Source: a virus (lineage: Duplodnaviria; Heunggongvirae; Uroviricota; Caudoviricetes). From it: 4,449 nucleotides of DNA. The notes beneath the pieces were generated by a model. It did no database searches, was not told where the DNA came from, and worked only from the letters and a program-made list of their open reading frames with translations. Made by a program: the position numbers and the translations under genes. The DNA lies in IMG/VR virus record IMGVR_UViG_2778261509_000009. One strand, written 5' to 3'. This document shows positions 1 through 4,449 of the stretch, piece by piece. How positions within the stretch are numbered: the stretch's first letter is position 1; each line of letters opens with the position of its first letter.

Positions 1-88
1 CGATTTTTTCCTGAGGTGTTTTACGTTTACGCACCTCTTTTCCTAACAAAACGCCAGCCATCTCAAAATTAGAACTAGTGTTAGACAT
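1..88 (-). CDS. hypothetical protein, N-terminal portion only (gene continues past the left edge)
   Basis: Minus-strand frame is open from an ATG at 88..86 (MSNTSSNFEMAGVLLGKEVRKRKTPQEKI...) to the window edge. An in-frame upstream ATG at 121 is an alternative start. Only a weak SD-like GGA/AGG lies upstream. Same orientation as and directly downstream of the Walker-A ORF. No family recognised. Confidence 0.3.
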   Translation of the reverse strand, partial: MSNTSSNFEMAGVLLGKEVRKRKTPQEKI

Positions 89-149
89 ATATCCAAGCCT
101 ATCTCTTATTTTAAGATACATCTACTGTCTGGTATTTCAGGGGGCCAGC

Positions 150-455
150 TCACATCCAACTTTTTTGATAAGCGGAAAGTTCTCCAGCCATTGCATCCTT
201 GTAAAGTTGATGGGCTGGCCATGGATAGTCACTAAAATTTAGACATACTGAGTAAAACCCGTTGAGATTGGCTGGTTTTCCTCTTCTAAGGTGTTCATAA
301 ATGGCTGTTTTACCAGTACCTTTTCTTCCAAGAACCAACCAAGCCCTACTTTCAATAATATCCTTTATCGCCGGTAGCTTAAAAAAATAGGTCTGTAAGT
401 CCCGATCTGTTTCTGCTGAAACTTGAAATTCTGGTAGCCAGTCTCTAATGTCCAC
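150..455 (-). CDS. small Walker-A (P-loop) protein, 101 aa; possibly a truncated or minimal NTPase
   Basis: ORF from the six-frame track. GTG start at 455 preceded by a strong SD (minus strand reads GTAAAGAGGAAAAT-GTG). Translation contains LVLGRKGTGKTAI, which fits the Walker A pattern GxxxxGK[ST]. No clear Walker B follows and the ORF is too short for a complete ATPase domain. Coding sequence is AT-rich by eye compared with the replication genes. Confidence 0.55.
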   Translation of the reverse strand: MDIRDWLPEFQVSAETDRDLQTYFFKLPAIKDIIESRAWLVLGRKGTGKTAIYEHLRRGKPANLNGFYSVCLNFSDYPWPAHQLYKDAMAGELSAYQKSWM

Positions 456-523
456 ATTTTCCTCTTTACATTACATTACCTTTATGTTTTTCCAAAATAA
501 ATCAAAGTCATATGGCGTATCAA

Positions 524-561
524 GTTTTTTTGATTATTTATGAGCTCATACTCAAAAAAAC
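524..561. repeat. imperfect palindrome: 12-bp perfect palindrome TATGAGCTCATA (539-550) flanked by inverted arms GTTTTTTTGA (524-533) and TCAAAAAAAC (552-561)
   Basis: Read directly from the sequence. The outer arms are exact reverse complements but are asymmetrically spaced around the central palindrome. Lies in the AT-rich intergenic region about 70-105 bp upstream (minus-strand sense) of the Walker-A ORF start. Confidence 0.5.
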
Positions 562-770
562 TAAATCTAATTTATCTTACGTTAACTAAAGATTTCATAT
601 GTTAGTATGCTCAAGCAATGCTACTGCTGGAGTCTGATGATATCCGTTATACACTAATTGCCACGCACACAAGCGACATCAGTTCATGGCACAAAGCAGA
701 CAACCACGCTACCTCTACCCTATGCCATGAAAATGTCAATTTACATCTTAACTAATGCACTTTAATCTCG

Positions 771-1193
771 TCACTTAAATAGATACCGAACATTTCCCTG
801 ATAAAACGACAATATGCGCTGCATAACTTCGCTCTTCCGGCACTCGCGACAGATTATGTTTAGACGACTGTCGTAGCGACGTATTTCTCCATCAGGTAGT
901 GACCAGATAAGGTCCGGATCAACCACAGCGGGTTTCTTCACCTTCGCCCTAGAGAGTTTTTTGCGGGCATTTTGCCAGTCCTTTCGTGCCTGTTCAGACG
1001 GGAATAACCCGTAGCCGGAGTTGTATACATAACCACTGGCAACCAGCTCTCTGGCAAGAATGCTCATCAGATATCTTGTCGCACCTGTTTTAGCTTCCAA
1101 CTGTCGTAATGTCTCGCGACCGCTCTGGCGCACAAGTTCGACCACCTGCTCTTTAATTTTTTCCCGCTCTTCCTGTGTAAAAACTTTTGCCAC
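771..1193 (-). CDS. hypothetical 140-aa protein immediately downstream of the replication initiator; N-terminus looks like a winged-helix/HTH-type DNA-binding region (by-eye impression only)
   Basis: ORF from the track. GTG start at 1193 preceded by a near-consensus SD (minus strand reads TAAGGAGGACTT-GTG). Begins 40 nt after the initiator stop, same strand. N-terminal stretch TQEEREKIKEQVVELVRQSGRETLRQLEAKTGATRYLMSILARELVASGYV has the helix-turn-helix look of small regulators. No specific family recognised. Confidence 0.75.
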   Translation of the reverse strand: MAKVFTQEEREKIKEQVVELVRQSGRETLRQLEAKTGATRYLMSILARELVASGYVYNSGYGLFPSEQARKDWQNARKKLSRAKVKKPAVVDPDLIWSLPDGEIRRYDSRLNIICRECRKSEVMQRILSFYQGNVRYLFK

Positions 1194-1233
1194 AAGTCCT
1201 CCTTAAAATTACCTCATGACCTGAAATCAACAC

Positions 1234-2199
1234 TTATCCCCTGAAACCAGGCGGAATTTCTGTATCCGGTTCAGAAATATGATTCACACAACGCTGTACA
1301 GGTGAACGTCCCAAGCGGATGACCAGTTCGTCCCATTTTTCGCGGAGTTTTGACGGGCTCATGATGTTTTTTACCCAGAATGGATCTCGCTGTACCCGAC
1401 CAAACATTTCGCAAATTTGTCTGTGGCTTCTGCCATCCAGCATCCGCATTGTGCGCACGTCATTGGCCCAGGCTGTCCAGTTAGGCTCTTTTGGTCGCAT
1501 GATCTCTCCATCGTCGCTGGCAGCCTGTTCGTAAAGGTTCACGATCCGCCCCCAAATCCACTGCGCACACGCCAAATCCTCCCTGCTACCCCACTGGCGT
1601 TTTTTCGCACTAAACACAACCGCGTCGGGGTTCCGGGTTAAAAAATCCTGTTCAGCGGTCTGCGGGTCCGGTTGCGAAGCTTCCGGACGAAAAGTGTTTT
1701 TATTCTCTGTAGTAATCTCTGTTGTATTCTCTGTAAGATCATCAGGCCATTTTGACCCGATGACATTGGGTCGTTTTGAACCAATGGAGCGTTTCATTTT
1801 GACCTCTTCCATCGTGTCATTTTGACCTGATGGAGCGGCGCATTTTGAACCGATGGATTCGTTCAATTTGCCACCATCTAAAAGCTCGCTCCCATAGTTG
1901 ATCGTGTAGAAATTGGTCATATCGCGCTTTGATTTATTGAGCTTTTCACAACGCAAAAGCCCCAGCGTTTTCAGACTTGCAAACGCGCGCTTTAACGTTG
2001 ACTCTGACCAGAATGGGAACTGTTCCAGCCATTGTTCCGTTGTGTTGTAAATCCAGCGAACACCATCACATTCCATGCCGGAATTGGTATCTCTCAACCA
2101 GTAATGCAACTGCTGCAACACAATGGCTTCATTTAAGCCAATCTTCATCGCAAGCTGTGTGTTTATAACCAGTGGGCGTTCAGCAAAAAGAAGGCTCAT
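1234..2199 (-). CDS. phage replication initiator (functional analogue of lambda O; iteron-binding origin-recognition protein)
   Basis: Long minus-strand ORF. The origin-like repeat array lies inside the coding sequence and encodes a repetitive low-complexity linker (SIGSK..SIGSK..VIGSK, TENTTEITTEN), as in lambda where ori sits within O. N-terminal region (AMKIGLNEAIVLQQLHYWL...WSESTLKRAFASLKTLGLL) resembles winged-helix origin-binding domains. Gene order Cro, cII-position gene, initiator matches lambdoid early operons. The track ORF begins at a TTG (2253); I place the start at the first ATG (2199, MSLLFAERPLV...), which overlaps the upstream gene by 20 nt. The start remains uncertain. Confidence 0.8.
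   Translation of the reverse strand: MSLLFAERPLVINTQLAMKIGLNEAIVLQQLHYWLRDTNSGMECDGVRWIYNTTEQWLEQFPFWSESTLKRAFASLKTLGLLRCEKLNKSKRDMTNFYTINYGSELLDGGKLNESIGSKCAAPSGQNDTMEEVKMKRSIGSKRPNVIGSKWPDDLTENTTEITTENKNTFRPEASQPDPQTAEQDFLTRNPDAVVFSAKKRQWGSREDLACAQWIWGRIVNLYEQAASDDGEIMRPKEPNWTAWANDVRTMRMLDGRSHRQICEMFGRVQRDPFWVKNIMSPSKLREKWDELVIRLGRSPVQRCVNHISEPDTEIPPGFRG
1701..1736. repeat. three tandem 12-bp repeats (TATTCTCTGTAG / TAATCTCTGTTG / TATTCTCTGTAA); candidate AT-rich unwinding element of the origin
   Basis: Read directly. Period is exactly 12 bp. Immediately adjacent to the iteron array on the side that is downstream in the initiator gene's orientation, matching the lambda ori layout of iterons followed by an AT-rich region. 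Confidence 0.6.
1748..1863. repeat. iteron array: five direct repeats of ~23 bp with core CATTTTGA(C/A)C(N)GATGGA; candidate origin of replication
   Basis: Copies begin at 1748, 1772, 1795, 1818 and 1841 (spacings 24, 23, 23, 23). A degenerate sixth copy (CAATTTGCCACC) begins at 1864. The third copy diverges in its 3' half. Located inside the replication initiator coding sequence. Confidence 0.8.
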
Positions 2200-2701
2200 A
2201 ATTCCATCCAGCTTTTTGTTGGTATTGCAGTCGATACGCAAGTTTGAAAGCAATTGCTTTTTCTATAAGTTCGTCAGTTTCACGATCCACTACGGCAGGA
2301 TCAGCAAAAAGCAGTCCGGACTCCACCACATCGCCATATTCTTTGTTTAACCCGGCGATCATGTACGTGATGCTTTTTCCGTCACTAATTTCACGATACA
2401 ACCTGAAATCATTAATCCGGATAGCCTCCATAATTGCAGGCACTAGCGCCGTGAACTTTTCACGCTTATCCCTAGTGTCGATAGCCTTCCAGCGTTCGAA
2501 TATCTTCACTCGATTAACGCCAAGCGCTCGCTGATCAACCGCGCCACCTTCATCTGTGACACGCTGAACATCGATGTTCGGGCGCTCTTTCAAAGCCCAG
2601 AATGCTTCAGTGATTAATATCGTCGCCTGCTCCTGTGTCATTCCTGGTCGACATATCCAGGCATCCAGAGCCTCACGAGCCTGTTCAGGAGTGATTTTCA
2701 T
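2180..2701 (-). CDS. hypothetical early regulatory protein in the cII position (173 aa); possibly YdaT/CII-like, not verified
   Basis: ORF from the track with an ATG start at 2701. The start lies inside the last codons of the Cro-like gene (17-nt overlap; minus strand reads AATGAAAATCACTCCTGA), and the 3' end overlaps the initiator start by 20 nt, consistent with a tightly coupled operon. Functional assignment is by synteny only. Confidence 0.75.
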   Translation of the reverse strand: MKITPEQAREALDAWICRPGMTQEQATILITEAFWALKERPNIDVQRVTDEGGAVDQRALGVNRVKIFERWKAIDTRDKREKFTALVPAIMEAIRINDFRLYREISDGKSITYMIAGLNKEYGDVVESGLLFADPAVVDRETDELIEKAIAFKLAYRLQYQQKAGWNYEPSFC

Positions 2702-2912
2702 TGTTCAACCGCCCCGCCCGCTTCGTCTTACGATATTCGTCATAAACTTTGGGATCATACTGAAGCTCCCCGCCAGATGCCTCCTGTAGACGCATCGCGC
2801 GACCTTCAGGAACCAGTATCCCCCAAGCAGCAACACTTGCCAGTCTCACTCCTGCGGCATTGGCAAGCTTTGTTTTGCTGCCAAAAAAAGTAATTGCGTC
2901 AGCTTTAAGCAT
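2685..2912 (-). CDS. dicC: Cro-like small DNA-binding protein, DicC-type (75 aa)
   Basis: Translation MLKADAITFFGSKTKLANAAGVRLASVAAW...GRAMRLQEASGGELQYDPKVYDEYRKTKRAGRLNNENHS matches my recollection of E. coli Qin DicC and the YdaS/Cro-like family. Divergent from the DicA-like repressor. The track ORF starts at a TTG (2915); the adjacent ATG at 2912 has a consensus SD (minus strand reads AATAGGAGGCTTTG-ATG). Confidence 0.88.
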   Translation of the reverse strand: MLKADAITFFGSKTKLANAAGVRLASVAAWGILVPEGRAMRLQEASGGELQYDPKVYDEYRKTKRAGRLNNENHS

Positions 2913-2925
2913 CAAAGCCTCCTAT

Positions 2926-2943
2926 TGTTAGACTTTTCTAACA
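2926..2943. promoter_or_regulatory. operator O1: palindrome TGTTAGA-cttt-TCTAACA in the dicC/dicA divergent intergenic region
   Basis: Exact 7-bp inverted arms with a 4-bp spacer, read directly. The same palindrome recurs at 3437-3454. Lies immediately upstream of the dicC-like SD and overlaps the candidate -10 of the minus-strand promoter. Confidence 0.65.
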
Positions 2944-2970
2944 TTATTGTGCGCGGGATACCTAAGTCAA
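2943..2970 (-). promoter_or_regulatory. candidate sigma70 promoter for the Cro-like/replication operon: -35 TTGACT (plus-strand 2965-2970), 16-bp spacer, -10 AATAAT (plus-strand 2943-2948)
   Basis: Hexamers read on the minus strand. Predicted transcription start near 2936, giving a leader of about 24 nt to the dicC-like ATG. Operator O1 overlaps the -10 and start site. Not experimentally supported. Confidence 0.4.
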
Positions 2971-2992
2971 GAAAAATTAGAATTACCTAACT

Positions 2993-3400
2993 ATGGATAC
3001 AAGAACCCTAGGCCAGCGAGTTCTGGCGCGACGAAAAGAATTACGCTTAACACAACGAGAAGCTGCGCGCCTCGCTGGGGTTGCTCACGTCACAATTTCA
3101 CAATGGGAAAGAGACGAAACCCAGCCAGTCGGAAAACGATTGTTTGCTTTAGCGGATGCTCTGAAGTGCTCACCTACATGGCTAATGTTTGGTGACGAAG
3201 ACAAGGCACCAGTGCCGGCACAAGAACTTCATGTGGAAACAGAGCTAACTCCCAACCACAAAGAATTGATCGAATTATTCGATGCTCTTCCATCTTCCGA
3301 GCAGGAAGCCTTGCTGTCTGAAATGCGCGCAAGAGTAGAAAACTTCAACAAACTCTTCGAAGAAATGCTTAAAGCGCGTAAAAATAAATCAATAAAATAA
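2993..3400 (+). CDS. dicA: XRE-family HTH repressor, DicA-like (135 aa); prophage immunity repressor
   Basis: ATG start. Classic HTH region LTQREAARLAGVAHVTISQWERDE. Overall sequence (...GKRLFALADALKCSPTWLMFGDEDK...LIELFDALPSSEQEALLSEMRARVENFNKLFEEMLKARK) matches my recollection of E. coli DicA in length and motifs. Divergently arranged with the Cro-like gene. Confidence 0.92.
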   Translation: MDTRTLGQRVLARRKELRLTQREAARLAGVAHVTISQWERDETQPVGKRLFALADALKCSPTWLMFGDEDKAPVPAQELHVETELTPNHKELIELFDALPSSEQEALLSEMRARVENFNKLFEEMLKARKNKSIK

Positions 3401-3432
3401 CATTCTTTTCAAGTGATTAGTTGCGCCCACTC

Positions 3433-3458
3433 TTTTTGTTAGACTAATCTAACAAAAA
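3433..3458. promoter_or_regulatory. operator O2: perfect 11-bp inverted repeat TTTTTGTTAGA-ctaa-TCTAACAAAAA (core TGTTAGA-N4-TCTAACA at 3437-3454)
   Basis: Read directly; arms are exact reverse complements. Same core and spacer length as O1. Sits between the repressor stop and the ydfA-like gene. Confidence 0.7.
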
Positions 3459-3462
3459 ACAC

Positions 3463-3491
3463 TTGCCTCTTATGTTAGGTTATTCTAAATT
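3463..3491 (+). promoter_or_regulatory. candidate promoter of the rightward operon: -35 TTGCCT (3463-3468), 17-bp spacer, -10 TAAATT (3486-3491)
   Basis: Weak hexamers (each about 4/6 to consensus), but flanked by O2 upstream and overlapped by O3, the arrangement expected for a repressor-controlled promoter. Low confidence. Confidence 0.3.
3473..3490. promoter_or_regulatory. operator O3 (degenerate): TGTTAGg-ttat-TCTAAat
   Basis: Same 7-4-7 architecture as O1 and O2 with one mismatch in the left arm and two in the right arm. Centre lies 36 bp from the O2 centre. Confidence 0.5.
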
Positions 3492-3568
3492 ACTTTCCAT
3501 CAAGACACCGCACGGTGTTCTCAGCAAACAGTTCCGCTACCCCGGCGTTAAGGGGAAATGAGGTCAGC

Positions 3569-3721
3569 ATGGATACTATCGATCTTGGCAACAGCGAATC
3601 TCTGGTATGTGGCGTGTTCCCCAACCAGGACGGCACGTTCACCGCGATGACGTATACCAAAAGCAAAACGTTTAAAACCGAATCTGGCGCGCGTTGCTGG
3701 TTAGCCAGAAACACTGACTGA
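3569..3721 (+). CDS. ydfA: YdfA-like small protein (50 aa), first gene of the repressor-controlled rightward operon
   Basis: ATG at 3569 preceded by an SD (GGGGAAATGAGGTCAGC-ATG). Translation MDTIDLGNSESLVCGVFPNQDGTFTAMTYTKSKTFKTESGARCWLARNTD matches my recollection of E. coli Qin YdfA, which follows dicA in Qin. The track ORF begins earlier at 3515, but that extension has no homology support. Confidence 0.8.
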   Translation: MDTIDLGNSESLVCGVFPNQDGTFTAMTYTKSKTFKTESGARCWLARNTD

Positions 3722-4098
3722 TGAGGCTGACGATGGAATTTAAAGATTTACCGTCTGATGTACAGAAAACAGCAGCTCATACATTGCATTCTGTGCTGCG
3801 AGAAATCGGGAAAGATATTGCAAGCGAGCCAGCAAAAGATCTGGCCCGGAAAATCAAGACCGCTTTCGTTGAGCTTTATAATGTTGGCACTGACTCTGAA
3901 ACTGTCGAGACCAAGACCGTAAGTTCACCAATATTCTCACTTGAGCCAGGCGTATTATCAGGTGAAATATGCACCGAGATTTCCAGCGAACTGCTTCCGG
4001 TAATACGAGAAGCAATTTGCCGTCGCGGTTTGGATGGAAGTTACGATCATGACGTCCTGCAAGTTCTCAGGACAATGGTGACTTCACTGGGGATTTGA
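3721..4098 (+). CDS. hypothetical acidic protein (125 aa; 121 aa if started at 3733), unknown function
   Basis: ATG at 3721 overlaps the ydfA-like stop by one base (TGATG), suggesting translational coupling. An alternative ATG at 3733 has a GAGG SD 6 nt upstream. No family recognised. Occupies the position where Qin carries ydfB/ydfC/dicF/dicB. Confidence 0.6.
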   Translation: MRLTMEFKDLPSDVQKTAAHTLHSVLREIGKDIASEPAKDLARKIKTAFVELYNVGTDSETVETKTVSSPIFSLEPGVLSGEICTEISSELLPVIREAICRRGLDGSYDHDVLQVLRTMVTSLGI

Positions 4099-4267
4099 TC
4101 CCTGCGTCCTCTAACCTTTTGATATAGCGGTCCTCCAAGAAGCGGTAAATTTTGTCGAAATCATCTTTCCCCTCTGGTTTATTCAGAGGATTACAGGACC
4201 CGTAAGTAGCGGCATACATTTCAACCGTTTTATCAAAAATATAAGAGACAAATTCTTCTTTAGTCAT
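4067..4267 (-). CDS. hypothetical 66-aa protein, convergent with and overlapping the preceding plus-strand gene
   Basis: Internal ATG at 4267 with a good SD (minus strand reads AAGGAAATCTAT-ATG). Its 3' end overlaps the plus-strand ORF by 32 nt (4067-4098). The frame stays open upstream to the right window edge, so a longer product is possible. No family recognised. Confidence 0.5.
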   Translation of the reverse strand: MTKEEFVSYIFDKTVEMYAATYGSCNPLNKPEGKDDFDKIYRFLEDRYIKRLEDAGIKSPVKSPLS

Positions 4268-4346
4268 ATAGATTTCCTTCTTGGTTATTCGGGATAAGAA
4301 GGATACCACCTCGCCTGACGTGGTTAAAAGCAGGCACACAACACGA

Positions 4347-4408
4347 AAGCGCACGGCGAAGTTCGTCTCACTGTACGGTGTCGTTAAATTTAATTCGACC
4401 GTGCGCTT
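4347..4408. repeat. 10-bp perfect inverted repeat AAGCGCACGG (4347-4356) / CCGTGCGCTT (4399-4408) separated by 42 nt
   Basis: Read directly. Lies upstream (minus-strand sense) of the 66-aa ORF. A small hairpin CCGCG-aaatgg-CGCGG at 4423-4438 is nearby. Function unknown. Confidence 0.45.
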
Positions 4409-4449
4409 CCGGTTGTGGCAACCCGCGAAATGGCGCGGCGGTAAGTATG

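Follow-up and report, generated by a model that had tools for sequence, protein, structure and literature searches.

The first 455 nucleotides of the stretch of DNA analyzed here hold a broken gene rather than a functional cassette. We are highly confident that this segment was disrupted by an insertion sequence (IS), such that the 5′ part of a prophage ATPase gene is now joined to the left end of ISEc48. The stretch as a whole (hereafter, the window) is 4,449 bp long and is the entire draft contig NLPY01000114.1 (GCA_002231095.1), which ends inside the ISEc48 repeat. According to the original prediction, the segment was a cassette in which a short Walker-A open reading frame (ORF) was followed by a second gene. 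What we find is an IS-truncated pseudogene built of two parts that had both been catalogued already, one in protein family NF047389 and the other as ISEc48. We propose that ISEc48 transposed into codon 102 of the ATPase gene (after nucleotide 303), in the same orientation, in the sampled lineage. The TGA with which the element begins would then stop translation from the original GTG and Shine-Dalgarno sequence after residue 101, the ORF that follows would be that of the IS transposase OrfA, and the assembler would have broken the contig inside the multicopy IS. Such a break would explain why the second ORF leaves the window.

The features that first drew attention to the segment can be read from the DNA, and on these points the earlier description was accurate. 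On the minus strand, a 101-codon ORF occupies positions 150..455, with a GTG start at 455-453 and a strong Shine-Dalgarno sequence (AAGAGGA, 460..466, same strand) 5 bases before the GTG. RefSeq annotation gives the same GTG start to the intact ATPase gene. Residues 43-50 form a clean Walker A motif (GRKGTGKT, encoded at about 329..306) that agrees with the pattern GRKGxGK[TS] near 43-50, and there is no Walker B motif in the 101 residues. Counted from the stop codon of the ORF, the two other minus-strand frames reach their own stops after 21 and 44 nt, within the 50 nt that had been claimed for them. The AT richness of the segment was also described correctly: GC content is 40.2% in positions 1-455 and 33.7% in the adjoining spacer (456-770), compared with 46.9% in 771-4449. 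This AT-rich spacer (456..770, minus strand) lies between a DUF977/Ren-like gene and the ATPase gene, is 99.5-99.8% conserved in intact loci, and presumably holds the ATPase gene's own promoter. A promoter and terminator scan of positions 1-1000 gave nothing above shuffled expectation, and the sigma-70-like matches at 664..637 and 523..494 in the spacer are no more than shuffled sequence yields. Searching the whole window against Rfam identified no family.

The case for truncation comes from comparison with intact copies of the gene. When we searched window bases 800..1 against 5,426 complete Escherichia coli genomes with megablast, 40 genomes matched at 99.5-99.8% between base 800 and base 152, and the similarity went no further. 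The matching gene in those genomes is a 1,488-bp coding sequence (CDS) for a protein of 495 aa that is annotated "P-loop ATPase, Sll1717 family" (WP_000354584.1, E. coli NRG857C). A pairwise DNA alignment with the NRG857C gene reveals identity through ...CAAAAAAGTTGGATGT and then complete divergence, with the break directly after ...AAAAGTTGGATGT. At the protein level, WP_000354584.1 and the window ORF agree in every one of residues 1-101. Based on DNA and protein identity along with a match to NCBIfam model NF047389, we read positions 153..455 (minus strand) as the 5′ end, codons 1-101 of 495, of what was a prophage gene for an Sll1717-family P-loop ATPase. The match to NF047389 reached 58.7 bits (E = 5.6e-16) and covered profile positions 5-90 of 454; since the 101-aa fragment alone attains such a value, its Walker A motif is not a product of chance. 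The intact allele scores 250.4 bits against a curated whole-protein cut-off of 75, and the 58.7 bits of the window ORF fall below it. The window ORF ends before Walker B and the downstream invariant residues and falls well short of the characteristic length of about 495 aa. Judged by sequence, the window ORF is a fragment of an NF047389 member and not a member by itself. It shares with WP_000354584.1 the start, the Shine-Dalgarno sequence, the upstream spacer, and the position in the prophage, but only 20% of the protein is encoded in the window, without Walker B, the helical lid, or the C-terminal winged-helix-like part.

Almost all relatives of the ATPase are about 470-520 aa long and can be aligned over their whole length; shorter ones are pieces of genes that were disrupted or cut by a contig edge. 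It had been suggested that the ORF could be the N-terminal remnant of a larger ATPase and that longer homologues with an aligning N terminus would reveal truncation; the 495-aa protein is such a homologue, and the suggestion holds. The original prediction had also named a 5′ fragment of a disrupted gene as the finding that would count against the cassette, and this is essentially what emerged. Its argument that a simple frameshift was unlikely proved right, but it had not considered the real cause, an IS insertion in which the TGA of the element ends the ORF. We likewise rejected a frameshift pseudogene: similarity to the intact gene stops abruptly, and IS sequence takes over.

The sequence that takes over is the left end of ISEc48 (1..152, minus strand), an IS2-like element of the IS3 family that is cut here by the contig end. 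Window positions 152..1 are 100% identical (152/152 nt) to ISEc48 in hundreds of records, including many E. coli copies. Three ISEc48 copies with unrelated left flanks all start at TGAGCTGGCCCCC, which places base 1 of the element at window position 152. The TGA that ends the 101-aa ORF (152-150) is therefore the first triplet of the IS. The left terminal inverted repeat (TGAGCTGGCCCCCTGAAATACCAGACAG...ATCTTAA; 112..152, minus strand) was recognized from its pairing with the right end of the element, which reads ...AATAAGGGGGCAAGAACA. This pairing is imperfect and was seen with the right end of a complete 1,337-bp copy (L010) in reverse complement, TGTTCTTGCCCCCTTATTTCCAGACAG...ATCTTAA. Complete ISEc48 elements measure 1,336-1,337 bp and have imperfect terminal inverted repeats of about 41 nt along with an IS2-like OrfA. 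The window combines a TG-initial terminal inverted repeat with identity to the named element and includes the left end and the start of OrfA, yet it holds only 152 of the ~1,336 bp.

The "second gene" of the original prediction is the N terminus of the ISEc48 transposase OrfA (MSNTSSNFEMAGVLLGKEVRKRKTPQEKI...; 2..88, minus strand), as indicated by its translation and by the continuation of the frame in complete copies. The claim that a second ORF follows on the same strand and leaves the window was correct. This ORF begins at 88 (MSNTSS...) or at 61 (MAGVLL..., the RefSeq start for ISEc48), about 60 nt downstream of the 101-aa ORF, and runs off base 1. In complete copies the frame begins MSNTSSNFEMAGVLLGKEVRKRKTPQEKIAIIQQ... 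and is annotated "IS3-like element ISEc48 family transposase." The window contains the first 20-29 codons of OrfA; complete copies elsewhere encode a frameshifted OrfA/OrfB transposase. One exception is the ISEc48 copy of E. coli UMNK88 (L010:2501-3837), which is 1,337 rather than 1,336 bp long and in which OrfA and OrfB form one 402-aa frame. It represents a naturally fused transposase allele that does not need a programmed frameshift. The four mentions of ISEc48 found in the literature are incidental.

IS3-family elements normally make target duplications of 3-5 bp. We compared the flanks of ISEc48 copies in complete E. coli genomes, including L010:2501-3837, L011, L014, L015, and L016, and found perfect direct repeats of 16, 15, 16, and 15 bp around four copies and of 5 bp around one; another copy (L012) had none. 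Set against the norm of the family, target duplication by ISEc48 looks atypical.

If the insertion was simple, its right junction would read as the ISEc48 right end followed by (T)CAAAAAAGTTGGATG and then TATCTTTTTTATATT..., given that the intact gene continues past the insertion point with TATCTTTTTTATATTAAGG. We looked for this junction in JGI metagenomes, allowing N{0,30} between the IS right end and the downstream gene sequence, and obtained 0 matches; the ATPase-ISEc48 junction occurs in 0 of the 5,426 complete E. coli genomes. As in strain STEC313, where the gene took up IS3, the rest of the ATPase gene probably still lies beyond ISEc48. Duplications of 15-16 bp would copy the ATG of M101, and gene callers could then report the 3′ part as an ORF of 395 aa. 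A product of precisely this kind, M101..I495 (P0136), is recorded in 4 contigs. While it is what a retained 3′ part would be expected to yield, it could equally stem from frameshift alleles and is suggestive only.

Alternatively, ISEc48 may be present while an IS-mediated deletion has removed the 3′ 1.2 kb of the ATPase gene, perhaps along with hokD and rem. The right junction lies outside the contig, the L012 copy with its lack of flanking repeats indicates that rearrangements occur at ISEc48, and the complete genomes of EA2 and GPEC1405 carry only 3′ remnants of the gene. We nevertheless consider a deletion unlikely, given the match of P0136 to a retained 3′ part, subject to the ambiguity just described, and the retention of both halves in the parallel IS3 insertion of STEC313.

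An assembly artifact, in which the ATPase gene was joined to ISEc48 only by a chimera at the contig end and is uninterrupted in the real genome, strikes us as highly improbable. It is true that the contig is short (4,449 bp), is a draft that ends in a multicopy repeat, and carries a junction seen in no finished genome. However, contigs of at least seven other independent assemblies end at the same nucleotide of the ATPase gene, and the break falls precisely at IS base 1, as it does in genuine copies. In seven such contigs, from different assemblies that include a metagenome assembly from ENA, the sequence ends within 0-1 nt of codon 101. This is the behavior expected at a repeat boundary and argues for a real insertion common to a lineage rather than a chimera. 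A contig of assembly GCA_033746495.1 shows 100% identity to the window contig over 4,298 nt.

There is next to no chance that the ORF encodes a small Walker-A nucleotide-binding protein that forms a two-gene cassette with its downstream neighbor: it does have a good Shine-Dalgarno sequence and start along with a clean P-loop, and gene calls in 10-11 contigs yield exactly this 101-aa product, but most of these calls are "partial" CDSs truncated by a contig end, the product equals the first 101 residues of a 495-aa protein, the stop codon is part of the IS, the downstream ORF belongs to the ISEc48 transposase, and the ATPase family has no conserved partner gene in 80 loci from other species, where the commonest neighboring family occurs in 6/80 loci, all Streptomyces. 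The notion that a small protein works with the downstream gene is accordingly one that we abandon. More broadly, our findings call for caution where a short Walker-A ORF lies at the end of a draft contig: such ORFs need to be checked for IS boundaries before they are read as miniproteins.

An alignment of 60 sequences, with identity down to 22%, contains 19 invariant columns, 8 of which fall in residues 1-101 (A14, F24, G43, K45, G46, G48, K49, and W100, with the P-loop at G43-K49). The other 11 lie beyond residue 101 and comprise D220 and D223 (Walker B), R265, D276, K279, W290, R302, P347, R348, S382, and E392. In the AlphaFold model of the intact protein (pLDDT 87.0; pTM 0.85), residues 40-43 form strand 1, residues 49-58 helix 1, and residues 67-73 strand 2, and the Walker-B strand spans 214-220; it is followed toward the C terminus by helical parts and small parts that contain beta structure. 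According to this model, what the stub keeps is limited to strands 1 and 2, helix 1, and the P-loop. With two core strands and the P-loop as all that is left, we infer that no nucleotide-binding domain can form. The 101-aa stub would be unable to bind and hydrolyze nucleoside triphosphates (NTPs) as a folded domain and would be nonfunctional, making the source strain a natural knockout of the ATPase.

By its predicted fold, the intact parent resembles an ORC/Cdc6-like AAA+ ATPase. Its model best matches proteins of the ORC/Cdc6 type, with a Foldseek E value of 2.8e-6 to Cdc6/Orc1 (2qby_A), and the best-aligning group includes archaeal SSO1545/PABY2304 and the BREX ATPase BrxC at sequence identities of 9-16%. 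Unlike BrxC, the intact ATPase gene stands alone, without BREX partners. The likeness to ORC/Cdc6 applies to the intact parent only, as the 101-aa stub is without most of the fold. Pfam family PF24389 ("ORC-CDC6-like") gave weak matches in 28/60 relatives, the E. coli ATPase reached no threshold in Pfam (PF24389 and AAA_16 included), and a search of PDB sequences with the intact protein returned nothing meaningful.

The insertion in the window is one of several ways in which this gene has decayed. Of the 5,426 complete E. coli genomes, 43 have the ATPase gene, and 39 of these have it in full length. In STEC313 and STEC367, the gene is split by IS3 after nucleotide 575, and the halves are annotated as separate "P-loop ATPase" CDSs (L098:1165-3913 in STEC313). 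This is an independent IS3-family insertion into the same prophage gene, with an N-terminal Walker-A stub of 197 aa as a separate CDS. It differs from the insertion in the window with respect to the element (IS3 proper rather than ISEc48) and the site (after nucleotide 575 rather than 303). Moreover, both halves are visible in the finished genome of STEC313, whereas the window shows the 5′ part only. The two genomes with only 3′ remnants, EA2 and GPEC1405, account for further cases. The protein collection that we searched includes a +1-frameshift product of 106 aa (P0130) and a variant with an in-frame deletion of 20 aa (P0004), both from draft assemblies, along with a fusion variant (P0142). 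The gene may carry a fitness cost or be autotoxic, given that ISEc48, IS3, a +1 frameshift, and deletions have disrupted it independently. The same collection holds a 402-aa partial product of the gene (P0138) that starts at S94 and is recorded in 6 contigs. These contigs reach at least 22 nt further upstream than the site of the ISEc48 insertion and fit neither the intact gene nor a 15-16-bp duplication. It should be kept in mind that IS disruption of prophage accessory genes is routine and that both parts of the segment were catalogued before, such that the window itself carries little significance.

Elsewhere, the window carries the immunity and replication genes of a lambdoid prophage of the Qin/Rac type. 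Going from its right side toward the ORF, the genes encode DUF1391 (YdfA), a DicA-like HTH repressor (2993-3400), a P22-Cro-like protein, a YdaT/CII-like protein, an O-like initiator, and a DUF977 protein that is Ren-like by PHROGs (771-1193). In complete genomes the block continues with hokD, rem, ydfU, and an antiterminator, and 39 complete E. coli genomes have the intact ATPase gene in lambdoid prophages of this type, flanked by the DUF977/Ren-like gene and hokD.

Beyond E. coli, the parent family is large and mobile. It comprises 1,383 clusters at 50% identity (E <= 1e-3), and at least 367 species representatives carry an Sll1717-family ATPase. The E. coli protein is 63-71% identical to proteins from Nitrosomonas, Sulfuricurvum, Flagellimonas (Flavobacteriia), a Patescibacteria metagenome-assembled genome, and Bdellovibrionaceae. 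Relatives at 62-71% identity (L018-L028) span Campylobacterota, Bacteroidota, Patescibacteria, Bdellovibrionota, and Beta- and Gammaproteobacteria. High identity across distant phyla, together with the 35.1% GC of the E. coli gene, points to horizontal spread, and the sequences imply recent and wide transfer of a single gene. The idea of laterally acquired AT-rich cargo fits the parent gene in this respect, while the "cassette" part of that idea fails, because the segment consists of two unrelated things that were joined. The immediate neighbors in other taxa are mixed (RhuM, AbiH, GlnRS, GyrB, a permease, and PhoD), and this mix is not enough to call a defense island. Sequenced phages yielded only two distant tblastn matches, at 23-24% identity. 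The function annotation of PHROG 13260 is "unknown," and our literature search on the Sll1717 family and WP_000354584 found no paper that mentions the family.

Could the intact ATPase act against other phages? In PADLOC-DB 2.0, the intact protein matched the candidate PDC-M28C weakly and over residues 212-304 only (E = 4e-5), and the stub gave no match. The NCBIfam model DS41_1_antiphage yielded 18 bits against a cut-off of 370. Across PADLOC-DB 2.0 and the antiphage models of NCBIfam, no known anti-phage defense model was matched over its full length. Still, the position of the gene in the ren-nin moron slot, its composition, its mobility, and its predicted fold are compatible with a candidate stand-alone, single-gene NTPase for phage exclusion or defense, carried as a prophage moron. 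We put this forward tentatively, as a possibility that is at best evenly balanced. As a large, mobile, uncharacterized family that is ORC/Cdc6/BrxC-like, it would be a reasonable candidate for defense screens that employ the intact allele. Should the defense reading be true, the window itself would offer only a null allele that has already been inactivated.

Two further observations concern the prophage genes to the right of the ATPase. Around the DicA-like repressor gene there are three related operator-like palindromes (TTGTTAGAC-N4-TCTAACAA and variants), located at 2919-2946, 3430-3458, and 3466-3491. One is in the divergent promoter region between the repressor and cro, and two are downstream of the repressor gene; all three are probably immunity operators. 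In addition, the start of the O-like protein depends on how it is called. The mechanical ORF (339 aa, from a TTG at 2253) shares its first 74 nt (2180-2253) with the end of the YdaT/CII-like gene, and the start used by gene callers and RefSeq, at window position 2199, gives a protein of 321 aa with an overlap of 20 nt.

Follow-up and report, generated by a model that had tools for sequence, protein, structure and literature searches.

The 315-bp gap that separates an ATPase gene from the replication genes of a Qin/Rac-type lambdoid prophage of E. coli is, in our reading, the site at which a single-gene cargo cassette (a moron), carried in a fixed prophage slot, joins the phage backbone on its upstream side, and we put the probability of this reading at roughly three in four. 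Sequence comparison resolves the gap into two unrelated pieces that are joined at about positions 676-692 of the window (the whole 4,449-nt stretch of DNA analysed here, which is part of the prophage). A compositional break with a candidate promoter is routine, and in this respect the AT-rich gap is an ordinary moron junction, a well-behaved case of a known kind that adds one more moron to a prophage hotspot, with its gene inactivated here by an insertion sequence. The main addition is a link between this lambdoid cargo slot and the repeat of the P2 Z-region: an element of the Z-region type, about 90 nt long and annotated two decades ago, also closes the replication module in thousands of E. 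coli lambdoid prophages. The features on which this account draws are collected in Table 1.

Table 1. Features of the window discussed in the text; positions count from its first letter.
Feature	Position	Strand	Remark
IS3-family terminal part (ISEc48-like)	1-152		interrupts the ATPase gene here
N-terminal 101 codons of the Sll1717-family P-loop ATPase, Walker A GRKGTGKT	150-455	minus	ORF listing
Start of the ATPase (Walker-A) ORF	GTG 455	minus	
Cassette-specific 5' non-coding region, ~31% GC	456-675	minus	only with the ATPase at this slot
Putative Shine-Dalgarno AGAGGA, 4 nt ahead of GTG 455	460-465	minus	read from the sequence
Predicted sigma-70 promoter: -35 TTGATA (523-518), 18-bp spacer, -10 TATTTT (499-494)	494-523	minus	consensus scan
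A7/T7-armed palindrome (AGTTTTTTTGATTAT ... ATACTCAAAAAAACT)	523-562		adjoins the -35
Slot-border element, ~90 nt, 3' end decayed here	676-770	minus	after DUF977 in 2344 E. coli genomes
9-6-9 palindrome remnant, canonical GTCCGCTTT-GTGCCA-ARAGCGGAC	678-701		cassette joining point
Hairpin A, arms 718-731 and 683-696, stem including G.U pairs	683-731	minus	
DUF977 (LygF, Ren-like) gene	771-1193	minus	Pfam PF06163, E 9e-29; PHROG 142 'Ren-like exclusion protein'
O-like replication protein	1234-2253	minus	
YdaT-family protein	2180-2701	minus	
Cro/DicC-like regulator	2685-2915	minus	
cI/DicA-like repressor	2993-3400	plus	

The gap runs from the end of the DUF977 gene at 771 to the GTG start codon at 455, and its limits (456-770) and lack of a credible open reading frame are as the sequence-only reading had described them: the only ORFs of at least 30 aa listed for 456-770 are 31-45 aa long. 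The longest of these (618-755, plus strand) is not a conserved gene, since it spans the junction of two independently inherited segments. The same reading held the spacer to be more AT-rich than 771-3400, and had proposed a GC profile and an alignment with related prophages as checks. GC content is 33.7% in the spacer (31.2% in 456-686 and 40.5% in 687-770) and 47.4% in 771-3400, and the shift is significant, a two-segment likelihood analysis placing the change point at about 815 (36.6% vs 47.7% GC) with an LLR of 13.2 that was reached by 0/500 shuffles. Among 4135 segments of 315 bp the spacer has the 115th lowest GC content. In an intact copy (L003) the entire cassette has 34.4% GC between flanks of 47-50%, and GC3 is 30% in the ATPase gene vs 44-52% in neighbouring genes. 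The compositional break is thus real, and the earlier description is right on every point; as a correction, the break in homology lies at 676-692, within the spacer, and not at 770.

DUF977 is the last conserved gene ahead of the cargo slot, which has this Ren-like gene on one side and the hokD/sok locus on the other, and the ATPase cassette is co-oriented with it. In lambda, ren closes the replication module, and because DUF977 files with the 'Ren-like exclusion protein' in PHROGs, it closes the replication module of this prophage in much the same way.

The two parts of the spacer are distributed independently. When 5426 complete E. coli genomes were searched, the whole 315-bp spacer was found in 40, all at ≥99% identity, and the right-hand ~84 bp alone (~687-770) in 2344 at 80-92% identity; phage records gave the same two-part pattern of matches. 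The ~456-686 segment is present in full only alongside the ATPase gene at the DUF977 slot (about 40 of the 5426 genomes). Across 77 IMG/VR loci that have a close DUF977 relative but no ATPase, similarity to the window ends at 676-692 in 64, and in 11 it ends at 786-788, within the terminal part of DUF977. DNA past the breakpoint falls into at least 14 unrelated clusters among DUF977-slot loci, and other cargo that follows DUF977 and its ~85-bp tail includes QueH in EC958, two hypothetical genes in EC25 and a single hypothetical gene in phage mEp460_ev081. On these alignments we assign the right-hand 84 bp to the replication-side module, that is, to the phage backbone outside the insertion. The suggestion that the break marks a module boundary or a moron is thereby supported, with at least 14 different sequences after the same DUF977 gene and tail, and the comparison with related prophages moves the insertion boundary some 85 bp into the spacer.

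At the other end of the cassette, the junction lies at 2779-2792 of L003, 24 nt past the ATPase stop codon, where the hokD/sok locus has its upstream edge, and it is common to L003, L002 and L005 within 14 bp. The cassette measures about 1.75 kb, comprising the 1488-bp gene and ~220-235 bp of upstream DNA, and occurs in near-identical form (≥99%) in 41-43 E. coli genomes; strains in which it is intact include ATCC 43896, NCTC11476 and 504838. Its flanks (DUF977 with its tail, and the hokD flank) are conserved and the cargo between them is variable, which describes a replacement polymorphism; no empty slot was found among the related prophages compared, and 'insertion' really means 'replacement' for this reason. 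Morons are said to have been defined by Hendrix and colleagues, for HK97 and HK022, as extra transcription units between backbone genes. The cassette resembles lambdoid morons in setting one extra gene between two backbone units, in its distinct composition (34% vs 47-50% GC), in carrying what looks like a promoter site of its own and in having other genes at the same point in related phages; it differs from them in that its E. coli copies have no terminator of their own and in that no empty-slot relative was seen. Under this account, the left part of the spacer (456 to ~675) would have arrived with an AT-rich foreign ATPase gene and brought its own expression signals, and cargo would be swapped by recombination within or beside the border element and in the conserved hokD-side flank. 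In L002, an Rfam search also detected sok and DicF; hokD/sok adjoins the cargo slot.

The intact gene, in L001 and L003, encodes a protein of 495 aa annotated as a P-loop ATPase of the Sll1717 family, and the L003 protein matches NCBIfam NF047389 (E 3.8e-74, 250 bits vs a cutoff of 75); the window has codons 1-101 only. Because an IS3-family element cuts the frame after codon 101, the ATPase gene is a pseudogene in this genome and the cassette is dead. Positions 1-160 match ISEc48/IS3-family transposase elements at 98-100% identity in 1594 genomes, every ATPase-bearing genome aligns to the window from position 152 on only, and in no complete E. coli genome of the collection was the window left of 152 matched together with the ATPase. 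The ATPase family is foreign to E. coli, and relatives with 63-70% identical amino acids are encoded by a Methylophaga MAG, a Bathymodiolus symbiont and a Bdellovibrionaceae MAG. For two of these distant relatives (L006 and L008) the gene is solitary behind an upstream gap of 180-250 bp, and the contig of the third is partial. Comparison of their upstream regions with the spacer yielded no common sequence, only chance 9-12-mers. Relatives at 89-92% amino acid identity are phage cargo, located after ogr in the P2-like contigs L014 and L015 and after gpU in another myovirus (L016, 89% identical). The ATPase gave no Pfam domain and no relative in a PDB sequence search, its PHROG (13260) has no assigned function, and the PADLOC candidate PDC-M28C matches it weakly and partially (E 4e-5, 20.6 bits, residues 212-304). 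By guilt by association, its recurrence among the cargo of three types of slot in phages would fit a role in defence or exclusion. The open-access literature returned no paper with the border motif or 'Sll1717' and nothing useful on DUF977.

A dedicated promoter, which the sequence-only reading had expected in such a spacer, is predicted upstream of the ATPase start and is phylogenetically footprinted, and we treat it as a candidate. It matches the consensus at 9 of 12 positions, and its -10 ends 38 nt from the start codon. The equivalent sites are TTGATT-18-TAACTT in L014 and L015 and TTGCCA-18-TATCTT in L016, and in all three relatives the -10 again ends exactly 38 nt from the start codon, with most of the surrounding bases different. 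An AAAGAG motif is kept at the Shine-Dalgarno position in L014 and L015, and window positions 607-462 align with the upstream region of L014 with a score of 47 vs 26.2 ± 3.8. In L014 and L015, the ogr gene upstream of the ATPase homologue ends in a strong intrinsic terminator (GCCCCGCAATTGCGGGGCTTTTT), and these copies consequently cannot rely on read-through. There is thus good comparative evidence for the prediction that the cassette has a sigma-70 promoter, a leader of about 30 nt and a Shine-Dalgarno sequence of its own ahead of the GTG start; the consensus scan also returned a second promoter-like site at 664-637. Downstream of the gene, a hairpin with a T-run is present after the ATPase homologue in L015 and L016, and none was found in the 24 nt between stop codon and junction in L003. 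Autonomy as a transcription unit is incomplete, given this short distance and the lack of a terminator in the E. coli copies.

On the replication side, the border element starts within a few nucleotides of the DUF977 stop codon, and cargo breakpoints fall at its 3' end. An nhmmer profile built from 27 variants matches window positions 766-684 with an E value of 2.6e-14. Hairpin A with its surroundings folds at -44.9 kcal/mol (z = -5.4), the z-scores of other variants being mostly ordinary. Among 16 DUF977-linked variants, its 10 core pairs are paired in 95.6% of cells, with two compensatory pairs; among 35 diverse variants, 83.9% of cells are paired and four pairs show double (compensatory) changes. 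The covariation score over the 35 variants is 0.246 vs 0.190 ± 0.013, was reached in 0/500 shuffles and lies above all slid controls, but the shuffle control ignores relatedness and the support is therefore moderate. G-C, G.U and A-U alternate at the same positions. The stem is rich in G.U pairs, which points to a structure formed in RNA, on the strand that is sense for the upstream gene. RNAalifold returned no consensus structure over the 35 variants because right-hand copies of the element lack hairpin A. An Rfam search of the canonical element copies in L016, L105, L002 and L164 gave no match, and a scan of 456-770 for intrinsic terminators found none; hairpin A is followed by AAGAGCGGAC-type sequence with no U-tract, and from its sequence the border element does not look like an intrinsic terminator. 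The layout is reminiscent of the ren-tR2-nin region of lambda, where the replication module likewise ends with a Ren-like gene, beyond which come a structured non-coding element and, further on, dispensable genes; the border element differs in having no U-tract and no recognisable intrinsic terminator, and the likeness drawn here is one of layout. We suggest that the right part of the spacer (~676-770), as phage backbone, is read through from the replication operon and that its RNA forms the conserved hairpin, which may serve in forming the transcript 3' end or in insulation.

The border element terminates in a 9-6-9 palindrome, and this is where the various cargo segments are joined. It overlaps the 3' arm of hairpin A, and its own 3' arm is degenerate in the window (TGAACTGAT, 678-686). 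As an RNA helix (hairpin B) it was rejected, there being no covariation in the 16 or the 35 variants. In most prophages cargo-specific DNA starts a few bases past the palindrome. L107 corresponds to L002 plus a 1.2-kb one-gene cassette with a copy of the 9-6-9 palindrome at each end, and the two alignments have a 28-bp overlap that falls on the palindrome; at the level of sequence, this comparison is direct evidence that the palindrome is the joint of cassettes.

The spacer might do more than mark a junction. The T7/A7-armed palindrome, which had been claimed at 524-561, is real and spans 523-562: its two 15-nt arms (523-537 and 548-562) are 14/15 complementary around a 10-nt loop, an inner perfect palindrome, TATGAGCTCATA, lies at 539-550, and its score of 12 vs 6.5 ± 1.1 in dinucleotide shuffles was reached by 0/300. 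As a terminator it was rejected, since on either strand the stem comes after the T-run and before the A-run. Its position relative to the predicted promoter, about -36 to -75, is where class I activators and upstream repressors bind, and it could be the operator of a dimeric regulator that switches the ATPase promoter, which would make the spacer a dedicated regulatory region and more than a promoter with AT-rich filler. We regard this as unlikely, and the same holds for the regulators that could be proposed, namely the DicA-type repressor of the prophage, CRP or another host factor. Symmetry far past chance favours an operator, as do the ~220 bp of the 5' region, which is long for a bare promoter, and a look-alike at 600-617 with two mismatches to the prophage operator TGTTAG-N6-CTAACA, itself found exactly at 2926 and 3437. 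The look-alike is missing from L014, however, the palindrome is unlike a DicA-type operator, and its resemblance to a CRP half-site (7/10) appears weak. Nor is the symmetry kept in the 89-92% relatives: L014 and L015 retain only the A-rich tract beside the -35 (CAAGAAAAACC), and most of the palindrome is absent from L016. The symmetry is consequently not under long-term selection; the E. coli copies give no footprint, since all are ≥99% identical. Most likely the palindrome is an UP-element-like or curved, H-NS-prone upstream tract rather than a conserved operator.

At the other extreme, the spacer could be functionless, consisting of neutral AT-rich foreign DNA and decayed remnants of illegitimate recombination, with the ATPase expressed by read-through from the replication operon. 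The co-orientation of the cassette with DUF977 is in keeping with this, read-through is plausible because the border element does not look like a terminator, the 3' arm of the junction palindrome is decayed, Rfam gave no match at E ≤1 anywhere in the window, and shuffled sequences fold as well as the RNA of 440-690 (z = -0.66). We nevertheless consider neutrality improbable, more so than an operator. Three diverged relatives in different phage slots keep both hexamers, the 18 bp between them and the 38-nt distance to the start codon, the terminator of ogr precludes read-through in L014 and L015, the alignment of 607-462 with L014 is significant, and two distant relatives are also solitary behind upstream gaps. 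Some of the same observations bear on the reverse proposal, that the cassette is a two-component system in which the ATPase has a partner, a small RNA (such as an antitoxin-like one) or a small protein, encoded in the spacer. The non-coding stretch is long enough to invite it, the neighbouring hokD/sok shows that the slot region tolerates RNA genes, and a short ATG-AAA ORF start is common to the window, L014 and L015. However, L016 has no such short ORF, those of the window and L014 are unlike in both length and sequence, and the sense strand of the cassette-specific part has no ORF of at least 30 aa. The Rfam result counts against an RNA partner, and an RNA gene was dropped as a reading of the spacer because the fold of the 5' region does not exceed that of shuffles. 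We judge a partner in the spacer very improbable, and prefer the moron junction, with a predicted promoter on its cassette side and the border element on its backbone side.

The border element has a counterpart in P2. When an element copy of the type found next to gene G was compared with phage records by blastn, it matched AJ512677, AJ512679, AJ512680 and AJ512682 ('Bacteriophage P2-ECxx proviral Z-region'), in which the matching 113 bp are annotated 'left inverted repeat', with a 91-bp 'right inverted repeat' at the other end. Between these repeats lie 'putative lysogenic conversion' ORFs with their own annotated -35 and -10 signals. Positions 764 to ~678 of the window align with the left repeat of AJ512680 (3-115) with a score of 39 vs 16.8 ± 3.1, the maximum of 500 shuffles being 34, and by this alignment the tail of the window is homologous to the Z-region 'left inverted repeat'. 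We take these four records to be from Nilsson, Karlsson and Haggard-Ljungquist, Mol Biol Evol 21:1 (2004). The likeness to the Z-region (the Z/fun slot, G to FI) extends to the arrangement: the last backbone gene stops immediately ahead of the element, beyond which lie variable 'lysogenic conversion' or cargo genes with promoters of their own (here predicted), and the same hairpin and GTCCGCTYT-GTGCCA-ARAGCGGAC palindrome are present. The slot described here differs in that the gene ahead of the element is DUF977, in a lambdoid replication module, and not G, that the 3' arm of the 9-6-9 palindrome is decayed in the window, and that nhmmer detected no inverted right-hand copy at the hokD side; L001, L003 and L005 gave one match each, and the second, partial match in L004 is in direct orientation.

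Scanning IMG/VR for GCTYTGTGCCAANAGNGGAC returned at least 120 loci, at least 61 of them without DUF977 upstream. Profile searches place the whole element behind gene G (tail-fibre assembly) of P2-like phages, with the sheath gene FI next in line, and also after gpU and after a P2-type portal gene; it further occurs after a Q-antiterminator-like gene (assigned by eye) and, in prophages of the window's type, ahead of the lysis genes, where it separates two small lipoprotein-like genes. The E. coli K-12 Rac region has no copy. The element thus brackets cargo in several other phage modules, with cassette junctions exactly at its palindrome, and gives a testable handle on the hotspot exchange of defence and conversion genes that was left open by Rousset et al. 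2022 (PMC9122126). Their text on P2/P4 hotspots uses none of the terms inverted repeat, palindrome, hairpin and terminator, and speculates on recombination at cos ends. The slot shares with those hotspots interchangeable cargo in fixed places between conserved phage genes, and the ATPase family is likewise cargo of P2-like phages; the difference is that the ATPase is not an established defence gene.

A broader and rather doubtful proposal is that the border element with its 9-6-9 palindrome is a dedicated cassette-exchange site used across unrelated temperate phage families, moving defence-type cargo between lambdoid and P2-like hotspots. Its slots would be those after DUF977 or the Q-like gene in lambdoid phages and after G, U or the portal gene in P2-like phages, recombination at the palindrome would be site-specific or palindrome-stimulated, and the hairpin RNA would insulate the cargo, shielding it from backbone transcription. 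At six loci, two full inverted copies of the element surround 1.1-5.6 kb of cargo. A transposon reading of these pairs is unsupported, as 5-bp direct repeats occur at two only (ATAAC in L164, where the flank is self-palindromic, and CTAAA in L221) and at none of the other four. One of the six pairs, at positions 2706-4697 of L016, brackets the 89%-identical ATPase homologue.

Comparison of prophage locus L107 with mEp460_ev081 showed that L107 carries an extra 1.2-kb one-gene cassette, as does EC25 (L004), and that both ends of this cassette are copies of the 24-bp palindrome GTCCGCTYTGTGCMAAGAGCGGAC. The two loci differ by a segment inserted or deleted precisely at the palindrome that ends the border element, the conserved tail of about 90 nt following the DUF977 gene. 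We also found that in a minority of prophages (11 loci, the L060-L074 group) similarity to the window stops within the last DUF977 codons, the border element is absent and an overlapping downstream gene (GGAGGTGATGCTGTGAGT...) takes its place, so DUF977 does not require the element.

Relatives of the ATPase gene occur in other phages. A homologue with 89% identity lies after gpU of a myovirus, where it has its own terminator-like hairpin and is enclosed by two full-length border elements in inverted orientation. In two P2-like contigs (L014 and L015), ogr is followed by a strong intrinsic terminator and then by the ATPase cassette, whose upstream region begins with GTGTCATGAGCGGCGGTG. This start resembles the loop and 3' arm of the border palindrome and may be the scar of a transfer from a slot with a border element.

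Further copies were also observed. A prophage of the window's own type (L022) has a second, diverged border element about 7 kb downstream, flanked by a pair of paralogous ORFs, small and lipoprotein-like (142 and 131 aa), and just before the holin and lysozyme genes. Four other loci (L126, L145, L146 and L207) contain related palindromes, ATGTCCGCTTTACCCCCRAAAGCGGACAT, in tandem at a spacing of 45-50 bp and with loops of variable length (6-7 nt), which look like members of a REP-like family of repeats related to the border palindrome.

Coordinates of features in the window and in compared loci
Feature	Locus	Position	Strand
DicA-type operator palindromes (TGTTAG-N6-CTAACA)	window	2926-2943, 3437-3454, 3473-3490
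Operator look-alike in spacer	window	600-617
Promoter-like match GTGGCA-16-TATCAT	window	637-664	minus
IS3-family element end	window	1-152
End of similarity, L060-L074 group	window	786-788
Extra cassette	L107	6164-7403
Corresponding site	L002 (mEp460_ev081)	3992-4015
Border elements	L016 (myovirus)	2706-2800, 4607-4697
Terminator-like hairpin	L016	~4495-4530
Upstream region of ATPase cassette, after ogr	L014/L015	~2735-2800
Second border element copy	L022	6761-6850
Tandem palindromes (example)	L146	6766-6835

Within the window, the ATPase gene is truncated after codon 101 by an ISEc48-like element with 98-100% identity to many copies, and the same insertion in the ATPase gene was found in 0 of 5426 complete E. 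coli genomes. The three operator palindromes lie around the repressor gene (two exact, one with two mismatches); the look-alike in the spacer, also with two mismatches, precedes the predicted transcription start of the ATPase gene by about 115 bp, and conservation of this site does not extend to the L014 relative. The 5' region of the cassette holds a second promoter-like match, which lies about 180 nt before the start of the ATPase; the aligned position in the L014 relative reads TATCAA, which is similar in part.

Follow-up and report, generated by a model that had tools for sequence, protein, structure and literature searches.

The 140-aa gene that follows the replication initiator in the window, by which we mean the whole 4,449-nt stretch of Caudoviricetes DNA analysed here, is a member of the Ren/LygF (DUF977) family and is neither a helicase loader nor a stand-in for one. 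The modular replication cassette in the window is of the 'O-only' kind. Its initiator combines a RepA_N/DnaD-like domain with a lambda-O-type C-terminal domain and a 21-residue tail ending in IPPGFRG, and the initiator gene contains iterons. We read this arrangement as a Ren-like non-loader gene in an O-only cassette whose initiator itself probably recruits host DnaB-DnaC through the tail. An O gene alone is found in about one tenth of enterobacterial lambdoid phages, and how DnaB gets loaded in them is a published puzzle (PMC12315714). New here is that loader-less and DnaC-carrying cassettes have initiators in common that end in the tail of host DnaT.

A Ren-like gene downstream of the initiator

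The DUF977 gene (771-1193, minus strand) runs from a GTG start to a TGA stop at 771-773 in the ORF listing, and its start is confirmed by the RefSeq annotation of a 99.9% identical E. coli prophage. The near-consensus SD reported in the initial annotation was recovered by sequence reading as AAGGAGG at 1198-1204 (minus strand), 4 nt before the GTG and inside the 40-nt intergenic segment at 1194-1233 (minus strand). The open reading frame is a real gene, because its product matches PF06163 and phrog_142 and has 865 homologues. Residues 1-135 align to positions 1-133 of the 134 in the PF06163 profile (E 9e-29; 100.7 bits, the curated cut-off being 22.1), and the match to phrog_142, 'Ren-like exclusion protein', covers profile positions 1-113 of 116 (E 7.6e-45).

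Lambda Ren and the 140-aa protein have in common the phrog_142 profile from end to end, which lambda Ren matches with residues 1-95 (E 1.6e-41), an N-terminal winged helix-turn-helix (HTH), and the C-terminal motif N-h-h-x-x-E-C-R-x-S-x-x-M-x-R-h-L-x-x-Y. In direct comparison, BLASTP (E 5e-6) and hhalign (E 2.4e-5) aligned only the C-terminal 20-24 residues, which hold this motif, so that the N-terminal kinship is judged from the shared phrog_142 profile. Lambda Ren comprises 96 aa and reaches no Pfam model, whereas the longer protein found here contains an inserted basic, disordered linker (approximately aa 70-105) and reaches PF06163. Each gene is the last in its replication operon, but ren sits after O and P, whereas the DUF977 gene directly follows the initiator with no loader gene between.

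The protein is composed of the winged HTH, the basic flexible linker and the C-terminal motif NIICRECRKSEVMQRILSFY. AlphaFold2 predicted a winged HTH plus a long helix at residues 7-84 (pLDDT 88-97); the mean pLDDT of the model is 76, with low confidence in the C-terminal third owing to the small depth of the alignment (27 sequences of at least 85% identity). The HTH-like N-terminus and the lack of ATPase motifs noted previously were borne out. The sequence contains no Walker A motif (GxxxxGK[ST]), and searches of Pfam, PHROGs and NCBIfam gave no match to an ATPase or loader family, the latter being lambda P (PF06992), DnaC/IstB AAA+ (PF01695) and DciA. Structure prediction, proposed earlier as a check for DnaT-like, DnaC-binding or DnaB-binding folds, returned a winged helix only: Foldseek matches of the model in PDB and BFVD were generic winged-helix proteins, none with E <= 1e-3, and included no loader, DnaT, DnaD or DciA fold. 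A PDB sequence search gave no match below E 0.1, and PADLOC assigned neither the DUF977 protein nor the YdaT-like protein nor the 125-aa ORF to a defence system. In the literature outside subscription journals, DUF977 is mentioned in one unrelated paper only, and LygF occurs solely as a gene name of a Salmonella marker region.

The function of the Ren family is known from lambda genetics, in which ren is defined by resistance to Rex exclusion. Going solely by its homology with lambda Ren, the 140-aa protein may act outside helicase loading, e.g. in protection from exclusion. Ren/DUF977 genes encode small winged-helix proteins and in many lambdoid prophages form the end of the early-right replication operon. 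Taken alone, the 140-aa gene is ordinary, one more Ren/DUF977 gene.

A modular replication cassette without a loader

That no recognisable loader follows the initiator, as first noted, is confirmed. The window, 44 kb of the matching prophage, 36 kb of phage mEp460 and the complete 45-kb genome of HannyBb were searched by tblastn with lambda P, the Rac-SA53 P-like protein, a phage DnaC-like protein and the DnaC and DnaB of E. coli as queries. At E <= 0.01 no homologue of P, DnaC or DnaB was detected in any of them, and the annotations of the prophage, mEp460 and HannyBb list no loader. The upstream YdaT/CII-like gene was considered as a loader and dropped, since it belongs to phrog_163 and a ydaT gene at the corresponding position in Rac-SA53 coexists with a P-like loader.

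The absent loader is real, and the puzzle it poses is already in print. An O homologue only was reported for 34 of 314 lambdoid phages, and this type of replication was termed 'not yet understood' (Zheng et al., Genome Res 2025, PMC12315714). For the O-only phage LLS, E. coli K-12 served as the host of both isolation and growth, according to that paper, in which DnaT, PriA, DnaB and DnaC go unmentioned. The modules of LLS and the window each contain a single O-family gene and no helicase or loader, and LLS O also ends in IPEGFRG (VDTKIPEGFRG). It differs, however, in its C-terminal domain, and the next gene is a methyltransferase gene, not DUF977 as in the window.

Sibling cassettes carry a dnaC-like gene, usually followed by DUF1627, between the initiator stop and the SD of DUF977. 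Where the window has the 40-nt segment, about 1.55 kb (dnaC-like plus DUF1627) is present in the siblings. Comparison of the two layouts revealed identity up to the initiator stop codon and again from 9 nt upstream of the DUF977 start, leaving 31 bases unique to the window at the place of the sibling genes. Initiators of the 325-aa type and of the 358-aa type each occur in either layout, and the breakpoints are the stop codon and the SD. The statement that the 140-aa protein occupies the slot of the loader is misleading; DUF977 is the next conserved gene and not a replacement, because the sibling prophages keep dnaC-like and DUF1627 genes before it.

The IMG/VR set comprised, among the matches listed, 97 tail-bearing initiators with at least 900 nt downstream and is a redundant sample. 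At least 51 of these 97 listed matches have a DnaC-like gene a few nt past the initiator stop (2-6 in most), and at least 32 have DUF977 at most 60 nt from the stop (+40 nt in nearly all) in a locus without loader. Other genes and no loader lie downstream in at least 14 of the 97 listed, and a lambda-P-like gene follows the tail-bearing initiator in none of them. In Rac-type (YdaU-YdaV) and Stx-phage modules as in the window, the operon order is Cro-like, YdaT/CII-like, initiator, optionally loader and DUF1627, and DUF977. The Rac-type and Stx-phage modules encode their own loader, of DnaC/IstB type or P-like in Rac-SA53, whereas the window has none. The tail is also present on many Rac-type and Stx-phage initiators, but not on the YdaU of Rac-SA53.

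The rightward early operon of the window is opened by the gene of a Cro/DicC-type regulator (76 aa; 2685-2915, minus strand; P22_Cro E 1.2e-12 and annotation). Divergent from the replication operon is the gene of a DicA-type HTH repressor (135 aa; 2993-3400, plus strand; HTH_3 E 1.5e-14 and annotation). The gene of the YdaT-family/CII-like protein (173 aa; 2180-2701, minus strand; YdaT_toxin E 1.2e-5, phrog_163 E 2e-40) shares its last 20 nt with the start of the initiator gene. The 315-nt non-coding spacer described after the 140-aa gene was verified at 456-770 (no ORF of at least 60 aa). It consists of about 80 nt of 3' flank common to DUF977 genes and then a low-GC leader of about 235 nt that always accompanies the downstream low-GC P-loop ATPase gene, with a GC content of 0.30-0.35 compared to 0.45-0.56 in genes. 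A weak promoter-like site lies in the spacer at 523-494 (minus strand). In the scan of 400-1300, promoter and terminator sites did not exceed those of shuffled sequence in number, and DUF977 is not followed by a convincing terminator; Rfam gave nothing at E <= 0.1 in the whole window. The ATPase belongs to the Sll1717 family and is represented by its N-terminal 101 codons (150-455, minus strand; NCBIfam NF047389, E 5.6e-16). When intact, as in locus L001, it has 495 aa and only a weak candidate-system match in PADLOC; here it is cut by an IS3-family end, window positions 1 to about 165 matching IS3-family transposase ends.

Three other explanations of the cassette bear on these data. A canonical loader or helicase could be encoded elsewhere in the prophage, since the window covers 4.4 kb only, lambdoid genomes are mosaic and some hypothetical genes were left without assignment. 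Inspection of the full prophage for P/DnaC-like genes had been suggested in the initial annotation; tblastn found none in 44 kb of the matching prophage, none was found in complete phages that carry the module, the annotations agree and the published survey lists 34 O-only phages, which makes a loader elsewhere very improbable. Alternatively, the module might be a decayed remnant from which the dnaC-like and DUF1627 genes were deleted, so that the replicon no longer fires alone. Its layout equals a DnaC-containing cassette minus about 1.55 kb, the prophage copy in the window is damaged by the IS3 end, and a near-identical ETEC prophage has IS elements and a split integrase. The same module, however, is present in mEp460, HannyBb and PhiR42_1, all deposited as phage genomes, and LLS grows with O only (PMC12315714). 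Initiator and tail are moreover intact, and the breakpoints coincide precisely with the borders of genes, which is the pattern of ordinary mosaic exchange. We consider decay improbable, though less so than a loader elsewhere.

The third explanation, put forward in the initial annotation, is that the DUF977 protein is a novel adaptor that would stand in for P or DnaC by recruiting or loading the host helicase. No gene but DUF977 separates the initiator from the non-coding spacer, and it lies in the same operon behind a strong SD; the winged-helix domain, as modelled, could bind DNA or protein, and the literature searched gave no experimental test of DUF977 function. The protein is nevertheless a Ren homologue without loader-like fold or motif, and Ren-like homology was what the initial annotation itself had named as speaking against an adaptor. 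Furthermore, DUF977 is not restricted to modules without another loader. Homologues come after YdaU, a P-like gene and DUF1627 in Rac-SA53, after initiator, DnaC-like gene and DUF1627 in Shigella phage 75/02 Stx, and downstream of a P4-type primase module in PhiR46_1. Conversely, DUF977 is missing from many loader-less modules of otherwise complete phages and prophages, namely those of SfIV, PhiR29_1, vB_EcoS-716R3, LLS and of Citrobacter and E. coli prophages. Its presence is independent of the loader type, and the adaptor reading is close to refuted.

The initiator and its DnaT-like tail

The initiator (321 aa; 1234-2199, minus strand; RefSeq annotation of the 99.9% identical E. coli prophage) has its stop codon at 1234-1236, 40 nt from the DUF977 gene. 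It is built of an N-terminal winged helix (approximately aa 10-100), a disordered linker (109-173), a lambda-O-type C-terminal domain (approximately 190-296) and a disordered tail (297-321). The N-terminal domain, presumably the one that binds the origin, is RepA_N/DnaD-like and not Pfam Phage_rep_O, and the C-terminal domain is 34% identical to lambda O residues 135-270 (148 aa, E 5e-28). The repeat search revealed two further O-type traits, putative iterons inside the coding sequence and an A+T-rich segment alongside. The candidate origin iterons at 1740-1871 (repeat families D1 and D2) form 5-6 copies of CAT..G..C.TTTTGA[AC]C..ATG with a 23-24-nt period, each roughly palindromic and within the region encoding the linker. 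The adjoining A+T-rich segment at 1701-1736 (repeat family D3) contains three tandem 12-nt repeats (TATTCTCTGTAG) and is, judged by its sequence, a candidate unwinding element. The lambda O-P module is similar in its iterons inside the initiator gene (lambda ori lies in gene O) and in the disordered linker. In contrast to the window, it has a P gene and a Phage_rep_O N-terminal domain, and P-linked initiators carry the ending LTNTDWIYGVDL in place of the DnaT tail.

The codons at 1237-1299 (minus strand) specify the 21-residue C-terminal tail VQRCVNHISEPDTEIPPGFRG, which matches DnaT residues 159-179 at 14 of 21 positions. The initiator terminus (…SEPDTEIPPGFRG) resembles the C-terminus of host DnaT, both proteins end in IPPGFRG-COOH, and the DnaT tail pattern ...SEPDxxIPPGFRG-COOH is present. 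In a phmmer search of PDB the initiator matched the DnaT chains 2ru8, 6aep and 9zbt through the tail only, and NCBIfam DnaT (NF002770) aligned likewise at its positions 160-179 with 16.3 bits against a cut-off of 201. The examination of the initiator C-terminus for DnaT-like features recommended earlier thus gave a DnaT match, which in hhalign covers residues 301-321 only (probability 93%, E 3e-7). NCBIfam and hhalign detected no DnaT N-terminal domain in the initiator, and Pfam no three-helix DNA-binding domain (PF17948). DnaT possesses both domains, whereas the initiator shares the tail only and therefore stands outside the DnaT family. The RAST label 'Primosomal protein I' was rejected as inaccurate for the whole protein.

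In the alignment of homologues, residues I315, P316, G318, F319, R320 and G321 are invariant. The linker before the tail could not be aligned between subgroups, and the 20 preceding residues diverge while the tail is kept. The GFRG ending occurs in 109 of 120 homologue clusters, the other 11 being truncated or fused, and it is retained in modules without phage loader. A degenerate tail, ...NSGFRT, was found in the loader-less module of vB_EcoS-716R3. An IPxGFRG tail is attached to several unrelated initiator bodies (at least four body types). In a scan of one genome per species, the matches listed that end a long ORF were 64 DnaT orthologues and 22 prophage initiators. Another 37 of the matches listed do not end a long ORF; apart from a few truncated ORFs, most of these arose by chance in other phyla. 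All listed matches ending a long ORF that were checked by record title are from Enterobacterales. Neither the PPGFRG tail nor 'DnaT-like' phage proteins were found mentioned in the literature outside subscription journals.

In sets of initiators chosen by their loader, the ending goes with the loader type. All 75 sampled initiators upstream of lambda-P-type loaders end in LTNTDWIYGV[DE]L and all 68 upstream of DnaC-like loaders in IP[PL]GFRG, both sets consisting of close relatives (84-100% identity). The IPxGFRG tail goes together with a DnaC-like loader or with none at all; the single exception encountered is a Citrobacter locus (L339), in which a tail-bearing initiator precedes a P-like gene. 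A strict rule that the tail never occurs with P was rejected on account of this locus. The host dnaT-dnaC operon has a 2-nt gap, and in DnaC-containing phage cassettes the loader begins similarly few nt past the tail stop (mostly 2-6). The association of the tail with DnaC-like genes could reflect physical linkage alone, as the last initiator codons abut the loader gene.

Proposed recruitment of host DnaB-DnaC

Of the options given in the initial annotation, recruitment of the host primosome through the initiator C-terminus is favoured, as the last 21 residues match the DnaT tail and are kept in loader-less modules. The likeness is observed; the recruitment we infer from it. In the loader-less version the initiator would bind the iterons at the phage origin and, bound there, would itself bring in the host DnaB-DnaC complex, the IPxGFRG tail serving as a contact peptide as it might in DnaT at restart sites. 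Lambda O contacts P through its C-terminal part. More tentatively, IPxGFRG may be a portable DnaB-DnaC contact peptide common to host DnaT and at least four phage initiator body types, with the LTNTDW... tail of P-linked initiators as its counterpart, a generalisation for which we see a possible but not a probable case. If true, a portable tail would explain loader-free O-only replication by plugging straight into host DnaC, and it would be the long-missing contact by which DnaT passes DnaB-DnaC to restart sites. The DnaT and preprimosome papers describe the way in which DnaT recruits DnaB/DnaC as not known, and a preprimosome paper of 2026 suggests the DnaT N-terminal domain and not the tail as the contact. 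The tail likeness offers a concrete handle on both the phage-loader puzzle and the DnaT recruitment puzzle.

It is rather unlikely, although less so than the alternatives weighed above, that the tail docks the initiator on PriA/PriB or single-stranded DNA instead of DnaC/DnaB, with replication proceeding by PriA restart or recombination. The initiator tail loosely resembles the acidic-IPF tail of SSB, which PriA binds. According to published work, the DnaT C-terminal domain uses a hydrophobic surface to dock on PriA and assembles into filaments on ssDNA, and ssDNA affinity and cooperativity drop without DnaT residues 154-179, the deletion weakening ssDNA binding only about two-fold in vitro. 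RecBCD enhances the growth of LLS, the genome of which is Chi-rich (PMC12315714). On the other hand, the tail is also found on initiators with their own DnaC-like loader and only once with a P-type loader, and the PriA interface data do not place the last 20 DnaT residues there. The iteron-bound initiator with its lambda-O-type domain would, in addition, suggest origin-specific theta initiation. Direct recruitment of DnaB-DnaC by the initiator is therefore the reading that we prefer.

Work on the tail would also correct several database labels: the initiator is called 'Primosomal protein I', RefSeq has 'hypothetical protein', and fused gene calls bear the name 'toxin YdaT'.

Position downstream of the initiator gene

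The window corresponds to the immunity-replication region of an E. coli lambdoid prophage of the Qin/DicA type, with 99.9% identity over 152-4449 to strain ETEC1738 and 97.6% identity across most of its length to phage mEp460_ev081. On the minus strand, a Cro/DicC-type gene (2685-2915) is followed by a YdaT/CII-like gene (2180-2701), the gene of the 321-aa initiator (1234-2199), the 140-aa ORF (771-1193), a spacer (456-770), and the first 101 codons of a Sll1717-family P-loop ATPase gene (150-455). A DicA-type repressor gene (2993-3400) is divergent from these genes.

As the initial annotation stated, a 140-aa ORF with a near-consensus SD follows the initiator gene. Its GTG start is located 4 nt past AAGGAGG (1198-1204, minus strand) and 40 nt beyond the initiator stop. 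To judge from its match to Pfam DUF977 (E 9e-29) and its 865 homologues, this ORF is a real gene. The proposed HTH-like N-terminus and lack of ATPase motifs were borne out: the AlphaFold2 model contains a confident winged helix-turn-helix and long helix (residues 7-84), a disordered basic linker (residues 86-104), and a helical C-terminal part of low confidence, and the protein has no Walker motif and no match to any helicase loader family. Structural comparison with PDB and BFVD retrieved no loader-like fold, all matches being generic proteins of the winged-helix type (GntR, MarR, AspA, RPA32). The protein covers the full profile of phrog_142 ('Ren-like exclusion protein', E 7.6e-45), the same profile that is covered by lambda Ren (E 1.6e-41), and its C-terminal motif NIICRECRKSEVMQRILSFY aligns directly with NLVFKECRQSAAMKRVLAVY of lambda Ren (E 5e-6; E 2.4e-5 by hhalign). 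By homology, the gene is an ordinary member of the known DUF977/Ren-like family. Homologues are named LygF in GenBank, a name derived from a Salmonella marker region that does not denote any function.

No loader was recognisable, in agreement with the initial annotation. Searches by tblastn (E <= 0.01) with five queries (lambda P, the P-like protein of Rac-SA53, a DnaC-like protein from a phage, and DnaC and DnaB of E. coli) gave no match in the window, in 44 kb of the ETEC prophage, in 36 kb of mEp460, or in the entire HannyBb genome, and the annotations of the latter three contain no loader either. This speaks against a loader encoded elsewhere. The missing-loader observation is correct, yet not new, because it has already been published as an open problem: phage LLS, isolated and grown on E. 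coli K-12, encodes an O homologue only, this arrangement was reported for 34 out of 314 enterobacterial lambdoid phages, and O-only replication "is not yet understood" (Zheng et al., Genome Res 2025, PMC12315714).

Initiators of the 325-aa and 358-aa types each occur in both layouts, with and without a dnaC-like gene. When the two layouts were compared directly, they were 99.5% identical up to the initiator stop, and identity resumed 9 nt ahead of the DUF977 start. Between these breakpoints, the DnaC-containing version holds about 1.55 kb (dnaC-like gene and DUF1627) and the loader-less version 31 unique bases. The 40-nt junction of initiator and DUF977 in the window is exactly of the loader-less type. 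Since identity breaks off at the initiator stop and resumes ahead of the DUF977 start, the loader slot is empty and DUF977 lies outside it. Contrary to the initial annotation, the 140-aa protein thus does not occupy this slot; sibling cassettes, prophages with the same initiator types, carry dnaC-like and DUF1627 genes there. The 31 junction-specific bases (window 1205-1233, minus strand) hold a three-codon mini-ORF, ATG AGG TAA. The loader-less junction may be a deletion scar, because its string GTCATGA resembles the dnaC-like start region of sibling cassettes (CGTGTCATGAAAAAC).

DUF977 homologues were found downstream of modules that already encode either a loader or another type of replication enzyme, namely in Rac-SA53 (order YdaU, lambda-P-family protein, DUF1627, LygF), Shigella phage 75/02 Stx (initiator, DnaC/IstB-type loader, DUF1627, Ren-like gene), and PhiR46_1 (downstream of a P4-type primase module). 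The gene is absent from the loader-less modules of SfIV, PhiR29_1, vB_EcoS-716R3, and LLS, and from SfIV-like loader-less prophages of Citrobacter and E. coli. DUF977 thus occurs regardless of an encoded loader. Given this independence and the homology to the Ren-like family, which the initial annotation itself had named as incompatible with such a role, the 140-aa protein was rejected as a loader substitute or novel adaptor. Proteins of the DUF1627 type (winged HTH at the N-terminus, about 250-270 aa; L004:4223-4984 in Rac-SA53, L005:4216-4986, and many IMG/VR loci) are nearly always encoded beside the dnaC-like gene of the phage, and both genes disappear together in the loader-less layout. 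DUF1627 may be a functional partner of phage DnaC.

DnaT-type tail of the initiator

The initiator has no Pfam match and is labelled hypothetical in RefSeq. Its residues 147-294 share 34% identity with residues 135-270 of lambda O (E 5e-28). The C-terminal part of lambda O is the contact site for P. Residues 109-173 of the initiator are predicted to be disordered, and the DNA encoding them contains five to six candidate iterons with a 23-24-nt period (1740-1871), adjoined by three 12-nt repeats within an A+T-rich stretch (1701-1736). The same layout is found in lambda, where ori lies inside gene O.

The initiator ends in 21 residues, VQRCVNHISEPDTEIPPGFRG, that match the C-terminal end of the host restart protein DnaT (PDB 2ru8, 6aep, 9zbt; NCBIfam; hhalign probability 93%). 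No likeness to DnaT was detected in the initiator outside this tail, and because the rest of the protein is unlike DnaT, the RAST label 'Primosomal protein I' was discarded as a family assignment. The GFRG ending is present in 109 of 120 homologue clusters, the others being truncated or fused. Three initiator subgroups end in EPDTEIPPGFRG, VDYSQIPAGFRG, and ECDTRIPEGFRG, and the approximately 20 residues ahead of the tail cannot be aligned among them. The 75/02 Stx initiator is identical to that of the window in its last 19 residues and otherwise unrelated in its body; the C-terminal domain of LLS O is different again, and its ending is VDTKIPEGFRG.

A scan of IMG/VR with the pattern D-x-x-I-P-x-G-F-R-G-stop resulted in at least 120 loci. 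Among the matches listed, a stop codon directly follows the motif in 118, and 109 of these close ORFs of 190-406 aa, whose bodies are window-like, SfIV-like, 75/02-like, lambda-O-N-like, YdaU/DUF1376 with a DnaT domain, or others. Applied to one genome per species, the same pattern yielded, among the matches listed, 64 DnaT orthologues (dnaC comes next in 63 cases) together with 22 prophage initiators. All listed long-ORF matches checked against record titles were from Enterobacterales. The 37 other listed matches, which do not end a long ORF, were mostly chance hits in other phyla, with a few truncated ORFs in enterobacterial genomes. On sequence comparison, the IPxGFRG tail is a portable motif carried by unlike initiator bodies. 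We found no account of a DnaT-type tail in such initiators in the searchable literature; it provides a directly testable lead on loader-less replication, itself a published open problem. The loader-less O-type initiator of vB_EcoS-716R3 (L009:3417-4325) ends in ...VDYSLPENSGFRT, its relatives in ...VDYSQIPAGFRG; this ending, from a record flagged as a partial genome, resembles a degraded tail.

Tail, loader type and recruitment of host components

Among the matches listed, 97 tail-bearing IMG/VR initiators had at least 900 nt of downstream sequence. A DnaC-like gene, with 51% identity to E. coli DnaC at the protein level, begins a few nt after the tail (2-6 in most) in 51 of these 97. In 32, DUF977 lies no more than 60 nt downstream (nearly always at +40 nt) and the locus has no loader; in 14, the tail is followed by methylase, HNH, ParB, or antirepressor genes, again without loader. 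None of the 97 listed loci had a lambda-P-like gene next to the initiator. In loci picked by a lambda-P-type gene the upstream initiator ends in LTNTDWIYGV[DE]L (75 out of 75), and in those picked by a DnaC-like gene in IP[PL]GFRG (68 out of 68), these samples being redundant and the loader-anchored sets consisting of close relatives. The host dnaT-dnaC operon, with a 2-nt gap, has the same geometry as the cassettes of tail-bearing initiator and DnaC-like gene. The only exception to the pairing of tail and DnaC among the matches listed was L339 (Citrobacter sp. Cu233, NZ_JAOWIF010000028.1), in which an initiator with IPEGFRG tail and lambda-O-CTD precedes a P-like gene and DUF1627.

Initiators encoded ahead of lambda-P-type genes (L133-L212) have a distinct C-terminal ending in common (lambda O: ...LDLTNTDWIYGVDL). 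Rac-SA53 YdaU (L004:2664-3734), partner of a P-like protein, has no IPxGFRG tail, ends in ...EALDCTDWRDD, and was grouped with these endings. These endings point to a second tail motif, specific to P and exchanged for IPxGFRG.

Since the tail codons abut the loader gene, physical linkage alone could account for the association of tail and DnaC. A stronger argument, in favour of a host target, is the retention of the tail in modules that have no loader, where the residues flanking it have diverged. Of the options offered initially, recruitment of host components by way of the initiator C-terminus is the one supported. The initiator would bind its iterons and, once bound, would directly recruit the host DnaB-DnaC complex, with the IPxGFRG tail as the presumable contact, paralleling the adaptor role ascribed to DnaT. 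How DnaT itself reaches DnaB/DnaC is explicitly called unknown in published work. Speaking against a DnaB-DnaC contact of the tail, deletion of DnaT 154-179 only halves ssDNA affinity, and in a 2026 paper on the preprimosome structure, the possible DnaB/DnaC contact is suggested to be the N-domain of DnaT. In the main rival explanation, PriA/PriB or ssDNA would be the docking site of the tail, and the phages would rely on replication by restart or recombination, which would fit the RecBCD/Chi dependence of LLS.

Flanking genes

The YdaT/CII-like and initiator genes overlap by 20 nt (2180-2199). Because of this overlap, 448-aa 'toxin YdaT family protein' entries in which both are fused (P0122-P0124, also P0156-P0157) may be frameshifted copies or gene-calling artefacts. 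The 315-nt non-coding spacer described initially was confirmed (456-770). It is A+T-rich (GC 0.30-0.35), and the greater part of it accompanies the ATPase gene downstream, not DUF977. The ATPase gene, intact in ETEC1738 (495 aa), is cut after codon 101 in the window, where positions 1 to about 165 are the end of an IS3-family element present on many E. coli plasmids and chromosomes. Given weak matches to an 'anti-phage protein' model of NCBIfam and to a candidate system in PADLOC, the ATPase may be encoded by a prophage-borne defence gene, inactivated in this strain. No Rfam family, DicF included, was matched in the window. Two convergent ORFs of 125 aa (phrog_33007; 3721-4098, plus strand) and 95 aa (phrog_34441, 66 aa in the RefSeq annotation; 4067-4354, minus strand) overlap by about 30 nt at their 3'-ends and are conserved between ydfA and dicB of the Qin-type region.

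Follow-up and report, generated by a model that had tools for sequence, protein, structure and literature searches.

The interval 1701-1878 of the 4,449-nucleotide stretch of viral DNA analyzed here (the window) is most probably the replication origin of a lambdoid prophage, set in the gene for its own initiator, in the part that encodes a linker, a reading drawn from sequence comparisons to which we assign a probability of roughly 85%. By analogy, the origin would work like ori-lambda and the RepA_N origin of pSK41, and the N-terminal domain (N-domain) of its initiator belongs to neither family by sequence. The placement of an origin inside an initiator gene is well known. For an origin family of this kind, with a 12-mer shared across phyla, there seems to be no earlier description, as the literature on origins, iterons and replisome-organizer origins yielded no description of the TACAGAGA/ACAGAGA element and no experiment on this origin family.

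Repeats inside the initiator gene

The initiator gene and a pR-like promoter lie on the minus strand of the window:

1234-2199, (-) strand: initiator gene; 321 aa, ATG at 2199, stop codon at 1234-1236, from the listing of open reading frames
2943-2970, (-) strand: pR-like promoter TTGACT-16-AATAAT, a match to the consensus only

The product of the gene matches PHROG 391 'replication initiation O-like' (E=2.8e-93) and shares 98.8% protein identity with the 'DNA replication protein O' of phage PhiR42_1, while the gene itself is 97.6% identical at the DNA level to phage mEp460_ev081. The gene sits in a prophage module of the cI / cro / cII / O type, and the element that carries it is a lambdoid (lambda-like) E. 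coli prophage. The pR-like promoter points leftwards, so that the cro-like, cII/YdaT-like and initiator genes, and with the last of these the origin, lie in its path. A truncated ATPase gene is located at the left end of the window, and this copy, which is in a chromosome, may belong to a defective prophage, a point that counts against our reading. DnaA boxes are not enriched (13 versus 10.9 expected).

Codons 108-153 of the initiator gene (1740-1878) comprise six 23-bp units at a spacing of 23-24 bp, and three tandem 12-mers follow in the direction of the gene:

1856-1878, (-) strand: iteron 1 (gene order); plus strand GATTCGTTCAATTTGCCACCATC; degenerate, core CAAATTG
1833-1855, (-) strand: iteron 2; plus strand GAGCGGCGCATTTTGAACCGATG, gene strand CATCGGTTCAAAATGCGCCGCTC
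1810-1832, (-) strand: iteron 3; plus strand CATCGTGTCATTTTGACCTGATG, minus strand CATCAGGTCAAAATGACACGATG; dyad-symmetric
1787-1809, (-) strand: iteron 4; plus strand GAGCGTTTCATTTTGACCTCTTC, minus strand GAAGAGGTCAAAATGAAACGCTC; core only, without outer arms
1764-1786, (-) strand: iteron 5; plus strand CATTGGGTCGTTTTGAACCAATG, minus strand CATTGGTTCAAAACGACCCAATG; dyad-symmetric
1740-1762, (-) strand: iteron 6; plus strand CATCAGGCCATTTTGACCCGATG, minus strand CATCGGGTCAAAATGGCCTGATG; dyad-symmetric, core 20 nt before the first 12-mer
1701-1736, (-) strand: three tandem 12-mers, presumed DNA unwinding element; gene strand ACAGAGAATACA ACAGAGATTACT ACAGAGAATAAA

Direct repeats with a period of 23-24 bp were found by a repeat search and, independently, by TRF (1774-1857, period 23, 3.7 copies). 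The pattern CATTTTGAMCNGATGGA, with up to three mismatches allowed, had four matches, all of them in 1748-1857, compared to a chance expectation of 0.09, and none of 200 shuffles contained four or more. These results bear out the direct repeats and degenerate sixth unit that a sequence-only reading of this DNA had proposed, but that reading ended the origin at 1870, whereas the sixth unit runs to 1878 and the array thus spans 1740-1878 rather than 1740-1870. The same reading had given five units a common core plus a GATGGA arm. The core CATTTTGA does recur in the unit at 1795, but the arm does not, and in its place this unit carries TCCATC, the left arm of the neighboring dyad. The units at 1740, 1764 and 1810 have internal dyad symmetry (CATCnGG...CCnGATG), and in being dyad-symmetric they resemble lambda iterons.

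Constraint and covariation in homologous loci

We compared 84 distinct loci that carry the N-domain, drawn from many phyla. A common layout was seen in 66 of these, with lineage-specific, dyad-symmetric iterons followed by two to five copies of ACAGAGAnTAC, in hosts that include Enterobacterales, Pseudomonas, Campylobacterales, Bacillaceae, Staphylococcus and Lactobacillaceae, among others. Iterons recur every 23 bp in 45 loci, every 22 bp in 13 and every 24 bp in 4, and in at least 48 of the 66 a distance of 17-20 nt separates the last iteron core from the start of the 12-mers. The N-domain and the repeats stay together while the C-terminal domain (C-domain) swaps between lambda-O-like, DnaD-like and other types. 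Counting against our reading, chained 12-mers are absent from 18 of the 84 loci, and five Neobacillus/Bacillus genes have neither iterons nor 12-mers, which shows that an in-gene origin does not always accompany the N-domain.

Since the repeats are translated, one could suppose that they act at the level of the protein or mRNA alone, as a flexible linker or a translational signal, with no cis-acting role for the DNA. Thr-Glu-x-Thr peptides do recur, and 187 of 204 12-mer units are read in one shared frame, so some selection on this peptide is possible, which weighs against a constraint on the DNA alone. Nevertheless, the 23-bp period carries one DNA motif through three reading frames and yields differing peptides (IGSK three times, SGQN, EVKM and GGKL), and of the repetitive linker peptide proposed from the sequence the linker has held up while the simple repeat has not. 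Across the homologous loci the iteron cores are spread evenly over the three frames (64/74/58), and in nine loci the 12-mer copies are not all translated in one frame. Wherever a 12-mer encodes Thr-Glu, the codons are ACA GAG (129 of 129 cases), while elsewhere in those open reading frames ACA accounts for 21% and GAG for 44% of the codons used for these residues. Where the 12-mer peptide varies (PE, SE, AE, TK, TD), the DNA remains within one mismatch of the motif, and one locus (L160) has a copy in non-coding DNA upstream of the gene; the motif is essentially missing from the remainder of the 3.3-kb loci. A search of the whole window against Rfam at E<=1 for RNA elements returned zero matches. 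The iteron cores in three frames and the invariant ACA GAG pairs thus point to a constraint on the DNA itself, and with the covariation described below they make an exclusively protein- or mRNA-level role scarcely conceivable. DNA variability among 46 close relatives, all of them viral-contig loci that are 97-100% identical, is 0.022 and 0.012 in the linker, lower than the 0.039 of the N-domain coding region.

The protein encoded around these repeats has four parts:

1885-2199, (-) strand: N-terminal winged-helix domain, presumed iteron reader; aa 1-105
1675-1875, (-) strand: predicted disordered linker; aa 109-175, coincides with the origin
1309-1662, (-) strand: C-terminal helical domain, homologous to the lambda O C-domain; aa 180-297
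1237-1299, (-) strand: C-terminal DnaT-like tail VQRCVNHISEPDTEIPPGFRG; aa 301-321

Residue 67 of the N-domain covaries with the base that flanks the iteron half-site. The pairs are Asp-G in 21/21 loci, Ser-T in 28/28, Lys-A in 6/6 and Arg-A in 2/2, and at least 13 independent base switches are placed on the tree, including switch pairs such as L101 and L107 that are otherwise 91% identical. In the initiator described here residue 67 is a Ser, followed by the invariant Thr68, where a predicted helix (66-78) starts. The covariation suggests that the protein reads the iterons in its own gene, and we consider it very likely that it does so. If the residue-67 rule holds, a Ser67Asp substitution would be predicted to retarget the initiator from GGTCAA to GGGCAA, and the rule would likewise predict origin specificity and incompatibility between co-resident prophages.

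The N-domain had zero Pfam matches even at E<=10, PF04492 (Phage_rep_O) and PF06970 (RepA_N) included, and searches of Pfam and NCBIfam returned nothing for either the N-domain or the C-domain. An hhalign comparison of the N-domain alignment with the N-terminal part of lambda O gave a probability of 0.07, which indicates no relation. The best structural neighbor of the N-domain is the RepA_N initiator, and the domain has a winged-helix structure with the RepA_N/DnaD-NTD fold. In the AF2 model the pLDDT falls below 50 for residues 109-175, with block means of 23-29 for 111-170 and almost no secondary structure, while the C-domain is helical with block-mean pLDDT values of 66-85.

A further possibility is that the iterons bind the initiator for autoregulation, copy control or exclusion (titration, handcuffing) and that the true origin lies outside 1701-1878. 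Plasmid iterons also serve copy control and incompatibility, and lambda's own origin also titrates O, so that regulatory and origin roles are compatible. Cloned lambda origin regions are reported to inhibit related phages (PMC3349717, PMC4488673), and the homologues that lack in-gene repeats make an origin elsewhere possible in the family. The fixed coupling of the last iteron to the least-stable 12-mer tract in at least 48 of 66 loci nonetheless marks an opening site rather than an operator, the window contains no second iteron cluster matching CATTTTGAMCNGATGGA, and the parts follow one another as in the lambda and pSK41 origins, both proven by experiment (PMC5703833). We consider an origin outside this interval very unlikely and favor 1701-1878 as the origin itself.

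The 12-mer tract as a candidate opening element

The three 12-mers were recovered by TRF (1704-1735, period 12, 2.7 copies), and the pattern TATTCTCTGTAG, with up to two mismatches, matched three times, at 1701, 1713 and 1725, compared to an expectation of 0.30, with three or more matches in 0 of 200 shuffles. No 40-bp stretch of the gene is less stable than 1697-1736 (-44.3 kcal/mol versus a mean of -53.3, sd 4.3), which ranks ninth among the least stable stretches of the window, the eight less stable ones all being intergenic. The tract lies within the least-stable 1% of the open reading frame in 46 of the 66 related loci. The repeats had been described as AT-rich from the sequence alone; all three are indeed there, but their AT-richness is modest (31% G+C versus 48% for the whole gene), which, with the eight less stable intergenic stretches, counts against our reading. 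Rather than being simply AT-rich, the 12-mers are a sequence element conserved across phyla, as the consensus ACWACAGAGANTA occurs in 66 of the 84 loci from hosts with a G+C content of 33% to 62%.

Such specific conservation of ACAGAGAnTAC over so wide a range of base composition would be needless for easy melting, and the tract G+C of 31-36% across loci is only moderately low. It is conceivable, then, that the 12-mers are bound as duplex DNA by a second factor, whether this is a host protein or a different surface of the initiator, and that melting occurs elsewhere, for example at the downstream A-rich run. However, the N-domain is the one part of the protein that accompanies the 12-mers in every case, and the contacts that covary in it are those to the iterons; moreover, the tract is the stability minimum of the open reading frame in most loci. 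Known initiators bind repeated elements of unwinding regions as single strands (PMC4081077, PMC10602881), so the conservation of the 12-mers is compatible with unwinding. We regard duplex sites for a second factor as unlikely, and prefer the 12-mers as the presumed unwinding element.

The sequence-only reading likened the 12-mers to the oriC 13-mers in layout but not in sequence, and this comparison agrees with what we found. Like the oriC 13-mers and DnaA-trios, and the RK2 and F 13-mers (TrfA, RepE), the 12-mers are short tandem elements next to the last initiator box at a stability minimum, and their conserved sequence suggests strand-specific capture as in DnaA-trios and the RK2/F 13-mers. 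They differ in having a period of 12 nt and a motif, ACAGAGAnTAC, that is unrelated to the 13-mer consensus GATCTnTTnTTTT, with no GATC and no T-run, and in being translated and not extremely AT-rich.

Two other explanations for the tract were considered. A -1 frameshift at AATAAAAAC, just past the 12-mers, was rejected, as this sequence departs from a canonical heptamer and is not maintained in homologues. A role as a mere recombination linker at a module boundary was rejected as the main cause of 12-mer conservation, because the 12-mers are still conserved when phyla are compared, at a distance where N-domain identity has fallen to ~50% and saturation of synonymous sites is to be expected.

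Proposed mechanism and relation to known replicons

The mechanism we infer would begin with leftward transcription from the pR-like promoter, which would yield the initiator. Dimers of the winged-helix N-domain may then occupy the six iterons, which are spaced at 23 bp, are in part dyad-symmetric and have the half-site GGTCAA and a central A-tract, and so build a wrapped, O-some-like complex, and the resulting stress would open the adjacent least-stable segment, with its three ACAGAGAnTAC 12-mers, 20 nt past the last iteron core. Since the 12-mer sequence is conserved across phyla, one strand would probably be held sequence-specifically, as DnaA holds DnaA-trios and TrfA the RK2 13-mers. Finally, the lambda-O-like C-domain and the DnaT-like tail would bring in the host helicase machinery with no phage loader.

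Ori-lambda likewise lies in the linker-coding middle of its initiator gene, and in lambda as here the N-domain and the iterons act as one specificity module (PMC7466680). The origins of lambda and of Stx phages (six iterons in the latter) have in common with this one that four to six iterons, dyad-symmetric and centered on a CAAAA tract, are spaced at 20-24 bp; with the same tools, lambda itself gave four iterons at 20/24/23 bp. The order along pR transcription is also the same, with iterons followed by an A/T-rich, purine-skewed tract of low stability and finally the C-domain. Between the C-domain here and that of lambda O the homology is genuine, with 34% identity over 148 aa between aa 147-294 and lambda O 135-270 (BLASTP, E=5e-28; tblastn, 8e-18), and the homology starts at the last iteron and AT-rich tract. 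The analogy to ori-lambda made from the sequence alone therefore holds at that level in everything it predicts, namely the linker position in an initiator gene of a cro/cII/O operon, order, C-domain homology, disorder, DNA constraint and covariation of the repeats with an N-domain residue. It calls for two refinements, namely that the N-domain is not of the lambda O type, the iteron sequence also being different, and that the 12-mers are a conserved element, whereas the lambda tract is a plain A-rich run. The resemblance of the lambda ACAAAAGA...ACAAAAGA tract to the 12-mers is too weak to claim.

In the RepA_N replicon of pSK41, a linker is encoded by repeats in the center of rep, the C-domain differs between hosts, and the initiator binds Rep boxes inside its own gene (PMC5703833), all of which recalls the present family. 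By sequence, however, the PF06970 match of pSK41 Rep and pTZ2162 RepA is absent here. RepA_N replicons are plasmid replicons with a DnaG-binding CTD, whereas the present family occurs in phages and prophages of both Gram-negative and Gram-positive hosts and the initiator described here has a lambda-O-like C-domain; the RepA_N review (PMC5703833) does not report conserved 12-mers. [quoted passage not shown]

The gene that follows the initiator is DUF977/LygF (771-1193), and, unlike in lambda with its P gene, neither the window nor the mEp460 neighborhood contains a gene for a P-, DnaC- or DnaB-type helicase loader. This leaves helicase recruitment without an explanation, which counts against our reading. 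The initiator does have a tail of 21 residues that nearly coincides in sequence with the end of the host's DnaT, the primosomal protein I of E. coli (SEPDTEIPPGFRG versus SEPDSQIPPGFRG), and that matches PDB chains 2ru8, 6aep and 9zbt_D as well as NCBIfam PRK02854 positions 160-179. Only the tail resembles DnaT by sequence; a profile of the full-length alignment had zero matches among PDB sequences. A structural paper on DnaT (PMC13377028) assigns no stated function to this tail.

Taken jointly, these features lead us to a tentative proposal about which we remain somewhat doubtful. The ACAGAGAnTAC array may be an unrecognized cross-phylum opening element, whose sequence would be recognized, probably in single-stranded form, by RepA_N/DnaD-like phage initiators that make up a large unannotated family; a one-residue-one-base code at residue 67 (Asp-G, Ser-T, Lys/Arg-A) may set origin specificity; and in the enterobacterial members of the family the DnaT-like tail may replace the loader by way of the host restart primosome (PriA or DnaB-DnaC). 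The conserved 12-mer and the loader-less, DnaT-tailed initiator provide concrete handles on origin opening and on helicase recruitment without a P-type protein. The N-domain family comprises 4,494 clusters at 50% identity (E<=1e-10) across phyla, and the combination of iterons and 12-mers would allow phage and prophage origins to be annotated from sequence. The initiator gene has no Pfam family and is a 'hypothetical protein' in most records among the matches listed, and 1,779 of 5,426 complete E. coli genomes contain at least 80% of it, embedded origin included.

Repeat arrays in the initiator gene and its relatives

The window covers the part of an E. coli lambdoid prophage that governs immunity and replication, and its O-like initiator gene contains two repeat arrays, with periods of 23 bp and 12 bp, each reported by both a repeat search and TRF. 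The relevant features are as follows:

2993-3400, plus strand, cI/DicA-like repressor
2970-2943, pR-like promoter match, leftward through all minus-strand genes
2685-2915, minus strand, Cro-like gene
2180-2701, minus strand, cII/YdaT-like gene
1234-2199, minus strand, O-like initiator (PHROG 391, E=2.8e-93)
771-1193, minus strand, DUF977/LygF gene
Starts 1740, 1764, 1787, 1810, 1833 and 1856, 23-bp units in plus-strand register (unit 1856 degenerate)
Starts 1701, 1713 and 1725, 12-mers

Both kinds of repeat had been proposed in a sequence-only reading and proved to be real. Chance predicts 0.09 matches to that reading's iteron pattern and 0.30 to its 12-mer pattern; the counts are four and three, and in each case none of 200 shuffles gave as many. 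The array ends at 1878 rather than at 1870, however, and the GATGGA arm ascribed to each of five repeats is missing from the unit at 1795. Dyad symmetry is internal to units 1740, 1764 and 1810.

Scanning one genome per species gave 80 loci encoding the initiator's N-domain, to which six phage and prophage loci were added, for 84 distinct sequences in total. Hosts of the N-domain loci include Enterobacterales, Pseudomonas, Desulfuromonas, Campylobacterales, Thiothrix, Acinetobacter, Bacillaceae, Staphylococcus, Lactobacillaceae, Thermomicrobiales and others. The layout of the window, in which the N-domain coding part is followed directly by a repeat array and then by chained 12-mers, is found in 66 of the 84 loci. 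The array period is 23 bp in 45 loci, 22 bp in 13 and 24 bp in four, and the iterons are palindromes centred on CAAAATG or CAAATTG with lineage-specific flanks (GGTCAAAATGACC, GGGCAAATTGCCC, GGACAAATTGTCC, GATCAAAATGATC, CTGTTCAAAATGAACAG). Unlike these flanks, the 12-mer (two to five copies; consensus A-C-W-A-C-A-G-A-G-A-N-T-A over the 66 loci) is almost unchanged from Staphylococcus (33% G+C) through Pseudomonas (60% G+C), and in no fewer than 48 of these loci the first one starts 17, 19 or 20 nt after the last iteron core. The copy number varies between loci (L088 versus the window; L099; L118), and it differs, three against four, even where N-domains are 100% identical, which points to slippage.

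Behind the N-domain and its repeats lie C-domains that are lambda-O-like, DnaD-like or of at least two further types. Shigella phage SfIV shares its C-domain with one such locus and has a different N-domain, and its initiator gene has 15-bp repeats of its own instead of 12-mers. Since the C-domains vary behind the module and SfIV exchanges N-domain and repeats together, the N-domain, iterons and 12-mers move as one unit. The SfIV repeats (GTCAAAATCTGACCC, about six copies, SfIV locus 1627-1790) occupy the equivalent place in the gene, and the array is another specificity module with the TCAAAA core in common.

Chained 12-mers are absent from 18 of the 84 loci, and five of the 84 have neither kind of repeat. 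These five are Neobacillus/Bacillus loci (L134, L135, L142, L143 and L146) that have the N-domain with a short, acidic linker, and neither iterons nor 12-mers occur in the 1.5 kb to each side. A Thermomicrobiales MAG (L167, 1501-3255) encodes a tandem double N-domain in one ORF, and many long family proteins, mostly of 400-880 aa, have two matched N-domain stretches.

DNA-level constraint and residue-base covariation

One explanation of the repeats is that they act purely at the protein or RNA level. Because 23 bp is not a multiple of three, the iteron motif falls in different reading frames, and in the window it is translated as IGSK, SGQN, EVKM and GGKL; the IGSK proposed as the linker's repeat is thus present but is one of four translations. 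Across loci, iteron cores are spread evenly over the frames (64/74/58). In the 12-mer tracts every one of the 129 Thr-Glu pairs uses ACA GAG, whereas elsewhere in the same ORFs ACA accounts for 21% of Thr codons and GAG for 44% of Glu codons. Variant 12-mer units alter the peptide (PE, SE, AE, TK, TD) with at most one DNA mismatch from ACAGAGA, and nine loci have 12-mers in more than one frame. Column variability among 46 distinct close relatives is 0.022 in the iterons and 0.012 in the 12-mers, against 0.039 in the N-domain coding part and 0.067 just downstream. These comparisons argue that the repeats are constrained as DNA. One reading frame does predominate among the 12-mers, and some peptide-level selection may act alongside.

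Linkers contain about 170 copies of the motif NCAGAGANTA[CA] and all other sequence of the loci four, which is about the chance level for ~550 kb (estimated by hand). Two of the four belong to a non-coding 12-mer array (CAATACCAGAGATTACTTCAGAGATTAC, 1190-1250) in L160 (Bacillus sp. UNC438CL73TsuS30). It precedes the initiator gene by about 280 bp, and the linker of that gene is free of both iterons and 12-mers; the array may be an origin standing on its own or else what is left of an earlier copy of the gene.

The residue preceding the invariant Thr68, where a predicted helix (66-78) begins, pairs with the base beside the CAA half-site in the iterons of its own locus: Asp with G (21/21 loci), Ser with T (28/28), Lys with A (6/6), Arg with A (2/2) and Glu with T (3/3). 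A neighbour-joining tree built with this residue masked requires 13 or more switches of the base and 19 or more of the residue. L101 (Lys/A) and L107 (Asp/G), for example, share 91% identity over the rest of the domain, and the window has Ser67 with GGTCAA-type iterons. From this covariation we infer that the initiator reads the iterons in its own gene, and it is the strongest stand-in available for a binding assay. Reading frame, codon choice and covariation together contradict a purely protein- or RNA-level role.

The candidate origin and known systems

DNA unwinding elements have low stability, a fixed distance to the last iteron and a downstream position with respect to transcription. Nearest-neighbour energies place the gene's least stable 40 bp at 1697-1736 (-44.3 kcal/mol, where the window has a mean of -53.3 and an sd of 4.3), and the 12-mer tract lies in the least stable 1% of the ORF in 46 of 66 loci and the least stable 5% in 56. 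The tract had been described as AT-rich; its AT-richness is only moderate, but it is the gene's stability minimum. In stability, iteron spacing and position the 12-mers are thus candidate unwinding elements. Their conservation exceeds what melting alone requires, which suggests that after opening one 12-mer strand would be captured sequence-specifically, as TrfA does on the RK2 13-mers and RepE on the F 13-mers (PMC4081077, PMC10602881).

It is possible that the iterons are purely regulatory, but this is not favoured because they are coupled to the stability minimum. Sequence evidence instead supports a putative origin at 1701-1878. The earlier proposal of an ori-lambda-like origin inside the initiator gene is likewise supported by the cross-locus comparison and the collinear lambda layout. 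Read with the same tools, lambda has four iterons with dyad symmetry (ATCCCTCAAAACGAGGGA), spaced 20/24/23 bp, then a purine-rich A/T tract and then the C-domain; the low-stability tract of the window is instead a repeated, conserved 12-mer.

An origin within its own initiator gene is a textbook layout. The lambda O-some mechanism is established (PMC7466680; bioRxiv 10.1101/2025.04.02.646746), and SPP1 gp38 binds oriL within gene 38 (PMC6316719). The RepA_N protein pSK41 Rep binds four Rep boxes that lie centrally in its own gene, its central linker is dispensable and its C-domain host-specific, and natural swaps of N-domain plus origin are known (PMC5703833). The shared layout supports, by analogy, the view that the candidate origin works like those of lambda, pSK41 and SPP1. 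The initiator sequence falls outside both PF04492 (lambda O type) and PF06970 (RepA_N type), and no description of the conserved 12-mer was found in the literature searched. Also new relative to that literature are the one-residue/one-base recognition rule and a loader-less, DnaT-tailed initiator; with the cross-phylum 12-mer, these are directly testable family-wide features.

Helicase recruitment and neighbouring genes

AlphaFold2 predicts a winged-helix N-domain (aa 10-105), an unstructured segment (aa 109-175, pLDDT <50; block means 23-29 across residues 111-170), a helical C-domain (aa 180-297) and a disordered tail. Downstream of the initiator, neither the window nor the mEp460 neighbourhood has a P, DnaC or DnaB-like gene. 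The tail (aa 301-321; 1237-1299, minus strand; VQRCVNHISEPDTEIPPGFRG) is near-identical to the C-terminus of the host primosomal protein DnaT (compared with PDB 2ru8, 6aep and 9zbt_D). Several related enterobacterial phages have initiators with tails of this kind, and ...IPAGFRG/S tails are found in L002, SfIV and L006. The DnaT C-domain docks on PriA and makes filaments on single-stranded DNA (PMC13377028). A possible lead is that the DnaT-like tail links the initiator to the restart primosome or to DnaB-DnaC.

Among phage genomes, those closest to the window are mEp460_ev081 (matching 70% of the window at 97.6% DNA identity), PhiR42_1 and HannyBb. Of 5,426 complete E. coli genomes, 1,779 carry 80% or more of the initiator gene, mostly under the label 'hypothetical protein'. 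Overlaps of 17 nt between the Cro-like and cII/YdaT-like genes (2685-2701) and of 20 nt between the latter and the initiator gene (2180-2199) suggest translational coupling along the operon. The DUF977/LygF ('Ren-like exclusion') gene occupies the place of lambda P then ren, and its position beside the initiator is not conserved in the other loci compared. Window 1-686 is absent from mEp460_ev081. The 101-aa ORF at 150-455 (minus strand) looks like a truncated or frameshifted gene. It matches a ~450-aa P-loop ATPase of the Sll1717 family, of which it covers the first quarter only, and at lower strength an anti-phage protein model. DicF is not in the window, where Rfam gave no match. Downstream of the DicA-like repressor, 3569-4098 (plus strand) holds a DUF1391 gene and a PHROG 33007 gene, beyond which dicB lies farther along in mEp460, and this region presumably resembles the dicA-ydfABC-dicB arrangement of the Qin prophage.

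Follow-up and report, generated by a model that had tools for sequence, protein, structure and literature searches.

Which protein is encoded after the cro-like gene and ahead of the replication genes of this prophage, where λ has cII, and what is its role there? [quoted passage not shown] The gene in question (X here) lies at 2180..2701 on the minus strand of the window (the whole 4,449-nt stretch of DNA that was analyzed) and encodes 173 amino acids. The original prediction had left membership in the YdaT family open and suggested that the protein may be a distinct lysis/lysogeny regulator. We consider it highly probable that X is an intact YdaT member of the Qin/mEp460 type that does the job of CII: it would bind a box at its own start codon, activate the repressor gene dicA and be translated in coupling with its neighbors.

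The window is from a lambdoid E. coli prophage of the Qin/mEp460 type, and its immunity is that of DicA/DicC. Its gene order is dicA, dicC, X, O-like initiator and DUF977 (from Pfam, phrog, NCBIfam and RefSeq). X thus follows a cro-like gene and precedes a replication gene, the cII slot to which it had been assigned, and the order recurs in 10 related loci. The CI-like repressor gene dicA (2993..3400, plus strand; NCBIfam DicA, 2.7e-67; Pfam HTH_3) is the presumed target of X-dependent activation. Directly upstream of X is the gene of the Cro-like regulator, dicC (2685..2912, minus strand; NCBIfam DicC, 3e-49; Pfam P22_Cro, 1.2e-12; RefSeq CDS of 75 aa), with its ATG at 2912 and its stop at 2687-2685. 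Directly downstream is the gene of the O-like replication initiator (1234..2199, minus strand; phrog_391 'replication initiation O-like', 2.8e-93). It starts with the ATG at 2199-2197, the RefSeq CDS of 321 aa begins at the ATG equivalent to 2199, and iterons lie at 1740-1871. In an E. coli chromosome 99.9% identical to the window, the RefSeq annotation gives identical boundaries and overlaps for dicC, X and the initiator.

A putative PR-like promoter for the dicC-X-initiator operon, TTGACT-16-AATAAT (2943..2970, minus strand), is a consensus match only, and the sole sigma-70 consensus match within 2000-3100. Between dicC and dicA lies an exact palindrome of the DicA/DicC operator type, TGTTAGA-N4-TCTAACA (2926..2943), with a second exact copy at 3437-3454 and a copy with three mismatches at 3473-3490. 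The window has four matches to the palindrome vs. 0.21 expected by chance; the four include one at 600-617 that was not taken as an operator. Rfam gave no matches in the window at gathering scores, and PADLOC gave none for X or the neighboring genes. A direct repeat (2707-2727 and 2763-2783, 71% identity) was put down to chance.

X is a genuine gene and not a chance frame. Its reading frame runs from the ATG at 2701-2699, the first start codon past the upstream in-frame stop, to the TGA at 2182-2180. A Shine-Dalgarno-like GGGGCGG (2709..2715, minus strand) can be read 7 nt upstream of the ATG, abutting the left half of the candidate box discussed below, and such a run also adjoins the left half-site in related loci. 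Against three diverged alleles, dN/dS is 0.10-0.13 at dS 0.41-0.47, and X is under strong purifying selection. Other alleles of 173 aa (84-96% identity) are known, and the N-terminus MKITPEQ lines up with the family N-terminus MKIKHEH. A shorter true product, which would have undone the original reading, is not what we find. The gene is very common: its DNA is matched in 2708 of 5426 complete E. coli genomes (about half), with at least 80% coverage in 2121. The related loci found on viral contigs with alignment A3 all have at least 98% identity, too near for comparison, and no viral loci were found for P0086 and P0106.

X overlaps both of its neighbors, as read from the sequence. Its start overlaps the 3′ end of dicC by 17 nt (2685..2701, minus strand), the ATG spanning the fifth and fourth codons from the dicC end (AAT GAA), hence within the last six codons, as the original prediction had it. 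The 20-nt overlap claimed for its 3′ end and the initiator start is also there (2180..2199, minus strand), and RefSeq has the same. The 17-nt overlap is unchanged in the diverged alleles L103 and L104, and the 20-nt overlap is kept in L096, L097 and L103; distant relatives show an overlap of 4 nt. Both overlaps would suit translational coupling. Where another initiator and replication module follow X, in an O157:H7 allele, the downstream overlap persists at 29 nt, and the last ~12 residues of X are replaced.

That the initiator overlap (20 or 29 nt) survives a swap of the replication module, and that the C-terminal tail of X is exchanged along with this module, might mean that X chiefly serves replication, e.g., by partnering or regulating the O-like initiator, instead of repressor control. 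We find this very unlikely. In Rac, Salmonella and other loci, the relatives do not overlap the gene downstream, and they adjoin other replication proteins (DUF1376/YdaU, DnaT-like and DUF4942). The swapped tail is short, with residues 168-173 predicted to be disordered in the structural model of X, and the characterized YdaT members act on transcription. The Salmonella relatives may, as a separate matter, involve a -1 frameshift at an A_AAA_AAG site, which would yield a 157-aa form; in RNA folding, the hairpins downstream of their slippery sites were no more stable than those of shuffled sequences.

X can be placed within the YdaT family. It matches Pfam PF06254 (YdaT_toxin) over residues 59-131 with 26.1 bits against a gathering score of 21 (E 1.2e-5), and this match is precomputed on every close homologue of X; phrog_163, 'CII-like activator', matches at 2.1e-40. 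A single-sequence search of the PDB brings X only marginally close to the solved YdaTs (E 0.05-0.07), and profiles were needed. A profile from the X clade alone finds 8bt1 (5.2e-5) and 3c4r (4.8e-4) and no further PDB entry, and the X clade aligns with canonical YdaT in hhalign at a probability of 98.4% (E 7.6e-15), the alignment covering residues 1-116 of X. The AlphaFold2 model of X (pLDDT 84) has as its top four Foldseek matches the YdaT structures, the next match having an E of 0.78; the model has the predicted five-helix POU-like helix-turn-helix with a long α2-α3 loop. Residues N63, R70 and W71 of the recognition helix are invariant throughout the alignments. In Rac YdaT, H56 and R57 are required for binding to DNA, and W58 for the fold. 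The histidine of Rac YdaT is E69 in X, but CP-933P YdaT (KIF-RW) is also without it, and the histidine is thus not family-defining. The N-terminal ~106 residues of X are a YdaT/POU-like helix-turn-helix domain, and the Pfam threshold, clade profile, hhalign and fold comparison all speak for YdaT and do not support the suggested distinct regulator. No CII family (Phage_CII) was among the Pfam matches of X at E up to 0.1; X is only a functional analogue of λ CII.

The names given to X in RefSeq ("toxin YdaT family protein") and Pfam invite the reading that X and the Cro-like protein encoded upstream form a toxin-antitoxin pair of the YdaS/YdaT type, X being the toxin, and the tight overlap of X with the gene of a small helix-turn-helix protein would fit such a pair. 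For the YdaT family, this reading is largely refuted. YdaS and YdaT are Cro and CII analogues and no toxin-antitoxin pair, and CP-933P YdaT is non-toxic (PMC8630535; PMC9986795). Rac YdaT is toxic on overexpression, but the toxicity is described together with a strong effect of the protein on the RcsA/B regulon of the host (PMC11879457). X itself has a predicted DNA-binding fold, drew no PADLOC match, and lies within an immunity/replication operon, and that it should be a toxin we find scarcely credible. Least credible of all is that X only fills the cII slot and is, as a regulator, unrelated to YdaT, in spite of the marginal single-sequence matches noted above, the lack of an NCBIfam model for X and the 57 C-terminal residues that do not align with canonical YdaT.

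If X works as a YdaT-type activator, it should have a binding site, and a candidate lies across its own start codon. The candidate box, TTGAAC-AATGAA-AATCAC (2691..2708, minus strand), is an imperfect inverted repeat with the X ATG inside the 6-nt spacer, and it is the sole exact match to TGAWY-N6-RWTCA in the window. The pattern nTGA(A/T)(C/T)-N6-...TCAn keeps a fixed register to the start codon across 10 loci of three clades (X, Rac and 8 other diverged loci). The left half of the box lies in unrelated upstream sequence, the upstream flanks of the 8 loci being otherwise unalignable. The X box departs from the canonical site at three positions, and in its right half the conserved codons M-K-I-T impose a constraint of their own. 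With up to three mismatches allowed, the canonical box shows no enrichment in the window (5 matches vs. 3.76 expected); because the counts are not above chance, the case for the box rests on the register and the cross-clade comparison. A sliding substitution count across dicC-X of the diverged alleles showed nothing local at the box, the alleles being too close to tell. On the plus strand in and near dicC, a consensus sigma-70 scan found no promoter and a looser -10 scan gave weak hexamers only. Activator-dependent promoters usually lack the consensus. By analogy with Rac and CP-933P, X most likely binds this candidate box.

We picture the working of X as follows. When DicA repression is absent, the PR-like promoter would drive X along with dicC and the initiator, and the 17-nt and 20-nt overlaps would keep its translation in step with both neighbors. 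The recognition helix of X (residues 57-73, including N63, R70 and W71) would bind TTGAAC-N6-AATCAC, the site straddling the X ATG. Going by what Rac and CP-933P YdaT do, binding would turn on an opposite-facing promoter, with transcription on the plus strand running antisense through dicC into dicA. Activation of dicA would supply more repressor and favor lysogeny.

X differs from the characterized YdaTs in its C-terminal third, the 57 residues that hhalign leaves unaligned. In the structural model, it is predicted to form a two-helix hairpin (111-130 and 135-164), replacing the single tetramerization helix. As no alignment to canonical YdaT extends into this third, the CP-933P model, in which a tetramer bridges DNA, may not hold for X. 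The half-sites of the candidate box differ as well, with the form TGA(A/T)C against TGATT in the characterized YdaTs. A bolder reading, to which we give less than even chances, is that X represents a structurally distinct long-form YdaT branch, with a Rop-like two-helix hairpin, another assembly (e.g., a dimer with a four-helix bundle made from two hairpins) and a TGA(A/T)C half-site vs. TGATT. If so, the Qin-type CII analogue would be immunity-specific, without cross-reaction with the Rac or CP-933P boxes, and X would be unable to bridge two DNA sites as the CP-933P tetramer does.

X is an already catalogued YdaT member of the Qin prophage, and the finding is real but ordinary. Lambdoid phages, mEp460, HannyBb and PhiR42_1 among them, carry the same protein under the name 'cII' or 'CII-like transcriptional activator', and YdfX was named the Qin YdaT homologue in a 2025 paper (PMC11879457). 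The proper label for X is cII analogue of the Qin/mEp460 type and not toxin, and K-12 ydfX is best taken for its truncated remnant. The importance of the finding beyond correct labelling is small. As the gene is very common, its box, oligomeric state and effect on dicA would bear on the range of specificity and assembly among YdaTs.

The nearest comparison is with YdfX of Qin (E. coli K-12 b1568), which is the same gene, with 98.6% nucleotide identity across the first 280 nt of X and the same 17-nt overlap with dicC. YdfX in K-12 is a 96-aa truncated remnant, without roughly all that follows residue 93, whereas the window has the intact 173-aa X, and with it replication genes which K-12 has lost.

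X shares with Rac YdaT (E. coli K-12 b1358) the family and the gene order, at an identity of only 21%. In both, the ATG of the gene lies in the 6-nt spacer of its box or candidate box: ATGATT-CATGAA-AATCAA in Rac, a footprinted site on which the reverse promoter depends for its 29-fold activation (PMC11879457), and the candidate in X. Rac R57 and W58 correspond to R70 and W71 of X, and Rac H56 to E69. Rac ydaT is 22 nt from ydaS and 12 nt from ydaU, with no overlaps, unlike X. Rac YdaT is a tetramer by experiment and has the host target rcsA.

CP-933P YdaT (E. coli O157:H7; PDB 8bt1, with 3c4r a close homologue) and X both have the long α2-α3 loop, which in X is longer than in the characterized YdaTs of 140/141 aa. 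They also share the motifs N...IF.RW on the recognition helix and L.PAI, the location between cro-like and replication genes, and, where the cro-like gene meets ydaT, an inverted repeat with half-sites 6 nt apart (in X, the candidate box). CP-933P YdaT binds TTGATT-N6-AATCAA and activates PRE933P (PMC9986795; PMC8630535), so its half-sites are TTGATT/TTGATT, against the candidate TTGAAC/GTGATT of X. The partners are PaaR2/YdaS in CP-933P and DicA/DicC here. X, at 173 aa, is longer than CP-933P YdaT (141 aa) and, unlike it, overlaps both neighboring genes. The predicted hairpin of X stands against a single 29-residue helix that builds the four-helix tetramer of CP-933P.

With λ CII, X has no detectable sequence relationship (Pfam) and is the larger protein (173 vs. 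97 aa), as was originally remarked. The two have in common the position in the operon, after cro and before O, and presumably the role, as activators of repressor establishment. At λ pRE, the CII site TTGC-N6-TTGC is likewise found where the gene of the activator begins and also has 6-nt spacing, but it is a direct repeat, whereas the candidate site of X is an inverted one.

The window is a DicA/DicC-type lambdoid region for immunity and replication, up to 99.9% identical to E. coli chromosomes. Strain ETEC1738 has it in the Qin prophage region, with ydfW/ISEsa1 on one side and dicB on the other. The repressor gene dicA (2993-3400, plus strand; NCBIfam DicA, 2.7e-67) is followed on the minus strand by the Cro-like dicC (2685-2912; NCBIfam DicC, 3e-49; Pfam P22_Cro), the YdaT-family ORF under study, X (2180-2701), an O-like replication initiator (1234-2199; phrog_391, 2.8e-93) and a DUF977/Ren-like gene (771-1193). 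The initiator gene contains five copies of a ~23-nt repeat at 23-24-nt spacing (1740-1871; core CATTTTGA(A/C)C.GATG). These look like origin iterons (cf. lambda ori), and adjoin three tandem copies of the 12-nt unit TATTCTCTGTAG (1701-1736). At its left end the window carries the beginning of a gene annotated 'P-loop ATPase, Sll1717 family' (150-455, minus strand), a fragment for which PADLOC gave no match; in ETEC1738 this gene has the DUF977 gene on one side and the remnant of an IS on the other. The best genome matches begin at base 152 and leave bases 1-151 uncovered.

X is a real gene. Comparison with three alleles (dS 0.41-0.47) gives a dN/dS of 0.10-0.13, full-length alleles (173 aa) are found at 84-96% identity, and its N-terminus can be aligned with that of the YdaT family. 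The original prediction, which left the strand (minus) unstated, placed both overlaps correctly. The ATG (2701-2699) lies in the fifth and fourth codons from the end of dicC, a 17-nt overlap retained in diverged alleles, and the X stop codon (2182-2180) reaches 20 nt into the initiator (ATG 2199-2197). RefSeq annotation is identical for the boundaries of all three genes. Weak SD-like sequences precede the ATGs of X (GGGGCGG) and of the initiator (GGA), each by 7 nt. Together with the overlaps and their persistence in relatives, these are compatible with the predicted translational coupling of X with its neighbors. Overlap is not a YdaT-family trait, because Rac ydaT is separated from its neighbors by gaps of 22 and 12 nt. 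A mosaic junction is seen within the 3′-end of X (O157:H7 locus L104 vs. window 2180-2220). The O157:H7 allele (L104 2432-2983) encodes 183 aa, with a tail unrelated to that of X after residue ~160, and overlaps a different initiator, a DnaT-like domain protein, by 29 nt. Since this allele has both another initiator and another tail, the last ~12 residues of X travel with the replication module; residues 168-173 are disordered in the AlphaFold2 model. The variable tail suggests that the X/initiator overlap arises mostly as a side effect of the module junction. A replication-related role for X is very unlikely, as its relatives adjoin unrelated replication genes without any overlap.

X is already annotated as a YdaT-family CII analog. 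In RefSeq it is listed as 'toxin YdaT family protein' (WP_000705348.1), and phage-record copies at 97-99% identity are called 'CII-like transcriptional activator' (HannyBb) or 'cII' (PhiR42_1); mEp460 also carries X. The RefSeq name would make X the toxin of a toxin-antitoxin pair, but the YdaT-family literature says otherwise and the HTH fold speaks against it, making this reading highly improbable. About half of the complete E. coli genomes contain X DNA (2708 of 5426). The K-12 gene ydfX (96 aa; L092 2347-2637), 98.6% identical to the first 280 nt of X, is a truncated N-terminal remnant of it: K-12 Qin has lost the remainder of X together with the initiator and DUF977 genes, and ydfW comes directly after ydfX. 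YdfX has already been described as the YdaT homolog of Qin (PMC11879457). Mild novelty is limited to two features of X's branch, its C-terminal hairpin and its variant half-site.

Membership of X in the YdaT family is backed by several independent lines of evidence. X scores 26.1 bits against Pfam YdaT (PF06254, YdaT_toxin; gathering score 21) and, along residues 1-155, matches PHROG 163 ('CII-like transcriptional activator') at 2.1e-40. Searched against the PDB as a single sequence, X gave only marginal matches to the two solved YdaTs (E 0.05-0.07); a profile built from just its own clade matched 8bt1 (CP-933P YdaT; 5.2e-5), its close homolog 3c4r (4.8e-4) and nothing else. Profile-profile comparison of the clade with canonical Rac-type YdaTs gave a probability of 98.4% (E 7.6e-15; X residues 1-116). 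The AlphaFold2 model, which is based on an alignment of 18 sequences and has a mean pLDDT of 84, places helices at 5-16, 23-36, 57-73, 77-97, 99-106, 111-130 and 135-164; Foldseek ranks YdaT structures at the top (probability 1.00), the next match having E 0.78. N63, R70, W71, L86 and P88 are invariant in the alignments, and A89 and I90 invariant or nearly so. R70 and W71 correspond to R57 and W58 of Rac YdaT, where double mutation of H56 and R57 abolishes DNA binding (PMC11879457). The reading of X as occupying the cII slot was right, whereas the suggestion of a distinct regulator is unsupported: a non-YdaT regulator disagrees with both the homology and the fold tests, and is extremely unlikely.

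CP-933P YdaT, a tetramer, targets TTGATT-N6-AATCAA at the ydaS/ydaT junction and boosts reverse-promoter transcription toward the repressor operon (PMC9986795; PMC8630535). The footprinted Rac box, ATGATT-CATGAA-AATCAA, has the ydaT ATG within its spacer and is needed for a reverse promoter within ydaS, which transcribes racR, to be activated 29-fold (PMC11879457). The window minus strand at 2708-2691 reads TTGAAC-AATGAA-AATCAC, with X's ATG at the Rac-equivalent spacer positions. As a bare pattern this candidate box is not significant (five matches with ≤3 mismatches in the window vs. 3.76 expected). The register of the half-sites with the start codon is common to diverged relatives whose upstream sequence is otherwise unrelated: GTGAAC-AATGAT-GATCAG in Citrobacter (L100), CTGAAC-AATGGT-GATCAG in a proteobacterial MAG (L101), TTGAAC-AATGAA-GATCAG in Scandinavium (L102), GTGATC-AGTGAC-GATCAG in locus L088, CTGATT-TATGGA-AATCAA in L083 and L084, and ATGATT-TATGGA-AATCAA in L085. 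The Salmonella loci have TTGAAC-AACGAT-GATCAC (L089, L091), GTGAAC-AACCAT-GATCAC (L105) and TTGAAC-AACGAT-GATCAA (L106), with the start codon 3 nt deeper in the spacer and the same half-site spacing. The common core is nTGA(A/T)(C/T)-N6-...TCAn; the left half-site lies between the SD-like run and the ATG, and the codon of the invariant Ile3 is ATC in every case. The degenerate pattern TGAWY-N6-RWTCA has its sole exact match in the window at the candidate box. Clades with N-R-(I/V) in the recognition helix have (A/T)C as inner half-site bases and N-(Q/K/T)-Q clades have TT, the pairing expected if the recognition helix reads the inner bases. The X box is a hybrid (left half TTGAAC, right half GTGATT). 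A perfect 14-nt palindrome inside X, GAACATCGATGTTC (2566-2579; codons P-N-I-D-V-Q), reads TGAAC-N6-GTTCg, or two left half-site copies, ~127 nt downstream of the candidate box. It may be a secondary site or a coincidence (four matches with ≤1 mismatch vs. 2.46 expected).

By homology, X would bind the box at 2708-2691 and, once bound, would activate a plus-strand promoter running through dicC into dicA. Consensus scans found no such promoter. The best plus-strand -10-like hexamer, TAGAAT (5/6; 2978-2983), ends 9 nt before the dicA ATG (2993), and a dicA mRNA from it would therefore be leaderless or nearly so. Such mRNAs have been reported for lambda cI and CP-933P paaR2 (PMC8630535). The palindrome TGTTAGA-N4-TCTAACA occurs twice without mismatch (2926-2943, 3437-3454) and once with three mismatches (3473-3490); the first copy lies between dicC and dicA and the other two 3′ of dicA, before the DUF1391 gene. 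These are probably DicA/DicC operators; the window has four matches vs. 0.21 expected, the fourth (600-617) being excluded as an operator. A preprint inferred DicC binding sites on both sides of dicA.

In Salmonella homologs of X the conserved C-terminal helices are in the -1 frame, and the C-terminus read in the zero frame bears no relation to the family. The -1-frame segment starts directly after A_AAA_AAG in L089 (3336-3342; gene nt 336-342) and L106 (1836-1842), or A_AAA_AAA in L105 (~1847-1853), at an equal codon position. A_AAA_AAG is a dnaX-type slippery heptamer. A -1 shift in L089 and L106 gives a family-like product of 157 aa, and the N-terminal domains of alleles with the slippery site have clearly diverged from one another. 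Hairpins are present 3′ of the sites, with stability no greater than that of shuffled sequences in RNA folding. The arrangement may reflect programmed -1 frameshifting or transcriptional slippage, or else a pseudogene lesion that these alleles share. X lacks a slippery site of the Salmonella type.

Finally, X differs from the characterized YdaTs in length (173 vs. 140-141 aa), the extra residues forming a longer alpha2-alpha3 loop and a second C-terminal helix. The motif of that helix, E(R/K)E.DE...A(Y)R, is common to X and the long-form proteins P0086, P0102, P0106, P0111 and those of L100-L102; long forms of the P0111 type (L083-L085) have kept the canonical box. Canonical YdaT has a single 29-residue C-terminal helix, which builds an antiparallel four-helix tetramer. 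In X a predicted two-helix hairpin takes the place of that single helix, and the hhalign alignment of its clade with canonical YdaT does not extend past residue 116, so the assembly of X may be different from the canonical tetramer.

Follow-up and report, generated by a model that had tools for sequence, protein, structure and literature searches.

The DNA analysed here, a stretch of 4,449 nucleotides from a tailed virus of the Caudoviricetes (IMGVR_UViG_2778261509_000009; hereafter the window), raises the question of what is served by a palindrome, TGTTAGA-N4-TCTAACA, that recurs on both sides of a gene for a small repressor. An initial annotation, made from the letters alone, took three copies of this palindrome to be operators of the DicA-like repressor and possibly also of a Cro-like protein. 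This assignment is supported by homology, by covariation of the sites with the proteins and by the literature on Escherichia coli K-12, and the sites very probably serve as operators in a lambdoid immunity switch of the P22 type, within a Qin-type prophage.

The immunity locus and its palindromes

The genes at the locus were found where the initial annotation had placed them. The dicA-like gene (2993-3400, + strand) encodes a repressor of 135 aa, with an N-terminal helix-turn-helix (HTH) domain and a short C-terminal domain, which is 57% identical to K-12 DicA over 132 aa (E 4e-55), matches Pfam HTH_3 (E 1.5e-14) and gives no Pfam match to Peptidase_S24. Its residues 1-71 match structures of the P22 c2 N-domain (phmmer; 1adr, E 1.3e-18; 2r1j, E 3.6e-18; 3jxb is also among these matches), and lambda cI and Cro are not among its PDB matches. 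Divergent from it, with 80 nt between the two start codons, is the dicC-like Cro gene (2685-2912, - strand; ATG at 2912), the 75-aa product of which is 86% identical to K-12 DicC and matches Pfam P22_Cro (E 1.1e-12). This is the first gene of a leftward, PR-like operon that also contains cII/YdaT-like, O-like replication initiator and Ren-like genes, in keeping with the replication functions previously attributed to it. Beyond the repressor gene, the ydfA-like gene (DUF1391; 3569-3721, + strand, ATG at 3569; Pfam E 4e-27) is the first of a rightward operon.

A 100% identical copy of window positions 2600-3800 is present in a prophage of E. coli ETEC1738, where the dicC-like gene is a RefSeq CDS, the rightward operon runs on beyond the ydfA-like gene to dicB and ydfD, and the neighbours of the locus comprise dicB, ydfD, rem (CDS annotated at L002 12157-12408), relBE and the rspB-side attachment region. 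Furthermore, 554 of 5426 complete E. coli genomes contain a region that covers 80% or more of the 1.2-kb query (window 2600-3800, repressor gene included), and ECOR29 is, like ETEC1738, a strain with this allele. By these homologies, the window is an allele of the dicC-dicA-dicBp module and thus the immunity region of an E. coli prophage of the Qin type.

The upstream palindrome, O1 (TGTTAGACTTTTCTAACA, 2926-2943), and the first downstream palindrome, O2 (TGTTAGACTAATCTAACA, 3437-3454), have no mismatch to TGTTAGA-N4-TCTAACA by both direct reading and pattern search, and the second downstream copy, O3 (TGTTAGGTTATTCTAAAT, 3473-3490), was recovered by pattern search with 3 mismatches among the 14 specified positions (no strand is assigned to any of the operator-like sites). 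Extended by one base at each end, O1 becomes TTGTTAGACTTTTCTAACAT (2925-2944), which fits the Oc-type TTGTTAG-N6-CTAACAA, while O2 lies at the centre of perfect 11-bp arms (3433-3443 and 3448-3458, with 4 nt between them), the whole feature (3433-3458) including T5/A5 flanks. These arms, as well as the centre-to-centre distance of 36 bp between O2 and O3, had been described correctly; the corresponding distance between O1 and O2 is 511 bp. The three copies are thus present as claimed, but the count of three falls short, having missed a degenerate fourth copy at 2975-2992 (AATTAGAATTACCTAACT; reverse complement AGTTAGGTAATTCTAATT) that has 4 mismatches to the consensus and directly abuts the ATG of the dicA-like gene. 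In reverse complement, this site is identical to O3 at 15 of 18 positions. A middle operator position (2950-2967, TGCGCGGGATACCTAAGT), recognised by positional alignment as the equivalent of P22 OR2 and K-12 Om, matches at only 7 of 14 positions and is probably decayed and functionless.

The recurrence of the palindrome had been considered very unlikely by chance, and shuffling bears this out: no exact copy was obtained in 200 shuffles or in 2000 dinucleotide-preserving shuffles, and copies with up to 3 mismatches occurred in shuffles at a mean of 0.21 per window, with a maximum of 2. In the two intergenic regions together there are 4 sites with up to 4 mismatches, versus 0.085 expected from dinucleotide-preserving shuffles. 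A motif search elsewhere in the prophage, a check that the initial annotation had suggested, gave nothing beyond chance, with no further copy of TGTTAG-N6-CTAACA (up to 2 mismatches) across 41 kb except one chance-level match. A 3-mismatch site within the window at 600-617 (TGTTAGTATGCTCAAGCA), which matches by its left arm alone, was likewise set aside as being at chance level (0.21 expected per window).

Allelic variation and covariation with the two proteins

Comparison of 74 loci with a repressor at least 90% identical to that of the window (the allele group) shows half-sites that are invariant, with variation in the central 4 bp and in the flanks; within the operators of this allele, variation is restricted to positions 7-12. 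For O1 (19 unique sequences) the half-sites are invariant and the spacer varies, and for O2 (40 unique sequences) the half-sites are again invariant, with changes at 3443-3446 and 3448. This allelic variation refines the definition of the half-site to an invariant core, TGTTAG-N6-CTAACA, in which positions 7 (A/G) and 12 (T/C) vary. O3 and 2975-2992 share the motif WGTTAGG-TWAT-TCTAAWT. In the allele group 2975-2992 is invariant and O3 is nearly so, with 2 of 18 columns varying in one sequence each, and the flanks of O3 (3468-3472 and 3493-3498) vary strongly. Each of these two degenerate sites overlaps a predicted -10 hexamer, and promoter function alone could account for their conservation.

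Beyond the allele group, the positions of the sites are kept in 21 divergent loci that represent about 8 specificity classes. In 19 diverse loci the O1 equivalent keeps a constant distance from the repressor ATG (-65 to -68), and in 15 of 19 loci the first downstream site is followed by a second at 34-36 bp. When the upstream site is located by a positional anchor (-62 to -72 from the repressor ATG), its sequence predicts both downstream sites within the same locus or class (21.6-22.5 of 28 positions; 21 loci), whereas against the downstream sites of other classes the score is 16.9 of 28, i.e. there is no prediction (permutation p about 5e-5, with one representative per class). Simply taking the best palindrome from the 110 nt that precede each repressor gene yielded unrelated palindromes in several loci, and this procedure was dropped. 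Also shifting with the specificity class are the sequence of O2 and the helix-3 regions of both the DicA-like and the DicC-like proteins, and the 2975-2992 region tracks the class weakly. The resulting comparative table of helix-3 sequences versus half-sites (TGTTAG, TGTTGAG, TTGAG/CTCAA, ATAAC/GTTAT and CTTAAC) could help to predict the immunity groups of Qin-type, Rac-type and mEp460-type prophages.

Promoters, the proposed switch and alternative readings

A leftward promoter (PdicC, PR-like) is predicted at 2943-2970 on the - strand, with a -35 hexamer TTGACT (2970-2965), a 16-nt spacer and a -10 hexamer AATAAT (2948-2943); the promoter scan gives it a consensus match of 10 of 12, and its AGTCAA hexamer is invariant in an alignment of the window, K-12 and P22-type sequences. 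The predicted rightward promoter (dicBp, PL-like; 3463-3491, + strand) has the -35 hexamer TTGCCT (3463-3468), a 17-nt spacer and the -10 hexamer TAAATT (3486-3491). It matches the consensus at 8 of 12 positions, which is under the threshold of the promoter scanner, but it is colinear with K-12 TTGACC-17-TAATCT and P22-type TTGACC-17-TAAATT, and the CTTG(A/C)C hexamer is retained in loci with different operators. Transcription from this promoter would be expected to start near A3499, within the conserved CCATCAA. The predicted leftward start is near 2936 (- strand), and that of dicA near 2990 (+ strand), which would give the dicA mRNA little or no leader. O1 starts at the last base of the leftward -10 and so covers the presumed leftward start region, O2 and O3 flank the rightward -35, with O2 just upstream of it and O3 occupying the spacer and the -10, and a candidate -10 hexamer for the repressor gene, TAGAAT (2978-2983), lies inside the fourth site.

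The rightward-operon leader that follows (3499-3568, + strand) is not an operator. It consists of a hairpin ACACC-GCAC-GGTGT, the sequence GTTCCGC and a hairpin CCCC-GGCGTTAA-GGGG, is nearly invariant as far as about 3537 and again over 3544-3547, changes being scattered from 3538 onwards, and is common to loci of other immunity classes and to phage mEp460. A scan of the whole window against Rfam, with E up to 1, returned no match for the palindromes or the leader, and neither is therefore placed in a described RNA family. The leader was also considered as a structured RNA: RNAalifold on ten diverse leader sequences gives only 7 pairs with no compensatory change, and 3499-3571, folded as a single sequence, does not exceed shuffled sequences in stability (z -0.18). 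No claim of RNA structure is therefore made for it.

In the proposed switch, a dimer of the DicA-like repressor would bind the 18-bp, twofold-symmetric sites by means of its P22 c2-like HTH, contacting the outer arms TGTTAG(R) and (Y)CTAACA and leaving the central 4 bp free. Because O1 lies over the leftward start region, a dimer bound there would block transcription of the dicC-like cro, cII/YdaT-like, O-like initiator and Ren-like genes, and because O3 fills the rightward spacer and -10, its occupancy would block the operon that extends from ydfA to dicB and ydfD. The weak site at 2975-2992, an OR3 equivalent overlapping the region of the repressor's own predicted -10 and start codon, would be the likely place at which the DicC-like protein, or an excess of repressor, shuts off dicA. 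Recognition of all these sites would also be expected of the DicC-like protein, and the outcome would be a bistable switch. As the repressor is without an S24 domain, induction would be expected to proceed via the Rem antirepressor, not by RecA cleavage.

It is unlikely that O1 and O2 alone are operators, with O3 and 2975-2992 being kept as the -10 regions of the rightward and the repressor's own promoter, sites with mere relics of ancestral P22-like operators that are unbound at physiological concentration. Such a division of the sites would agree with the weak tracking of specificity by 2975-2992 and its reading of TAGAAT at 2978-2983, with the location of two right-arm mismatches of O3 in the -10 hexamer TAAATT, and with the behaviour of K-12 Om and Oa, which showed no DicA binding in an in vivo assay (PMC3441716). 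However, TGTTAG, the left arm of O3, does not form part of a promoter hexamer; it is nonetheless invariant while the 5' flank varies strongly, and it shifts with the specificity class (TGTTAG, GGTTAG, AATGAG and others). Of the natural P22 operators, the one bound most tightly is OL1, the equivalent of O3 (PMC4267663), and a repressor at O2 alone, upstream of the -35, would be poorly positioned for repression.

The conserved spacing of 34-36 bp is most simply explained by two sites flanking the rightward -35, as at P22 PL. A distance of 36 bp (3.4 turns) would leave bound dimers offset by about 0.4 helical turn, and since neither the 36-bp nor the 49-bp spacing (the latter between O1 and 2975-2992) keeps to one helix face, the arrangement argues against simple side-by-side cooperativity. 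Either of two more elaborate schemes is improbable, namely two operator subclasses (O1 and O2 perfect; O3 and 2975-2992 weak and preferred by DicC), or a repression loop of DicA oligomers over the 511 bp around the repressor gene. Looped oligomers, if true, would explain why the 36- and 49-bp spacings are unfit for side-by-side cooperativity.

We infer that the palindromes are bound by the DicA-like repressor as well as by its Cro-like partner; that the Cro-like DicC is their main or sole ligand, with the DicA-like protein acting elsewhere or indirectly, is very improbable. In K-12, the strongest DicC ChIP-seq signal does fall on both sides of dicA, with a palindrome TT(A/C/T)G...C(G/A/T)AA (PMC11430063), and the helix region of the DicC-like proteins covaries with the operator class; but helix 3 of the DicA-like proteins also covaries with the sites, and the DicA-like N-domain is a homologue of that of P22 c2, the operators of which share the 18-bp geometry (PMC4267663). 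Furthermore, Oc-dependent repression in K-12 needs dicA and returns when the gene is supplied on a plasmid (PMC3441716), and dicBp is derepressed 22-fold by deletion of dicA, not by deletion of dicC (PMC10448788). DicA and DicC are absent from the main text of the ChIP-seq compendium paper (PMC12059191), and a binding-site sequence was not found in the YjdC paper (PMC9283627).

That O2 is an RNA hairpin (a terminator or processing site) ending the repressor transcript, and not a protein site, is barely credible: the perfect 11-bp inverted repeat does begin 33 nt past the dicA-like stop codon, in an interval up to the rightward promoter where the terminator scan finds no other terminator-like site, but as an intrinsic terminator O2 was rejected, its stem being AU-rich, not GC-rich, and followed by A6 on the + strand with no U-tract, and the scan does not report it. 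The same 18-bp core is found at O1, where no gene ends, and the substitutions seen in the allele group, which affect the central 4 bp and positions 7 and 12 of the arms, disregard pairing, with TGTTAGG...TCTAACA in one locus (L088) breaking the innermost pair.

Comparison with K-12 Qin, P22 and lambda

The preferred reading, a set of P22-type operators, has its counterpart in K-12 Qin, a cryptic prophage of the same type, in the same chromosomal neighbourhood and with the same gene order (dicC leftward; dicA, ydfA...dicB and ydfD rightward), in which the outer operator core, TGTTAG-N6-CTAACA, is identical to that of the window. From this identity, each repressor would be predicted to act at least in part on the operators of the other. 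Both K-12 Qin and the window-type prophage carry the rem antirepressor gene, and K-12 DicA is also without a RecA-cleavable S24 domain (PMC10448788). Site by site, K-12 Oc (TTGTTAGTCATAACTAACAA) aligns with O1, Oa aligns with 2975-2992, and the pair TGTTAGCTATAGCATACA / TGTTAGTCATGGCTAATC, spaced by 35 bp on either side of the -35, aligns with O2/O3. Oc binds DicA in vivo and gives DicA-dependent repression that is abolished by one A-to-C change, from CTAACA to CTCACA (PMC3441716). DicC ChIP-seq in K-12 places sites to both sides of dicA, and their palindromic motif fits the sites described here (PMC11430063). Reg-Seq finds a DicA site at dicC, and the same source lists a DicA site at dicB as low-evidence, with location unknown (PMC7567609); the homology with the window indicates where within K-12 dicBp DicA would be expected to bind.

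The two loci differ in the repressor, which is a divergent allele at 57% aa identity, and in the inner operator, which is GT-CATA-AC in Oc versus GA-CTTT-TC in the window. The K-12 counterpart of O2 has 4 of 14 mismatches to Oc, whereas O2 of the window is a perfect palindrome, and Om of K-12 contrasts with a middle position that is not recognisable in the window. The K-12 leftward operon, moreover, is reduced to ydfX and ydfW remnants, while that of the window is intact, with its YdaT/cII-like, O-like initiator and Ren-like genes.

The likeness to P22 extends from the proteins to the layout. The N-domain of P22 c2 is homologous to that of the window repressor (helix 3 being VSNVAISQWE in P22 and VAHVTISQWE in the window), and the dicC-like protein belongs to the Cro family of P22 (P22_Cro). 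The operators of c2 are 18-bp symmetric sites in which the central 4 bp are uncontacted (PMC4267663), and the same twofold symmetry with a variable central 4 bp is found in the window. Residue-level c2-DNA contacts were not found in PMC4267663, and no residue-to-base assignment is therefore made. Both intergenic regions are colinear with a P22-type immC, and the correspondence extends to individual operators and promoter hexamers. OR1, the equivalent of O1, adjoins cro, with the PR -35 as AGTCAA; OR3 (ATTTAAGATGACTTAACT-ATG) aligns with 2975-2992, both sites reaching position -1 relative to the start codon of the repressor gene (...CTTAACTATG versus ...CCTAACTATG); and on the far side of the repressor gene the common order is OL2 (O2), CACTTGACC, OL1 (O3) and CCATCA, with 35-bp spacing. 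The initial annotation had not recognised this known P22-type immC layout.

P22 differs from the window in its half-site (ATTTAAG versus TGTTAGA) and in its repressor, since c2 has 216 aa with a RecA-cleavable C-terminal domain, in contrast to the 135 aa and other short C-terminal domain, without S24, of the window protein. Three adjacent operators lie about 23-25 bp apart in P22, whereas in the window the OR1 and OR3 equivalents are 49 bp apart and the OR2 equivalent is decayed, and P22 PL is followed by N, boxA and boxB, in place of which the window has another conserved leader and then ydfA.

The operators of lambda are 17 bp long and of different sequence, with three functional sites per side about 23-24 bp apart, and activation of RecA leads to cleavage of lambda cI. 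In contrast, the window has two clear sites per side, and its induction is expected via an antirepressor. The features in common with lambda are the divergent repressor and cro genes, shared operators that overlap promoters of PR and PRM type, a further set of operators beyond the repressor gene at a promoter of PL type, and the bistable behaviour (PMC10448788). The operator set is now identified for a common, previously uncharacterised allele of dicA, and the switch itself is an ordinary one, another allele of the classic immunity switch known from P22 and lambda.

Proposed operator sites and their prophage setting

The 18-bp 7-4-7 palindrome TGTTAGA-N4-TCTAACA is present in the three copies described in the initial annotation, with exact matches at O1 (2926-2943, TGTTAGACTTTTCTAACA), between the dicC-like and dicA-like genes, and at O2 (3437-3454, TGTTAGACTAATCTAACA), between dicA-like and ydfA-like, and with 3 mismatches in the 14 specified positions at the neighbouring O3 (3473-3490, TGTTAGGTTATTCTAAAT). 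A repeat finder likewise returned the perfect 11-bp arms of O2 (3433-3443/3448-3458) and the 36-bp spacing of O2 and O3. The proposal that such recurrence is unlikely by chance is borne out by shuffle controls (n=200 and n=2000), which gave 0 exact copies and a mean of 0.21 copies with up to three mismatches. The same tool also paired 2974-2991 with 3474-3491 (89% complementary), a pair overlooked in the initial annotation. This corresponds to a fourth site at 2975-2992 (AATTAGAATTACCTAACT), which has 4 mismatches to the consensus, is identical to O3 at 15/18 positions in reverse complement and has its last base directly preceding the repressor ATG. The two intergenic regions thus hold 4 sites with up to four mismatches, against 0.085 expected. 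A motif search elsewhere in the prophage found no additional significant copy, the one at 600-617 (3 mismatches), in the spacer upstream of a P-loop ATPase gene, being at chance level.

Positions 2600-3800 are 100% identical to part of the E. coli ETEC1738 chromosome, and among 5426 complete E. coli genomes, 554 contain a region that spans 80% or more of this query. The flanking 41 kb form a Qin-type prophage (relBE, hokD, rem, cspB/F/I, ydfT/U, dicB, ydfD, exo, xis, int) next to rspB/ynfA. In Pfam, the dicA-like repressor (2993-3400 (+)) matches HTH_3 and lacks an S24 peptidase domain, and the Cro-like protein (2685-2912 (-)) matches P22_Cro. Beyond cro, the leftward operon encodes a YdaT/cII-like protein, an O-like replication initiator (phrog_391, E 3e-93) and a Ren-like DUF977 protein; it was therefore correctly termed a replication operon. 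It is the counterpart of the lambda PR operon, as the rightward operon (ydfA-like ... dicB, ydfD, exo, xis, int) is of PL.

Following the Ren-like gene, an AT-rich spacer (456-770, 30% GC) precedes the P-loop ATPase gene, of which window 1-455 (-) is the start (495 aa, 'P-loop ATPase, Sll1717 family'; 16369-17856 in the ETEC1738 prophage, L002) and which is followed by an ISEsa1 remnant. The gene is a moron-like insertion; PADLOC gave a single match, a weak one to the candidate defence family PDC-M28C (E 4e-5). At the position of K-12 ydfB and ydfC lie two convergent small ORFs, 3733-4098 (+) (phrog_33007) and 4067-4267 (-) (phrog_34441), whose 3' ends share about 30 nt; the ETEC1738 record and Escherichia phage mEp460_ev081 each have both ORFs annotated.

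Variation of sites and repressors

Loci were collected from species-representative genomes (21) and viral contigs (80), and the 74 whose repressor shares 90% or more identity with that of the window were treated as one allele group (unique sequences: 19 upstream, 40 downstream). Within this group the half-sites are invariant, and changes are seen in the central spacer and at positions 7 and 12 (2933, 2934, 2937; 3443-3446, 3448). O3 is almost invariant (2/18 columns vary, in one sequence each), 2975-2992 is entirely so, and the flanks vary, with 3468-3472 and 3493-3498 highly variable. This is the footprint that would be expected of P22-type operators; the P22 repressor recognizes six 18-bp symmetric operators, the central four base pairs of which are uncontacted (PMC4267663).

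Across distant relatives, site positions are constant (upstream site offset from the ATG by -65 to -68 in 19 loci, two downstream sites 34-36 bp apart in 15/19), while site sequence varies with the helix-3 region of the repressor. Helices VAHVTISQWE and ISHVSVSQWE accompany half-sites TGTTAG...CTAACA; ISHATISLWE and VSYASISLWE, TGTTGAG...; VSGSSISLWE and VSDSSISLWE, also in phage mEp460, TTGAG-TTTT-CTCAA; KSSVSVFKWE and RSSVSVFKWE, ATAAC/GTTAT; and VSHVTIFKWE, CTTAAC.... The Cro-like proteins shift in parallel (RLASVAAW/ELQSIYKW, then DRSAVSQW, then DPSAVSQW). When the upstream site was scored against the best two downstream sites (out of 28 positions), the match was 21.6/28 within the same locus, 22.5/28 with other loci of the same class and 16.9/28 (sd 1.6) with loci of other classes; with one representative per class, the proportion of permutations reaching the observed own-locus sum was 5e-5. 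This covariation and class-specific matching support one cognate recognition system that operates on either side of the repressor gene, and would fit recognition of the same sites by both proteins.

Loci of different operator classes share, with no more than one residue changed, the C-terminal two-thirds of the DicC-like protein (LVPEGRAMRLQEASGGEL.YDPKVYDEYRKTKRAGRLNNENHS), and the N-terminal helix region differs between those classes (window 2685-2912 (-) and two further loci, L012 and L001). Given this sharing, and since the window and K-12 proteins are 86% identical for DicC versus 57% for DicA, an immunity-cassette recombination boundary seems to lie within cro. Phage mEp460 (L105, 2670-5152) has the gene order of the window and near-identical flanks (98.9-100%: YdaT-like, O-like, leader, ydfA-like, dicB). 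It is a functional, sequenced lambdoid phage with a different DicA-type immunity cassette (operators ATTGAG-TTTT-CTCAAT), and prophage annotations are therefore not the only source of short repressor switches of the DicA type, since an entry deposited as a phage genome has one too.

Predicted promoters and the rightward leader

The predicted leftward promoter (-) has consensus-like hexamers (-35 TTGACT, 2970-2965; -10 AATAAT, 2948-2943), and O1 starts at the final base of its -10 and spans the predicted start region. The predicted rightward promoter (+), conserved relative to K-12 and P22, comprises -35 TTGCCT (3463-3468), 17 nt and -10 TAAATT (3486-3491); O3 occupies its spacer and -10, and O2 ends 8 nt before its -35, with an A-tract between. 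Bound at O1 and at O3 (plus O2), repressor dimers would exclude RNA polymerase. The right arm of O3 reads TCTAAAT in place of TCTAACA and creates the -10 hexamer TAAATT, exactly as the right arm of P22 OL1 does, and the simple reading of its 'degeneracy' would be that the arm doubles as the -10. Simple cooperative binding at O2/O3 is not supported, as their 36 bp correspond to 3.4 helical turns and the spacing is set by the promoter lying between them. The 2975-2992 site overlaps a candidate dicA -10 (TAGAAT, 2978-2983), from which a leaderless or nearly leaderless mRNA would arise; DicC-like protein bound there would turn the repressor gene off, like Cro at OR3. Induction would proceed through Rem, not RecA cleavage.

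The leader that separates the rightward promoter from the ydfA-like ATG (3499-3568 (+)) is near-invariant within the allele group as far as about 3537, more tightly conserved than the repressor CDS (65/408 columns variable), and almost unchanged in loci of other immunity specificities (K-12, L012/L013 and phage mEp460). It contains two hairpins and an invariant GTTCCG; the first hairpin is ACACC-GCAC-GGTGT, and the second varies among relatives in its stem (CCCC/GGGG, CCCTG/CAGGG, GCC/GGC, GCCG/CGGC) around a constant loop, GCG-W-TAA. Rfam gave no match for the leader, and its fold stability showed no excess over shuffles (z -0.18). Since some relatives (L005) have a canonical boxA (CGCTCTTTAACAA) further downstream, the leader is probably not the nut site.

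Correspondence with the K-12 Qin and P22 switches

The outer core of K-12 Oc (TTGTTAGTCATAACTAACAA; PMC3441716), TGTTAG-N6-CTAACA, is identical to that of O1, and both sites directly follow the -10 of the dicC promoter. Yun et al. found that Oc confers dicA-dependent repression in vivo, that one A-to-C change in it abolishes repression, that DicA bound to Oc acts as a repressor of dicC and an activator of dicA, and that the other sequence-predicted operators, Om and Oa, do not bind DicA (PMC3441716). Ragunathan et al. described operator sequences resembling lambda PR and PL in both intergenic regions, a 22-fold derepression of dicBp upon dicA deletion, DicC-dependent bistable behaviour and the Rem antirepressor (PMC10448788). 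Reg-Seq recovered the DicA site at dicC and lists that at dicB as low-evidence, location unknown (PMC7567609). In the K-12 dicA-ydfA spacer, TGTTAGCTATAGCATACA and TGTTAGTCATGGCTAATC lie 35 bp apart with TTGACC in between, colinear with O2, TTGCCT and O3 of the window.

Residues 1-71 of the repressor match the N-terminal domain of P22 c2 (E 1e-18), with a near-identical helix 3 (VSNVAISQWE in P22, VAHVTISQWE in the window). As a P22-type immC reference we used phage As3, whose c2 N-domain is 100% identical to that of P22 and whose immC aligns colinearly with both intergenic regions of the window. Here OR1 (ATTAAAGAACACTTAAAT) adjoins cro, OR2 overlaps the -35 AGTCAA and the last base of OR3 (ATTTAAGATGACTTAACT) is -1 relative to the c2 ATG; across the repressor gene come OL2 (ATTTAAGTTTTCTTCAAA), CACTTGACC, OL1 (AATTAAGAAGTCTTAAAT) and CCATCA, with OL2 and OL1 35 bp apart centre to centre. 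Because the intergenic regions are colinear, the sites correspond one to one: O1 to K-12 Oc and P22 OR1, a decayed site at 2950-2967 (7/14 match) to Om and OR2, 2975-2992 to Oa and OR3, O2 to the first dicBp site and OL2, and O3 to the second dicBp site and OL1, the tightest natural P22 operator (PMC4267663). Comparison with K-12 and P22, together with the covariation, thus supports the original interpretation of operators for a dimeric HTH repressor controlling both operons, and the sites are a divergent and common allele of an operator set already known, that of the P22-type Qin DicA/DicC immunity system.

Follow-up and report, generated by a model that had tools for sequence, protein, structure and literature searches.

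The window, the whole 4,449-nt stretch of phage DNA analyzed here (IMG/VR record IMGVR_UViG_2778261509_000009), contains two divergent regulatory genes whose ATGs are separated by 80 nt. On the plus strand, a dicA-like repressor gene (2993-3400) encodes a 135-aa protein with an HTH_3 domain (E = 1.5e-14). On the minus strand, a dicC-like Cro-type gene (2685-2912) encodes 75 aa from an ATG at 2912-2910; its product matches P22_Cro (E = 1.1e-12) and phrog_409, and some RefSeq records annotate it as 'dicB transcriptional regulator DicC'. Further along the minus strand, profiles annotate a YdaT/CII-like gene (2180-2701), an O-like replication initiator gene (1234-2253) and a gene for a DUF977 protein (771-1193). 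In the other direction, the dicA-like gene is followed by a second set of operators (3439-3452 and 3475-3488) and then by a DUF1391 (ydfA-like) gene on the plus strand (3569-3721), again annotated by profile. With its CII-like and O-like genes, the locus is apparently carried on an intact lambdoid phage backbone.

The repressor is 57% identical to DicA of Escherichia coli K-12 over 132 aa, along the full length of the protein, and this identity, together with the RefSeq naming of DicC, marks the locus as an allele of the Qin-type dicA/dicC module. A prophage in E. coli ETEC1738 carries DNA 100% identical to this sequence; of 5426 complete E. coli genomes, 3880 contain matching DNA, which in 564 covers at least 80% of the 1.1-kb query. 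Phage mEp460_ev081 matches the region at 97.6% identity and has dicB annotated further downstream; for the mEp460 immunity region, we found nothing in the literature beyond genome-announcement mentions. K-12 Qin and the window share their gene order (dicC-like leftward, dicA-like rightward, then ydfA), the 135-aa length of the repressor, an Oc palindrome that abuts the dicC -10, and a second operator pair that precedes ydfA. They differ in that Qin is decayed, whereas the phage backbone of the window is apparently intact, and in that K-12, unlike the window, has no ydaT gene beside dicC.

The leftward, PR-type promoter of the dicC-like gene consists of a -35 element TTGACT (2965-2970, minus strand) and a -10 element AATAAT (2943-2948, minus strand), with a predicted start at about 2936. 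TTGACT-16-AATAAT matches the consensus at 10 of 12 positions; no other match in the 4.4-kb window reaches 10/12, which makes it the top promoter hit. A minus-strand promoter of at least 10/12 arises in 0.7% of dinucleotide shuffles of the 80-nt intergenic region. Over the window as a whole, promoter-like matches that reach 9/12 show no enrichment (4 found versus 6.2 expected). The mRNA from this promoter would carry a strong Shine-Dalgarno sequence, AGGAGG (2918-2923, minus strand), 5 nt before the dicC-like ATG, in contrast to the repressor gene, which has none. Measured from Oc, AATAAT and the K-12 -10 are in register, and the latter, which we read as TATCTT, fits the 5'RACE-mapped dicC start; the spacer of the promoter is 16 nt here versus 17 in K-12.

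Downstream of this -10 lies the main, Oc-like operator (O1), a perfect palindrome TGTTAGA-CTTT-TCTAACA at 2926-2943. The sequence-only reading had proposed that O1 overlaps the leftward -10. It does, but by 1 nt only: the 20-mer at 2925-2944 spans -8 to +12 of the dicC-like promoter, and it is this stretch that the operator mainly covers. The placement is identical to that of the annotated DicA site of K-12 dicCp, which also runs from -8 to +12. In K-12, the dicC start has been mapped by 5'RACE, Oc overlaps the dicC -10, and DicA represses dicC (Yun et al. 2012, PMC3441716). With O1 placed to match, the geometry of a genetic switch, as first proposed for this DNA, probably holds here by analogy with K-12.

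The repressor gene presents a different start. Its ATG at 2993-2995 is the first start listed for the 135-aa open reading frame, and it is the only possible one, because an in-frame TAG at 2978-2980 blocks any start further upstream. Other start codons were considered and set aside for the same reason on the upstream side, and because the next in-frame start downstream lies inside the HTH domain. The repressor N-termini align across the lineages described below, in which the columns of the C-terminal tail (...LPxSEQ...MRARVxNFNKLF) are invariant. Between -20 and -1 relative to this ATG there is no GG, no 4-mer of AGGAGG (AGGA, GGAG or GAGG) and no AAGG, in agreement with the initial observation that the gene lacks a Shine-Dalgarno sequence. 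The analysis supports ATG 2993 as the true repressor start despite the absent ribosome-binding site. We also considered, and rejected, an influence of mRNA folding at the 5' end on access to the AUG: the first 60 nt of the predicted mRNA fold as shuffled sequence does (z = -0.21), and a long-leader version is likewise ordinary (z = -0.32).

Upstream of this ATG, on the plus strand, is the -10 hexamer TAGAAT (2978-2983), the analogue of PdicA, separated from the ATG by 9 nt (TACCTAACT) and standing in the same register as TAGCAT of K-12. Both its coordinates and its distance from the ATG had been given correctly from the letters, as had the positions of the ATG itself and of the leftward -35 and -10. 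The best -35 candidate, GGGATA (2955-2960), is weak, matching at 3 of 6 positions with 17-nt spacing to TAGAAT, which bears out the earlier remark that the repressor promoter has no good -35. The two promoters are interleaved, as that reading had it, with the leftward TTGACT inside the spacer of the rightward promoter. In a scan of 2500-2992, GGGATA-17-TAGAAT was the only plus-strand arrangement of at least 8/12 upstream of the ATG, and with no other match at that threshold in the interval we discarded the candidate of a further upstream promoter. A -10 of at least 5/6 placed 6-10 nt from the ATG arises in 4% of dinucleotide shuffles of the 80-nt intergenic region, a moderate significance for a single sequence that leaves the repressor -10 suggestive, so that the real weight comes from conservation.

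The K-12 homologue allows the start of the repressor mRNA to be predicted. In K-12, dRNA-seq puts the dicA transcription start site at -3 relative to the ATG (Romero et al. 2014, PMC4681348); given a 1-nt uncertainty in the coordinate convention of the table in that study, the leader is 3 or 4 nt. dicA is among the five E. coli mRNAs found to have a leader shorter than 10 nt, the others being racR, ymfK, pgpA and rhlB, and RLM-RT-PCR of pgpA, rhlB, dicA and ymfK appears in supplementary Fig. S1 of the same paper (PMC4681348). A later ribosome-profiling study handled dicA as a known leaderless gene. When the K-12 sequence TAGCATTAGCTAACTATG is set against TAGAATTACCTAACTATG of the window, the two are in the same register, as the intergenic DNA shows at length (...agtcaa-tacgatt-TAGCAT-tagctaact-ATGGAA in K-12, ...agtcaa-gaaaaat-TAGAAT-tacctaact-ATGGAT here). 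They share a distance of 22 nt from the dicC -35 to the dicA ATG, a 9-nt gap between the -10 and the ATG, and CTAACTATGGA as the start context; the repressor -10 is better here (TAGAAT versus TAGCAT). In K-12, transcription starts at base seven past the hexamer, exactly where a -10 element canonically places +1, and transcription here is accordingly predicted to begin at A2990, possibly at A2989. The sequence-only reading had expected a start 2-3 nt before the ATG, and the K-12 start at -3 in the same register points to the same place. By this analogy, the repressor mRNA is predicted to carry a leader of 3-4 nt that contains no Shine-Dalgarno sequence.

Whether such an mRNA should be called leaderless depends on the definition. 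In a strictly leaderless mRNA the AUG is 5'-terminal, and here the 9-nt gap predicts a 3-nt leader, ACU-AUG. Under the broader definition (a leader shorter than 10 nt and no Shine-Dalgarno sequence; Romero et al. 2014), the Shine-Dalgarno sequence is absent here and in 16/16 lineages. The proposed resemblance to lambda cI thus probably stands in part: the repressor mRNA lacks a Shine-Dalgarno sequence and, by analogy with K-12, would start adjoining the ATG, but with a leader of about 3 nt it would not begin with the AUG itself. We therefore describe it as a predicted near-leaderless mRNA (2-4 nt), as against the strictly leaderless mRNA of lambda cI. Leaders of 1-4 nt are reported to reduce leaderless initiation, so a 3-nt leader should not make an efficient leaderless substrate.

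The operators follow a common pattern, TTAGR-N4-YCTAA, which occurs at four sites in the window (2928, 2977, 3439 and 3475) versus 0.49 expected; none of 200 shuffles reached four, and all four sites fall within the two regulatory regions. Two of them lie within 2913-2992, with their centres 49 bp apart. The first is the main operator, which is centred at -55.5 from the predicted repressor start and whose edge is separated from the -35 candidate by 11 bp. The second is an Oa-like palindrome at 2975-2992 (core TTAGA-ATTA-CCTAA, 2977-2990), which covers the repressor -10, the predicted start and the bases before the ATG; its core, which stops at the predicted start, includes the final five bases of TAGAAT. 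This palindrome around TAGAAT was absent from the sequence-only reading. K-12 likewise has an Oa-like palindrome over the dicA -10 and start, TTAGCATTAGCTAA. Between the two palindromes, no match to the operator pattern that could correspond to a middle operator (Om) was found, in which the window differs from K-12; the interval holds only a half-site-like block, CCTAAG, at 2961-2966. The operators themselves are of the type TGTTAGAC..GTCTAACA here and TGTTAGTC..GACTAACA in K-12, and with this difference in sequence the immunity specificity is probably different as well.

Homologous loci were assembled from genomes and IMG/VR and reduced to 16 lineages, with repressors that share less than 90% identity among themselves and 56-72% with the window protein. 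The lineages were drawn from Citrobacter, Buttiauxella, Enterobacter and uncultured IMG/VR phage contigs; copies from Pantoea and Erwinia, which clustered with an Enterobacter representative, have the same layout, and Campylobacter matches were excluded because they covered a short C-terminal motif only. The hexamer is TAGAAT in 14 of the lineages, TAGCAT in one (K-12) and TAGTAT in one, with T1, A2, A5 and T6 invariant throughout (16/16). It lies 8-9 nt from the ATG in 15/16, for a predicted leader of 2-3 nt, and 6 nt from it in the remaining lineage (L179/L180), the only one with a predicted leader of 0 nt. A Shine-Dalgarno 4-mer or a GG between -20 and -1 is absent from all 16, and the leftward -35 is TTGACT or TTTACT in every one. 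Since all 16 lineages keep a -10 6-9 nt from an ATG without a Shine-Dalgarno sequence, the near-leaderless design is a trait of the DicA family that reaches beyond the decayed Qin prophage. Among 84 near-identical alleles, which are non-independent copies, there are 0 polymorphisms in 2968-2995 and 18 variable sites in 2913-2967.

Collectively, what is observed directly in the window and its relatives comprises the motifs with their geometry and conservation, and the homology. We are confident in the explanation that these support as a whole, namely that 2913-2992 (80 bp) is the PR/PRM-type control region of an E. coli lambdoid immunity switch of the DicA/DicC (Qin-type) class. The experimental results on the start sites, on DicA binding at Oc and on the DicA requirement of PdicA come from K-12 only.

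Of the alternatives, the one that survives best holds that a long-leader transcript, itself without a Shine-Dalgarno sequence, is the main or an additional source of the repressor. This transcript would arise from a PRE-like plus-strand promoter within the dicC-like or CII-like genes under activation by YdaT and would leave the TAGAAT promoter a minor or maintenance-only role. Lambda uses both PRE and PRM. The CII-like/YdaT gene at 2180-2701 on the minus strand could supply the activator, and the YdaT protein of Rac raises racR expression through a reverse promoter that it activates within ydaS, the equivalent of lambda PRE. Against this, GGGATA-17-TAGAAT is the sole plus-strand sigma-70 match of at least 8/12 in 2500-2992, although activator-dependent promoters could escape such a scan. 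Matches to the lambda CII box (TTGC-N6-TTGC) and to the Rac YdaT box (ATGATT-N6-AATCAA) were at or below chance, with none suitably placed. Moreover, K-12 has its primary start at -3 and no ydaT beside dicC, and a long-leader transcript would complement rather than replace the leaderless one. On balance, we regard such a transcript as a real but distinctly minority possibility.

A second alternative takes TAGAAT to be a half-site and spacer of the Oa operator and no -10 at all, with the promoter elsewhere and a leader without a Shine-Dalgarno sequence translated via A/U-rich sequence. TTAGA-ATTA-CCTAA does fit the pattern found at three other sites, and the CTAA directly before the ATG is also conserved across the lineages. 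As TAGAAT lies within an operator-like palindrome, its conservation could partly reflect protein binding. What argues against operator function alone is the pattern of constraint. A5 and T6 of the hexamer belong to the palindrome spacer, yet neither ever changes; the two spacer bases that follow them do (TA, TG, AA, TC), and the main (Oc) operators show free variation in their spacers across lineages. Together with a K-12 start that lies exactly 7 nt after the equivalent hexamer, this argues for a -10 constraint on top of the operator constraint. In K-12, DicA did not bind Oa in vivo, and the scan of 2500-2992 offered no alternative plus-strand promoter of at least 8/12. We therefore consider this reading improbable. 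Finally, that the motifs arose by chance in intergenic DNA rich in A and T (35% GC), as the lack of window-wide promoter enrichment and the frequency of a well-placed -10 in shuffles might suggest, is effectively refuted by the mapped start sites of the K-12 homologue, by the retention of position and sequence in 16 diverged lineages and by the absence of polymorphism in 2968-2995 among the 84 alleles, and we give it next to no weight.

The preferred reading, a near-leaderless repressor mRNA from the TAGAAT promoter, invites comparison with the cI/PRM-PR region of lambda. In both, the repressor and Cro genes diverge and the two promoters are overlapped by operators; both have a weak -35 in the repressor promoter and positive autoregulation, which on the DicA side has been shown for K-12; and both have a repressor mRNA that lacks a Shine-Dalgarno sequence and starts at or adjoining the AUG, as predicted here. 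The differences are equally clear. The cI mRNA starts at the A of the AUG, compared with a predicted leader of about 3 nt. Lambda has start sites about 80 bp apart and three evenly spaced operators, whereas the divergent starts predicted here are about 54 bp apart and 2913-2992 holds two recognizable operator sites, so it lacks the tripartite form of lambda OR. CI activates from OR2, which adjoins the PRM -35 (centre at about -42), while the main operator here is centred at -55.5, making a lambda-style contact with sigma unlikely. A site at -55.5 also falls between the usual class I activator positions. DicA, moreover, is short, lacks the RecA-cleavable domain and is controlled by an antirepressor.

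Two other K-12 prophage repressors, racR of Rac and ymfK/cohE of e14, bear comparison as well. Like dicA, both encode HTH repressors, both have primary starts at or abutting the start codon in the same dRNA-seq study, and both face a divergent Cro-like gene. Leaders of 0 nt, versus 3 nt for dicA, set them apart; they also belong to other protein families with other operators, and Rac has several racR promoters as well as the YdaT-activated reverse promoter.

How might DicA promote its own synthesis without a lambda-style contact? In K-12, dicA shows no consensus promoter, and a PdicA reporter needs DicA to be active (Yun et al. 2012, PMC3441716). The positive autoregulation that had been floated as a speculation for the present DNA is thus published for the K-12 homologue and by analogy would apply here. 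In the Reg-Seq reporter for K-12 dicA, no RNA polymerase site was detected. This negative result means that dicA has a very weak or context-dependent promoter and does not place that promoter elsewhere; it also fits a dependence on scarce DicA.

In the model that we infer for this allele, covering its start site, translation route, occlusion mechanism and the role of the second palindrome, the strong TTGACT-16-AATAAT promoter would fire leftward from about 2936 into the dicC-like, CII-like (YdaT) and O-like genes, and the DicA-like repressor bound to the palindrome at 2926-2943 would shut it off. The weak GGGATA-17-TAGAAT promoter would fire rightward from about A2990. With the leftward -35 in the spacer of the rightward promoter and about 54 bp between the starts, RNA polymerase bound at either promoter should exclude the other. 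Polymerase on the strong leftward promoter should cover the entire rightward promoter, and repressor at Oc would remove that polymerase. By occupying the main operator, the repressor would in this way favour transcription of its own gene, an effect that would look like positive autoregulation, and from the geometry it is likely that the reported DicA activation is at least partly relief of promoter competition. Having a leader of about 3 nt and lacking a Shine-Dalgarno sequence, the resulting mRNA would probably be translated by a leaderless or near-leaderless route, and probably inefficiently, which may keep the repressor scarce. DicA abundance, as quoted in the Reg-Seq source, is 20-25 copies per cell, a very low level that poor translation from a 3-nt leader fits.

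The degenerate operator-like palindrome at 2977-2990 would supply the reverse control. It is likely the site where Cro-like DicC or excess repressor shuts the repressor gene off, as at lambda OR3. DicC overexpression represses dicA in K-12, according to Pan (2019) as cited, and DicA showed no in vivo binding at Oa or Om in K-12 (Yun et al. 2012, PMC3441716). Across the lineages, the Oa-like site, TTAGAAT(T/A)(A/G/C)(C/T)CTAA, is near-constant even where the main operators differ in specificity (TGTTAGA... versus CCTTAGG...). A bolder, joint version of the model would have the repressor -10 and start built into a degenerate operator palindrome family-wide, DicA 'activation' consisting purely of relief from competition, and a leader of 2-3 nt selected to limit translation. 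We put this combination forward tentatively, as possible but rather doubtful in its entirety.

The initial reading of this DNA, in which interleaved divergent promoters serve a repressor mRNA that lacks a Shine-Dalgarno sequence and starts about 3 nt before its ATG, is very probably right, judged by the K-12 homologue. It is also already known in kind and in family, because the switch, the near-leaderless mRNA and the autoregulation have been published for that homologue and the critical bases are shared. What the analysis does is to place a prophage lysis-lysogeny switch in the experimentally studied DicA/DicC class, with little import beyond annotation. The additions are modest: a near-leaderless layout that is family-wide, a -10 nested in an operator-like palindrome, and a geometry that speaks against a lambda-style activation contact and suggests that autoregulation may work via promoter competition. 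If the joint reading of palindrome, competition and leader is true, then DicA/DicC would be a mechanistic variant of the lambda paradigm and not a copy of it.

The distance between the repressor -10 hexamer (TAGAAT, 2978-2983 in the window) and its start codon differs among the 16 diverged lineages compared. The predicted leader is 2-3 nt long in 15 of them, whereas the remaining lineage, represented by the IMG/VR loci L179 and L180, carries TAGAAT upstream of position 598, followed by just 6 nt and then ATGATG. Judged from this spacing, the predicted transcription start falls on the first ATG, which would give a true 0-nt leader.

Among 84 near-identical copies of the window allele, which are not independent samples, polymorphism between the divergent genes (2913-2995) is confined to the dicC side, 2913-2967. 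The variable sites there include positions 2933, 2934 and 2937 in the spacer of the main operator palindrome, Oc, 2944 and 2947 in the dicC -10, and 2917, 2920 and 2924 in the dicC Shine-Dalgarno sequence, which reads AGGGGG in most copies rather than AGGAGG. No variable site was found among these copies in the 28 nt leading up to the repressor ATG (2968-2995). The repressor gene itself has decayed by frameshift or truncation in E. coli ECMA0423 (L091) and in two Shigella flexneri loci (L092 and L093), leaving ORFs of 17, 72 and 5 aa, respectively; the region upstream of these copies is mutated, yet recognisable.

A second regulatory region lies at 3430-3491, 5' of a ydfA-like gene (3569-3721), where two further operator-like palindromes, one perfect (3437-3454) and one degenerate (3472-3490), are placed around a weak promoter (TTGCCT, 3463-3468; 17-nt spacer; TAAATT, 3486-3491). 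The degenerate palindrome and the site covering the repressor -10 show 89% complementarity. This region is the window's counterpart of K-12 dicBp, or of lambda PL/OL.

In the leftward operon, the last 17 nt of the dicC-like gene (2685-2701; stop, 2687-2685) are shared with the start of the CII-like/YdaT gene (ATG, 2701-2699), an arrangement that suggests translational coupling. Within the O-like replication gene, three tandem 12-nt repeats, TATTCTCTGTAG (1701-1736), precede four to five iterons, CATTTTGA[A/C]C.GATG, spaced at 23 nt (1740-1871). Together, these repeats (1701-1871) appear to form a lambda-style origin that lies inside the initiator gene.

Protein matches to the repressor extend to Campylobacter concisus (L094-L105), where they are limited to residues 82-115, the C-terminal ELIELFDALP.SEQ... 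motif, at 53-62% identity; the exception is L094, whose match spans residues 19-115 at 30% identity. These matches suggest that the repressor's C-terminal region is a portable module common to distant bacteria.

Follow-up and report, generated by a model that had tools for sequence, protein, structure and literature searches.

A Qin-type lambdoid prophage carries a portable module of two convergent genes in its sieB slot

The 4,449-nucleotide stretch of viral DNA analysed here (the window) carries, in order, a repressor gene, a ydfA-like gene, a gene for a 121-aa protein and, convergent with the last of these, a gene for a 66-aa protein (Table 1). We refer to the 66-aa gene as the cargo and to the 121-aa gene as its partner. 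The ydfA-like product matches Pfam PF07151 (E = 4e-27) and is annotated in RefSeq as a 'DUF1391 family protein'. The operator-like palindrome downstream of the repressor gene has a partner operator between the cro-like and repressor genes (2925-2943) and a degenerate copy at 3472-3490; four matches to the palindrome were found, where 0.01 would be expected by chance. These palindromes indicate that an early-left promoter under repressor control drives ydfA and the 121-aa gene, in agreement with the repressor control that an earlier, sequence-only reading of this DNA had ascribed to the locus. The promoter itself may be the TTGCCT/TAAATT pair, which overlaps the degenerate operator copy and whose consensus score (8/12) falls under the threshold of our scan. 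In K-12, DicA and DicC repress a promoter upstream of ydfA (PMC5069750).

Table 1. Positions of the genes, protein domains and DNA elements discussed in the text
Feature	Position	Strand	Remarks
DicA-like repressor gene	2993-3400		
Operator-like palindrome TTGTTAGA-N4-TCTAACA	3436-3454	.	Downstream of DicA-like repressor gene
Candidate early-left promoter, TTGCCT, 17 nt, TAAATT	3463-3491	+	Read from sequence
ydfA-like gene, 50 aa	3569-3721	+	DUF1391; first gene of early-left operon
N-terminal domain of 121-aa protein	3733-3888	+	Residues 1-52, MEFKDLPxDVQ..AF.ELY, two predicted helices
Linker of 121-aa protein	3889-3960	+	Predicted disordered
C-terminal domain of 121-aa protein, with stop codon	3961-4098	+	About residues 77-121, ~45 aa
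Convergent overlap of 121-aa and 66-aa genes	4067-4098	.	Most conserved cassette DNA
66-aa cargo gene	4067-4267	-	Predicted soluble helical hairpin
Shine-Dalgarno sequence of 66-aa gene, AAGGAAA	4273-4280	-	Read from sequence; kept in all close relatives
TGgTATCCT, extended -10-like motif, candidate cargo promoter	4300-4308	-	32 nt before 66-aa ATG
Hairpin element, GCCTG..CAGGC interleaved with CCAC..GTGG	4306-4335	.	Also upstream of sieB (lambda, P22, Rac)

The sequence-only reading had placed the two genes in the slot where Qin-type prophages carry kil or dicB. Comparison with K-12 Qin gives a different placement. Similarity is lost between about 3712 and 4326, the DNA is 97% identical from 4326 onward, and DicF (window-equivalent 4544-4595), followed by dicB and ydfD, is still present just beyond the window; the pair therefore replaces ydfB and ydfC of K-12 Qin, not dicB. 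A genuine dicB lies downstream in BL21 and ETEC1738. Like the pair, ydfB and ydfC fill the stretch from ydfA to DicF of a homologous operon, but their proteins are unrelated to those of the pair and both K-12 genes are co-directional. All that K-12 retains of the hairpin element is a variant downstream of ydfC, which is not followed by a cargo ORF. An Rfam search returned nothing within 3300-4449; the only matches, DicF and a sub-threshold STnc100, both lie beyond the window. A long hairpin (4336-4419, z = -5.2) separates the pair from DicF.

For the plus-strand gene, the same reading had described a 125-aa acidic protein translationally coupled to ydfA through a TGATG overlap. The ORF is present at 3721-4098, and the ydfA-like stop codon does overlap an ATG at 3721. 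However, the coupled codon is probably not the true start, because RefSeq begins the gene at ATG 3733 (121 aa, WP_001320327.1), a GAGG lies at 3723-3726, 6 nt 5' of that ATG, and almost all of the 94 family clusters open with the N-terminus MEFKDLP, even at loci where ydfA is missing upstream. The gene most likely begins at ATG 3733. The acidity holds in mild form and extends to both proteins (pI 5.0 and 5.3).

The 121-aa protein matches PHROG 33007 (function unknown) over its full length (E = 1e-82) and falls into three parts. Its N-terminal domain is a widely distributed module, found on its own or joined to other C-termini as well; clustering at 50% identity divides it into 94 clusters, of which many are stand-alone proteins of 50-65 aa, and it matches PHROGs 9419, 1363, 2151 and 6937. 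This domain has a dN/dS of 0.09-0.36 and a pLDDT of about 70-76; we dismissed an archaeal-histone match (E = 0.045) as noise. Over residues 52-87 the pLDDT drops below 50, and dN/dS in the linker is 0.5-1.2. The C-terminal domain follows the pattern ..EI(A/S)SELLPVIREAI.RRGLDG.YDH.VL.VLRTMVTSLGI, and its synonymous divergence (dS about 0.1) is low compared to that of the N-terminal domain (0.35-1.66). The structural model of the whole protein is poor (overall pLDDT 56).

The minus-strand gene is present as the earlier reading had described it, as a 66-aa ORF (RefSeq WP_000159335.1) with a Shine-Dalgarno sequence of its own 5-6 nt before the ATG. Its product has a single family match, over the full length, to PHROG 34441 (function unknown, E = 1.5e-50). 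An AlphaFold2 model with a pLDDT of 85 predicts helices at residues 3-20 and 31-54, and the protein has a GRAVY of -0.68 and no transmembrane segment; a zinc-ribbon match was dismissed as noise. The G+C content of the gene is 0.39-0.41 versus 0.45-0.53 in its surroundings, a modest gap. An ORF that is short, antisense to an operon and without family annotation could be a chance antisense ORF, or reflect only a non-coding antisense RNA, but we consider this highly improbable here. The gene has a dN/dS of 0.1-0.25, with synonymous change saturated relative to the Cedecea copy, relatives keep its start codon and Shine-Dalgarno sequence, its fold is predicted with confidence, and protein relatives extend down to 42-57% identity. 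Given the dN/dS of the 66-aa gene and of the N-terminal domain, together with these distant relatives, both ORFs stand beyond chance: they are real genes under purifying selection.

Neither protein had been recognised in the sequence-only reading, and database searches leave them so: both are a 'hypothetical protein' in RefSeq, and the PHROG matches are of unknown function only. Profile searches with both against Pfam, NCBIfam, PADLOC and PDB sequences, of the kind that reading had suggested, gave nothing above noise. In particular, a search of PADLOC-DB v2 matched neither the pair nor eight other cargo families to a known anti-phage defence protein, neither protein of the pair has a Pfam match to DicB, Kil or KilR, and neither resembles a toxin or antitoxin family in Pfam or PADLOC. 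The 66-aa protein shows no likeness to SieB in Pfam, NCBIfam or PADLOC. Fold searches with the 121-aa and 66-aa models returned no informative match, and we found no literature on WP_001320327, WP_000159335 or ybl80-82.

The two genes travel as a unit. The cassette measures roughly 625 bp (about 3721-4345) and keeps sharp borders in five backbones whose repressors and downstream genes differ. It occurs in at least five unrelated prophage backbones, including prophages without DicF and dicB, and is found whole in 392 of 5426 complete E. coli genomes, among them B/BL21 and C, and in one sequenced phage, mEp460_ev081. At one locus (L011), the operon also encodes KilR. Poor conservation of one ORF in related prophages would have counted against the earlier reading; both are conserved. 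The two ORFs are thus one portable module.

The 32-nt overlap that the earlier reading had noted between the 3' ends was found as described, and its DNA is 0.95-1.0 identical across the five prophage backbones. A small hairpin, GTCCTG-N8-CAGGAC, lies at the overlap (4054-4073) and is not followed by a U-tract; a search of both strands for an intrinsic terminator found none in 3300-4449, including the convergent junction. Convergent overlap is kept across cassette types, with lengths of 11-131 nt, which makes antisense coupling of the expression of the two genes plausible.

Co-occurrence of the pair, which had been proposed as a check, was seen in every full-length case that we examined. Each full-length relative of the 66-aa gene faces a convergent, overlapping gene that ends in the ~45-aa C-terminal domain, and this domain comes in three partner architectures: fused to the N-terminal domain, fused to another N-terminus, or standing alone. 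In L005 and L006 the C-terminal domain sits behind a different N-terminus (36% identity), and in L007 and L008 it stands alone (62% identity). In two more distant pairs, both halves have diverged together. At L281, hhalign relates both the cargo (P = 1.8e-4) and, by a weak profile match, the partner (P = 0.0074) to ours, with shuffled sequences giving at least 0.095. The partner in L080-82 has a weak profile match to the C-terminal domain (hhalign P = 0.03); BLASTP of the L081 partner against the 121-aa protein produced no alignment. Other families show such pairing as well: a MTFDEKEL.. cargo goes with a ..EWKWPFSI.. partner, and a MPDKHLITVGEL.. cargo with a ..GFQPPR.L.. partner. The partner domains of both these families occur stand-alone, fused to the N-terminal domain, or fused to a ClpX-type zinc finger.

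The 66-aa gene and the C-terminal domain thus show cognate co-variation, although a caveat is that co-variation of adjacent genes between two conserved flanks is also predicted by pure linkage. In that case, cargo and partner would be unrelated and functionally uncoupled accessory genes caught between two recombination anchors, the N-domain DNA and the hairpin element. Lambdoid mosaicism through recombination at conserved junctions is well known, the cassette borders are sharp at conserved flanks, and the low synonymous divergence at the junction is consistent with recent joint transfer. However, the N-terminal part has been swapped or lost at least three times while the C-terminal domain stayed with the 66-aa gene, and the pairing holds down to about 31-44% cargo identity. 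The pattern also repeats in at least two other cargo families, and a single layout, a partner tail plus one convergent ORF, is found in every cassette type. We regard linkage as the whole explanation as unlikely.

Both by position and by a sequence mark, the site that the module occupies corresponds to the superinfection-exclusion slot that holds sieB in lambda, P22 and Rac. Within the early-left operon under repressor control, this slot is the first antisense position and converges on the first early gene or genes. In lambda, sieB converges on N, and in P22 on gene 24; Rac has the order racR, ydaG, ydaF (DUF1391) and convergent sieB. The sequence mark is a hairpin element of the form GCCTG..CCAC..CAGGC..GGTGG, which precedes the 66-aa gene and the three sieB genes alike. 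Its stems vary in a compensatory manner, as GCCCGG/CCGGGC in Rac, CACCTGA/TCAGGTG in L184, ATGCC/GGCAT in L171 and GTGCCGGG/CCCGGCAC in L086. We considered whether the CTG..CAG portion of the element could be a LexA box but discarded the idea, since the spacing is 13-17 nt and variable. In lambda the element (about 34,400-34,440) may coincide with the terminator tL1, which is not annotated in either lambda record and for which a literature search yielded no coordinates.

Abutting the hairpin element is a motif conserved as TGnTAT(C/T)CT before the cargo ORF, which we take as a candidate cargo promoter. A cargo ORF was found at 111 of 121 loci, and in most of these the cargo ATG lies 27-34 nt past the motif. 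The candidate scores 8/12 against the consensus, and a scan at 9/12 found nothing upstream of the 66-aa gene. In P22, the annotated promoter and RNA start of sieB come directly after the hairpin element; as the mapped promoter there lies downstream of the shared element, the -10 assignment in the TGnTATCCT class is tentative. At the sieB genes of P22 and lambda, the shared hairpin is followed by a different leader of 70 nt that contains the mapped promoter, whereas in the class of the 66-aa gene the ATG follows TGnTATCCT by about 30 nt.

At least 16 unrelated small cargo families lie behind the hairpin plus TGnTATCCT, which agrees with the earlier view of the locus as a hotspot for superinfection-exclusion and host-manipulation genes. 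Other cargos in the slot include hydrophobic, probably membrane, proteins of 105-106 aa and proteins of 150-164 aa. Convergent transcription and the hairpins could form a regulatory device that tunes read-through into DicF, dicB and ydfD, or the choice between lysis and lysogeny, with the proteins playing a minor part. Such a device would suit the placing of the hairpin element and the long hairpin between the pair and DicF, the almost invariant overlap DNA, and the antisense precedents in the same region, sas of P22 and OOP of lambda. We find it improbable, however, as both ORFs are under clear protein-level purifying selection, many unrelated cargo proteins share the same element, and the cassette also occurs in prophages that lack DicF and dicB.

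The closest precedent is in P22, where a lysogen expresses the exclusion protein SieB, whose antidote is the phage-encoded Esc, with antisense control by the RNA sas (PMC12197685, PMC7067206). Like the 66-aa gene, sieB/esc/sas is antisense to the early-left operon and has the same upstream hairpin element. However, SieB is a membrane protein of about 160-190 aa, whereas the 66-aa protein is predicted to be soluble and is a third of SieB's size. Esc of P22 is made from an internal start; the presumed antidote here would be a separate convergent gene.

Other known systems resemble the pair in part. Prophage morons are accessory genes with their own promoter, often antisense to lytic genes, and antisense orientation with independent transcription is characteristic of accessory loci (PMC7067206). 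The 66-aa gene is likewise small and antisense to an early operon; its own promoter is a candidate with a weak consensus score, and its G+C is modestly lower than that of its neighbours. In contrast to morons, which insert at arbitrary intergenic sites and carry their own terminator, the cargo sits in a fixed slot marked by a conserved element and has a cognate partner domain in the opposing early gene, and no intrinsic terminator was found in 3300-4449. Type II toxin-antitoxin systems are likewise two small, co-varying cognate proteins on mobile elements, but they form co-directional operons, whereas our genes are convergent with a 3' overlap and have no likeness to toxin or antitoxin families in Pfam or PADLOC. 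Defence hotspots beside prophage repressors, such as lambda rexAB and bstA of BTP1, are also variable accessory loci in the immunity region. However, rexAB is co-directional with cI and lies between cI and the oL operators, whereas the sieB slot lies past the early-left promoter, in antisense to it. The bstA gene of BTP1 is arranged like rexAB.

Taken together, these observations lead us to a model that we favour with somewhat less than even confidence: the 66-aa cargo would be an exclusion or abortive factor of the lysogen, neutralised by the C-terminal domain of its partner and switched by convergent transcription. Expression timing, physical interaction and phenotype are the parts of the model that we infer. 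In the lysogen, where the DicA-like repressor shuts the early-left operon, the 66-aa gene probably has a transcript of its own, because a sieB-type hairpin, a -10-like motif and a Shine-Dalgarno sequence precede it at fixed spacing. Its helical-hairpin product would then play an accessory role there, most likely in superinfection exclusion or abortive infection. The 121-aa protein, with its generic N-terminal domain, floppy linker and cargo-specific C-terminal domain, is encoded in the early-left operon, which would fire upon induction or when a like phage enters. The C-terminal domain would at that point bind and neutralise the cargo, as Esc does SieB in P22, and convergent read-through across the unterminated 3' overlap would also silence the cargo gene.

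The polarity of the pair might instead be reversed. The early-left C-terminal domain would then be a toxic or host-takeover factor of the Kil/DicB/KilR kind, and the 66-aa protein a constitutively made lysogen antidote that guards against leaky early transcription until induction overwhelms it and silences its gene convergently. Cognate pairing and convergent overlap fit this arrangement equally, and the operon is known for small toxic proteins, with DicB and YdfD downstream and KilR in L011; in K-12, switching on the dicBF operon is toxic (PMC5069750). However, the hydrophobic and the 150-164-aa cargos look more like effectors than antidotes, and the occupant of the slot in P22, SieB, is an exclusion effector. 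Moreover, neither protein resembles known toxin or antitoxin families in Pfam or PADLOC, and known type II pairs are co-directional operons. On balance we judge a reversed polarity to be unlikely too.

The cassette is carried by E. coli B and C, which are classical permissive hosts for phages; whatever exclusion it confers must therefore have a narrow range. Since BL21(DE3), REL606-type B strains and E. coli C all carry the pair, any effect that it has bears on phage work in these strains. A broader generalisation, which we put forward as a rather doubtful one, is that the sieB slot is a polymorphic locus of two-protein exclusion and escape pairs, in which a shared platform would drive any of at least 16 unrelated small effectors in the lysogen. 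Each effector would have a cognate neutralising domain on an early-left protein, whether alone, joined to the MEFKDLP domain or joined to a ClpX-type zinc finger, and convergent transcription would switch between the two. The pair would then be a new superinfection-exclusion system with built-in self-immunity, residing in E. coli B/BL21 and C. In that event, one recognisable DNA element would mark a site in lambdoid prophages rich in uncharacterised small proteins, and it is plausible that those cargos would exclude phages or modulate the host, each alongside its own partner. The slot would become a new place to mine defence and counter-defence functions, and the isolated case of SieB and Esc a general design. 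Even on a more modest reading, the annotation is corrected: it is ydfB and ydfC, not dicB, that have been replaced, and phage SfV has a cargo ORF that had been left unannotated.

The window corresponds to the immunity and early region of a lambdoid prophage of the Qin type, matching E. coli ETEC1738 at 99.9% identity over 152-4449 and BL21(DE3) at 97.6% identity from 897 onward. The palindrome TTGTTAGA-N4-TCTAACA matches four times, against 0.01 expected by chance. Because a second site lies downstream of the repressor, ydfA and the plus-strand ORF stand behind a second operator set, an arrangement like that of lambda pL. At the left edge, a gene for a P-loop ATPase of the Sll1717 family, complete in ETEC1738 (WP_000354584.1), is truncated, since homology to ETEC1738 ends at 152 and the ATPase frame meets a stop codon there; bases 1-151 have another origin than the ETEC1738-like sequence.

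Features of the immunity and early region in the window
Feature	Position	Strand	Remark
Sll1717-family ATPase gene	455..153	-	first 101 codons only
DUF977, replication-type, YdaT-like and Cro-like genes		- (all)	in that order
Palindrome, first site	2925-2943		between cro-like and repressor genes
DicA-like repressor gene	2993-3400	+
Palindrome, second site	3436-3454		downstream of repressor
YdfA-like DUF1391 gene	3569-3721	+
Plus-strand ORF	3721..4098	+	after YdfA-like gene
66-aa ORF	4067..4267	-
Long hairpin	4336-4419

The sequence-only reading had placed two overlapping convergent ORFs after ydfA; both positions hold, with an overlap of 32 nt, and selection shows that both are real genes. Across five prophage backbones, dN/dS is 0.1-0.25 in the non-overlapping part of the 66-aa gene and 0.09-0.36 in the first 52 codons of the plus gene, against 0.5-1.2 in the linker of the latter; its C-terminal part has hardly any changes of whatever kind. 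The plus gene had been read as starting at 3721, coupled to ydfA through TGATG, but RefSeq starts it at ATG 3733 to give a 121-aa protein (WP_001320327.1), GAGG lies 6 nt 5' of this ATG, and MEFKDLP is the protein start in nearly all of 94 family clusters, including loci without an upstream ydfA. On these observations, the TGATG overlap is probably incidental.

Both proteins are uncharacterised. They are annotated as hypothetical (Ybl81 is one UniRef name), each defines its own PHROG of unknown function, and searches of Pfam, NCBIfam, PADLOC and PDB sequences with both gave no match. Fold searches with the two proteins returned nothing informative, and a literature search on them found no publications. 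For the 66-aa protein, AlphaFold2 predicts a helical hairpin with confidence (pLDDT 85); its model of the 121-aa protein is weak (pLDDT 56), with four helices and a disordered middle part.

Similarity to K-12 ends at about 3712 and restarts at about 4326 with 97% identity, and judging from this alignment, the pair replaces ydfB and ydfC of K-12. The sequence-only reading was essentially right in its observation and in calling the locus a hotspot, but it misnamed the displaced genes: it had put the pair in the dicB position, whereas DicF (72.5 bits), dicB and ydfD are retained about 280 nt past the window end in BL21 and ETEC1738.

The pair forms a portable cassette. Of 5426 complete E. coli genomes, 392 contain the entire 613-bp interval, B/BL21 and C strains among them, and so does the phage genome mEp460_ev081 (45.9 kb); Salmonella and Enterobacter prophages carry this block too, as do metagenome-derived contigs of other prophages. 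The host prophages differ in repressor (HTH-only or S24 CI-type) and in what lies downstream (KilR/YdaE, YfdP, YdfE or DicF/dicB). Among five such backbones, the DNA is 0.75-1.0 identical between about 3721 and 4345, and this identity falls sharply to about 0.2-0.6 on both flanks. The right border lies inside the long hairpin (arms CACACAACACGAAAGCGCACGG and CCGTGCGCTTCCGGTTGTGG, loop about 40 nt; MFE -60.9 kcal/mol, minus-strand z = -5.2, plus-strand z = -2.8), whose arms are kept in K-12 Qin, a Salmonella prophage and an Enterobacter prophage while the loop varies. Lying about 130 nt upstream of DicF, this hairpin might mark a site of processing or act as a barrier.

Within the cassette, the 66-aa gene co-varies with one domain of its neighbor. 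The pair co-occurs in relatives: every locus with a full-length 66-aa relative has a convergent, overlapping gene ending in a relative of residues ~77-121 (the C-domain). This domain occurs in three architectures: fused to the MEFKDLP N-domain, as in the window; preceded by an N-terminal part of unrelated sequence (comparison loci L005 and L006, where the 66-aa relative is 54-57% and the C-domain 36% identical); and stand-alone, in Cedecea, between cro and a cII-like gene. The N-domain is an independent module, found alone in 50-65-aa proteins or with many other C-termini. The layout is also kept in two pairs that are more distant still. In L080-82 the 66-aa relative shows 42-44% identity, while its partner scores no better than P = 0.03 against the C-domain profile; in L281 the profile matches are P = 1.8e-4 for the 66-aa relative and P = 0.0074 for the partner (shuffled controls, at least 0.095). 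The null hypothesis for such co-occurrence is pure linkage of the two genes. Damaged copies of the 66-aa gene occur among L076-L079 (Shigella sonnei-type loci), L084 and L085, four with the N-terminal six codons replaced and two with a 15-codon remnant only; the partner gene or ydfA persists there. Adjoining this distant pair, between it and xis/int, is a CsrA-like ORF (L081 1631-1825, minus strand; also L080 2690-2875; MLILTRK..VGDDIKVT.LG.KGNQVRIGIDAP..) at the L080-82 type of locus, where a 69-aa ORF resembling K-12 YdfC separates the S24 repressor and partner genes.

Upstream of the 66-aa ATG, all relatives carry a block consisting of GCCTG, 8-13 nt, CCAC, 1 nt, TCAGGC, 2-4 nt and GGTGGTATCCTT; the ATG follows about 30 nt past it, after AAGGAAA. 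The inverted repeat of this element is kept through two-arm changes in four independent variants: GCCCGG/CCGGGC (Rac), CACCTGA/TCAGGTG (L184), ATGCC/GGCAT (L171) and GTGCCGGG/CCCGGCAC (L086). In lambda, P22 and Rac, sieB has the same hairpin upstream of it; the hairpin is present in 96 deposited phage genomes, and in P22 it ends a few bases ahead of the promoter and RNA start annotated for sieB. The position of sieB also corresponds to that of the 66-aa gene, since it is convergent with N (lambda), gene 24 (P22) and the DUF1391 gene ydaF (Rac). The shared hairpin and position therefore identify the 66-aa gene as an alternative cargo of the sieB slot.

Scanning IMG/VR for the 3' half of the block found at least 120 stretches with 121 motif occurrences. 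Among the matches listed, 111 of the 121 occurrences have an ORF of at least 35 aa starting within 90 nt, mostly 27-34 nt after the motif. These cargos make up at least 16 unrelated families of 61-164 aa among the matches listed, at least two of them hydrophobic proteins of about 105 aa, and none of the 16 matched Pfam or PADLOC. This diversity, with the sieB-slot identity, bears out the hotspot idea. The commonest cargo family among the matches listed includes an 81-aa ORF of phage SfV (U82619.2; 1578-1823 of locus L293, plus strand of the locus; MTFDEKELDNAINKII..), unannotated in the SfV record, behind the element and convergent with orf33. L281 is two slots in tandem, with element copies about 630 nt apart (motifs ending at 1140 and 1766), each with its own cargo: a 61-aa protein distantly related to the 66-aa protein, and a zinc-ribbon protein of 66 aa.

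Cognate pairing seems to be general for the slot. N-domain proteins that end in other C-termini are each opposed by a small convergent ORF of their own, placed behind the same element (for example L087, L151 and L154, and L086 with its variant element). Two further cargo families each have one partner domain that recurs in several architectures: the MTFDEKEL.. cargo goes with a ..EWKWPFSI.. partner, stand-alone or fused to the N-domain, and the MPDKHLITVGEL.. cargo with a ..GFQPPR.L.. partner that is stand-alone, N-domain-fused or joined to a zinc finger of the ClpX type (PF06689, 35.6 bits; cut-off 27 bits). Partner calls overlapping by more than 200 nt are possibly spurious ORFs and were left out of the argument. 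Zinc-finger partners are found in L172, L197, L204 and L248 (75 aa), L178 (120 aa) and L227 (138 aa), with the N-terminal C4 finger (35.6 and 38.7 bits) followed by a cargo-specific tail; with the MEFKDLP domain and a YdfB-like head, this finger brings the kinds of N-terminal module to three.

SieB, the slot's known occupant, is an effector of exclusion, and the phage that encodes it also produces the antidote Esc and the antisense RNA sas (PMC12197685, PMC7067206). By analogy with this precedent, we propose for the 66-aa protein a role in the lysogen, of which exclusion is the most plausible, and neutralisation of this protein by the early protein's C-domain. The cargo would be transcribed independently in the lysogen, on the evidence that the extended -10-like motif TGnTATCCT, a candidate promoter only given its weak consensus score, lies at a fixed distance from the ATG. 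The partner would be produced only when the repressor-controlled early-left operon fires, and as no terminator was found between the two genes, early transcription would run antisense through the entire cargo gene. The main rival to this proposal reverses the polarity, with an early toxin and a lysogen antidote. E. coli B and C are classical permissive hosts yet carry the cassette, which argues against broad defence. Prophage accessory genes in immunity regions are already known as a kind of locus, as is the sieB slot; what seems undescribed in the limited literature searched is that a conserved element marks a slot with many alternative cargos, and that each cargo has a cognate convergent partner domain.

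K-12 Qin keeps an element variant, GGTCTGACTTTTCAGGGAAATATCCTTT, after ydfC (about 5125-5190 of its locus, minus strand; the L158 form is CCCTGACTTTTCAGGGATATATCCTTT) with no cargo ORF behind it, and at loci with a 106-aa hydrophobic cargo, longer partner ORFs have an N-terminal head that K-12 YdfB (42 aa) matches. From these two features, K-12 Qin may contain a decayed form of the slot. In K-12 Rac, the small RNA KilS (annotated at 1906-2003 of its locus) is encoded on the early-left strand, with sieB and kilR on either side and the hairpin element (~2060-2100) about 60 nt away. The analogous position in the window, downstream on the early strand, leads to DicF, and the presence of small RNAs on the early strand immediately beyond the slot may be recurrent.

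What the first reader, a model, noticed from the sequence alone, without database searches (positions are those of the whole stretch)
4290..4449. Structured inverted-repeat region upstream of the 66-aa ORF at the right edge
A perfect 10-bp inverted repeat (AAGCGCACGG / CCGTGCGCTT) with a 42-nt spacer, a 5-bp stem hairpin ACCAC-N10-GTGGT around 4306-4325, and a GC hairpin CCGCG-aaatgg-CGCGG at 4423-4438 are packed into about 150 bp. The region could be a regulator-binding site, a structured 5' leader or antisense RNA for the 66-aa gene, or part of a longer coding region, since the minus-strand frame is open to the window edge. Qin encodes the DicF sRNA in the analogous operon, so a small RNA in this neighbourhood would not be surprising, though I see no similarity to DicF as I remember it.
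Basis: seen in the sequence. Interest (0 to 1): 0.4.

Follow-up and report, generated by a model that had tools for sequence, protein, structure and literature searches.

The report
RNase III processing stem upstream of DicF
The inverted repeat is the double-stranded RNA stem where RNase III cuts a prophage operon transcript to release the precursor of the cell-division-inhibiting small RNA DicF, which begins about 95 bases past the window's edge; this processing step is already published for E. coli K-12.

Summary
The three repeats exist at the stated coordinates, apart from a one-base offset for the first hairpin. Only the 10-bp inverted repeat exceeds chance. The window is the immunity/early-left region of a Qin-like E. 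coli prophage. The finding lies on the + strand dicBF operon transcript, in a 502-bp gene-free gap that holds DicF (Rfam, 72.5 bits) 95 nt beyond the window edge. The 10-bp repeat is the core of a 22-bp imperfect hairpin (4337-4360 / 4394-4417). It is maintained by compensatory change in Escherichia, Klebsiella-type, Cronobacter and Hafnia copies. The published RNase III cut that makes the 5' end of the 190-nt DicF precursor maps, by two independent calculations, to about 4406-4413, on the 3' arm. The GC hairpin is the first helix of a conserved, covariation-supported, pseudoknotted 5' domain of that precursor, which has no Rfam match. The ACCAC/GTGGT hairpin is not supported. None of these features travels with the 66-aa ORF, and no reading frame across the region is conserved. 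Verdict: real, mostly already known; the structured 5' domain may be undescribed.

The parts
4303..4336 (+). Conserved block just 5' of the stem (GATACCACCTCGCCTGACGTGGTTAAAAGCAGGCA). Its function is unknown.
Evidence: The block is conserved in E. coli, Cronobacter phiES15, a Klebsiella phage and Salmonella phage hits. It is followed directly by the stem's 5' arm in 23 of 33 loci, whatever lies upstream. The + strand MFE prefers GCCUG/CAGGC, and the C->T change in L010 keeps that pairing as G.U.
4337..4360 (+). 5' arm of the RNase III processing hairpin (CACAAC-A-CG-A-AAGCGCACGG-CGAA).
   Evidence: It forms 22 pairs with 4394-4417. The helix is kept by compensatory change in other genera.
4361..4393 (+). 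Apical part of the hairpin. The sequence is variable, with about 10 unrelated versions, except for a conserved GUCGUUAAAUUU at 4380-4391.
4394..4417 (+). 3' arm of the hairpin (UUCG-A-CCGUGCGCUU-C-CG-GUUGUG). The published RNase III cut that makes the 5' end of the 190-nt DicF species maps to about 4406-4413.
   Evidence: The RNase III dependence and primer extension are in PMC10448788. Counting 190 nt back from the DicF terminator gives 4406-4412. Counting 813 nt from the predicted dicBp start site in K-12 gives 4408-4413.
4412..4449 (+). Start of the conserved structured 5' domain of the 190-nt DicF precursor. It holds the closing-helix 5' strand GUUGUGGC (4412-4419), the GC hairpin H1 (4423-4427 / 4434-4438), the helix H4 5' strand CGGU (4439-4442), and the first five bases of the pseudoknot strand GUAUGG (4445-4449). 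The domain continues to window-equivalent 4534, and DicF occupies window-equivalent 4543-4595, both outside the window.
   Evidence: Rfam places DicF at L001 6645-6696. The + strand MFE of L001 6510-6640 gives the same nested helices as the comparative model. On 63 distinct sequences 98.1% of cells are paired, and 5 pairs change on both sides. H1 itself shows no covariation.

Best explanation
The region is a noncoding stretch of the + strand early-left (dicBF) operon transcript of a Qin-like lambdoid prophage. It lies between the ydfA/ydfB-type genes and dicF-dicB.

The 10-bp inverted repeat is the core of an 81-nt hairpin (4337-4417) whose 22-bp imperfect stem spans about two helical turns. 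RNase III cleaves this stem. The cut on the 3' arm, at about 4406-4413, creates the 5' end of the roughly 190-nt DicF precursor. RNase E then trims that precursor to the 53-nt DicF.

The GC hairpin is the first helix of the structured 5' domain of that precursor.

Shown by published experiment in K-12: the RNase III and RNase E dependence, and a primer-extension 5' end in this sequence. Shown here: homology of the window to that K-12 region, the position of the cut relative to the stem, conservation of the helix by compensatory change, and independence from the 66-aa ORF. Inferred: that the window's own copy, which has the same arms but a different apical loop and no ydfC, is cut in the same way. 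Also inferred: that cleavage frees GUUGUGGC to pair with GCUGCAAC downstream and so close the 5' domain.
For: Context:
- Window 3900-4449 is 100% identical to E. coli B, BL21 and C.
- The closest genome over the whole window has the same layout of 66-aa ORF, 502-bp gap, then dicB.
- DicF is at L001 6645-6696 on the + strand, at 72.5 bits.
- K-12 is 94.4% identical from window 4326 onward.

Experiment:
- The 190-nt DicF species disappears in a strain lacking RNase III and accumulates when RNase E is inactivated.
- Its 5' end was mapped by primer extension, and the supplementary figure shows exactly this sequence.

Position of the cut: two independent calculations converge on window 4406-4413.

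The helix:
- The 89-nt stretch folds at -38.3 kcal/mol with z = -5.0.
- With an anchor that does not constrain the stem, seven types keep 21-23 pairs and the cdtI type keeps 15. Own-arm duplexes average -23.0 kcal/mol, against -13.1 +/- 4.5 for arms swapped between unrelated types.
- Specific compensations are C-G to U-A in the lower stem of the Klebsiella type, GCGCA/UGCGC to GCACA/UGUGC in L227, and an unrelated upper stem in Hafnia.

Strand: single-step changes give G.U on the + strand 8 times and on the - strand 2 times.
Against: - The exact cut nucleotide could not be read, because it is marked by colour in a figure. Its placement rests on arithmetic good to a few nucleotides.
- RNase III cleavage has not been tested for this variant. 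It has a different apical loop, and ydfC is absent.
- The helix is equally stable on the minus strand, and the strand bias of 8:2 is only suggestive (one-sided binomial about 0.055).
- Reviews also cite an RNase III-dependent 3' end that gives a 72-nt DicF, so more than one RNase III site exists in the operon.
- Some natural copies lack the stem altogether (L016, L064, L186, L189), so it is dispensable for keeping the downstream domain.
- Faubladier 1990, the primary source, could not be read (one search covers the related 1994 paper).
Confidence: 0.87

Rival explanations
1. The structures belong to the minus strand. They would be a promoter, a structured 5' leader or an antisense RNA for the 66-aa ORF (4067-4267, minus strand).
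For: The region lies directly upstream of that ORF on the minus strand. The minus strand folds as well as the plus strand. A weak promoter-like pair (TTTAAC, 17 nt, TATCCT) can be read by eye across 4298-4329 on the minus strand. An 8-bp repeat at 4275-4282 / 4296-4303 could mask the ORF's ribosome-binding site. The ORF is a real phage protein family, phrog_34441.
Against: The stem, the GC hairpin and the downstream domain are conserved in K-12, O157, P1 and other phages that lack the ORF. The hairpin-1 block occurs in 33 loci, and only 5 of them carry the ORF. The consensus scan finds no minus-strand promoter in the region. G.U-compatible changes favour the + strand 8 to 2. The 8-bp repeat is at the frequency expected by chance (my estimate is about 1 per window). 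A minus-strand promoter somewhere within 4268-4340 is still not excluded.
Confidence: 0.05
2. The region is protein-coding. The candidates are the + strand 76-aa ORF (L001 6382-6612), which matches phrog_8854, and the minus-strand 57-aa ORF that runs off the window edge.
For: phrog_8854 matches residues 15-63 at E = 2e-27. Several phage records annotate a hypothetical protein over the region. The minus-strand frame is open to the edge of the window.
Against: With the frame anchored on the invariant 3' arm, the + ORF is closed 9 codons upstream in the commonest K-12/O157-type sequences and 4 codons downstream in the Klebsiella type. Its C-terminal part changes by frameshift among close relatives, while the nucleotides stay conserved. 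The minus ORF is broken by a 1-nt indel in the O157-type copies, and the homologous spans fall into lengths of all three residues modulo 3. There are no NCBIfam hits. RefSeq annotates nothing here. Substitutions follow base-pairing, not codon positions.
Confidence: 0.03
3. The inverted repeat acts as DNA, as a binding site for a regulator or recombinase, or as a cruciform.
For: It is a perfect 10-bp palindromic pair in a prophage regulatory region. Recombination joints do cluster nearby, at GCGAAATGG.
Against: A 42-nt spacer of variable sequence and length does not fit a dimer operator. Hafnia and cdtI-type copies keep a helix of similar size with unrelated sequence, which argues for structure rather than sequence recognition. 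The published RNA cleavage explains the helix.
Confidence: 0.03
4. The hairpin is an intrinsic terminator or attenuator of the dicB operon, or of the 66-aa gene.
For: It is a strong hairpin inside an operon, upstream of toxic genes.
Against: No U-tract follows the stem on either strand, and the terminator scan finds nothing here. RT-PCR and Northern blots in K-12 show transcripts that run through it.
Confidence: 0.02

Closest known systems
RNase III / RNase E processing of the dicBF polycistronic RNA of E. coli K-12 Qin (Faubladier, Cam & Bouche 1990; Ragunathan et al. 2023, PMC10448788)
   Same: The operon, the strand and the position relative to DicF are the same. The arms are identical except for one C/U difference. 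The segment from the stem to dicB is 94% identical. The mapped 190-nt 5' end falls on the 3' arm.
   Different: In this variant ydfC and about 120 nt after it are absent. The apical 33 nt of the hairpin are unrelated to those of K-12. A 66-aa ORF lies on the opposite strand just upstream. Cleavage has not been tested in this variant.
RNase III processing stalks of other polycistronic RNAs (rRNA 16S/23S stalks, the phage T7 early mRNA R sites, the lambda N-leader/sib hairpins); recalled from my own knowledge
   Same: An imperfect helix of about two turns, with internal mismatches and bulges, is placed between functional units of one transcript and is cut to separate them.
   Different: This one is a local hairpin rather than a long-range stalk. 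Its 3' strand GUUGUG can re-pair with a downstream CACAAC-like strand once the stem is cut.
DicF RNA (Rfam RF00039)
   Same: It belongs to the same transcript and the same precursor.
   Different: The finding region itself has no match to the DicF model. DicF starts 95 nt beyond the window.
'dicF-like region' of phage P1 downstream of the C1-controlled Pban promoter (annotation of NC_005856)
   Same: P1 carries the same structured domain, with compensatory changes in four helices, followed by an intrinsic terminator.
   Different: P1 lacks the RNase III stem. There the domain starts about 36 nt after the promoter, so the roughly 190-nt RNA would be a primary transcript. The downstream seed region is unrelated to DicF.

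Membership tests
RNase III processing site of the DicF precursor (dicBF operon) | Lies on the dicB-operon strand, between the promoter-proximal small genes and dicF | tested here: met
   Annotation and Rfam place dicA-like, ydfA-like, the gap, DicF and dicB on the + strand.
RNase III processing site of the DicF precursor (dicBF operon) | Homologous to the K-12 sequence in which the RNase III-dependent 5' end was mapped | tested here: met
   It is 94.4% identical to K-12 from window 4326 onward. It is the same sequence as Fig. S1B of PMC10448788.
RNase III processing site of the DicF precursor (dicBF operon) | A double-stranded RNA helix of about 20 bp or more at the mapped end | tested here: met
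   The helix has 22 pairs, 4337-4360 with 4394-4417. The mapped end falls at 4406-4413.
RNase III processing site of the DicF precursor (dicBF operon) | The helix is maintained in evolution by compensatory change | tested here: met
   Eight stem types were compared. Own-arm duplexes average -23.0 kcal/mol against -13.1 for swapped arms.
RNase III processing site of the DicF precursor (dicBF operon) | Cleavage depends on RNase III in the strain that carries this variant | not testable with these tools
   This needs Northern blotting or primer extension in wild-type and rnc-deficient backgrounds.
DicF sRNA (Rfam RF00039) | Match to the DicF covariance model within 4290-4449 | tested here: not met
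   There is no hit in the window at E up to 10. The hit lies at L001 6645-6696, outside the window.
Intrinsic terminator | A G+C-rich hairpin followed by a U-tract | tested here: not met
   The scan finds none in the region, and no T-run follows the stem on either strand.
Protein-coding gene (phrog_8854 or the minus-strand 57-aa ORF) | The reading frame is conserved among homologous sequences | tested here: not met
   ORF boundaries range from 5 to 84 codons upstream and from 4 to 67 downstream of a fixed anchor. There are frame-breaking indels.
tRNA or tRNA-like element (considered for the four-way-junction 5' domain) | Recognised by ARAGORN or by the Rfam tRNA model | tested here: not met
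   ARAGORN finds 0 genes in L001 6200-7000. Rfam gives no tRNA hit there.
HK022 put-type processive antiterminator RNA (considered for the 5' domain) | Two stem-loops downstream of an early promoter that make RNA polymerase resistant to terminators | not tested
   Only the position is analogous: an early operon, upstream of an intrinsic terminator. I made no sequence or structure comparison with putL or putR, and no functional data exist.

The most novel reading that the evidence does not exclude
The roughly 125 nt that start at the RNase III cut (window 4412 to window-equivalent 4534) may form an undescribed structured RNA domain. It would be a four-way junction with a closing helix GUUGUGGC/GCUGCAAC, three further helices (H1, H4 enclosing H2, and H3), and a pseudoknot between GUAUGG and the H3 loop. 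It precedes DicF. It also precedes at least eight other small RNA-like units that have different single-stranded 'seed' regions and their own terminators, in lambdoid prophages and in the Pban leader of phage P1. Its closing helix competes with the lower RNase III stem for the same GUUGUG strand, so RNase III cleavage could act as the switch that lets the domain fold. The domain might then protect the new 5' end, position the RNase E cut that releases the small RNA, or modulate read-through of the small RNA's terminator into dicB/kil.
Probability: 0.35. Interest if true: 0.6.

Novelty: already known. Interest (0 to 1): 0.33.

Why it matters
For the finding itself, this settles the annotation. 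The 500-bp 'empty' gap before dicB in E. coli B, BL21 and C-type strains is the DicF precursor region, and the repeat is its RNase III processing stem. It is not a control element of the neighbouring 66-aa gene. The analysis also gives comparative support for the helix behind an RNase III site that, in the papers I could read, is defined only by an end-mapping experiment. If the structured 5' domain is genuinely undescribed, it would suggest that prophage small RNAs of the DicF type are built as cassettes of a shared folded leader, an exchangeable seed and a terminator. It would also offer a testable link between RNase III cleavage, RNA refolding and small RNA release.

Tried and rejected
- **AgvB idea.** The CA-rich CACAACA sequences after the domain are not AgvB-type anti-sRNAs, because AgvB is encoded 3' of PR' in the late region. 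The motif is better explained as the 3' strand of the closing helix.
- **O157 ORF.** I first took the O157 'ECs_2282 family' 66-aa ORF to be a homologue of the window's 66-aa ORF. tblastn shows it is not.
- **Rfam.** Scans of the window and of L001 5500-7400 at E up to 10 give nothing for 4290-4449 or for the 5' domain. Only DicF and a sub-threshold STnc100-like hit before dicB appear.
- **Protein families and tRNA.** NCBIfam gives no hit for any ORF here. ARAGORN finds nothing.
- **Genome-wide 17-mer scan.** It returned mostly chance hits, which is expected for 596 Gb. Only the enterobacterial copies were usable.
- **MAFFT and the H2 hairpin.** MAFFT could not align this variable hairpin, so its covariation is reported by inspection and not counted.
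- **Missing paper.** Faubladier & Bouche 1994 is not held in the library.
- **Long-range duplex.** I considered pairing between the 3' arm and a second AAGCGCACG copy after DicF. It gives only 9 + 3 pairs by hand, and I did not pursue it.

Full report
**Where the window comes from.** Window 3900-4449 is 100% identical to a chromosomal stretch of E. coli B (REL606), BL21 and C strains. I used REL606 as the reference, fetched as locus L001, where a window coordinate plus 2101 gives the L001 coordinate. The rest of the window differs slightly from REL606. The closest genome over the whole window is ETEC1738, at 99.9% over 152-4449, and it has the same layout on the right-hand side.

The annotation shows a lambdoid immunity region. 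On the minus strand are DUF977, a replication-type gene, YdaT and a Cro-like gene. On the plus strand are a DicA-like repressor, a DUF1391 (YdfA) gene and a 121-aa gene. A 66-aa ORF follows on the minus strand, at window 4067-4267. Then comes a 502-bp stretch with no annotated gene, followed by dicB, ydfD, an exonuclease, xis and int. The finding (4290-4449) is the left third of that gene-free stretch.

**Checking the observation.** All three repeats exist. The 10-bp arms are at 4347-4356 and 4399-4408, and the GC hairpin is at 4423-4438. The ACCAC/GTGGT hairpin is at 4305-4324, one base left of the stated position.

- **10-bp repeat.** It is far beyond chance: 5 register hits in the window against 0.24 expected, and none of 200 shuffles reaches that.
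- **5-bp hairpins.** They are at background frequency, with 67 in the window against 49 +/- 9 in shuffles.
- **The long helix.** The 10-bp repeat extends to a 22-pair imperfect helix, 4337-4360 with 4394-4417. It has one bulged A on each arm and one A.C mismatch. The 89-nt stretch folds at -38.3 kcal/mol with z = -5.0, and it is equally stable on the minus strand.
- **Hairpin 1.** It has no thermodynamic signal. On the + strand the minimum-energy fold prefers a different pairing, GCCUG 4313-4317 with CAGGC 4331-4335.

**What lies to the right.** Rfam finds DicF at L001 6645-6696 on the + strand, at 72.5 bits and E = 1.4e-15. That is window-equivalent 4544-4595, so the 53-nt RNA starts about 95 nt past the window edge. 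Nothing in Rfam matches 4290-4449 itself, even at E up to 10. The finding therefore sits on the dicBF operon transcript just upstream of dicF.

**Link to published work.** Ragunathan et al. 2023 (PMC10448788), confirming Faubladier et al. 1990, show that DicF is cut out of the polycistronic RNA that starts at dicBp.

- A 190-nt species needs RNase III. It disappears in an rnc mutant and accumulates when RNase E is inactivated.
- The 53-nt species needs RNase E.
- Primer extension put the RNase III-dependent 5' end 'between positions 813 and 814'.
- Their supplementary figure prints the K-12 version of exactly this sequence, from the spacer of the repeat through DicF. The cut is marked by a colour that the text copy does not preserve.

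I placed the cut in two ways. Counting 190 nt back from the DicF terminator gives window 4406-4412. Counting 813 nt from a start site 7-12 nt after the dicBp -10 hexamer in K-12 gives the equivalent of window 4408-4413. Both fall on the 3' arm, at the junction between the perfect 10-bp segment and the lower stem. A helix of about two turns with a cut inside it is what RNase III requires; this requirement is from my own knowledge of the enzyme.

**Is the helix selected, and on which strand?** K-12 and O157 keep the arms, but their apical sequence is unrelated to the window's. Across 84 viral and genomic copies there are 24 arm variants and about 10 unrelated apical versions. I scored the single-step changes in the arms as follows:

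| Effect of the change | Number of changes |
|---|---|
| G.U pair on the + strand only | 8 |
| G.U pair on the - strand only | 2 |
| Disrupts pairing on both strands | 3 |
| Repairs the internal A.C mismatch to G-C | 1 |

This is suggestive of the + strand but not decisive.

The decisive test used an anchor (AAAAGCAGGCACACAAC) that lies 5' of the stem and does not constrain it.

- The Klebsiella-type copies change the lower C-G pair to U-A and replace CGG/CCG with UUCC/GGAG.
- L227 has GCACA/UGUGC in place of GCGCA/UGCGC.
- Cronobacter phiES15 has a near-perfect 18-mer stem.
- Hafnia psychrotolerans has an unrelated upper stem.
- Seven of the eight types compared keep 21-23 pairs, and the cdtI type keeps 15.
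- Own-arm duplexes average -23.0 kcal/mol, against -13.1 +/- 4.5 for arms swapped between unrelated types.
- cdtI-type and Salmonella F1055-type phages carry a different long stem that ends at the same GUUGUGG junction.

**The 66-aa ORF is not the partner of these structures.** The stem, the GC hairpin and everything downstream are present in K-12, where ydfC occupies the upstream position and the 66-aa ORF is absent. The hairpin-1 block occurs in 33 loci. Only 5 of them carry a homologue of the 66-aa protein, and in 23 the block is followed directly by the 5' arm of the stem, whatever lies upstream. The O157 ORF of the same size at the same place is not homologous. The window's ORF is a real phage family, phrog_34441, of unknown function. 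Its promoter must lie somewhere upstream on the minus strand. The consensus scan finds none. I can read only a weak candidate by eye, so a minus-strand promoter within 4268-4340 is not excluded.

**Coding rivals.** The minus-strand 57-aa frame that runs off the window edge is broken by a 1-nt indel in the O157-type copies. The homologous spans come in lengths of all three residues modulo 3. The + strand 76-aa ORF matches phrog_8854. With the frame anchored on the invariant arm, however, it is closed 9 codons upstream in the commonest sequences and 4 codons downstream in the Klebsiella type. Its C-terminal part changes by frameshift among close relatives. I conclude that phrog_8854 collects ORF calls made over a conserved noncoding RNA.

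**The GC hairpin and what it belongs to.** Phage hits showed that the stretch from the GC hairpin to just before DicF (L001 6513-6635) is more widely distributed than DicF itself. It occurs in phage P1, about 36 nt after the C1-controlled Pban promoter, where it is annotated as a 'dicF-like region'.

The Qin-versus-P1 comparison, and then 63 distinct sequences, support a fold with these elements:

- a closing helix, GUUGUGGC/GCUGCAAC;
- H1, the GC hairpin;
- H4, CGGU/ACCG, which encloses a variable hairpin H2;
- H3, GUUGUCA/UGACAAC;
- a pseudoknot between GUAUGG and CCAUAC in the H3 loop.

On the alignment 98.1% of cells are paired, against 22-58% when partners are slid. Five pairs change on both sides, against 0-1 in the slid controls, and 21 cells do so, which none of 500 shuffles reaches. 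H2 occurs in at least nine stem versions that all pair. The + strand minimum-energy fold of L001 6510-6640 gives the same nested helices without using any comparative information.

Three cautions apply. The compensatory events come from few lineages. H1 itself shows no covariation. The energy z-score of the domain is unremarkable.

A 5'-anchored rescan shows that CCAUAC is invariant in 198 copies, so its conservation is not an artefact of my first search pattern. In every variant class the domain is followed by 20-50 nt of variable sequence and then a strong intrinsic terminator. The unit therefore looks like a folded leader, an exchangeable seed and a terminator.

The 5' strand of the closing helix is the same GUUGUG that forms the base of the RNase III stem, so the two pairings exclude each other. 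Before cleavage the long stem wins in the predicted fold. After cleavage the closing helix forms. This switch is an inference.

**Literature status.** The papers I could read establish the RNase III and RNase E processing. None describes the stem or a structured 5' domain. The two Faubladier papers, where these might be drawn, are not available to me. Reviews stress a different RNase III-dependent end, the 3' end of a 72-nt DicF, so the operon has more than one RNase III site.

**Verdict.** The inverted repeat is real and functional, and it is explained by known biology as the RNase III processing stem of the DicF precursor on the + strand. The GC hairpin is real as part of a conserved domain but is unremarkable alone. 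The first hairpin is not supported. The link to the 66-aa gene is not supported. The possibly new element is the structured 5' domain, most of which lies outside the window.

Noticed in passing
L001 6513-6635 (window 4412 to window-equivalent 4534); also L004 2490-2600 (P1), L007 2000-2110 (cdtI), L128, L129: A conserved RNA domain of about 125 nt sits 5' of DicF. It has a closing helix, three further helices and a pseudoknot, supported by compensatory changes. It has no Rfam match. It is present in lambdoid prophages and in the Pban leader of phage P1.
   Followed up: partly
L007 2108-2175; L128 1610-1710; L129 1600-1680; L004 2600-2660; classes listed: After the domain, DicF is replaced in other phages by at least eight different sequences. 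Each has a variable single-stranded stretch and its own strong terminator. This looks like a family of DicF-like small RNAs with exchangeable seeds.
   Followed up: partly
L001 6734-6742: A second copy of AAGCGCACG lies about 40 nt after DicF. It could pair with the 3' arm CCGUGCGCUU (window 4399-4408) in a long-range duplex that encloses the whole precursor. By hand I find only 9 + 3 pairs. It may relate to the RNase III-dependent 3' end of the 72-nt DicF.
   Followed up: no
window 4380-4391: GUCGUUAAAUUU is conserved on the 3' side of the apical loop of the stem, which is otherwise unrelated between most E. coli versions. I have no explanation for it.
   Followed up: no
window 4326-4345 compared with L002 1381-1520 and L003 1540-1900: This prophage variant lacks ydfC and about 120 nt after it. 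The junction lies between two similar short sequences, TTAAAAGCAGGCA and TGAAAAGTCAGACCA. That pattern suggests gain or loss of ydfC by recombination between them.
   Followed up: partly
L016, L064, L186 (Shigella), L189, L129 (around GCGAAATGG, equivalent to window 4425-4433): Several copies join different upstream sequence directly to the loop of the GC hairpin, removing the RNase III stem. The GCGAAATGG / ACGCGAAAG similarity looks like a recurrent recombination joint.
   Followed up: no
window 4275-4282 and 4296-4303: A perfect 8-bp inverted repeat is present here. On the minus strand it would pair UCCUUCUU with the AAGAAGGA ribosome-binding site of the 66-aa ORF. Its frequency is about what chance predicts.
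   Followed up: no
L001 6694-6903; L003 2170-2379; L006 2095-2280; L004 3842-3961: Sub-threshold matches to the Salmonella sRNA family STnc100 (33-41 bits; the gathering score is 47) recur just upstream of dicB, kil and tciA. This suggests a conserved leader for these division-inhibitor genes.
   Followed up: no
L128 1410-1430: The apical part of the Salmonella F1055-type stem contains CUGGUUCGAUUCCAG, which matches the consensus T-arm of a tRNA.
   Followed up: no
L001 6382-6612 (+ strand ORF): PHROG family phrog_8854 (unknown function) appears to be built from ORF calls laid over this conserved noncoding RNA region. The frame is not conserved among homologues.
   Followed up: yes
L064 4732-4920; L103 1171-1359; L123 11185-11380: In some phages the same early operon carries isrK and C4 antisense RNA genes (Rfam, above gathering score). 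In L064 they lie about 330 nt downstream of the structured domain.
   Followed up: no
window 1-455: The left edge of the window carries the start of a gene annotated as 'P-loop ATPase, Sll1717 family' in the closest genomes. Window 1-151 has no match in those genomes, so the window's exact source is not in the collection.
   Followed up: no
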